IMG/VR virus record: IMGVR_UViG_3300020711_000021
Span: 1 to 36,341 of that record
Length of the DNA: 36,341 nucleotides
Source: a virus
Lineage: Duplodnaviria; Caudoviricetes
Direction: 5' to 3' (one strand)
Positions 1-36,341 of this stretch are shown here, one piece after another. Below the pieces are notes generated by a model. That model was not told the origin of the DNA. It made no database searches and saw nothing but the letters and a program-made list of their open reading frames with translations. Position 1 is the first letter of the stretch; the number at the start of each line of letters is the position of its first letter. Position numbers and translations under genes: made by a program.

Positions 1-1
1 C

Positions 2-73
2 AGTCCAATGATGTAACTGGCAACATGGCGTGTTTTGAGCTCGCTCTTTTAGGTTCGAATCCTGGTTGGACTA
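2..73 (+). tRNA. tRNA-Gln(UUG)
   Basis: Acceptor AGTCCAA/TTGGACT, D stem ATGT/ACAT, anticodon loop TT-TTG-AG, T loop TTCGAAT. Confidence 0.85.
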
Positions 74-78
74 CATTT

Positions 79-168
79 GGAAGCATAGCCTAATTGGTAA
101 GGCAGCACTCTTGAAAAGTGCCGTGTCGGTGATGAATCGGCTTATAGGTTCGAGTCCTATTGCTTCCT
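79..168 (+). tRNA. tRNA-Ser(UGA)
   Basis: GGAAGCA/TGCTTCC acceptor, GCACT-CT-TGA-AA-AGTGC anticodon arm, long variable arm, TTCGAGT T loop. Confidence 0.92.
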
Positions 169-209
169 CTAAAATAAACTAGATACTATAGCAATGTTTA
201 TTTTTATAT

Positions 210-281
210 GGGTCTTTAAGCTTTAAGGTGAAGCGCATGTTTGTGAAGCATGAGAACTCGGTTCAATACCGTGATGGACCC
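210..281 (+). tRNA. tRNA-His(GUG)
   Basis: CATGT-TT-GTG-AA-GCATG anticodon arm; G(-1) at 210 opposite discriminator C281. Confidence 0.85.
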
Positions 282-287
282 CAACAA

Positions 288-376
288 GGAAAGCAAACCA
301 CGACGGTGAGTGGGTCCGCCTGCTAAGCGAGATGTTCGGATTAATGCTGGATGAGGTTCGATCCCTCTGCTTTCCG
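288..376 (+). tRNA. tRNA-Ser(GCU)
   Basis: GGAAAGC/GCTTTCC acceptor, CT-GCT-AA loop, long variable arm, discriminator G. Confidence 0.85.
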
Positions 377-382
377 CACTAT

Positions 383-457
383 GCAAGTATAGCTCAATTG
401 CGTTAGAGCATCGCACTGATACTGCGAAGGTTATAGGTTCAAATCCTGTTACTTGCA
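383..457 (+). tRNA. tRNA-Ile(GAU)
   Basis: GCAAGTA/TACTTGC acceptor, TCGCA-CT-GAT-AC-TGCGA anticodon arm. Confidence 0.92.
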
Positions 458-464
458 CATAAAA

Positions 465-537
465 GGACTTGTAGCTCAGAGGCAGAGCAGGCGGCTGTTA
501 ACCGTCAGGTCGGTGATTTCGAAATTCCCCAAGTCCG
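465..537 (+). tRNA. tRNA-Asn(GUU)
   Basis: GGACTTG/CAAGTCC acceptor, GGCGG-CT-GTT-AA-CCGTC arm, discriminator G. Confidence 0.88.
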
Positions 538-544
538 CAAAATT

Positions 545-630
545 GAGAGTAAGGTAACTATTGGTTGGTTATCAACGGCTGTAACCCGTCAGGCCCAGAA
601 AGGGGGTAGGTTCGATTCCTACTACTCTCA
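545..630 (+). tRNA. tRNA-Tyr(GUA)
   Basis: GAGAGTA/TACTCTC acceptor, CT-GTA-AC loop, long variable arm, GTAGG-TTCGATT-CCTAC T arm. Confidence 0.88.
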
Positions 631-640
631 CAAAAATAGA

Positions 641-672
641 TTTGGAAAATTAAAAATTCAAATTTATATTTA
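641..672 (+). promoter_or_regulatory. Bacteroidota-type promoter (TTTGG-N19-TATATTTA) upstream of tmRNA
   Basis: Resembles the Bacteroidota -33 TTTG / -7 TAnnTTTG consensus; the same 19-nt spacing recurs at 5 other sites. Confidence 0.75.
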
Positions 673-684
673 TGATATAAAAAC

Positions 685-1080
685 GGGGATGAAATGGTGT
701 AGATTGCTAATGTAGTTCTTTAAGATGATGCAAGCAGTGTTAGTATTGGAAACACTTAAATAACCTATACAAACAATAAACGCTAACGTAGAATTATCTA
801 CTTGGACAATCGAAGATGCTTTGGCATTTGTAGATGGTGAAGCTATGGCAATTGCTGCCTAATTCACCCCGGGGCTTCACACACGTGCCTTGCAACAGAA
901 GTGTATTTAAAAAGGAACTAAGAGGCTTACCTTTTCAAAAAAGAGTACTCGGTAGGTTTTCAGTCCCAATCGTTCGAGAAGCGGAACTGGTATTTTGTCT
1001 AGTTAGAAAACGAGACTAAGCTTGTGAATGAATCTATTGGGTTAGTTAGTAAGACTTCGGTTCGACTCCGAACATCTCCA
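685..1080 (+). ncRNA. ssrA: tmRNA; tag reading frame 782-862 encodes ANVELSTWTIEDALAFVDGEAMAIAA*
   Basis: 5' GGGGATG pairs with 3' CATCTCC-A including the G3:U70 Ala determinant; T arm TTCGG-TTCGACT-CCGAA; ATAAAC-GCT resume context; tag ends AIAA-stop. Confidence 0.93.
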
Positions 1081-1105
1081 CAACAAAAAAGCATTTTTAA
1101 GAAAG

Positions 1106-1137
1106 TTTGGCTTAACTAAATTTTCAACTTATATTTA
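1106..1137 (+). promoter_or_regulatory. Promoter TTTGG-N19-TATATTTA upstream of the ncRNA/tRNA cluster
   Basis: Repeat of the motif with 19-nt spacer. Confidence 0.75.
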
Positions 1138-1159
1138 GGTATAAGAAAAAAGATAAGAA

Positions 1160-1172
1160 GCTCTTTGAAAAT
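1160..1172 (+). promoter_or_regulatory. boxA-like antitermination element (GCTCTTTGAAAAT)
   Basis: Resembles rrn boxA (TGCTCTTTAACA); lies between a promoter and a long non-coding transcript. Confidence 0.45.
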
Positions 1173-1177
1173 ATTGA

Positions 1178-1246
1178 AACTGTGGTAATAAGTTGAGTTA
1201 CTTCGTATGGCTTATATAAAATGAACTCACTTAAGCATTCCCGGTT
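1178..1246 (+). ncRNA. Ro60-associated Y-RNA-like scaffold, copy A (18-nt insert)
   Basis: Outer helix AACTG(T)GG/CCCGGTT, inner helix TAAGT(T)GAGTT/AACTCACTTA, TACTTCG at 1199-1205. Confidence 0.7.
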
Positions 1247-1253
1247 AAAATCA

Positions 1254-1383
1254 TTTAGGTGGTTAATTAGAAAGTTACTTCGCACGAATAGTTCAATGGT
1301 TGAACATTTTCATATCCAGAAAAAGTAACGGGTTCAATTCCCGTTTCATGCCCCAAAAAAACTTTCTTAAACATTCCCCTAAA
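1254..1383 (+). ncRNA. Y-RNA-like scaffold, copy B, enclosing a complete tRNA-like cloverleaf (1282-1355)
   Basis: Outer TTTAGG(T)GG/CCCCTAAA, inner AGAAAGTT/AACTTTCT, TACTTCG at 1276-1282; insert has acceptor, D, anticodon and T arms plus CCA. Confidence 0.75.
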
Positions 1384-1389
1384 CTTATT

Positions 1390-1500
1390 TGATGAATAGT
1401 AAGGACCAGCGTTACTTCGCGTGCAAGGTGCACATTTAAATTTGGATTTTAAAAATCGCGGTTCAATTCCGCCTGAAACGCTACCAATGTTCTTTCATCA
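1390..1500 (+). ncRNA. Y-RNA-like scaffold, copy C, with D/anticodon/T-arm insert
   Basis: Outer TGATGAA(T)AG/CTTTCATCA, inner AGCGTT/AACGCT, TACTTCG at 1413-1419; hairpins GTGC/GCAC, TTTAAA/TTTAAA, GCGG-TTCAATT-CCGC. Confidence 0.72.
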
Positions 1501-1508
1501 TTTTTTAT

Positions 1509-1581
1509 GTTCCTGAGGACAAAATGGTTGAGTCGTCACCCTTTCAAGGTGAAGGAGCGGGATCGTTACCCGTCAGGAATA
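1509..1581 (+). tRNA. tRNA-Glu(UUC)
   Basis: GTTCCTG/CAGGAAT acceptor, TCACC-CT-TTC-AA-GGTGA arm; atypical T loop ATCGTTA. Confidence 0.87.
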
Positions 1582-1587
1582 CAACAA

Positions 1588-1661
1588 GGTCTATTAGTGA
1601 ATTGGTATCATATCTCACTGTCTATGAGAAGTGCTCGGATCGTAACCGTGATAGACCGCCA
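1588..1661 (+). tRNA. tRNA-Asp(GUC)
   Basis: GGTCTAT/ATAGACC acceptor, TCTCA-CT-GTC-TA-TGAGA arm, G discriminator plus encoded CCA; T loop ATCGTAA. Confidence 0.87.
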
Positions 1662-1667
1662 ACAAAT

Positions 1668-1740
1668 GCTTCTATAGCTCAATGGTCAGAGCAGGACGCT
1701 TATATCGTCAAGGCTACAGGTTCGAGTCCTGTTAGAAGTA
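1668..1740 (+). tRNA. tRNA-Ile(UAU)
   Basis: GCTTCTA/TAGAAGT acceptor, GACG-CT-TAT-AT-CGTC arm, canonical D and T arms, discriminator A. Confidence 0.87.
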
Positions 1741-1757
1741 CTAAAAACAAAAATAAA

Positions 1758-1949
1758 ATGAAAAAAATAGTAATCTACAAAGATGTAGAAAATGTAAACG
1801 GTAAAAAAGAACGTCATATTCTTCGTTCAATCCAGCCTAGTTATGAATGGCAAGGATATGCGAAAAATAAAAACAGTATGATAGATTCTGAAGTTAGGAA
1901 TTTAGCACGTGCTTTAGAACCTAGTTTTACAGGATTCTATGTAGCATAA
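1758..1949 (+). CDS. Hypothetical protein (63 aa, MKKIVIYKDV...)
   Basis: ATG after an A-rich leader; the longer ORF from 1524 overlaps three tRNAs. Confidence 0.7.
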   Translation: MKKIVIYKDVENVNGKKERHILRSIQPSYEWQGYAKNKNSMIDSEVRNLARALEPSFTGFYVA

Positions 1950-1954
1950 AGATA

Positions 1955-2039
1955 TTTGCTGTAGTAATAAGTTGAGTTACTTCGTCTGACTTTTTAATTC
2001 ATAAATGAAAAAACAACTCACTTAAACTTTCTCAGTAAA
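1955..2039 (+). ncRNA. Y-RNA-like scaffold, copy D (30-nt insert)
   Basis: Outer TTTGCTG(T)AG/CTCAGTAAA; shares 22-nt GTAATAAGTTGAGTTACTTCGT and 11-nt AACTCACTTAA exactly with copy A. Confidence 0.7.
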
Positions 2040-2052
2040 CTTATTTTAAAAT

Positions 2053-2127
2053 TGTGGGATGCGTAGAAAATGGTTATCTCGTCAGTCTCATAAGCTGAAG
2101 TTCCCGGTTCAAGTCCGGGTCCCGCAA
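2053..2127 (+). tRNA. tRNA-Met(CAU), initiator-like body
   Basis: TGTGGGA/TCCCGCA acceptor, TCAGT-CT-CAT-AA-GCTGA arm; lacks the three consecutive G-C anticodon-stem pairs of fMet tRNA. Confidence 0.85.
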
Positions 2128-2132
2128 CATAA

Positions 2133-2233
2133 GTCCTTGATCAGGAACCGAAGATATGGTCGGCCTCTTGTGTAAACAATGCACACTGCTACCATCTAAA
2201 CCGTAGGTTAGCACAGTTCACAACTCTGGGGAT
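2133..2233 (+). ncRNA. Unidentified structured RNA (three hairpins plus closing stem)
   Basis: GC-richer island between tRNAs; hairpins AGG-AA-CCGA/TCGG-CCT, TGTGTA/TGCACA, TGCTA..ATCTA/TAGGT-TAGCA; weak closing stem GTCCTT/GGGGAT. Confidence 0.45.
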
Positions 2234-2251
2234 ATTTTAAAAGTTGTATTT

Positions 2252-2326
2252 GGACGCATAGTTTAGTTGGAAAAACACTTGCCTTGTAAGCATGAGTTCT
2301 CGGGTCGGTTCCGGGTGTGTCCTCCA
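2252..2326 (+). tRNA. tRNA-Thr(UGU)
   Basis: GGACGCA/TGTGTCC acceptor, CT-TGT-AA loop, encoded CCA; atypical T loop GTCGGTT. Confidence 0.82.
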
Positions 2327-2332
2327 AAAATT

Positions 2333-2405
2333 GGTTCTATCGTTCAATGGATTAGGACAATTGCCTTCTAAGCAATTTATGCTGGTTCGAATCCAGCTAG
2401 AACTT
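2333..2405 (+). tRNA. tRNA-Arg(UCU)
   Basis: GGTTCTA/TAGAACT acceptor, ATTGC-CT-TCT-AA-GCAAT arm, GCTGG-TTCGAAT-CCAGC T arm. Confidence 0.92.
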
Positions 2406-2411
2406 CAATAT

Positions 2412-2493
2412 GCTCCGATGGTGTAATTGGCAGCCACGCTAGACTTAGGATCTAGTGTCGTAAGACGTAAGGGTTCGAGTCCCTTTTGGAGCA
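2412..2493 (+). tRNA. tRNA-Leu(UAG)
   Basis: GCTCCGA/TTGGAGC acceptor, CTAGA-CT-TAG-GA-TCTAG arm, long variable arm. Confidence 0.93.
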
Positions 2494-2505
2494 CTTAAAA
2501 AAATA

Positions 2506-2537
2506 TTTGGCTAAGCAAAAAATTGGTCTTATATTTA
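2506..2537 (+). promoter_or_regulatory. Promoter TTTGG-N19-TATATTTA upstream of the Ro60 gene
   Basis: Motif match, 19-nt spacer. Confidence 0.75.
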
Positions 2538-2590
2538 CGACATAATAAAGCAATTAAAAATTCTCTAACAATAAAAAATTAGTAGTAAAA

Positions 2591-4132
2591 ATGGCACGTT
2601 ACAATTCAAAAGCAACAACAGTTACTCCAACAGTAACAAACCACCAAGGTGGAACAGGGTACAAATACGACCCAAAAACAGAATTAATCTCAATATTAGC
2701 AACAGGCTTGGATAACAAGTATTATGAAAAAGTAGGTGAACGTGAACAACGTTTGGCCAAAGTCATAGAAGAAGTAGCTAAAAAAGACAAACTATTTGCT
2801 GCAAAAGCTCTAGTGTATGCTCGTACCGTAATGGGACAAAGAACAGTAACACACTTTGGTGCTGTAGAATTAGCTAAAGTATTAGGAGGTGATTCTCTAG
2901 GTTCTCGTTTCTTTTCAAAGCGTGAACGTAAACAAAATAAAGGTGGTATTATCTTCCGTTTGGATGATATGCTTGAAATTGCTGCTTGTTATCAAGCACG
3001 TAATGAAGGTAAACCATTTTCAAATGCAATCAAGAAAGGTTTTAAATCCGCTCTTGAATCAGCAGATGAATATGAATTAGCTAAATATCAAGCTAAAAAT
3101 CGCGATTTATCTTTAGTTGACATCGTTAACTTAGTACACCCAAAACCATCACCAAGAATGGCTCCAGTGTTTGCTAAATTGATGAAAGGTGAACTTAAAC
3201 AGTTTAATACTGTAGAAGATAAAAATACTAAAGCTGGTCAAGAAGTTGCCGCTAAAGTAAAAGAAGGTAAAATTACTAAAGAAGAAGCAGCAGTTGAATT
3301 AGCGCAAGCTAAAGAAGACAACTATGCCGAATTGATTAAAACACGTAAAATCGGTTATTTAGCTTTATTACGTAATTTACGTAATATTCTAAAAACAGGT
3401 GCCGATAAAGAAATTATAAACGGTGCTTGTGAACTATTAACTGATCAAAAGTTAATTAAACAATCTTTAGTGTTTCCACACCAAATAGATTTAGCATTAG
3501 AAATAATGTTGGATGAATTTGGTTCAAGTAAAGTTAAACCATTTGTTAAAGCATTAAATACCGCTTACGAACTAGCGATACCAAACCTAACAGAATTATT
3601 TCCAAATGGCCGCACAGCGGTTGTATTTGATAGTTCAGGTTCAATGTCAACATCTATTAGTTTAGCTAATAAAAATAATGGTTCAGAATCAGCCATTTCA
3701 AAAGCAGCATTAATTGCCGCTACTTTAGCTAAAGGTATTGAAGCCGATGTTTATCACTTTGCTGATCGTTGTGATGAAATCAAGTTTAATCCACTTGATA
3801 CAGTTAATACGCTTAAGAAGCAATTTTTAAGTAAACAAGGTTCAGTTGGTTATGGTACTGCCTTTGACAGTATTATGAAAAAATTAGATAACAAATATGA
3901 CCGTGTGTTTGTAATATCGGATATGCAAGGTCGTGATTATCTTGAAAGAGCTAATTACAAAAACCTTCACATATATTCAATCGATATTGCCGGTTATGGT
4001 ACAACAATGTTCAAACCAGGAAACAAAGTTTATTCATTGTTTGGTTACTCTGCCGATATTTATGAATTGATAAAGAAAGTGGAAATCGATCCAAAAGCGT
4101 TAATCGCCGAAATCGAAGCAATAGAAATTTAA
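2591..4132 (+). CDS. rsr: Ro60 / TROVE-domain RNA-binding protein with C-terminal vWA domain
   Basis: 513 aa; TROVE motifs (NHQGGTGY, DEYELAKY, LVDIVNLVHPKP, ALLRNLRNI); vWA MIDAS DSSGSM...GT...ISDMQ. Confidence 0.93.
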   Translation: MARYNSKATTVTPTVTNHQGGTGYKYDPKTELISILATGLDNKYYEKVGEREQRLAKVIEEVAKKDKLFAAKALVYARTVMGQRTVTHFGAVELAKVLGGDSLGSRFFSKRERKQNKGGIIFRLDDMLEIAACYQARNEGKPFSNAIKKGFKSALESADEYELAKYQAKNRDLSLVDIVNLVHPKPSPRMAPVFAKLMKGELKQFNTVEDKNTKAGQEVAAKVKEGKITKEEAAVELAQAKEDNYAELIKTRKIGYLALLRNLRNILKTGADKEIINGACELLTDQKLIKQSLVFPHQIDLALEIMLDEFGSSKVKPFVKALNTAYELAIPNLTELFPNGRTAVVFDSSGSMSTSISLANKNNGSESAISKAALIAATLAKGIEADVYHFADRCDEIKFNPLDTVNTLKKQFLSKQGSVGYGTAFDSIMKKLDNKYDRVFVISDMQGRDYLERANYKNLHIYSIDIAGYGTTMFKPGNKVYSLFGYSADIYELIKKVEIDPKALIAEIEAIEI

Positions 4133-4153
4133 AATTTTCCAATAAAGTAAAAT

Positions 4154-4180
4154 AACTGGGTGTTTCTACACCCGGTTTTT
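4154..4180 (+). terminator. Rho-independent terminator after Ro60
   Basis: AACTGGGTGT-TTCT-ACACCCGGTT hairpin followed by T run. Confidence 0.75.
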
Positions 4181-4202
4181 ATTTAAAGTTTTTTGAAATA
4201 TT

Positions 4203-4366
4203 ATACTATAGTAAGGGTTTGTGAGGTACTTCGTATTTATAAACTAGCTTAGAAATAAGCATTTTAATTATACACATATCAGATAAAAACCTCGTACTAG
4301 GTGCCTCTTAAAAATAACCAACAACAAGAGCAAATAAGTACAAACTCACCCCAGTAATCTTAGTAT
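4203..4366 (+). ncRNA. Y-RNA-like scaffold, copy E (~110-nt insert)
   Basis: Outer ATACTA(T)AG/CTTAGTAT, inner GGG..GTGAG/CTCAC-CCC, TACTTCG at 4227-4233; internal hairpin GCTTA-GAAA-TAAGC. Confidence 0.62.
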
Positions 4367-4374
4367 ATTTTTTT

Positions 4375-4460
4375 GCCCGGATGATGGAACAGGTAGACAT
4401 GCAGGACTTAAAATCCTGTGATCCGAAAGGATCATGTGGGTTCAACTCCCACTTCGGGTA
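4375..4460 (+). tRNA. tRNA-Leu(UAA)
   Basis: GCCCGGA/TTCGGGT acceptor, CAGGA-CT-TAA-AA-TCCTG arm, long variable arm TGATCC-GAAA-GGATCA. Confidence 0.93.
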
Positions 4461-4462
4461 CT

Positions 4463-4924
4463 ATGAAAAAAGCAATTTATCTAGACGACGTCAGAACACC
4501 AATCAACGGTGATGTTGAATGGATTGTGGTTAGAAATTATAATGAATTTGTATCTAAAGTTCAAGAAATTGGATTGGAAAATATTGATGTAATTTCTTTA
4601 GATCATGATCTTGGGGATAGTGCTATGAATGAATATTTTAAAAATGTTGCTCCTAATTATACTTTGGATTACAATAATATTACCGAAAAAACGGGATATG
4701 ATTGTGCAAAATGGTTAGTTGAATATTTTTATATAAAAAATCCTAATTGGAAATATAAAAGTAGAGATGTTAAACAAGGAAGCTCATTTCGATTTCCAAA
4801 AGTATTTACCCATTCAGCTAATCCTATAGGTTCAGCTAATATTATGGGTTATATAAATAATTTTTTAATGAATGAAGTTCAAAGCCAAACCTGTGTAAGA
4901 GTTCAAATTCAACACACAATTTAA
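4463..4924 (+). CDS. Cyclic-phosphate-processing receiver-like domain protein
   Basis: Motifs IYLDDVRTP, ISLDHDLG, TGYD, HSANPIG; start moved to ATG 4463 because 4418 lies inside tRNA-Leu. Confidence 0.82.
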   Translation: MKKAIYLDDVRTPINGDVEWIVVRNYNEFVSKVQEIGLENIDVISLDHDLGDSAMNEYFKNVAPNYTLDYNNITEKTGYDCAKWLVEYFYIKNPNWKYKSRDVKQGSSFRFPKVFTHSANPIGSANIMGYINNFLMNEVQSQTCVRVQIQHTI

Positions 4925-4935
4925 AAATTTATGAA

Positions 4936-5391
4936 ATGAAACAGTTTAAAACATTAAGCGCTCATAGAAAAGTCGACTTAATACCATACATAAGAGAATA
5001 TGTTGCTAATCATCCAGAAACAGAAGTTTTAATTGGTTGTGACTCTCAAAACAGAAAAAAAGAAACTGTTTATGCTATTGTGGTAGGTTTATATACACCT
5101 GGAAAAGGCGCTCACGTTTTGTATTCTAAATTTTTTATTCAACGTGAACGAGATAACGTAGTTCGTTTATTAAACGAAGTATGGCATTCTGTTGAAACCG
5201 CAGAACAAATTAAAAATGAAATAGGAATAAAAGCAACTTGGATTGATATTGACTTAAACCCAGATCCAAAATATCGTTCAAACCAAGCACTGGCGAGTGC
5301 AGTTGGTGTTGTAACAGGTATGGGTTATAATGTAAGACATAAAGGTAATTCACCTGTTATGACTTATGCAGCAGATCATCTTGTTAAATAA
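4936..5391 (+). CDS. RNase H-like YkuK (DUF458) family protein
   Basis: IGCDSQ, RLLNEV, DIDLNPD..YRSN and C-terminal AADH motifs. Confidence 0.8.
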   Translation: MKQFKTLSAHRKVDLIPYIREYVANHPETEVLIGCDSQNRKKETVYAIVVGLYTPGKGAHVLYSKFFIQRERDNVVRLLNEVWHSVETAEQIKNEIGIKATWIDIDLNPDPKYRSNQALASAVGVVTGMGYNVRHKGNSPVMTYAADHLVK

Positions 5392-5408
5392 TAATTAATA
5401 AATTTAGC

Positions 5409-5437
5409 GCCCCACTTACTTAATAGTGGGGCTTTTT
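5409..5437 (+). terminator. Rho-independent terminator closing the RNA island
   Basis: GCCCCACT-loop-AGTGGGGC followed by TTTTT. Confidence 0.8.
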
Positions 5438-5456
5438 CTAGCATATATTTATATAC

Positions 5457-5882
5457 ATGAATTTAAATAAAATCTTCGATTTATTCAACGAAAATCCCCA
5501 AGATAAAGATGAGGACGTATCTATCGTTAACTTGTACGAGCACCCGTTATTTTGGGTGGGTATGTTTGAAAAATTAATAAAAAATAATGATATATTCAAA
5601 AACAAAATTAATAAATTTTTTTTCATTGATAATCCTGATTATGATTTTGATGAGTTAAATAAATTAGGAGATAATGTTGTGTTTAATAGGGCTTATATTT
5701 TTATAAAACAAATAGATTTAAATAATCCAGACCATCAAAAAGCAGTTATAGCTAGAGGTAAGCATGGTTTATCTTCAATAATATCTTTAGCAATAAATTA
5801 TTTTTCTATATTAGAAGAATATGAAAAATGTATAGTTTTAAAAAATATTCAAACTTTTCTTGAAAAAAATTTGGCTTTGTAA
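5457..5882 (+). CDS. Hypothetical protein with C-terminal UVR-like motif
   Basis: 141-aa ORF; EEYEKC..LK motif; preceded by ATATTTATA. Confidence 0.65.
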   Translation: MNLNKIFDLFNENPQDKDEDVSIVNLYEHPLFWVGMFEKLIKNNDIFKNKINKFFFIDNPDYDFDELNKLGDNVVFNRAYIFIKQIDLNNPDHQKAVIARGKHGLSSIISLAINYFSILEEYEKCIVLKNIQTFLEKNLAL

Positions 5883-5901
5883 AATATGTTCATTATATTT
5901 T
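5870..5901 (+). promoter_or_regulatory. Promoter TTTGG-N19-TATATTTT
   Basis: Motif variant with the same spacing. Confidence 0.65.
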
Positions 5902-5997
5902 AGATACGGGTTTAAGGAGATAAAGAAGAGTGAGGATGAGATGGGTGATAGAGCGGAGGATGAAACGGGGGGGAGATAAATATTAAAATTATATTAT

Positions 5998-6198
5998 ATG
6001 ATAAATAGGGAAACGATTAGGTATAAATTGGAACGAATGGAGTCCAATTTAACAAAATTAGATTTTATTCTAAAAAGACAAGGTAGTGTAGATGAATTCT
6101 TAAATACTACTAAAGAATTAAAAGAATTAGTAGTTCAAGTTAAAGCTTATATAGAACTTGAACCACGTTCTTCAAATGAAATTAATACATCAATTTAA
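5998..6198 (+). CDS. Hypothetical protein
   Basis: 66-aa helical ORF in operon context. Confidence 0.7.
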   Translation: MINRETIRYKLERMESNLTKLDFILKRQGSVDEFLNTTKELKELVVQVKAYIELEPRSSNEINTSI

Positions 6199-6210
6199 AA
6201 ATTAAAAGTT

Positions 6211-6999
6211 ATGATAACAGCTGAACAAATTCAAGAAAACTGGGATAAATTAATGGTAATGATTAATCAATTTATATCATCACCTCGTAAAGAAGTATTA
6301 ATATCGTTTTATGAAAAATATCAAGAACGTTTAATGTTAATGCCCGCGTCTAATAAAAAAGAATATCATAATGCCTTTCCAGGAGGTTATATTGATCATG
6401 TTCTGAGAGTTATAGAATGTTCTATTCGTTTACATAAAGTATGGGAAGACATGGGAGTTGATATTAGTACTTACACTTTTGAAGAATTAATATTCTCAGC
6501 ACTAAATCATGATCTGGGTAAATTAGGTGATGAAAATAATGATGCTTATATACCTCAGACTGACCAATGGAGAAAGGATAAATTAGGTGAAGATTATATG
6601 TTTAATTCAATTTTACCATACTCATCTATTCCAGACCGTGGTTTATTTTTACTTCAATCTCATGGAATTAAATATACCTTTAATGAAATGGTAACTATTC
6701 AGACTCATGATGGTTTATATGATGAAGCTAATAAAAAATACCTTCAAAATTTCATGCCTGAACAAAAACCACGTACTGCTTTACCTTATATAGTACATCA
6801 GGGAGATTTAATGGCTGCTCGAATTGAATTTGAAAAAGAATGGTTATCTAAACTTAATAAGAAAAATTTGGAAGATTCAAAGAAAAGTTTTACATTGGAT
6901 AATAATAAAAAAACCAAATCAACACCAAATGTTATTAAAACAAAAGCATTAAGTAACATTAAATCAGAAGGATTAAAAAATCTATTAAATAATATATGA
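6211..6999 (+). CDS. HD-domain phosphohydrolase (YhaM-like)
   Basis: PAS...YHNAFPGGYIDH, HDLGK, HDG, HQGD metal-binding motifs. Confidence 0.85.
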   Translation: MITAEQIQENWDKLMVMINQFISSPRKEVLISFYEKYQERLMLMPASNKKEYHNAFPGGYIDHVLRVIECSIRLHKVWEDMGVDISTYTFEELIFSALNHDLGKLGDENNDAYIPQTDQWRKDKLGEDYMFNSILPYSSIPDRGLFLLQSHGIKYTFNEMVTIQTHDGLYDEANKKYLQNFMPEQKPRTALPYIVHQGDLMAARIEFEKEWLSKLNKKNLEDSKKSFTLDNNKKTKSTPNVIKTKALSNIKSEGLKNLLNNI

Positions 7000-7271
7000 T
7001 AATAATAACTATAATTTTATTGTTAATGGTTGTGGTACTTGGGTACACAACCTTTAACCTTTTACGTAAGAATGAAAAACAAGAAGACATATTAATGGGT
7101 TATATGACTTATTTAAATAAAATGTCTGAAATAATTGATTTTTCAAATAAAAAACTTAAAGAAGTAGACGCTAAAGGTTCATTTGCCAGCGATGATGAAG
7201 TTGGTTTCTTTTTTCAACAATTACAAGCTATCCAGACTATATTAAACGAATTTAATATTAAAAATTTATGA
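6996..7271 (+). CDS. Membrane-anchored hypothetical protein
   Basis: N-terminal hydrophobic helix; ATGA overlaps on both sides. Confidence 0.7.
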   Translation: MIIITIILLLMVVVLGYTTFNLLRKNEKQEDILMGYMTYLNKMSEIIDFSNKKLKEVDAKGSFASDDEVGFFFQQLQAIQTILNEFNIKNL

Positions 7272-8023
7272 TAATAGATGAAAAAATAAAGAAAAAAAAG
7301 AAACCAGCTGCTAATATGTATTTTACTCAAGATACAGAAAATGCTATTATTGAATATAATAATTGTACTGATGATGAAAAACGTGATAAAATATTTCGAG
7401 ACAAAATATATCCAGTTTTTTTTAAATTAACAGAGTATATAATTAACACATATAAAATTTTTAATACAGGTGAAAATAATATATCTGAAAATGGTACTAT
7501 TATTAATATACAAAATGAAGTAATTCAATTTTTACATAAAAAAATACATTTATTTGATCCAAGTAAAGGTGCTAAAGCATATTCTTATTTTGGCACTATA
7601 GCTAAACGTTACCTTATCTTAGCATCTCAGAATACTAATAAAATTCAATTTAACTCTACTACTTTATCAACTATTGAAGAAGATGAAAAATATTCATATC
7701 AATTAGATGATAATAAAATAGATGATAATAATGATTATGCTACACGTTTATCAAAATTTATGAATGAATATATAAATTTCTGTACTATAAACATATTCGA
7801 TATTTTTCCTAAAGAATCAGATGCTCAAGTAGCCGATGCTATTTTAGAATTATTTCGTAAAAGAGATAGTTTAGATGTATTTAATAAAAAAGCACTTTAT
7901 ATATACATTCGTGAAATGATAGATGTTAAAACACCTAAAATTACCAAGATAGCTGATCAATTATATGGTATATTTAAAGAAAAATATGTTTTTTATTTAG
8001 AAAATGGATATACAAATTTTTAA
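7268..8023 (+). CDS. Phage RNA polymerase sigma factor (T4 gp55-like, probably late)
   Basis: Region-2-like FDPSKGAKAYSYFGTIAKRYLI; N-terminal YF..D...AI.EY; precedes the structural module. Confidence 0.65.
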   Translation: MIIDEKIKKKKKPAANMYFTQDTENAIIEYNNCTDDEKRDKIFRDKIYPVFFKLTEYIINTYKIFNTGENNISENGTIINIQNEVIQFLHKKIHLFDPSKGAKAYSYFGTIAKRYLILASQNTNKIQFNSTTLSTIEEDEKYSYQLDDNKIDDNNDYATRLSKFMNEYINFCTINIFDIFPKESDAQVADAILELFRKRDSLDVFNKKALYIYIREMIDVKTPKITKIADQLYGIFKEKYVFYLENGYTNF

Positions 8024-8052
8024 ATGTTTATATTTATAATAAAATAAATATT

Positions 8053-8391
8053 ATGAATACTTTAGAAAATGTAGTTTTTGGTAAGAAAACATTTAGTTCT
8101 ATATTAGAAGAGATATATGATAATCAAAAGAAAAAAGATAAACAAATATCTGCTTTAATAGCTGAGCTTAAACCGTTGATTGAAAGTATAGGTGACGCCA
8201 CTTTAATAGTTCCGCTTATTAAAGAATACTTAGAAATAAGTGTTAAAAATGACGAGCAACTTATTAAAATGGCCACCATTATCCAACGTACCTTAAACTC
8301 AACATCTGAAGATGATGGTTTAGGTATATCAGATGAAGAAAAAGCTCAATTACTAGCTGAAATAGATAAAATTAAAGAGGAAAATAAATAA
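8053..8391 (+). CDS. Hypothetical helical protein
   Basis: 112-aa ORF preceded by ATATTTATA. Confidence 0.7.
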   Translation: MNTLENVVFGKKTFSSILEEIYDNQKKKDKQISALIAELKPLIESIGDATLIVPLIKEYLEISVKNDEQLIKMATIIQRTLNSTSEDDGLGISDEEKAQLLAEIDKIKEENK

Positions 8392-8393
8392 GC

Positions 8394-9626
8394 ATGGCTA
8401 CTAAATATGGATTTGATGCATTTAATCATTCTTTAAATAATCAAGATCAGGGAGTAATATATCAAGCATTAATCAATCTTCAACAACTTATAACAGCTGT
8501 TCGCGTTAAAAGTATTGTATTAGATGCTTCTCATCCTAGATTTAAAGAATTAGGTGAATGGAATGGGTTAGGTACTATTGAATTTCAAGATGTAAATAAC
8601 CCAATTGATAGTCCTTCATATTCAACAGCAGTACCATTAAATCCTAATTCTAAAAATTTTCCTTTAATAAATGAAATAGTATACTTAATTACATTACCAG
8701 ATAATAATATAGGAACATTAACTTCATCTACTAAATCATATTATATAAACTCCATAGCTTTATGGAACCATCCTCACCATAACGCTTACCCAGCAAACCC
8801 TAATACTCCTTTACCTGCTCAACAAAAAGATTATACCCAAACTCAATTAGGTAGTGTTAGACGTGTAACCGATGGTTCTACTGAAATTTATTTAGGTCAA
8901 ACATTTAAAGAACGTTCAAATATTCATCCACTTTTACCTTTTGAAGGTGATGTTATTCAAGAAGGTAGATGGGGTAACAGTATAAGATTTGGTTCAACGG
9001 TTCAAAATACTCCAAACAATTGGTCAAGTACTGGAACCAATGGTGATCCTATCACTATTATAAGAAATGGTCAACGTGTAGATGCAAATAGTGAAGGTTG
9101 GGTACCTATTACTGAAGATATAAATCAAGACTTATCTTCAATATATGCTACCTCAACTCAACAAATACCATTAAATGCGGCTTCTACAAATTATACTAGT
9201 TACAAAACAGCACCTACTACCCCAAATCAATACTCAGGAAATCAAGTAATTATAAATTCTGGTCGTTTAGTATTTAACAGTAGTGCAGATCATATTTTAC
9301 TTAGTTCAACTAAAACCATTAATTTAAACGCTGTATCTTCTGTAAACATTGATACTCCTACCACTATAATTCAATCAAATGAGGTATATTTGGGATCAAA
9401 AGATGCTACTGAACCTGTATTATTAGGTGATTCAACTGTTAACTTATTACATACTTTAGTTCAAAATTTAAAAGCATTTACCGATATTTGCAGTACAGTT
9501 GTAGGAACAGCTCCTGGAGTACCATTAGGTCCTTTAAACGCTGCTGCCTCTCAATTATCAATTACATTAGCTCAATTAGATATAAATTTAGATAGTACAA
9601 AATCAAAATACGTTAAAACAGCATAA
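8394..9626 (+). CDS. Baseplate hub/spike-like protein (gp5/gpV-like)
   Basis: OB-fold-like N-terminus (FPLINEIVYL), EGDVIQEGRWGNSIRFGS, beta-repeat C-terminus with EPVLLGD; upstream of gp25-like gene. Confidence 0.55.
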   Translation: MATKYGFDAFNHSLNNQDQGVIYQALINLQQLITAVRVKSIVLDASHPRFKELGEWNGLGTIEFQDVNNPIDSPSYSTAVPLNPNSKNFPLINEIVYLITLPDNNIGTLTSSTKSYYINSIALWNHPHHNAYPANPNTPLPAQQKDYTQTQLGSVRRVTDGSTEIYLGQTFKERSNIHPLLPFEGDVIQEGRWGNSIRFGSTVQNTPNNWSSTGTNGDPITIIRNGQRVDANSEGWVPITEDINQDLSSIYATSTQQIPLNAASTNYTSYKTAPTTPNQYSGNQVIINSGRLVFNSSADHILLSSTKTINLNAVSSVNIDTPTTIIQSNEVYLGSKDATEPVLLGDSTVNLLHTLVQNLKAFTDICSTVVGTAPGVPLGPLNAAASQLSITLAQLDINLDSTKSKYVKTA

Positions 9627-10630
9627 TGGCAACACCTCAACAAATAGATGCTCAACGAGCTCAAGAAACAGCTCAACGTTTATTATCCCAATCAAGAATT
9701 GTGGGTGTTAACGCTACAGCTATTCAAAATGCAACTCCGGGAGAACAACAACCTCAAGGAAGTGCTAAGTTAAGTGTTACTATAACTAATTTAGGTAAAA
9801 AAATATATACTTTATTTACCCCTATAGCTATAAGTTTAGCCACAGAACTAGGAGCAACATTGGCTCAATCTGAATTATCTAAAATAAAACAGCAAGTTTT
9901 ACCAAAAGACGGTTGTCCTAATAATTCAAAAATTCAAGAATTAATAACTCAAAGAAATGCTTTAGTAGCCCAATTAAATAATTTAGGTAATCAATTAAAT
10001 ACTTTAACTATAGCTGTTACTGGTTTATCTTCATTTTTAGCTATATCTGAAACTGTTATATCAGCTTTAAAAACAGTAAAATCTACAATTTCTGTAGCGG
10101 CAAAAATTATACCTTCACCTCCCGGTTTACCCGGTGTTGTAGCATCATCTTTAAGTGATTTGGAAGATGCTATAAATAAACTATTATTTGATGATTTAGG
10201 ACAACCTAGATTACCTATAATAGCCGGTTCTATTGCTTCTTCGGCTTTATCCATTTCTATAGTAAATGGATATATACAACAAATAGTAGCTATACTTGAA
10301 GCAATAGATTTAAAATTACAACAATGTGCTCCTGATTTAACTAGTCCTACATCTTTACCTGGATTAGTATCTATAAGTTCCGATTTAGTACAAATAGCAT
10401 TATTACAAACCAAAGCACAACAAACACAAAATCAAGTAACATATAAAGGATTTGTAATTGAAATCGAAACAGTACCATATACTCCAACAGTAAATCGTCA
10501 TAGAGCTGTAGGTAAAAATCAAAGTGGTATAGTTTTAGTTGAAACAGAATTATCTTTTACAACAGAATTTCAATTACTCATAAATGAACTTAAACTAATT
10601 ATTGACTCAAACAATTTAAAAGCTTATTAA
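9626..10630 (+). CDS. Putative virion structural protein
   Basis: 334 aa, helical, within the baseplate module. Confidence 0.55.
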   Translation: MATPQQIDAQRAQETAQRLLSQSRIVGVNATAIQNATPGEQQPQGSAKLSVTITNLGKKIYTLFTPIAISLATELGATLAQSELSKIKQQVLPKDGCPNNSKIQELITQRNALVAQLNNLGNQLNTLTIAVTGLSSFLAISETVISALKTVKSTISVAAKIIPSPPGLPGVVASSLSDLEDAINKLLFDDLGQPRLPIIAGSIASSALSISIVNGYIQQIVAILEAIDLKLQQCAPDLTSPTSLPGLVSISSDLVQIALLQTKAQQTQNQVTYKGFVIEIETVPYTPTVNRHRAVGKNQSGIVLVETELSFTTEFQLLINELKLIIDSNNLKAY

Positions 10631-10649
10631 TTTTAATATTTATAATACG

Positions 10650-11018
10650 ATGGACACAAAACAATTTAAAAAAATCATCAAAGAAGCGGTAAAAGAAGTA
10701 TTTCAAGAAGAAATGCGTGAAATATTACTAGAAGCTGTAAAAGCACCCAAAGCAACTATTGTTACTGAAAGTACTAATACTAGTGGTAATAATAGTATGT
10801 TTAATAATACATCACCTTCCAAACCAACTAAAACATTAACAGCGGCTGAACGTAAAGCAATGTTCGGTGGGATGATTGAAGAAATGCAAAGTGAAACTTT
10901 ATCAGCGACAACTAATAATATACCTTTTAGACCTAACCTTGGTGGAGATACAATAAATGGTGCTTTACCAGCTGGTGAAGTTGATTTAAGTCAAATAATG
11001 GGATTAATGAGTAAATAA
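10650..11018 (+). CDS. Hypothetical protein with KKIIKEAVKE leader
   Basis: 122-aa ORF preceded by ATATTTATA. Confidence 0.7.
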   Translation: MDTKQFKKIIKEAVKEVFQEEMREILLEAVKAPKATIVTESTNTSGNNSMFNNTSPSKPTKTLTAAERKAMFGGMIEEMQSETLSATTNNIPFRPNLGGDTINGALPAGEVDLSQIMGLMSK

Positions 11019-11425
11019 TGGCATTCGGAGCAAAAAAAATATTTCCAATAGATACTAAACCGGGAACTGCGGTTGGGGTATCTATTCCTTTTAATGCCCC
11101 TGCTGTATTTTATTCAACTTACACTACTCAAGATGCTATTAGAAATAATTTATTAAATTTTTTTCTAACTAATCAACCTGAAAGGTATTTAAATCCAACA
11201 TTTGGTGCTAGTTTAAGAGCATTTATATTTCAACAAATTACTGATGGTAATTTAGAAGGATTAAAAGAAAACATACAATATCAATTAAATCAATATTTTC
11301 CTAATATTGTGGTTGCTTCATTAGATATTTTACAAGATACTGATAGTAATACAATAACAGTAAAATTAAAATATAGTATAAAAGATACCGGAATAACAGA
11401 TCAAATACAAATAGCATTTCAATAA
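11018..11425 (+). CDS. Baseplate wedge subunit, gp25/GPW family
   Basis: AIRNNLLNFFLTNQPERYLNPTFGASLRAFIF signature. Confidence 0.88.
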   Translation: MAFGAKKIFPIDTKPGTAVGVSIPFNAPAVFYSTYTTQDAIRNNLLNFFLTNQPERYLNPTFGASLRAFIFQQITDGNLEGLKENIQYQLNQYFPNIVVASLDILQDTDSNTITVKLKYSIKDTGITDQIQIAFQ

Positions 11426-13281
11426 TGAATAATAGTAAAGATATAAAATATATAAATAAAGACTTTACCGAGTTAAGGGCAAGTTTAATAGATTATGCTA
11501 AAACTTATTTCCCTACAACTTACAATGACTTTACCCCAACATCACCAGGTATGATGTTTATGGAAATGGCAGCTTATGTAGGTGATATCTTATCATTCTA
11601 TTTAGATAACCAATTTCAAGAAAACTATTTACAATATGCTCGTCAAACAAATAATTTATTTGAATTAGCATATATGTTTGGTTATAAACCAAATATAACC
11701 CAAGTAGCAAATACTGAAATTACTTTCTACCAACAAGTACCTGCTATACTATCAGGATCAGTTTATGCTCCTGATTTTACATACGCTTTATTTATACCTG
11801 CCAATTCAGCTATAACTTCAACTTTAACTAATGTTCAACCATTTCTAGTAGAAGATCCAGTTGATTTTTCAGTATCATCATCAAGTGATCCTACTAATAT
11901 TACAGTTTATTCAGTATCAGGAGGTAATCCAACATTTTTCTTACTAACTAAAACTAGAAAAGCAATATCGGCTACTATCAATACAGTAAATTTTAATTTT
12001 AACTCTCCAGTAAAATTTGATACAAGAATTCTTAATAGTTCTAATATTATTGGTATTTTAGATGTTTTTGATAGTAATGGTAATCAATGGAATGAAGTTG
12101 ATTATTTAGGTCAAGAAATGATATATAAACCAATTAAAAATACTAACCCCAACGATCCTAATTATTATACAAATCAAGGTAATGCTCCTTATCTTTTAAA
12201 ATTAGAAAAAACTCAATATAGATTTGCTACTCGTTTTTTAGATTCAGGTTCACTTCAAATTCAATTTGGTGCTGGTACTGCTAATAGCAGTGATGAAGAA
12301 ATTACACCTAATCCAAATAATGTTGGTATAGGTTTACCATTTGAAAAAACAAAATTAACAACTGCTTTTTCACCATCAAATTTCTTATTTACATCAACAT
12401 ATGGTATTGCTCCTTCAAATACAGTATTAACATTTAGATATTTAACAGGAGGTGGTGTTATAGCTAATGTAGCTTCTAACACTTTAAATACATTATCTTC
12501 AACTCCTAAATTTTTAAATACTAATTTAAATTCAACTACAGCAAACGTTATATTTAATTCATTAGCAGTAACTAATTTAATAGCTGCTGATGGTGGTGGT
12601 GATGGAGATACAGTGGAAGAAATTAGACAAAATGCAATGGCTAATTTTGCTTCTCAATTACGTAATGTAACTCAAGACGATTATTTAGTAAGAGCATTAT
12701 CTATGCCTGCTGAATATGGAGTTGTAGCTAAAGCATATATTGAACCTACAAAACGTACTTTAGTATCTGAAGGTGAATCCAACTCAGTTTTAGATTTATA
12801 TATTTTAAGTTATGATATTAATAAAAATTTACAAACAGCATCTAATGCTTTAAAACAAAACTTAACAACATATTTAAGTCAATATAGAATGATTGGTGAT
12901 GCTGTTAATATTAAAGATGGTTTTATTATTAATATTGGTGTAAATTTTGAAATAATAGTATTACCTAATAATAATAATAATGATGTTTTAATTAAATGTA
13001 TAACAGCTTTACAAACATATTTTTCAATAGACCAATGGTCTATTAATCAACCTATTTTATTGAGAGATTTATATGTTTTATTAGATCAAATACAAGGAGT
13101 TCAAACAGTAAAAAATATAACAATAACAAATCTAGTAGGAACTAATATAGGATATAGCCCATATGCTTATGATATTAATGCGGCTACTTCAAACGAAGTA
13201 ATTTATCCTTCACTTGATCCTTCTATATTTGAAGTAAAATACCCTAACACAGACATTCAAGGTAAAGTAGTACCATTATAA
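11425..13281 (+). CDS. Baseplate wedge subunit, gp6/baseplate J-like
   Basis: KDFTELRASL..Y.K, AYVGDILSFYLD, GG.DGDTVEEIR, Q.RNVTQDDY motifs. Confidence 0.88.
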   Translation: MNNSKDIKYINKDFTELRASLIDYAKTYFPTTYNDFTPTSPGMMFMEMAAYVGDILSFYLDNQFQENYLQYARQTNNLFELAYMFGYKPNITQVANTEITFYQQVPAILSGSVYAPDFTYALFIPANSAITSTLTNVQPFLVEDPVDFSVSSSSDPTNITVYSVSGGNPTFFLLTKTRKAISATINTVNFNFNSPVKFDTRILNSSNIIGILDVFDSNGNQWNEVDYLGQEMIYKPIKNTNPNDPNYYTNQGNAPYLLKLEKTQYRFATRFLDSGSLQIQFGAGTANSSDEEITPNPNNVGIGLPFEKTKLTTAFSPSNFLFTSTYGIAPSNTVLTFRYLTGGGVIANVASNTLNTLSSTPKFLNTNLNSTTANVIFNSLAVTNLIAADGGGDGDTVEEIRQNAMANFASQLRNVTQDDYLVRALSMPAEYGVVAKAYIEPTKRTLVSEGESNSVLDLYILSYDINKNLQTASNALKQNLTTYLSQYRMIGDAVNIKDGFIINIGVNFEIIVLPNNNNNDVLIKCITALQTYFSIDQWSINQPILLRDLYVLLDQIQGVQTVKNITITNLVGTNIGYSPYAYDINAATSNEVIYPSLDPSIFEVKYPNTDIQGKVVPL

Positions 13282-13290
13282 TATTAAACC

Positions 13291-14463
13291 ATGGCAGTAT
13301 ATAAAATATTCCCAACTAAAGACGCTACATTATATTCTCTACTTCCTAATATGAATACAGGATTAGATGAAATTATAGAAGCCACATTAACAACATTTGC
13401 TCCTAACCAACCTAATCCTCAAGTTAGTAGATTCCTTATACAATTCTCAGACACAGAAATTGAAGATATACTACAAAATAAAATAGGAATAAGTAGTTCA
13501 GTCCAATTACTTAATACTTCATCTTGGCAAGCTAATTTAAGATGTTTTGTAGCTACTGAAACTGGTTTAAATTTAAATACAACTATAGACTGTTTTCCTG
13601 TTTATGGTAATTGGGGGATGGGTACAGGTAAATATTTAGATGATCCTGAAATTACAAACGGTGTTAGTTGGAATTGGTTAGATTATTCTGGTTCAACAAC
13701 TTGGATAACATCAAGCTACCCAACATGCATTACAGCTTCATATAACACAGTATACTCTTCAGCTGGTGGAGGCAATTGGTGGACTGGATCTACAGTTTCT
13801 TGGTTTAATACAAATACATATCCTATTACTCAATCTCAAGTATTTAGTTATTCAAGTAACAAAGATATATACATGAATATATCTAATATTGTTAGAGCAT
13901 GGTACACAGGTTCTATATCTTGGGATGGTTTAATACTTAAACAAGATGTTGAATGGGTACCTAATGATAATATTCAACCTGAAATGAAATTCTTTTCAAT
14001 TGATACTCATACTATATATCCTCCTTGTTTAGAATTTAAATGGCGAGATTATGTGTACAATACAGGTTCTTCAACTCAAACGACATTAAATATGTTACCC
14101 GCAACAGTAACATTAAATGAAAACCCTGGTTTCTTTTATTCTAGTAGTATAAATAGATTTAGAGTAAATTCTAGACCTGAATATCCACCTAGAGTATGGC
14201 AAACATCTTCATTATATACTCAAAATTATTTTTTACCTACAGCATCATATTATGCTATTAAAGATTTAGATACTAATGAGTATGTAGTTAATTTTGATAC
14301 TCAATTTACACAATTAAGTTGTGATGCCACTAGTAGTTATTTTGATGTTTATATGAATGGTTTAGAACCTGAAAGATATTATGAAATATTAATTCAAACA
14401 ACTATTAACGGAACAACTATTGTTTATAACAATAATTATTACTTCAAAGTTATTAACGGATAA
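13291..14463 (+). CDS. Putative virion structural protein
   Basis: 390 aa, beta-rich, Trp/Ser/Thr-rich; KDATLYS...SRFLIQF start reminiscent of DNRLRE-type domains. Confidence 0.55.
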   Translation: MAVYKIFPTKDATLYSLLPNMNTGLDEIIEATLTTFAPNQPNPQVSRFLIQFSDTEIEDILQNKIGISSSVQLLNTSSWQANLRCFVATETGLNLNTTIDCFPVYGNWGMGTGKYLDDPEITNGVSWNWLDYSGSTTWITSSYPTCITASYNTVYSSAGGGNWWTGSTVSWFNTNTYPITQSQVFSYSSNKDIYMNISNIVRAWYTGSISWDGLILKQDVEWVPNDNIQPEMKFFSIDTHTIYPPCLEFKWRDYVYNTGSSTQTTLNMLPATVTLNENPGFFYSSSINRFRVNSRPEYPPRVWQTSSLYTQNYFLPTASYYAIKDLDTNEYVVNFDTQFTQLSCDATSSYFDVYMNGLEPERYYEILIQTTINGTTIVYNNNYYFKVING

Positions 14464-14819
14464 TGGCAGACCAAATAGTATTAGTAAAACCTTCGTTTAA
14501 TAAAAACTCTTACGAGCAAGTAATTAACACTCAATTTACACAATTAGTACAACCTGTTACTTCTAGTGTAGTGACCCCTACTATTTCTGTTCAACAATTT
14601 TTTGAATATTATCAACAATTATTTTATATCATCCCTAAATTTGGAGATATCAATTCTCATCAGTACCTTGCTAAAACAAGTTCAGATTATATAGGAGCAA
14701 ACATAACAACAGATGACCTAACACAATCTTTACTTACAGAAATAAACGCTTTAAGACAAGAAAATTTAGGTTTACAACAACAAATATTAAACATCACAAC
14801 CTCATCTTCAATCGCTTAA
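14463..14819 (+). CDS. Hypothetical protein in the structural module
   Basis: 118-aa ORF with C-terminal coiled coil; TAATG coupling. Confidence 0.65.
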   Translation: MADQIVLVKPSFNKNSYEQVINTQFTQLVQPVTSSVVTPTISVQQFFEYYQQLFYIIPKFGDINSHQYLAKTSSDYIGANITTDDLTQSLLTEINALRQENLGLQQQILNITTSSSIA

Positions 14820-14824
14820 TATAG

Positions 14825-17800
14825 ATGGCAGAAATAGTAAACATACAACAACTAAATCCTACTACTTTTGAATTACAAGAGTATTCTGTCCAAGATATTA
14901 GTCTTATTCCTATAACTGATACTTTTGATACTTTTGACCCTACTGTAGATCATATCGAATATTTTATATTTGATTTAAATGGTAATACTTTATATTCAAA
15001 TGTAGTTGGTTATCCTAATTTTAGTTTAATTAACAACAATGTTGTAATTGATCCTGAAAATGATTTAAAATCTCAAGGATATACTGAAGGTAATTATAAC
15101 ACATTATATAATTTCCTAAAAAATAGAGTATCATCTTCTCCTACATTTAAATACTATATACAACAAATTAGCACTGATAGAACTGAGGTTAGGTTAAATA
15201 CTACTTCTATTTCTAATACTAATGTTATAGCTGGTGCTACTGATTTTATAAACTATAGAGCTAGTAGTAGTATATTTATAGATTTTTATCTTGATTTTGG
15301 AAACAACAATTTAGTAATAGCCAACAATATTTTACTAGATACTACTAATCCAGATAATGCTACTGTATTAATTAAATTATATGAACCTTTACCTGCTCAA
15401 TTTGATACAAATTCTCAATGTTGGGTAGTAGAAACAATCGCTGTACCTCGCGCATATAACATTAATATATATCAAACTTTTGATATATTAAATAATAATA
15501 TACCTTTAAAAGGACCTAATTTAAATATAGCAGTTAAAGATCAAATTAATAACTCCACTAATTTTTTAAATTATAATTCTTTAACTTCAAATACCTCATC
15601 TTTAGGTACAGGAAGTTTACAATATCAAATTAACAGTTTATTAGCCGAAAAAGGAATTGAAATAAATATAGATTATTCAGATTATTCTCAATTTGTATTT
15701 TTTTCATCTGCTCAAACTCGTTTAGAAAATTTCTATTATAAATTATCTTTACTTGAACAATACCAATATAGTGCTAGTATTTCTGGGCCTAGTATTATTA
15801 ATACTTATACATCTGCTAGTAATACAATTTGGTTAAATAAAATTAATGATATTATAACTAACTTTGATAGTTATGAATATTATCTTTATTTTGAATCAGG
15901 TAGTACATCTTGGCCTAAAACAAACTCAACTTATCCTTATACAAACGCTGGAGCTAATTCAACTCCTGGTTTAGCATTTTTAGCTTCTCAATCTATTGTT
16001 GCTGAAAATTATGATACTTTAAATGTTAATACTTTAATAAATGCTATACCATCATACTTAACAGATGATCCTAACAATTCACAATTTGAATTATTTGTTG
16101 AAATGATAGGTCAAAATTTTGATAGTATTTGGGTCTATATAAAAGATATAACTAACAAATACAACGCAGATAACCGTTTAAATTACGGGATCTCTAAGGA
16201 TTTGATAGCTGACGTGCTTCGCGACTTAGGTATTAAAATTTACCAAAATAACTTTTCAGTTAATGATTTATATTCTGCCTTCTTAGGTATTACACCTTCA
16301 GGTAGTTTATTTAATTTACCTTATACAACAGGTTCTTTACCTACTCTTACTGGATATGAATATATAAACACTTATATAACAGCTTCAGCTACAGGTTCTT
16401 CAACACCAACTTATGATATTAATGCTGAAACATATAAACGTATTTATCATAATTTACCTTACTTACTTAAGAAAAAAGGTACAGTTGAAGGTTTAAGAGC
16501 ATTAATTACTTTATATGGTATTCCTGATACTATTTTACGTATAAACGAATTTGGAGGTAAAGATAAAAATCCAAATACGTGGGATTACTGGCAAGATGAA
16601 TATAATTATGCTTTTAATACAAGTAGAACAAGTAAAATTTTTACACCATTCACAGCATCATCTACCCAATTTGGAAGTGGATTCCCTCAAGCTTTAGAAT
16701 TTAGATTTCAAACTCCAGGATTACCTACTTCATCTATTCCATATAGCCAATCTTTAGTTCAACATAATAACGGTACTTTTAATATAGTACTAGAATATAC
16801 AGGTTCAGGATATACAAGTGGATCTTATAATGGTTCAACCATAGACCCATATTACCAATACGCTAACCTAAAACTTATATCAGGCTCTTTATCGGCAAGT
16901 GTTTATTTACCATTTTATAATGGTGGATGGTGGTCAGTATTAGCCAACTATAACCCAAATTCAAATACTTATACTTTATATGCTAAAAATAAGCAATATG
17001 AAGGGTGGGATGGTAATATTATAGGTTTTCAAGCATCTTCTAGTTTTACAGGTATTTCATCTTGGAATTCAGGAGGCCAATTAATATTTGGTACAGGTAG
17101 TGTTATAGGCCCTAAAACATACACAGCCTTTAGTGGTTCATACCAAGAAATAAGATATTATAACGTTCCTTTAAGTGAGAGTGCTTTTAATTCTTATGTA
17201 ATGAATTCTAATTCTGTTGAAGGAAATCAAACACAAGGATCTCAATCTTCTAAAAATAGTTTAATTTTTAGAATATCTCTAGGAGGAGAATTATACACCG
17301 GCTCAAACTCAATACACCCAGCCTCTACTGGCTCTACCCCAACAACACAATCATTTGCTATACAACCATATACTGCTTCCTTTACTAATGCTTTATTTAT
17401 TCCTAATGTAGAGTATAATTATTACAATCAAGTACCAGCAGGTATTCAAAATGCTATATCCGATAAGATTCAAAATAAAAATATATTATTACCATTAACT
17501 AGTAGTCAAGCAAATATACCTAATAATACTGTTTTATCTCCATTTATATCTATTCAACAATCATATTATGCAAGTAGTAGTTACACTAACAATATAGATT
17601 ATGTTGAAGTGGCTTTTTCACCACAAAACGAAATAAATGATGATATAAATGATTCATTAGGTTATTTTAATATAGGTGAATATATAGGTGATCCAAGACA
17701 AGTATCTTCATCAGATACATCTTACTCTGATTTAAATGCTTTAAGAGATTTATACTTTCAAAAATATACAGGTAACTATAATATTTGGGATTATATAAGA

Positions 17801-18475
17801 CTTATCAAATATTTTGATAACTCTTTATTTAAAATGATCCAAGATTGGGTTCCTGCCCATACGGATCTAGCATCAGGTATTGTTATAAAACAACATTTAC
17901 TTGAAAGAAACAAATACCCAGTACCACAACTAACACAATCTCAATATTACTATACAGGCTCTATTGGTAGTTATCCATCATCATCTAATGATCAAAGAAT
18001 ATTTATATCATCAACTGATTATCAATCTTTCCCAATAGAAAAAATAAGTGGTAGCTCAGCAGGTGTAATGCCTGAATTTAATGGTACAGCATCAGTAAAT
18101 TTATATGTTAATATAACTCAAAGTTTCACTGGTTCAACACCTAGCTTATTAGGAGATGTAAATTTTATTCATACATCACAAGATGAATTTTTCAATGGTG
18201 AATTAAGTGGTTCTATAGTAACAGCTGAAGATGGAAATTTAACACCTATAGCTAATAGAGTTTATTTACATGCTAGTACAGTTGAAACACCTTATGAAAT
18301 TATATTTTACAAATCTACTAACTTAGGTGGATCAGGAAATGCACAAACAATATTTTTAAATGCAAATACAGCACCAGGAGATGGTGAAATGTATATTTAT
18401 TGGGATTCAGGCAGTTATTACAGTCCAATACCTCATTATAATCCTGCTAATGTTGCTAATGCTTATCACCCTTAA
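14825..18475 (+). CDS. Large baseplate/tail protein (gp7 / P2 gpI-like motif, possible LamG-like domain)
   Basis: 1216 aa; LPYLLKKKGTVEGLRALITLYGI motif; FSGSYQEIRYYNVPLS resembles a LamG C-terminus. Confidence 0.65.
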   Translation: MAEIVNIQQLNPTTFELQEYSVQDISLIPITDTFDTFDPTVDHIEYFIFDLNGNTLYSNVVGYPNFSLINNNVVIDPENDLKSQGYTEGNYNTLYNFLKNRVSSSPTFKYYIQQISTDRTEVRLNTTSISNTNVIAGATDFINYRASSSIFIDFYLDFGNNNLVIANNILLDTTNPDNATVLIKLYEPLPAQFDTNSQCWVVETIAVPRAYNINIYQTFDILNNNIPLKGPNLNIAVKDQINNSTNFLNYNSLTSNTSSLGTGSLQYQINSLLAEKGIEINIDYSDYSQFVFFSSAQTRLENFYYKLSLLEQYQYSASISGPSIINTYTSASNTIWLNKINDIITNFDSYEYYLYFESGSTSWPKTNSTYPYTNAGANSTPGLAFLASQSIVAENYDTLNVNTLINAIPSYLTDDPNNSQFELFVEMIGQNFDSIWVYIKDITNKYNADNRLNYGISKDLIADVLRDLGIKIYQNNFSVNDLYSAFLGITPSGSLFNLPYTTGSLPTLTGYEYINTYITASATGSSTPTYDINAETYKRIYHNLPYLLKKKGTVEGLRALITLYGIPDTILRINEFGGKDKNPNTWDYWQDEYNYAFNTSRTSKIFTPFTASSTQFGSGFPQALEFRFQTPGLPTSSIPYSQSLVQHNNGTFNIVLEYTGSGYTSGSYNGSTIDPYYQYANLKLISGSLSASVYLPFYNGGWWSVLANYNPNSNTYTLYAKNKQYEGWDGNIIGFQASSSFTGISSWNSGGQLIFGTGSVIGPKTYTAFSGSYQEIRYYNVPLSESAFNSYVMNSNSVEGNQTQGSQSSKNSLIFRISLGGELYTGSNSIHPASTGSTPTTQSFAIQPYTASFTNALFIPNVEYNYYNQVPAGIQNAISDKIQNKNILLPLTSSQANIPNNTVLSPFISIQQSYYASSSYTNNIDYVEVAFSPQNEINDDINDSLGYFNIGEYIGDPRQVSSSDTSYSDLNALRDLYFQKYTGNYNIWDYIRLIKYFDNSLFKMIQDWVPAHTDLASGIVIKQHLLERNKYPVPQLTQSQYYYTGSIGSYPSSSNDQRIFISSTDYQSFPIEKISGSSAGVMPEFNGTASVNLYVNITQSFTGSTPSLLGDVNFIHTSQDEFFNGELSGSIVTAEDGNLTPIANRVYLHASTVETPYEIIFYKSTNLGGSGNAQTIFLNANTAPGDGEMYIYWDSGSYYSPIPHYNPANVANAYHP

Positions 18476-18485
18476 AATTTAAAAA

Positions 18486-20570
18486 ATGGCAAATACACCA
18501 TCATATACACAAGGAGTTAAATACATTAAAATATCTAAAAAAGATGCTAATGGAAATGATCAAACAAATGAATTACAAAATTTAAATGATATTAGAGTAT
18601 TATTTGATGATATAATATCTCCTGTTGATTATTTTATAGCTTCAATAAACGAATACCCATCATACTATTTATATGTTGTTGCTCCAACAAATGTTACTTC
18701 ATCTGTTGATGATGAAATTTTAAATTATCAAGTTTCTGCTAGTTCAAATACTTTAGATTCTTCTACTGGAAATGTTATATCTTATTCTGTAATATCTAAT
18801 CCTACAAATTATTTTACAGCATCTTCGGGTTATTGGACTTTAGGAAATACACCAAATATTTCTCCTTTAAACATAACTTGTTCTATAAGTTTTAGTGTAA
18901 CTCCAGGTTTTGGAAGTTCATTTGCTGGAGGTTCTATCATTGCTTCTCTTAATTTACATCAAATAACAAACGGAATAGATACTGTATTAAACTCTTCTAC
19001 AGTAGGTATATCCCTAAACCCTTACCCAGGAGCAACTGCTGGACCTTATACTTTAAGTTTAAGTTCATCTTTATATCCTGTTGAAAATTCATCATATTAT
19101 TTATCTTTTACTCCTACTCCAAATAGTTTAAATACATTTACTAGTAATTGTTACATATATAGTGTAAATAATTCTCAATTTCAAGTAACACAATCTATCG
19201 CTCCCTATGCTTCACCAAACAATAATTTGGTAGTATTAGAACCTTATATTGATGGTCAATTTGAAGGAAGTGATGCTAATGTTTTACAAAACAATGTAGA
19301 TACTAACCAAATAGACGCGTTGTATATGGAAGTGGATTACACTAATGGTTCCATAATAGCTGAAAATAAAAATGCTATTTTAAATGGAACTGCTCCTAGA
19401 GCCCAAATACAACAATGGAATTATACTTATGATTCTCATATAAGAGGAAGATATATTGGTAAAGAACAAAATGCTTTAGCAATTAATACTTACTCTAAAT
19501 CAGGTAGTTATATTACTCCATTTGGATTCTCAGGATCATGGCCTGGTGATACAACATCTCCATCAGTAAATGGTAGTGTTGTTATTGAACAATTAGACAG
19601 TTGTATTTACGAAATAAATTGGGGAGGTGGAGGTTATCCTGAAAATTCAAATGGTGGTGGATTTAGTTTAAACAATATTCTTTTAGTAGGATCTAATAAA
19701 GATGATGTAAATGTAATATCACCGGATAATCCTTTATATTATGATACTATAACTAAAAATCTTCCTTATCTTTCTCAACTTTTAGTTAGACAATATAATC
19801 CAACTTCAAATTCTGCATTAACTGTTACTTCACTTTATCCTGGTATTAGTTTAAACGATGCTGTTTATTGGATACCTTCTGATTATTCTGAAAATTCAGC
19901 ATATACAGGCTATTTTTACCCAACGGGGTCTGGGTCAATTGTTAATCAACCTCTTATCCAATTATATTCTACAGGAAGTGGAAGTGGTGGAAATCATAAT
20001 TTTATACCTCCCGGAACTAGAATTAATGGAGTACAACAAATAGTTCGTCCATATTATCCTATGGATCAAGCTATGATTACTATAAGTAGTAGTTTATCCC
20101 CTAGTAATCCGTGGTTTGCTAGTTTATATTATGGAAGTGGAAGCATAGGAGCTTCAGGAAGTATACCTGGATTAGGAGAAATAGCTAGTGGAAGTTCTAC
20201 ATATCAAATGGGTTATCCTTTTGAAATAACTTCTATCCAATATGATCCTACTGTTATAGGTCCTAGTAGTCAATCAAAGGCATGGAATATTTTTATAAAA
20301 AATACAAATCCTAATTTATTTACTAATTTATCATCTATTAATCCTATAGGAACTAATGGTGCTACTAATGTTTATCAACTTGGTTTAATACTTACTAATG
20401 GAAATAACCCAAATACTTCTATTGTAGTTTATATACCTTCACCTCAAGGTGCATGGAATCAATTTAGTGGTATAGGAACAGGTTATATAACAACACAATA
20501 CCCAACAGAAACAATTCAACAGAACATAAATTATATTACTAAAAAATATGGTAATAATCCAAACCCTTAA
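18486..20570 (+). CDS. Putative tail/baseplate structural protein
   Basis: 694 aa, S/T/N/G-rich beta composition, module context. Confidence 0.55.
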   Translation: MANTPSYTQGVKYIKISKKDANGNDQTNELQNLNDIRVLFDDIISPVDYFIASINEYPSYYLYVVAPTNVTSSVDDEILNYQVSASSNTLDSSTGNVISYSVISNPTNYFTASSGYWTLGNTPNISPLNITCSISFSVTPGFGSSFAGGSIIASLNLHQITNGIDTVLNSSTVGISLNPYPGATAGPYTLSLSSSLYPVENSSYYLSFTPTPNSLNTFTSNCYIYSVNNSQFQVTQSIAPYASPNNNLVVLEPYIDGQFEGSDANVLQNNVDTNQIDALYMEVDYTNGSIIAENKNAILNGTAPRAQIQQWNYTYDSHIRGRYIGKEQNALAINTYSKSGSYITPFGFSGSWPGDTTSPSVNGSVVIEQLDSCIYEINWGGGGYPENSNGGGFSLNNILLVGSNKDDVNVISPDNPLYYDTITKNLPYLSQLLVRQYNPTSNSALTVTSLYPGISLNDAVYWIPSDYSENSAYTGYFYPTGSGSIVNQPLIQLYSTGSGSGGNHNFIPPGTRINGVQQIVRPYYPMDQAMITISSSLSPSNPWFASLYYGSGSIGASGSIPGLGEIASGSSTYQMGYPFEITSIQYDPTVIGPSSQSKAWNIFIKNTNPNLFTNLSSINPIGTNGATNVYQLGLILTNGNNPNTSIVVYIPSPQGAWNQFSGIGTGYITTQYPTETIQQNINYITKKYGNNPNP

Positions 20571-20618
20571 TTAAAAAATTAAATTCTTTATATATTTATA
20601 ATAAAAATACACTAAAAA

Positions 20619-21278
20619 ATGGGATATTTAAATAACTCAATTGTAACAGTTGACGCAATATTAACAACAAAAGGTCGCCAATTGTTAGCTGCAAACAACG
20701 GTACGTTTCTTATTACACAATTCGCTTTAGCTGACGATGAAATTGATTATACTTTATATAATCCAAACCACCCATCAGGTTCTGCTTATTATGGTGAAGC
20801 TATTGAAAACATGCCTTTACTTGAAGCTTTTCCTCAAGAAACACAAACAATGAAATATAAGTTAATTACTTTACCTCGTGGTACAGCTTTATTACCTATA
20901 TTAAATTTAGGATACCCATCTATTACACTTAAACAAGGTCAAACTTTAGCTATTACTCCTCAAACATTAAATTATTTAGGTGGTACTACTTATGAAACAA
21001 GTGGTTATACAGCAACTATAGCGGATGTTAGAACAATGTCTACTTTCCAAGGTGTTGGTATTAATACACCACAAGCAACTGCTTTAAATCAAAACTCAAC
21101 TACAACTTATGGTACTAGCGTATCAACTACAGTAGTAGGTACTACAATTAATTTAACAGCAACAACCATAAACACACTATTTGGTTCAAATTCATCTTTA
21201 TACACTACATTAACAGTAATAGGAAATGATAGTGGAGCTAGAATACAAGTACCAGTAACTATAACAAAAGTTCCTTAA
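20619..21278 (+). CDS. Tail/baseplate protein resembling the N-terminal half of a tail-collar fibre (DUF3751-like) domain
   Basis: AILTTKGRQLLA...ITQFALADDEIDY motif. Confidence 0.55.
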   Translation: MGYLNNSIVTVDAILTTKGRQLLAANNGTFLITQFALADDEIDYTLYNPNHPSGSAYYGEAIENMPLLEAFPQETQTMKYKLITLPRGTALLPILNLGYPSITLKQGQTLAITPQTLNYLGGTTYETSGYTATIADVRTMSTFQGVGINTPQATALNQNSTTTYGTSVSTTVVGTTINLTATTINTLFGSNSSLYTTLTVIGNDSGARIQVPVTITKVP

Positions 21279-21303
21279 TATTAAAATAAAAATAACTTAA
21301 AAT

Positions 21304-22344
21304 ATGTCATTTACAAGACTTAACCCTACAGATTTTGTAGTAAGTTCAGATGCAATATCAGCTACCTTATGGTCAGATGGTGCTCCAACATTAGCAACAT
21401 TTTATACATCTTCAACTCAAGAAGCCGGATCTTCAGGTAACTATTATTTAAATATATACCAAACATCATCCACAAACTCCAACGCAGCTATTCAATTTGC
21501 TTTAGCTTATGGTAATAATGCAGGTAGTGGTAGTAAAAATTATAATTTAGCGGTAGATGGTTATTCACCAACTTCTACAATATATGGACAATGGCAAGAC
21601 TTAGTAATAGGTAATTCTAATACCAATTTTACTTTTGGTAACATTGCTTCTTCTGAATTTTTTGTAATATCAGTTGACAGAACAAGATATAAAGAATCAT
21701 TATTTTTAGGTTCATTAGCTTTAACATTATCAGGAAGTTTAGGTTCTATTACATTAACTGATAATAGTAATTATGTATCTGCTGTTCAATATAATGAAGC
21801 AGGTAGAGTATTTCAACTTATTACAGGTTCTCAAGGTGTAAAAGCTAATATTACTTCAAGAAACACATCTGATGGATATTCAGTACACTCTGGTTCTTAT
21901 GGTTGGTTATTACCTGATATTGGTGCTATTATATTAAATCCATTAGCGTTAGCTGACTTTGCTGTTAGTGGTGGTATTGGATTAATATACAGTGGTTCAG
22001 CTTCAGGTTCATCAACTCCTGTTACTTCACCAAATAGAAGTATGTTCCAAGCTATAAGTGGTTCAGGTAATTTTGCACTAAATAGTCAAGAAACAATTAC
22101 TTCTGATTATATATTTGTAAGAGCACAAAATGCTGCTTTCAACTATTCAGAAAACCCATCTTATATATCAGGTTCAACAGGCGCAGTATTATACCCTTAT
22201 TTTATAAACAATCCTCAAACATATATTACAACTGTAGGACTTTATAATGATACGCAAGATTTATTAGCTGTAGCTAAATTATCAAGACCATTATTAAAGA
22301 ATTTTACTAAAGAAGCACTTGTAAGGATTAAACTCGATTTTTGA
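21304..22344 (+). CDS. Tail/baseplate protein with DUF3751-like C-terminus
   Basis: YITTVGLYNDTQDLLAVAKLSRPLLK...RIKLDF. Confidence 0.6.
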   Translation: MSFTRLNPTDFVVSSDAISATLWSDGAPTLATFYTSSTQEAGSSGNYYLNIYQTSSTNSNAAIQFALAYGNNAGSGSKNYNLAVDGYSPTSTIYGQWQDLVIGNSNTNFTFGNIASSEFFVISVDRTRYKESLFLGSLALTLSGSLGSITLTDNSNYVSAVQYNEAGRVFQLITGSQGVKANITSRNTSDGYSVHSGSYGWLLPDIGAIILNPLALADFAVSGGIGLIYSGSASGSSTPVTSPNRSMFQAISGSGNFALNSQETITSDYIFVRAQNAAFNYSENPSYISGSTGAVLYPYFINNPQTYITTVGLYNDTQDLLAVAKLSRPLLKNFTKEALVRIKLDF

Positions 22345-22370
22345 CGATTATGGGTATTTTTGCTAGATAA

Positions 22371-22583
22371 TCTAATATTTTATTAGAGGTTAATGGGGAT
22401 TATTAGTATGGTGGGCCTAATTTAGATAAACATTTCTATAAGTTAGATGAAGTTAAGAAAAACGATGGTTTTAAACAGTCTTTTGCTGAATCTAGCGGGT
22501 TTGTTTCAATAAGGGTATGGGAGAGTGAAATATACAATAACCCCGACATAATTCTCCAAAGACTTAATATTTATATAAAATGA
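22371..22583 (+). pseudogene. Decayed Vsr/DUF559-like PD-(D/E)XK (homing) endonuclease fragment
   Basis: Hand translation SNILLEVNGDY*YGGP...NDGFKQSFAESSGFVSIRVWESEIY matches the IEVDGDYWH...IRIWESE pattern; TAG at 22404 in place of Trp; no start codon. Confidence 0.75.
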
Positions 22584-22587
22584 ATAA

Positions 22588-23586
22588 ATGCTTGTATTCA
22601 AACAATTTTTAGCATCTGATGTGGTAATAACACCATTTGAGGTAAACAAAAGTTTTACCTTTAGTGGTAGTCAACTAACTAACTCTAATGTAGAAATAGA
22701 TAGATTTTTAGGAAGAAATTTACAATCAAATCCATTTATATCTGGTTCTAATCCAACAACAGGCTATATATCAATCCAAGATCAAGAATTAATATATAAT
22801 TCTATTAAACAATTATATTATTCAAATTACTTGAGTTCTAGTTATGGAGATACTTTAAACACATCAAGTATAGTACCTGGTTCTAACCCATCAGGAAACG
22901 TACTAGTAGGAACATCACCATCACCTGGTTTATATGATAATTATTTACAAACTACATTAACTTTTGCTAAATATTTTCCAACAGGTTCAAATGATATTCA
23001 AATAGACTCTATAGGAGTAATATCTATCCCTTCAAGACTATACGGAAATTATATCCAACCCAACTCATTTATAGCTACTTCAGTTAGTGGAACAATATAT
23101 GATGATGGTGAAGGAAATATATTATTACAATCTAATAATAGTATAGTAGGAAACATATTTTACCCACATGGTATAATAACTATACTTGGAAACCCATCTA
23201 TTATATTTAATACTTTAGGATACGGTTATGGAAAATACGGAAATGCTTCTTATGGAAGTACAAGTTTTGATAATTATGCCTTAATAGATTCTTTTATTAA
23301 CAACCCAGTTACTTGCTCATTTTCATCTTCACTTACATTATATGAAACACAATATAAATGTACTGTTAGAGAAAATGAATTTACTTATACTTTAAATCCA
23401 AGTATATTAGCGAATAATAGTGGTTCTATACTTAGTTTTGCGACAGCGTCATATTTTAGCCCTTATGTTACTACAGTGGGTTTATATGATGAAAATCAAA
23501 ATTTACTCGCTGTAGGTAAACTAGCTCAACCTTTACCAACTTCCCCAACCACAGATACAACAATATTAATAAATATAGATATGTAA
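22588..23586 (+). CDS. Tail/baseplate protein, paralogous C-terminus to 21304-22344
   Basis: YVTTVGLYDENQNLLAVGKLAQPLP...INIDM. Confidence 0.6.
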   Translation: MLVFKQFLASDVVITPFEVNKSFTFSGSQLTNSNVEIDRFLGRNLQSNPFISGSNPTTGYISIQDQELIYNSIKQLYYSNYLSSSYGDTLNTSSIVPGSNPSGNVLVGTSPSPGLYDNYLQTTLTFAKYFPTGSNDIQIDSIGVISIPSRLYGNYIQPNSFIATSVSGTIYDDGEGNILLQSNNSIVGNIFYPHGIITILGNPSIIFNTLGYGYGKYGNASYGSTSFDNYALIDSFINNPVTCSFSSSLTLYETQYKCTVRENEFTYTLNPSILANNSGSILSFATASYFSPYVTTVGLYDENQNLLAVGKLAQPLPTSPTTDTTILINIDM

Positions 23587-23587
23587 T

Positions 23588-23893
23588 ATGATTAAATTAT
23601 TTCAAATATTATCTGAAATTAATATTAATAAACCAATTAAAAAGCGTTTTAATGCTTATCATACAAATCTTAAAACAGCAGGTGGTTTTAAAGAATATTG
23701 GGTAGATTGTTTAGATTTTCCAAATTTTGACTCACTTGGTTTTTATGGAGTTTTAGATGGTAATAATATGGTGAGTAATTATAATCCCACATTATCTATT
23801 TTTTTAGATAATGATAAAATAGAATATGAAAAATTTACAGAAGATAATAAAGAACATATAGCAATTCCTATTAGATATTTTAATTTAAAATAA
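23588..23893 (+). CDS. Hypothetical protein with MIKL..ILSE leader
   Basis: 101-aa ORF. Confidence 0.7.
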   Translation: MIKLFQILSEININKPIKKRFNAYHTNLKTAGGFKEYWVDCLDFPNFDSLGFYGVLDGNNMVSNYNPTLSIFLDNDKIEYEKFTEDNKEHIAIPIRYFNLK

Positions 23894-23897
23894 TATT

Positions 23898-24359
23898 ATG
23901 TTACAAGTTATGAAAGCAACTCTTGTTGAAGATCTAATTAACGATCCAAATTTCAACATAGACGATTATTATGGTTATGTTTATATGACAACCAATTTAG
24001 AAAATGGTCGCCAGTATATAGGCAAAAAAATATTTAAACACACCACAAACCAAAAATTAGGTAAAAAAGAAATAGCTGCCTTACCTACACAACGTGGTAG
24101 AACTCCATCTAAAAAGAAAATAGTTAAAGAATCTGACTGGAAAACATACTATGGTTCAGCAGATGAAGTTAAACAATGGGCTAAAACAACGCCAAAAGAT
24201 AAATTACTTCGTACAGTTATACGTTTATGTAAATCGTCGAAGGAATTAACCTATTATGAGACTAAATGCCTATTTCAATACAATGTGTTGGAAGACAGTA
24301 AACATTGGGTTAACAGCAATATTTTAGGAAAATTTTTCCCTAAAGATTTGGCTCTTTAA
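23898..24359 (+). CDS. GIY-YIG family endonuclease
   Basis: YGYVYMTTNLENGRQYIGKK, WKTYYGS, conserved late E and N residues. Confidence 0.8.
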   Translation: MLQVMKATLVEDLINDPNFNIDDYYGYVYMTTNLENGRQYIGKKIFKHTTNQKLGKKEIAALPTQRGRTPSKKKIVKESDWKTYYGSADEVKQWAKTTPKDKLLRTVIRLCKSSKELTYYETKCLFQYNVLEDSKHWVNSNILGKFFPKDLAL

Positions 24360-24378
24360 GAATAAAATCGTATATTTA
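24347..24378 (+). promoter_or_regulatory. Promoter TTTGG-N19-TATATTTA upstream of primase
   Basis: Motif match, 19-nt spacer. Confidence 0.7.
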
Positions 24379-24382
24379 AGTT

Positions 24383-25318
24383 ATGATTAATCAAGCTTTA
24401 GTAGCGATTACTAATTCTATACTAGGTACTGGAAAAGCAACATCAAAAGGCAACTATGCTTATGTATGCCCATTCCATACATCTAACCCTCCAGGAAAGA
24501 AAAATTTTGAGATTAATTTTACTAAAAATACTAAAGGTGAAAACCCATGGCATTGTTGGGGTTGTAACGCTAAAGGTAAAAAACTAGCTCAATTATTTAA
24601 ATTAATGGGTGTTCCCCAAGAAAAAATACTTGAACTTAAACCATATTTAAAAACAGATGGAATAGAAAAAATTATTCCTACACAAAATGAAAAATTAAGT
24701 TTACCTAAAGAATTTATATCTCTTATAAATCCCTCTTTATCTATAATGGCTAAACATGCTTTAAACTATATTAAAAAACGAGGCATAACCTCAGAAGATA
24801 TTATAAAATATAACTTAGGATATTGTGAAGAAGGTAAATATATGAATCATATTATAGTACCATCTTATGATGAAAATGGCACTCTAAATTATTTTACCGC
24901 ACGCAGTTTTGAAAAAGATAATAAATCTAAAAAGAATCCATCCGTATCACGTGATATTATTCCATTTGGTTTTTTTATAAATTGGGATTTACCTTTAATA
25001 TTATGTGAAGGTCCATTTGATGCTATGGCTATAAAACGTAATGCTATACCATTGTTAGGAAAAAATATACAATCTAATTTAATGAAAAAAATTGTTATGT
25101 CATCTGTATCTAAAATTTATATAGCTTTAGATAGAGATGCTCAAAAACAAGCATTAGGTTTCTGTGAAAAATTAATGAATGAAGGTAAAGAAGTATATTT
25201 AGTCGACATGGATGATAAAGATCCATCTGAAATGGGATTTAAAAATTTTACTAATCTTATTCAAAATACAACCCCATTAACGTTTTCAAATTTATTAAGT
25301 AAAAAATTCGCAATATGA
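24383..25318 (+). CDS. DNA primase (CHC2 zinc finger plus TOPRIM)
   Basis: CPFH...WHCWGC; LILCEGPFDA; IALDRDA; KDPSE. Confidence 0.92.
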   Translation: MINQALVAITNSILGTGKATSKGNYAYVCPFHTSNPPGKKNFEINFTKNTKGENPWHCWGCNAKGKKLAQLFKLMGVPQEKILELKPYLKTDGIEKIIPTQNEKLSLPKEFISLINPSLSIMAKHALNYIKKRGITSEDIIKYNLGYCEEGKYMNHIIVPSYDENGTLNYFTARSFEKDNKSKKNPSVSRDIIPFGFFINWDLPLILCEGPFDAMAIKRNAIPLLGKNIQSNLMKKIVMSSVSKIYIALDRDAQKQALGFCEKLMNEGKEVYLVDMDDKDPSEMGFKNFTNLIQNTTPLTFSNLLSKKFAI

Positions 25319-26097
25319 TAGAAAAAAACTCAAACATTATCCGTGATCCTAAAATTAAACGTATAGTAGAATATAGCGCTGATAATAAACAAATAAATGT
25401 ATTAGACCAACGATTTTATAGACGAAATGAAAAATACTATCCTTCTGTGTCAAGTATTTTAAATTATTTCCCTAAAAATCAATTTTTCCACAGTTGGTTA
25501 AAAGATGTAGGTCATAATAGTGATATTATAGCTCAAAAAGCAGCATGGGAAGGTACTCAAGTGCATAATACTGTTGAAAAATTTTTAAATGGTGAAGAAA
25601 TAAATTGGGTAGACCAAGAAGGAACAGTACTATTTAATCTAGATGTATGGAAAATGATATTAAAATTCGCTGAATTTTGGAATAAATATAAACCTGAATT
25701 AGTAGCAGCAGAATACCATTTATTTTCAGACCAATATGAATACGCGGGCACTGCTGACTTAATTGTAAGATTTAACAATAAATTATGGTTACTTGATATA
25801 AAAACATCAAATACTTTACATACATCATATGATTTACAATTAGCTTCATATGCTAAAGCGTGGAATGAAACACATAATGAACCAATTGAAGAAACAGGAA
25901 TTATATGGCTTAAAGCAGCTACACGTGGACCTGCTAAAGATAAAATACAAGGTAGTGGGTGGCAATTAAAAAATATTGGAAATATTGATAATAATTTCGC
26001 AATGTTTACTAAAATATACGATATCTACAAATTAGAAAACCCAGACTCTAAACCTCATACTGAAACCTTACCTACATCTATTAAATTAGAATATTAA
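25315..26097 (+). CDS. PD-(D/E)XK exonuclease (RecB/Cas4-like superfamily)
   Basis: YPSVSSIL, GTQVH, AGTADL, LLDIKTS, QLASYA. Confidence 0.87.
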   Translation: MIEKNSNIIRDPKIKRIVEYSADNKQINVLDQRFYRRNEKYYPSVSSILNYFPKNQFFHSWLKDVGHNSDIIAQKAAWEGTQVHNTVEKFLNGEEINWVDQEGTVLFNLDVWKMILKFAEFWNKYKPELVAAEYHLFSDQYEYAGTADLIVRFNNKLWLLDIKTSNTLHTSYDLQLASYAKAWNETHNEPIEETGIIWLKAATRGPAKDKIQGSGWQLKNIGNIDNNFAMFTKIYDIYKLENPDSKPHTETLPTSIKLEY

Positions 26098-26141
26098 TTT
26101 ACTTGTTTTTTTAATATTTATATGCAACATAAAACATATAT

Positions 26142-26519
26142 ATGAAAACTCCAACATTAAAACAAATTATTAAAGAAGAAATTCAAAACGTATTAATAGA
26201 AAGTAAAGTTGAAGAAGAAAGTAACGATAAAACAGTCGATGAAATCGGTAAATTCTTCGTTGTTAAAAAACCAAAATCTAATATGACTAAAGATGATATG
26301 GTATATGAAGCTACTGTTTTTCATCCAATAGACGAAGCTGAAACTGTAGGTGTATATAAAAATAGATCTGAAGCTAATAGAATGGCTACTACTAAATTAA
26401 AAGAGTATGAAGAACGCCTTAAAGAAATCAGATCTCATATGGATGAGTATAGAAAGGCTAAAAAAGAAATCGACGAAAAGAAAAATAAAGCCAAAGATTT
26501 AATACAGAAAGCTAGATAG
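26142..26519 (+). CDS. Hypothetical protein with LKQIIKEEI leader
   Basis: 125 aa, charged; preceded by ATATTTATA. Confidence 0.7.
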   Translation: MKTPTLKQIIKEEIQNVLIESKVEEESNDKTVDEIGKFFVVKKPKSNMTKDDMVYEATVFHPIDEAETVGVYKNRSEANRMATTKLKEYEERLKEIRSHMDEYRKAKKEIDEKKNKAKDLIQKAR

Positions 26520-26520
26520 T

Positions 26521-27084
26521 ATGGATCCACTAACTAAAGAATTAGTAAAATATATTCTTGAAGTTGATGAATCACCTGAATTTGTTTGCTCTAAGTGTGG
26601 ATGGAAAGGGTATGATAATAATCACATATGTCAAGAACTAGATGAAGAATCCGACCCAGACCCTAATGTAAATAACGATAACATTCCGGGATGGGATTTT
26701 AAACGTTATATGAAATCATTTATAGAATATTGTGTTGAACAAGGAATGAATATTCGCCCATTACCTCGTTTAAATATAATTGGAGATGATTTTGATAATG
26801 CTTCTAAAATATTAGGAATGACAGGTTATTATGATCCTGCTGCTAAAACAGTAACACTTTTTACAGCTGAACGTCATCCTAAAGATGTATTACGTACATT
26901 TGCCCATGAATTAGTACACCATGAACAAAATATAGAAAATAGATTACATTCAACACCAGGAACCGATACTACTAAAGATCCTAAATTATCTGCGGTAGAA
27001 GATGAGGCTTATTTAAAAGGAAATCGTATCTTTAGGCATTGGGAAGATCAACTAAAAGAAAAAAATAAAAAACATGGCATTTAA
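26521..27084 (+). CDS. Zincin-like metallopeptidase (HExxH) with N-terminal Zn knuckle
   Basis: TGYYDP, RTFAHELVHHEQ, EDEAY; CSKC..H.C. Confidence 0.7.
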   Translation: MDPLTKELVKYILEVDESPEFVCSKCGWKGYDNNHICQELDEESDPDPNVNNDNIPGWDFKRYMKSFIEYCVEQGMNIRPLPRLNIIGDDFDNASKILGMTGYYDPAAKTVTLFTAERHPKDVLRTFAHELVHHEQNIENRLHSTPGTDTTKDPKLSAVEDEAYLKGNRIFRHWEDQLKEKNKKHGI

Positions 27085-27499
27085 AAGACTCATAGCAAAT
27101 TCTGAAGGAGAATTAAAAGATATTCTTGAAGATGTTAAAAAGTGGTTTGAAACTACAAAAGATTTTACAAATGAATTTACAATTGAAAAACGTAAATTTT
27201 TAGATTCTGAAACTAAACAAATAGTTGAGAAAAATATAGATGTAATAAAGGTTACTGATAATAGGAATGATAAAAAAACAACAATAAAATTTATTCCACT
27301 TCTTGAAAAAGAAGAAATAAAAATTGAAATTACAGGCGGAAACGAGAATGTATTAACTAGTAAAATAGTAAATCAAATTAAAGGTAGAGGTGTTTTAAAA
27401 GGTTATACTAAAGATACTAAAGTACCTATGAAAGAACATATAATAAAAAAATCTGAAGTTAAAAAAATAATTAAAGAAGAAATAAAGAAATTAATATGA
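27074..27499 (+). CDS. Hypothetical protein
   Basis: 141 aa; ends KKSEVKKIIKEEIKKLI. Confidence 0.65.
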   Translation: MAFKRLIANSEGELKDILEDVKKWFETTKDFTNEFTIEKRKFLDSETKQIVEKNIDVIKVTDNRNDKKTTIKFIPLLEKEEIKIEITGGNENVLTSKIVNQIKGRGVLKGYTKDTKVPMKEHIIKKSEVKKIIKEEIKKLI

Positions 27500-27831
27500 A
27501 TAAAGTAAAATTAATATTAGTTGTAATTCTTTTAGTATTATTATATTTTGCATATACTGTACTTCAAGATAATTCAAATAAATATCATAAATATGAACAT
27601 ACCATCGATAGTCTTTCAACCCAAGTTAAAGCTTTAGATTCTGTTCATCATAAACAAGACAGTGTTATTATAATATATAAAGACAGTGTTGTTTATATGG
27701 ATAAGATGATTGTTGAAGAAAAGGTAAAATATGTTCAAATTAAAAACAAATACAATGAAATACGCACTCTCGTTGCTAATTACACTCCTAATCAGCTTGA
27801 CAGTTTTTTCGCAAAGCGTTACAGATACTAG
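27496..27831 (+). CDS. N-terminally anchored coiled-coil membrane protein (i-spanin-like candidate)
   Basis: Single N-terminal TM helix, coiled coil, overlapped by the next gene. Confidence 0.55.
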   Translation: MNKVKLILVVILLVLLYFAYTVLQDNSNKYHKYEHTIDSLSTQVKALDSVHHKQDSVIIIYKDSVVYMDKMIVEEKVKYVQIKNKYNEIRTLVANYTPNQLDSFFAKRYRY

Positions 27832-28165
27832 TAAAATAGTATTACCATATTCAGTTGCTAAAAGAGTAGCATTAGATCTTATAGCATATGATAGTTTAAA
27901 ATGTCAACATAATATAACACAAAATGTGTTGCAACTTACTGAAAGACAATCATCTATGAAAGATAGTTTAATTAGAACACTATCTAGCAAAAATGAAACT
28001 TATGCTCAACAAATAATATTATACAAAGAAAAAGAACAACAATATATTAATTATACTCAAACTTTAAAAAAAGATGTTAAAAAAGCTAAATTTAAAAACC
28101 ATTTATTTAGTTTGAGTGCTATTGTAGCTGTAATGGCTGGTGCTTTAATCATATATTCTCATTAA
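27755..28165 (+). CDS. Secreted coiled-coil protein with C-terminal TM (spanin-partner candidate)
   Basis: From ATG 27755: signal peptide MKYALSLLITLLISLTVFS|Q, C-terminal hydrophobic helix; no lipobox. Confidence 0.55.
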   Translation: MKYALSLLITLLISLTVFSQSVTDTSKIVLPYSVAKRVALDLIAYDSLKCQHNITQNVLQLTERQSSMKDSLIRTLSSKNETYAQQIILYKEKEQQYINYTQTLKKDVKKAKFKNHLFSLSAIVAVMAGALIIYSH

Positions 28166-28173
28166 TAAAATTT

Positions 28174-28740
28174 ATGTCAGATAACGTTTTAAAAAAAGAA
28201 TTTCAACAACGCGACGTACAACGTCTCCGTAACCTTATGCAAGGTAAATATGGGGATAAAACCGCTGTTGGGATAGGTTATACTAAACAACAAGAATTTC
28301 ACGGTGAAGGTGATGTTTGGGAGGAAGATGATCGAAAATGGACTATCAAAAATGGTGTAAAACAAAATATTACTAAATTAGATAAAGCAAAAAAAGAATT
28401 ACATTTACCTTTATTTTGTCCTGAATGTAGCAGCATGATGAAACCACATCTTGATAAACGTTTTTGGATAATGTATGGTAGATGTCTTAATTGTCAAATT
28501 GATTTTGAAACAGAAATTAGAAGACAAGGTTTATGGGAAGAATATGAAAAAAATATTATAAACTCAGACGTAGATTTTCTTATAAAGGATTTCATGATAT
28601 GGAGTGATGATGTTATAAACTCAACTGATTCTTTTATTACCGAAGCAGGAGATGTAGAAAGTTGGGTAGGTAAAGGTAAACAAGTGTTGTTACAAAACCG
28701 AGACGAAACTATTAAATATCTACAAAGTTTAAAGAAATGA
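28174..28740 (+). CDS. Hypothetical protein with Cys4 zinc finger
   Basis: CPEC...CLNC; GDVWEE..RKW.IKNG. Confidence 0.7.
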   Translation: MSDNVLKKEFQQRDVQRLRNLMQGKYGDKTAVGIGYTKQQEFHGEGDVWEEDDRKWTIKNGVKQNITKLDKAKKELHLPLFCPECSSMMKPHLDKRFWIMYGRCLNCQIDFETEIRRQGLWEEYEKNIINSDVDFLIKDFMIWSDDVINSTDSFITEAGDVESWVGKGKQVLLQNRDETIKYLQSLKK

Positions 28741-29351
28741 CAGAATACATTACTCCTATCATTATTGCTTTTATCACAGCTGTTTTAGGCCCTATATTAA
28801 TAGAATGGGCTAAAGTTAGATTTAAGCCTAAAGCTAAAAAATCTCCAATTCAAGAAGCTATTGAATTAAATGAATTAGTTGATACTCAATTAGATTCTAT
28901 AGTAGAAACAATAGAATGTGATCGTGTATGGATAGCTCAATTTCATAATGGTGGACATTTTTATCCAACAGGTAAATCTATTCAGAAATTTTCTTTTTTC
29001 TACGAAAAAATTACACCCGATACACTTTCAGTTCAACATACTTTCCAAAATATTCCTGTATCTTTATTTCCTAAACCTTTAGGTAAAATATACACTGATG
29101 GAGAATTATCTATCCCTAGTTATGCTAATGGAAATGAAACTTATGGTTTAGAAACATTAGCTAAAGATTACAACTCAAAATCATTTTACGCTGTTGGTTT
29201 ATATAGTTTAGATAACCATTTAATAGGTGTTATGGGAATATCATATCGTCAAGAACATAAATTAACCAAAGACGAATGGATATTTATACGCCAGAAAGTA
29301 GGTGTTATAGGAACATTATTAACTGAATATTTAAAAACAACAAAAAAATGA
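28737..29351 (+). CDS. Single-TM protein with GAF-like soluble domain (holin candidate)
   Basis: N-terminal TM; CDRVWIAQFHNG and KSFYAVGL...LIGVMGISY GAF-like strands. Confidence 0.5.
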   Translation: MTEYITPIIIAFITAVLGPILIEWAKVRFKPKAKKSPIQEAIELNELVDTQLDSIVETIECDRVWIAQFHNGGHFYPTGKSIQKFSFFYEKITPDTLSVQHTFQNIPVSLFPKPLGKIYTDGELSIPSYANGNETYGLETLAKDYNSKSFYAVGLYSLDNHLIGVMGISYRQEHKLTKDEWIFIRQKVGVIGTLLTEYLKTTKK

Positions 29352-29551
29352 ATACTTTAAAACCTTGGGAACAATCTCTTACTACTCATACTCAAACAGG
29401 ACAAACCATAGTTACACGTGATTATTCAGTAAATCAAGTTACTATTTCTCCAATGTCTGAAGCTGAAATAGTACCAGATCATGAAGAAGAAATTAAGATT
29501 GAAGAAATTAAATCTAAATCTAAAAAAAATAAACAAGAAGAAGATAAATAG
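29348..29551 (+). CDS. Hypothetical protein
   Basis: 67-aa ORF, ATGA overlap. Confidence 0.55.
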   Translation: MNTLKPWEQSLTTHTQTGQTIVTRDYSVNQVTISPMSEAEIVPDHEEEIKIEEIKSKSKKNKQEEDK

Positions 29552-29588
29552 GTTACATATTATTTAACTAAATTAAAATCTATGGACG

Positions 29589-29810
29589 GTGACCATAAAA
29601 GGCAAAAAAATAAATTTAGAGACAGCAGTTCACGTATGCCTAATGATAGCAATGTTCTTCAACCCTTTTGGGTTCGACGCGCTTTTTGCGTTGGTAATGA
29701 AATGGACAGGTTCTTATTGGACTACGGATTTAATTTTCTATTGCCTTTCGGGGCTTTTCTTTGGCTTATATTTTTACTTGCGTAAACGATTGAAGAATAC
29801 GAAAAATTAA
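29589..29810 (+). CDS. Small membrane protein
   Basis: GTG-start 73-aa ORF with 2-3 hydrophobic segments and a basic tail. Confidence 0.6.
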   Translation: MTIKGKKINLETAVHVCLMIAMFFNPFGFDALFALVMKWTGSYWTTDLIFYCLSGLFFGLYFYLRKRLKNTKN

Positions 29811-29841
29811 CATATTTATACAAAATATAAACAATAACATA

Positions 29842-30409
29842 ATGAAAAAATCAGAACTTAAAGCCAAAATCAAAGAAATGATTATGGCTGAAAATAATTT
29901 AGACGAAGCTAAAAAGAAAAAAAGCGAAGATACTATCGAAGATGATGACTTTAACTCCGAACCAGCTCCAGACTTTACTTCAAACAACGAACCCAGCATG
30001 GGATCTGAAGGTGATGACATTTCACCTGAAGTAAAAGCAGTACAAGATGCTTTAAATAAAGCTCAAGTAGAAGCTGAAAAATTAGGTGATAAAAAATTAT
30101 TATCTCAAATTGGTAATACGATAACTTTTTTCACTCGTGCCCATATAGCTGAACCAGGTAAAGGTAAAGCAGCTAATCAAGGTTTAGCCGAATCATTAAA
30201 AAAAACTACAAGAAATAACTATTAATAAACCAACAAACACTAAAATTCTACCCAAACATGTTGTAGATCGCTTTGAAGAAACAGCAAACACGCGTAAGTT
30301 AAATCAATTATTTGGTGCTTTACGTGTTTTAAAATTAACTTGGATGAATGAAGGATTTGAAAAAAGTGAAATAATAGATTATATAAAATATTTAATAAAC
30401 AAAATTTAA
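29842..30409 (+). CDS. Hypothetical protein with KSELKAKIKE leader; frame breaks at an A8 run (30198-30205) and continues in +1 frame to 30409
   Basis: Annotated ORF stops at 30225; +1 frame from 30206 reads LQEITINKP...IKYLINKI* and ends 4 nt before the next ATG. Confidence 0.6.
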
Positions 30410-30413
30410 AAAC

Positions 30414-30587
30414 ATGAAAACACAAGAGTTATTTGAAAAAATGGATGCGCTTTACAATCTATTCAAACTTGAACATTCAGAAAAATCTAAAGCAGCTCAT
30501 GGTCGCGCTCGTAAAAAATTAGGTGAATTTAAAAAACTAATATCAGAATATCGTAAAGCATCAACTGCTGAAGATAAAGCTAAATAA
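30414..30587 (+). CDS. Histone H1-like (Hc1-type) DNA-binding protein, 57 aa
   Basis: Hand translation MKTQELFEKMDALYNLFKLEHSEKSKAAHGRARKKLGEFKKLISEYRKASTAEDKAK; KAA..RARK...E.RKAS signature; absent from the ORF track. Confidence 0.72.
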   Translation: MKTQELFEKMDALYNLFKLEHSEKSKAAHGRARKKLGEFKKLISEYRKASTAEDKAK

Positions 30588-30588
30588 T

Positions 30589-31617
30589 ATGAATAAACGT
30601 CTTTTAACACCAACTGAGATTAAAAACGCGGATTATATTTATGATATTCTTAAAAAAGATAAAAAAAGTTTTGTTGCAAAATATGGTAAAGACGCTGAAA
30701 AAATAATGCGTGGTCGTGCTATTAAAAACGCTAAGAAAAAAACTGAACAAATGCATAAAGACAAAATTAAAGAGATGGTTAAATCTTCTCTTCAAACTCC
30801 ACCCAAAATAAACGCTAAAGAATATCTACTACAACGTGAAAATAAAATTAATCCTTCTGATGTAGTTAAAATGGATATTCCATTATTTATTCGTATGTTA
30901 GAATACGCTCGTGAAGATGCTAGTACTGATATAAACTTACATGATGTTGCTGAAAAGGCAACTTCTTTAAGTGCTAACGGTAAAACACTTACTATGGCTG
31001 ATTATGCTAATCTTGTTAAAGGCGAAATGGAAGAAGGTTTACCTAAAGGATATTTTAAAAAAGAATTTGGTATAGGTGGTCATAAAAAACAAATGGAAGA
31101 AAACATTACTGATCCTCAAGAAGAAACAGAAATGTCTCATTCACAATTAGTGTCTATTCAATCTAGTGTTGAAGATTTAATGAAAAAAATCGATAGTGGT
31201 GAACAATTAGATCCGTGGGTTTTATCTAAATTAACTATAGCCCAAGACTACTTAGAAACAATTGATGATTACTTAAAAGGTAAACCATTAAACGAAAAAC
31301 ATCTTACTCTGGCTGAAAAGAAAAAGAAGGAAGAAATTGTTAAAGCAATGAAGAAAACTTTTAAAGGTCCTAAACCAGCAATGTACGCTATTGCTACTAA
31401 GAAAGCTGAAAAAGTAGCTGAAGATAAAATAGATGAAACATTTGGTCAACTTGTTAGTAAACTTAAAAAACAAGGCAAATCAGGTAAAGCAGCCACTAAA
31501 ATAGCAGGAGCAGTAGCAGCTGCTAAAGCACATGGAGCTGGTAAAGGTCCATCTACTAAACAAAAAGCTAGATTAACTGAAAAGATCATATCTAAACTAA
31601 AAGATAACAATGACTAA
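30589..31617 (+). CDS. Lys-rich mosaic protein, putative internal head protein
   Basis: 342 aa; short modules separated by xxE linkers. Confidence 0.55.
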   Translation: MNKRLLTPTEIKNADYIYDILKKDKKSFVAKYGKDAEKIMRGRAIKNAKKKTEQMHKDKIKEMVKSSLQTPPKINAKEYLLQRENKINPSDVVKMDIPLFIRMLEYAREDASTDINLHDVAEKATSLSANGKTLTMADYANLVKGEMEEGLPKGYFKKEFGIGGHKKQMEENITDPQEETEMSHSQLVSIQSSVEDLMKKIDSGEQLDPWVLSKLTIAQDYLETIDDYLKGKPLNEKHLTLAEKKKKEEIVKAMKKTFKGPKPAMYAIATKKAEKVAEDKIDETFGQLVSKLKKQGKSGKAATKIAGAVAAAKAHGAGKGPSTKQKARLTEKIISKLKDNND

Positions 31618-32092
31618 AAATGAATTAAAAGATAAAATCAAATCATCAGTTAAAAAAATTTATAAACCTGAAGTATCTGCTGCGGCTATCGTGGCAGATT
31701 CTCATGCTGATAAATTTCCAATATTATCTGAATTCCCACAGTTTAGAGACATTTTAGTACTTCTACTAACTCCAGAATATGAGACTTTTGTAGATGATAT
31801 ACATTGGGTAGCTCCTAAACCATTAACATTTAGAATTATATTAGTTAATGGTGAAATGTTTTATCTTATTCATACTGATAGAAGTTGGATAGCACAAGTA
31901 TCAGGTAAAAAATATTATCTTTTAAATGTAGGTGAAGAAGAATTTGCTTCTGAAGCAATATCTCGTCTTTTATATTATGCTAATCAAGCTGTAGAAAAGA
32001 AAGAAGTTGAACCTGAAATAGAAGTTCCTCCAGCTCCTAAAGAAGAAACACCAAAAGAAGAAACACCAAAAGAAGAAACACCAGAAGCATAA
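31610..32092 (+). CDS. Hypothetical protein with KEETP repeats
   Basis: 160 aa; KNELKDKIK leader. Confidence 0.7.
   Translation: MTKNELKDKIKSSVKKIYKPEVSAAAIVADSHADKFPILSEFPQFRDILVLLLTPEYETFVDDIHWVAPKPLTFRIILVNGEMFYLIHTDRSWIAQVSGKKYYLLNVGEEEFASEAISRLLYYANQAVEKKEVEPEIEVPPAPKEETPKEETPKEETPEA
32039..32083 (+). repeat. 3 x 15-bp perfect tandem repeat AAAGAAGAAACACCA
   Basis: Read directly; encodes KEETP x3. Confidence 0.9.
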
Positions 32093-32265
32093 TGGATACA
32101 TTTGATAAATTTTTTGTAAAATTTGGATATAAATTTCCCAAAGGATACCCTGACATGAATAATAAACAAGATGTTTTATTATTAGAATCGTTATTAAAAA
32201 ACATTCTAAACGAAGACGTTAAAATAAAAGAAAACGATGAAACACAACCTAAGACAACTAATTAA
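32092..32265 (+). CDS. Small hypothetical protein (57 aa, YKFPKGYPDMNN)
   Basis: TAATG-coupled to the upstream gene; fills the gap; below the ORF track cutoff. Confidence 0.6.
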   Translation: MDTFDKFFVKFGYKFPKGYPDMNNKQDVLLLESLLKNILNEDVKIKENDETQPKTTN

Positions 32266-33058
32266 AGAAGTATTAATAAACCATAAACCAGATTGTGGTT
32301 GTGGATGTAATGGTAAATGCGCTAAAGCACCTAAACTAAATGAAAGTTTAGAAGTAGTCATTACTGAAAATATGAAATATCATATTAATAATAAAAAACC
32401 ATTATCTGAAAATACATTTCGTTATAGTTCAAAAGCATTTTTAGATTTATGGGCTGAAGCTAGATACTTGTATTCTCGCAATGCTATAAACATATCAGGT
32501 CTTGATAAAGAAATAATAACTGAATCCGATTTAGGTGAATATGGTTTATTTGAAGGTAAAAAAGTACCTTTAGATATGCCTATGGTTGAAGAAGAACAAG
32601 TTCCCTGGACTGAAAAAGTAATAAAATACGCTAATGAACATCCAGGAGTTGGACCAGTAAAAGATCTAGATAAAACTCAAGTAATGTCTATTTTATATAA
32701 ATTAGATTTACCTACTACTTTAGCTAATTTAGTTTTAAAAGATATTAAAAATTTAAATGAATCTAAAGATGAAAAACACCCACCGTTAAATAAACCTCAT
32801 CGTGGTGGTTCTAAAAAGTTTTATGTGTATGTTCGCGATCCTAAAACCAAAAATATCAAGAAAGTATCATTTGGCGCGGCAGGTGGTGGACAAAATTTGT
32901 CCGTTAAAATTCGCGACCCTAAAGCGCGAAAAGCGTTTGCTAAACGCCAACATTGTGCTGATAAACATGATAAAACTAAACCAGGTTACTGGGCTTGTCA
33001 TATAGGTAGATATTGGAAATCATTAGGTGGTGGCTCAAATTTTAGTGGATATTGGTAA
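32237..33058 (+). CDS. Hypothetical protein with basic C-terminal Cys/Trp domain
   Basis: 273 aa; KKFYVYV...KKVSFG...RKAFAKRQHC...GYWAC..W. Confidence 0.7.
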   Translation: MKHNLRQLIKEVLINHKPDCGCGCNGKCAKAPKLNESLEVVITENMKYHINNKKPLSENTFRYSSKAFLDLWAEARYLYSRNAINISGLDKEIITESDLGEYGLFEGKKVPLDMPMVEEEQVPWTEKVIKYANEHPGVGPVKDLDKTQVMSILYKLDLPTTLANLVLKDIKNLNESKDEKHPPLNKPHRGGSKKFYVYVRDPKTKNIKKVSFGAAGGGQNLSVKIRDPKARKAFAKRQHCADKHDKTKPGYWACHIGRYWKSLGGGSNFSGYW

Positions 33059-33070
33059 AATATATTAAAC

Positions 33071-33397
33071 ATGATAAAATTAACTAATATATTAAATGAT
33101 TCATTTAACCCAAATGTTTATCAAGTAGAAGCTAAATTAATAGTTAATACTGAAGAAAGATCTATGTCTGATGTTTTATCTGATATACGTGCTATAAAAG
33201 GTGTTACTATTGTAGATATTGAAGCTCAAGATGATAAAACTACAAGCCCACGCCATGTAGTAACTATTAAAGTAAAAATAGACCCAGCCCCCTTTAAACC
33301 TTTTACTAAAGAATCATTTAAACAAATATTATTAGGTGTAAAACAAACACCAGCAGTATTAACAGCTCAATTTACTTCTAGCCCAATAATAGTATGA
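33071..33397 (+). CDS. Hypothetical protein with MIKLTNIL leader
   Basis: 108-aa ORF. Confidence 0.7.
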   Translation: MIKLTNILNDSFNPNVYQVEAKLIVNTEERSMSDVLSDIRAIKGVTIVDIEAQDDKTTSPRHVVTIKVKIDPAPFKPFTKESFKQILLGVKQTPAVLTAQFTSSPIIV

Positions 33398-33768
33398 TAA
33401 AATTAACTAACATATTATCAGAAATATTAAATGAAGACAGATGTAAACGTATAGCAGATCGCAGATATGATAAACCTTCGGCTTATAAATCTGGAGCTAT
33501 AGTTCGTTGTCGTAAAGGCCATATTTGGAAAGACTTAAAAGAAAAAAAAGAAACTCTACATACATGGTTTAAACGTAAAGGTACACCTGGTAAAGAAGGT
33601 GGATGGGTTGATTGTAATGCTCCAATCCATAAAGATGGGGAAATAGTAGGATATAAAGCATGTGGTAGAAAAGAAGGCGAAAAACGCGCTAAATACCCAG
33701 CCTGTCGACCTACTCCGGCAGGATGTAAAACAAAAGGTAAAGGTACAAAATGGGGAAAAACAAAATGA
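33394..33768 (+). CDS. Basic Cys-rich hypothetical protein with MIKLTNILSE leader
   Basis: 124 aa; LHTWF...WVDC...CGR...YPACRP. Confidence 0.7.
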   Translation: MIKLTNILSEILNEDRCKRIADRRYDKPSAYKSGAIVRCRKGHIWKDLKEKKETLHTWFKRKGTPGKEGGWVDCNAPIHKDGEIVGYKACGRKEGEKRAKYPACRPTPAGCKTKGKGTKWGKTK

Positions 33769-34007
33769 TAAAACTAATAGAAATACTAAAAAAAGAAAAA
33801 TCATCTGAACTACATTTTCCAGATGGATTTCAACCAGCTAAAACTGTACCTGAAGGTGGAGCAATGTGTGCTAATTGTGCTAAATGGAACAAAGAAAAAC
33901 AACTCTGTGAAGGTAAATATTACATAGACTGGAATGGCAACGGTGAAATACACAACGATGCTACAAAGTATGTTTGCATTTGGTGGGTTAAAAAAGGTAA
34001 AAAGTGA
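33765..34007 (+). CDS. Small Cys4 protein, HiPIP-like motif
   Basis: From ATG 33765 (MIKLIEIL); CANC..W...C...CIWW. Confidence 0.5.
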   Translation: MIKLIEILKKEKSSELHFPDGFQPAKTVPEGGAMCANCAKWNKEKQLCEGKYYIDWNGNGEIHNDATKYVCIWWVKKGKK

Positions 34008-34264
34008 AACCTTATAAGGATTTAGAAGTCGAAGAAAGTGTTGTAATAAGGGTTTTTAATCAAGAAATAGACCCTATAGAATTAATGTGGCATAGAGACA
34101 ATGAGGATAGGATAATAGAGTCTATAGGAGTTACTGATTGGAAAGTTCAACTTGATAATACTTTACCTGTTTTGATTAAAGGACAGATATTTATACCTAG
34201 AGGAGTTTGGCACCGAGCAATAAAAGGTACAGGAAATTTAAAACTAAAAATATATAAATTATGA
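34004..34264 (+). CDS. Cupin-like protein
   Basis: WHRDNEDR...IFIPRGVWHRAIKG. Confidence 0.7.
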   Translation: MKPYKDLEVEESVVIRVFNQEIDPIELMWHRDNEDRIIESIGVTDWKVQLDNTLPVLIKGQIFIPRGVWHRAIKGTGNLKLKIYKL

Positions 34265-34291
34265 ATAATTTAAGACTAAAAAGATTAATTA
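34229..34291 (+). repeat. 63-bp direct repeat, copy 1
   Basis: Matches 35026-35088 with one mismatch. Confidence 0.9.
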
Positions 34292-35061
34292 CACAACTAC
34301 TAAAAGAATCCATTAAAGGAGAAGTAAGGTATAAAGGTAAAACTTATAGCAAGGAAGAGATAAAGGATATGCGTGATTGGTTAAAAGATGTTCAATGGGC
34401 AGATCTAGACTCCGAAGAGGTAGATGATTTGTCTGATGAAGAAGTATTACAAGGCGTAAATATAAATTATGAGGGAGGTTTAAAAAACTTTCGTCATAAT
34501 AACAATTTAAGTGAGTCTAAAGAAGTTGAAGTAGAAGTCCCGGAGTTTGTAGAAACTAAAATCAAACAATCTTTATCTCAATTAGATAGATGGGAAGCAA
34601 ACGGTAAAGAATTAAAACAAAATTATAGAAATAAAGTAGGTAAAAAAATACTTCAAATAGAAGCAAAAACCTTAACTCCTTTAGAAATTTTTCCATCTAT
34701 GATAGAAGCTAAAGAACAAACCCAAATTAATGGAATTAGAAATTGTGCCGCTGGTTTACAAAAAACCGCTGGGGGGTATATTTGGGTATATAAACATCCT
34801 GAAAATCCGTATTTTGAATATATCATTAATGAAAATGAAATCATACGTGTATTTGAAAATAACTATTCAGGAAATGAAGAACTTTGGCACCGTGATGATG
34901 AAGATAGAATAGTTGAAATTATAGGTAAAACAGATTGGAAAATACAATTAGAAAACCAACTACCCACTTCTATGAATCAACCAATATTTATACCCAGACA
35001 TGAATGGCATCGTACTATTAAAGGAACAGGAAATTTAAAACTAAAAATATATAAATCATGA
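34261..35061 (+). CDS. Chimeric protein: leader, NUMOD1-like fragment, second cupin domain
   Basis: FPSMIEA...IRNC..G..KTAGGYIW.Y followed by WHRDDEDR...IFIPRHEWHRTIKG. Confidence 0.65.
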   Translation: MNNLRLKRLITQLLKESIKGEVRYKGKTYSKEEIKDMRDWLKDVQWADLDSEEVDDLSDEEVLQGVNINYEGGLKNFRHNNNLSESKEVEVEVPEFVETKIKQSLSQLDRWEANGKELKQNYRNKVGKKILQIEAKTLTPLEIFPSMIEAKEQTQINGIRNCAAGLQKTAGGYIWVYKHPENPYFEYIINENEIIRVFENNYSGNEELWHRDDEDRIVEIIGKTDWKIQLENQLPTSMNQPIFIPRHEWHRTIKGTGNLKLKIYKS

Positions 35062-35088
35062 ATAATTTAAGACTAAAAAGATTAATTA
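35026..35088 (+). repeat. 63-bp direct repeat, copy 2
   Basis: 797 bp downstream of copy 1. Confidence 0.9.
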
Positions 35089-35894
35089 AAGAAAGTCTAA
35101 AAGGATATAAATCATGGAAATTAATCCAACCTGAAACAATAACTATTAAAGGTGGTGAAGTTAAAATTGGAAATAAAGTATCAACTATCAACCCTAAAAC
35201 TAAAAAAACAGAAACAGGCACGATAAAAAGCATAACTAAACTACCTAATGGGAACGAAGTTGATTTAACTGTAGATATGGGAAATGGAGAATTACTACAT
35301 TCTTCTGCTAAATTCTTTGAAAAAATAAATGAATATAAACTAGATGAAGTTAAAGTATCTACTATTAGTATAGGAGATAAATTTACATTATCCGCAGATT
35401 TAGGTAAATTCAAAAAAGGCGATAAAGTAGAAATTATAGGAAAAAAACCAGATGGTGATGATATAAAATTAACTTTATATAACGGTAAAATTAAAGATAC
35501 ATTTTATTTAGATAAAAACGATGAAATTGAAACTAAAGAACTAAATGAAATAGCAATAGCTACCGATTACCAATTTACTCCTCAACAACTAGAATTAATT
35601 AAAAAATATGGAGGTAAATTATCTACAGGTGGTAATGCTTTATATATTCCTGATGTTCTTAAAATTCAATTAGACCAAAATGTAAAAGATTCTAAATTTA
35701 AACAAGAATTCTATGAAACATTTGGTCCTGAAAGAAAAAACTTAGCTTCACAATTAATGTCTTCTATGAAATTAGCCATTAAAAAAGGAGGCTCAGCTAA
35801 TATAAAAGGTAAAAAATATTTTACTATAGAAGGACATATGACTAAAAATGGTAATTTTAACTTTCCTAACCCATCTAGACCAGAAAATAAATAA
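35058..35894 (+). CDS. Hypothetical multi-module protein (possible SH3-like barrels)
   Basis: 278 aa; LKRLIKESL leader; KIGNKV / KKGDKV motifs. Confidence 0.6.
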   Translation: MNNLRLKRLIKESLKGYKSWKLIQPETITIKGGEVKIGNKVSTINPKTKKTETGTIKSITKLPNGNEVDLTVDMGNGELLHSSAKFFEKINEYKLDEVKVSTISIGDKFTLSADLGKFKKGDKVEIIGKKPDGDDIKLTLYNGKIKDTFYLDKNDEIETKELNEIAIATDYQFTPQQLELIKKYGGKLSTGGNALYIPDVLKIQLDQNVKDSKFKQEFYETFGPERKNLASQLMSSMKLAIKKGGSANIKGKKYFTIEGHMTKNGNFNFPNPSRPENK

Positions 35895-35896
35895 CA

Positions 35897-36341
35897 ATGT
35901 TTAAGTTAATACATGAAGAGGAAGAAAAATTACCTCGAAATAAATATATTATAGTAAAAATAGAATTTAATAATGGAGAGAGTATGTATGTTAGTGGAAT
36001 AAATCATAATCTTAATTCTCCAAAAGCGTTTGGAATGAATCATTTTACAAATGCATCAAGACGTAAGGACTTTAATCTTGATTATTATAAAAACAACATT
36101 AAAAGTTTTAATAAAGTAGGAGCATATGATAACTATGAAGATTTTAATAATGAACTAAAAAAACTTAGAGAAGAAGATTTTAGATATAATGAACTGTTAC
36201 CACTAGATAAATATTTTTTACTAAAAGTAACATTCCCCGATAATTCAACCTATTATTTTATTTATAATACTTATAATAAAAAAAATAATCGTAAAATTAA
36301 AAATATTATTAAAGTCTTATCTTTAAATGCTCTAGGTAGTG
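35897..36341 (+). CDS. Hypothetical protein, truncated by the window end
   Basis: ATG 35897; frame open to the end of the window. Confidence 0.7.
   Translation, partial: MFKLIHEEEEKLPRNKYIIVKIEFNNGESMYVSGINHNLNSPKAFGMNHFTNASRRKDFNLDYYKNNIKSFNKVGAYDNYEDFNNELKKLREEDFRYNELLPLDKYFLLKVTFPDNSTYYFIYNTYNKKNNRKIKNIIKVLSLNALGS

Follow-up and report, generated by a model that had tools for sequence, protein, structure and literature searches.

A tRNA-like module on a Y-RNA-like handle travelling with Ro60 in a large tailed phage

Does a complete, CCA-ending tRNA that lies inside a larger folded RNA serve as a tRNA, as the precursor of one, or as part of a different RNA? The question arises from a stretch of phage DNA of 36,341 nucleotides, here called the window. 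At 23% completeness, this 36 kb piece comes from a large tailed phage and includes genes for baseplate, primase and exonuclease. Its first 2.5 kb hold tRNA genes and a tmRNA, arrayed on the plus strand, and the element in question, RNA no. 2, is listed with its neighbours in Table 1. A promoter-like repeat, present in 6 copies where 0.48 are expected, precedes this cluster and, at 2506-2536, the Ro60 gene. The copy at the cluster resembles the Bacteroidota promoter consensus, and a sigma-70 scan of the sequence stays at chance level (7 matches against 6.3). The repeat and the bacterial carriers of the RNA family described below point to a Bacteroidota host.

Several other genes of the array deserve mention. 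The tmRNA at 685-1081 (Rfam 83 bits) is kept in the relatives L003, L007 and L009; its tag is cut short by ARAGORN and, judging by L003/L007, begins further upstream. The tRNA genes at 1509-1581 and 2060-2127 (Glu- and Met-type) are detected by Rfam and missed by ARAGORN. The free tRNA-Asp(GUC) at 1588-1661 has the loop CUGUCUA with the non-canonical base U37, which could be an anticodon-nuclease escape change.

The cloverleaf that an earlier note on this DNA had claimed at 1282-1355 is real, with every arm where it had been placed. The acceptor strands are 1282-1288 and 1345-1351 with a single C-A mismatch at pair 4-69, the D stem is 1291-1294/1302-1305, the anticodon arm 1307-1323 and the T arm 1328-1344, and C1352 is followed by CCA at 1353-1355. 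ARAGORN, proposed in the note as a check, calls a tRNA-Asp(atc) at exactly these ends, and the Rfam tRNA model scores 49 bits on 1282-1352 (E 1.1e-07, gathering 29). By both programs the D and T loops carry the consensus of a decoding tRNA gene. The anticodon loop, A32 U33 A34 U35 C36 C37 A38, departs from the canonical Y32, U33, R37 at A32 and C37. The label tRNA-Asp was rejected.

The claim that scaffold helices enclose the cloverleaf also holds. The fold of 1254-1383 surrounds it with an inner helix (1269-1276/1360-1367) and an outer helix (1255-1259/1378-1382), the latter extended by GG 1261-62/CC 1376-77 across the bulged U1260. This fold has a z-score of -2.78, and equal stability is reached in 1 of 200 shuffles. 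The reverse strand also folds (z -3.39), so the strand is fixed by the tRNA motifs and the all-plus array, not by energy. Pair probabilities reach 0.83-1.0 in the scaffold, D and T stems and 0.61-0.89 in the anticodon stem; the acceptor stem is the weakest part, its pairs having only 0.26-0.73. Homologous loci with the tRNA and no flanking helices, named in the note as grounds against nesting, were sought with a pattern of anticodon-arm and T-arm letters alone (no scaffold, anticodon or CCA term), and the scaffold was present in 7 of 7 matching viral contigs.

Table 1. Features of the window discussed in the text.
Feature	Position	Strand	Content	Evidence or remark
Y-RNA-like RNA no. 2	1254-1383	+	Handle and complete tRNA-like module in normal D-anticodon-T order	Fold, pair probabilities, covariation
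5′ handle strand of no. 2	1254-1281	+	Outer helix, bulged U1260, GG 1261-62, inner helix 1269-1276, unpaired ACUUC leader	
tRNA-like module of no. 2	1282-1355	+	7-nt acceptor strands with one mismatch, non-canonical loop AUAUCCA, encoded C-CCA	ARAGORN, Rfam
3′ handle strand of no. 2	1356-1383	+	Inner helix 1360-1367, CC 1376-77, outer helix to 1383	
Y-like RNA no. 1	1178-1246	+	Handle and short hairpin insert	
Y-like RNA no. 3	1390-1500	+	Handle and D-like, anticodon (UGG) and T arms, no acceptor stem	Ends read from sequence
Y-like RNA no. 4	1955-2039	+	Handle and hairpin insert	91% like no. 1 over 34 nt
Y-like RNA no. 5	4202-4367	+	Handle (GGUACUUCG) and branched insert, just downstream of Ro60	Weak fold, z -1.45
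Ro60/Rsr (TROVE + vWA) gene	2591-4132	+	513 aa; predicted protein partner of the Y-like RNAs	Pfam TROVE E 1.8e-11; phrog_850
Promoter-like repeat	1106-1136	+		Upstream of the Y1-Y2-Y3 cluster

The scaffold is a Y-RNA-like handle, marked by a bulged U, a covarying outer helix and GUUACUUCG, that travels with Ro60. Its motif G(G/U)UACUUCG occurs five times on the forward strand of the record, always within 1197-4233, with no reverse and no control matches, and each copy sits in a stem joining its own 5′ and 3′ ends. A tRNA-Pro called by ARAGORN at 1409-1482 is a miscall of Y-like RNA no. 3. No Rfam family matches the scaffold, and blastn of 1170-1510 against 50,697 GenBank phages gave no match. 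The Ro60 gene starts 1.2 kb downstream of RNA no. 2 on the same strand. Among solved structures its product is closest to phiRo60 of a Thermus phage (9KOP/9L5Y; E 6e-19, residues 16-502). It keeps K148, K149, H183 and K185, which under an inferred numbering offset align with the region of K141, K142 and R178, the RNA-binding residues of phiRo60 in the available text of PMC12135203. Downstream lie genes for a cyclic-phosphate receiver (cREC, 4418-4924), an RNase H-like protein (4936-5391) and a probable HD phosphohydrolase (6211-6999), here labelled an RNA end-processing neighbourhood.

The handle is conserved as a structure. Motif sites near Ro60 form 154 clusters, and both helices close in 98 of them. 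A bulged U is seen in 81 of these 98, in a fit that was optimised for pairing and not for the bulged base. After the bulge the first pair is G-C in 54 clusters and A-U in 37, and the second is G-C in 46, C-G in 25 and U-A in 18. Among 14 relatives, two-sided changes occur in 13 of 18 RNAalifold pairs, and the covariation score is 0.611, against 0.209 for shuffled and at most 0.223 for slid alignments. On the MAFFT alignment of these 14, in which 6- and 7-bp acceptors are out of register, RNAalifold leaves the inner, acceptor and anticodon stems uncalled. A long stem in which the two ends of the RNA pair and the helix carries a bulge, as in Y RNAs in the broad sense, is thus predicted here and covaries.

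Relatives occur in many phages, crAss-like ones included, and in Bacteroidota genomes, mostly adjoining Ro60. Linkage was scored with the handle motif and a T loop, without a protein term, and Ro60 was then sought in the fetched 4 kb flank. Among the matches listed, the viral loci that reach 6 kb have it in 62 of 78 cases (67 of 118 at all lengths), a count dominated by one crAss-like clade. Genome loci gave 26 of 58 at this size (30 of 120 at all lengths), again among the matches listed. Of ten contigs lacking Ro60 in the flank, seven carry it elsewhere and the other three are 11-44% complete. In the 8 bacterial loci scanned, Ro60 has RtcB as a neighbour twice and Band-7 once. Acceptor-less members of the family are found in cultured Bacteroidota, among them Dyadobacter bucti (L209) and Mucilaginibacter lappiensis (L169). 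In other large phages (L014, L015, L017) tRNAs with CUA anticodons near Ro60 suggest amber recoding; the exact handle motif is absent from L014-L016.

The handle can carry four classes of insert, each found near Ro60 in both phages and bacteria. Assigned by crude regular expressions, the unique sites (viral or metagenome/genome) number 77/40 for the normal tRNA order, 15/17 for the permuted order, 15/10 for a T arm only and 34/15 for a hairpin. Permuted and normal topologies coexist in one family and sometimes in one genome. Permuted modules of the YrlA type sit on the same handle in L004 (2265), L011 (4536) and L019 (12477 and 12701). GOLLD RNAs (239 and 288 bits; L004 5491-5917, L011 3913-4328) lie beside the Ro60 gene or among Y-like RNAs, and L004 holds a group I intron at 4387-4586. 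In the crAss-like genome crAssE-Sib (L435, OR575929) two Y-like RNAs upstream of Ro60, at 2159 and 2305, are labelled tRNA-Tyr and tRNA-Lys in GenBank, and the Tyr-type loop takes at least nine forms in close relatives of these members. Some phage "tRNA genes" that adjoin Ro60 and have odd anticodons, these two among them, are probably Y-like RNAs. Such relabelling affects phage tRNA counts and escape-mutation analyses.

The earlier note considered normal decoding unlikely, and this is borne out by the orthologues, among which neither the anticodon loop nor the acceptor sequence nor the discriminator is constant. Seven distinct close relatives of the module have four loops (AUAUCCA, AUUUCCA, CUUCCAA, CUUAUAA) on one invariant anticodon stem, together with three acceptor types and three discriminators (C, U or A). 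In the wider family the anticodon loops follow the rules of real tRNAs. In 45 clusters with 7-nt loops, from which L163, an ordinary tRNA-Ala, was dropped, U33 is present in 37 and R37 in 41. G37 accompanies G36 in 12 of 12 loops and occurs in 4 of the 33 others; in real tRNAs the corresponding fractions are 58/74 and 12/289. Since the clusters are kin and not phylogenetically independent, the Fisher p of 6e-08 overstates this coupling. Nested loops matching free loops number 17 of 46 against 5.8 after shuffling, a comparison given no weight here because its free set may include unfiltered nested modules. In one clade the anticodons GAU, UCU and UUU occur on a nearly identical body; the modules at L023/L024 4397 and L025 1483, for example, are near-identical and carry GAU and UCU, UUU being the third variant. 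Judged by sequence, then, the nested anticodon loops look chosen, although their stems are AT-rich.

The loop of the window is an exception to this rule, and one that is conserved rather than decayed, as the neighbouring form AUUUCCA recurs in L003/L007, L438 and L052. Some features hint at an origin from tRNA-Gly(UCC): the loop CUUCCAA in L005/L287, U73 in L003/L007/L287 and the position of L438 between two Gly genes. Alignment to free tRNAs is weak, and the best match of the window module is tRNA-Ile. The reading of the module as captured cargo survives as distant ancestry only, the stems being AT-rich replacements (anticodon stems have 26% GC in nested modules and 55% in free tRNAs).

The acceptor end follows a rule of its own. 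Remnants of the acceptor range from 0 to 9 nt across the family, with at most 3 nt left in 31 of 59 clusters. In the 32 clusters with a remnant of at least 5 nt, found without a CCA term, CCA is present in 5, NCA in 12 and C74 in 7; scans that required CCA were excluded from these counts. The free tRNA genes of these phages (21 loci, 239 unique genes, 195 parsed) encode CCA in 8 of 195 and C74 in at least 190 of 195, which suggests that C74 is retained under a rule of host 3′ processing. Set against these genes, the family as a whole does not follow the pattern of processed tRNAs. The subfamily of the window is different: a pattern without a CCA term finds CCA at 74-76 together with the handle in 7 of 7 contigs from three lineages with three acceptor sequences, and L438 keeps CCA on a fully different, perfectly paired acceptor. 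The CCA therefore looks selected here. Selection of this kind fits recognition by RNase P. It also fits display in an uncut RNA, as the released tRNAs of these phages do without an encoded CCA.

The best reading of RNA no. 2, held tentatively at a little under an even chance, is an intact, Ro60-tethered tRNA mimic that acts as bait for host enzymes attacking tRNA. The promoter at 1106-1136 would drive this RNA together with Y1 and Y3. Ro60, encoded 1.2 kb downstream, would bind the bulged helix of the handle, as the analogy with Y RNAs suggests. The whole tRNA shape would then be displayed on the handle, the RNA acting uncut, and tRNA-attacking nucleases would be titrated or retained at Ro60, leaving the real tRNAs of phage and host to survive. 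Ro60 is very probably the partner; uncut action seems fairly probable; and if both hold, a role as bait for tRNA-attacking enzymes is likely. The case is built from the cloverleaf with its helices, the five handles, the Ro60 linkage, the covariation, the swappable inserts, the tRNA-like switching loops and the kept CCA.

What is kept in the subfamily of the window is the T arm, any paired acceptor and CCA. This set matches what tail-cutting nucleases such as Cas12a3 read; other members display anticodon loops. In the accessible part of PMC12851939, Cas12a3 from a Bacteroidetes bacterium reads the T arm, acceptor stem and CCA and tolerates changes in the stem. In the same text the enzyme stacks on the A that ends the tail; an internal CCA may thus have to be cut before it can serve as a substrate. 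The tRNAs are a common target of defence, and phage tRNAs have been proposed as a counter, according to the text available from PMC10264068. Against the bait count the loop of the window, whose A32 and C37 break the very real-tRNA rule that supports bait at the family level, and the literal Ro-site motif GNCGAA, absent here with GUGGUUA in its place. The phage Ro60/Y RNA pair that was tested also acts on PNPase and not on tRNA nucleases, as far as the accessible text of PMC12135203 goes. A bolder and unlikely version makes Ro60 the display platform of Bacteroidota phages for swappable tRNA decoys, with loops directed against anticodon nucleases and acceptor-plus-CCA ends against tail-cutting defences (Cas12a3). 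If true, phage Ro60/Y RNA particles would have a part in countering defence, and their target code could be read.

The same CCA can be read as the end of a released product. RNase P would cut at G1282 and 3′ trimming would free a 74-nt, CCA-ending, non-decoding decoy, with the Ro60 handle storing the precursor or timing its release. The geometry allows this: the 7-nt acceptor strands begin with G, both the 5-nt leader and C-CCA are unpaired, and CCA is in exact register in three lineages. RNase P also cuts the YrlA of M. smegmatis, which acquires CCA (PMC4201824). However, about half of the family (31/59 clusters) retains at most 3 nt of acceptor, and the longer remnants have CCA in 5/32 and C74 in 7/32 where free tRNA genes have C74 in at least 190/195. 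Release alone would not need an encoded CCA, given the free tRNAs that do without it. The trailer is paired into the handle, the acceptor pairs are weak in the predicted fold, L005 and L287 have C1-A72, and L286 is one base short. Release is a serious though less likely rival.

Another reading is that of a tether resembling RYPER, in which the sole task of the tRNA fold is to stabilise the Y RNA, or to connect Ro60 with PNPase or an RNA ligase in RNA decay or repair, the loop and the CCA being incidental. It draws on phiRo60, the best solved match to the Ro60 of the window, which with Yrl1/2 binds and slows host PNPase in the available text of PMC12135203. The RtcB (2/8) and Band-7 (1/8) genes beside bacterial Ro60 and the cyclic-phosphate receiver gene after Ro60 in the window agree with it. 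As it leaves the G36-G37 coupling, the anticodon switching and the exact-register CCA unexplained, it is considered rather unlikely. Finally, RNA no. 2 lies in a tRNA array, has received a tRNA-Asp call, and has two relatives in OR575929 annotated as tRNA-Tyr and tRNA-Lys, as would be expected of an ordinary or decaying tRNA gene with flanks paired by chance. This is very improbable with five handles in the window, a handle in 7/7 relatives, covarying flanks that contradict chance pairing, and unstable anticodon and acceptor identities.

Several known systems resemble RNA no. 2 in part. YrlA (RF02553; PMC4201824 and the accessible text of 10.1101/312249) shares a same-strand Ro60 within 4 kb, a long stem of 5′ and 3′ ends, a tRNA-like effector module, several Y RNAs per locus and a YUAY motif at equal spacing from the Ro-site motif, here UUAC in GUUACUUCG. 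The position of UUAC aligns with CUAC of the RF02553 model in a sibling. Permuted siblings reach 33-35 bits against Rfam YrlA (threshold 69) with their handle motifs on the Ro-site and CUAC motifs, and the spacing agrees with the published YrlA alignment. On these alignments the handle is a divergent relative of the Ro60-binding stem of YrlA. Membership of YrlA itself was rejected on order, Ro-site motif and Rfam score. YrlA has a permuted T arm, closed acceptor and D arm and no anticodon loop, whereas RNA no. 2 has the normal D-anticodon-T order, is joined via the acceptor end and includes an intact anticodon arm, an acceptor stem and an internal CCA. The YrlA Ro-site GNCGAAN0-1G near the 5′ end is replaced by GUGGUUA here, R-U-R-B-Y in the family and GCCGUAG in Bacteroidota genomes. 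RF02553 gives no match on 1254-1383 at E up to 10, with 69 bits required.

Yrn1 of D. radiodurans (PMC4201824) also has a stem-loop between D and T arms in the anticodon position, but lacks a full D arm, an acceptor stem and CCA; its loop is of 6 nt and its Ro site is metazoan-like. In the Thermus phage phiLo, phiRo60 is likewise accompanied by upstream Y-like RNAs, Yrl1/Yrl2 (PMC12135203; 9KOP, 9L5Y). These are hairpins with a CGAA motif, and the available text of that paper mentions no cloverleaf, acceptor, CCA or anticodon. The b7a-tRNA (Burroughs and Aravind 2016, as cited in 10.1101/312249) is a predicted RNA strongly resembling a real tRNA, near Band-7/RtcB and occasionally Rsr; Band-7 and RtcB also flank some Bacteroidota loci of the present family. 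Compared by description only, it differs in that the Discussion of 10.1101/312249 mentions no enclosing Y-RNA handle, and it may overlap the present family. Literature searches on the architecture and the loci found no description; the original b7a-tRNA account, the 2020 Annual Review and the Wolin reviews lay outside their coverage and may describe part of it.

By analogy, RNA no. 2 is read here as working like a bacterial Y RNA. In such RNAs the target of the tRNA-like module is an open question (PMC4201824; accessible text of 10.1101/312249). The present family adds to them one handle with permuted, normal-order and hairpin inserts, real-tRNA loop rules on stems that are not those of tRNAs, and anticodons that switch. 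Because the inserts are swappable, the loops obey these rules and the anticodons switch, exchanging the loop or the CCA can test the target directly.
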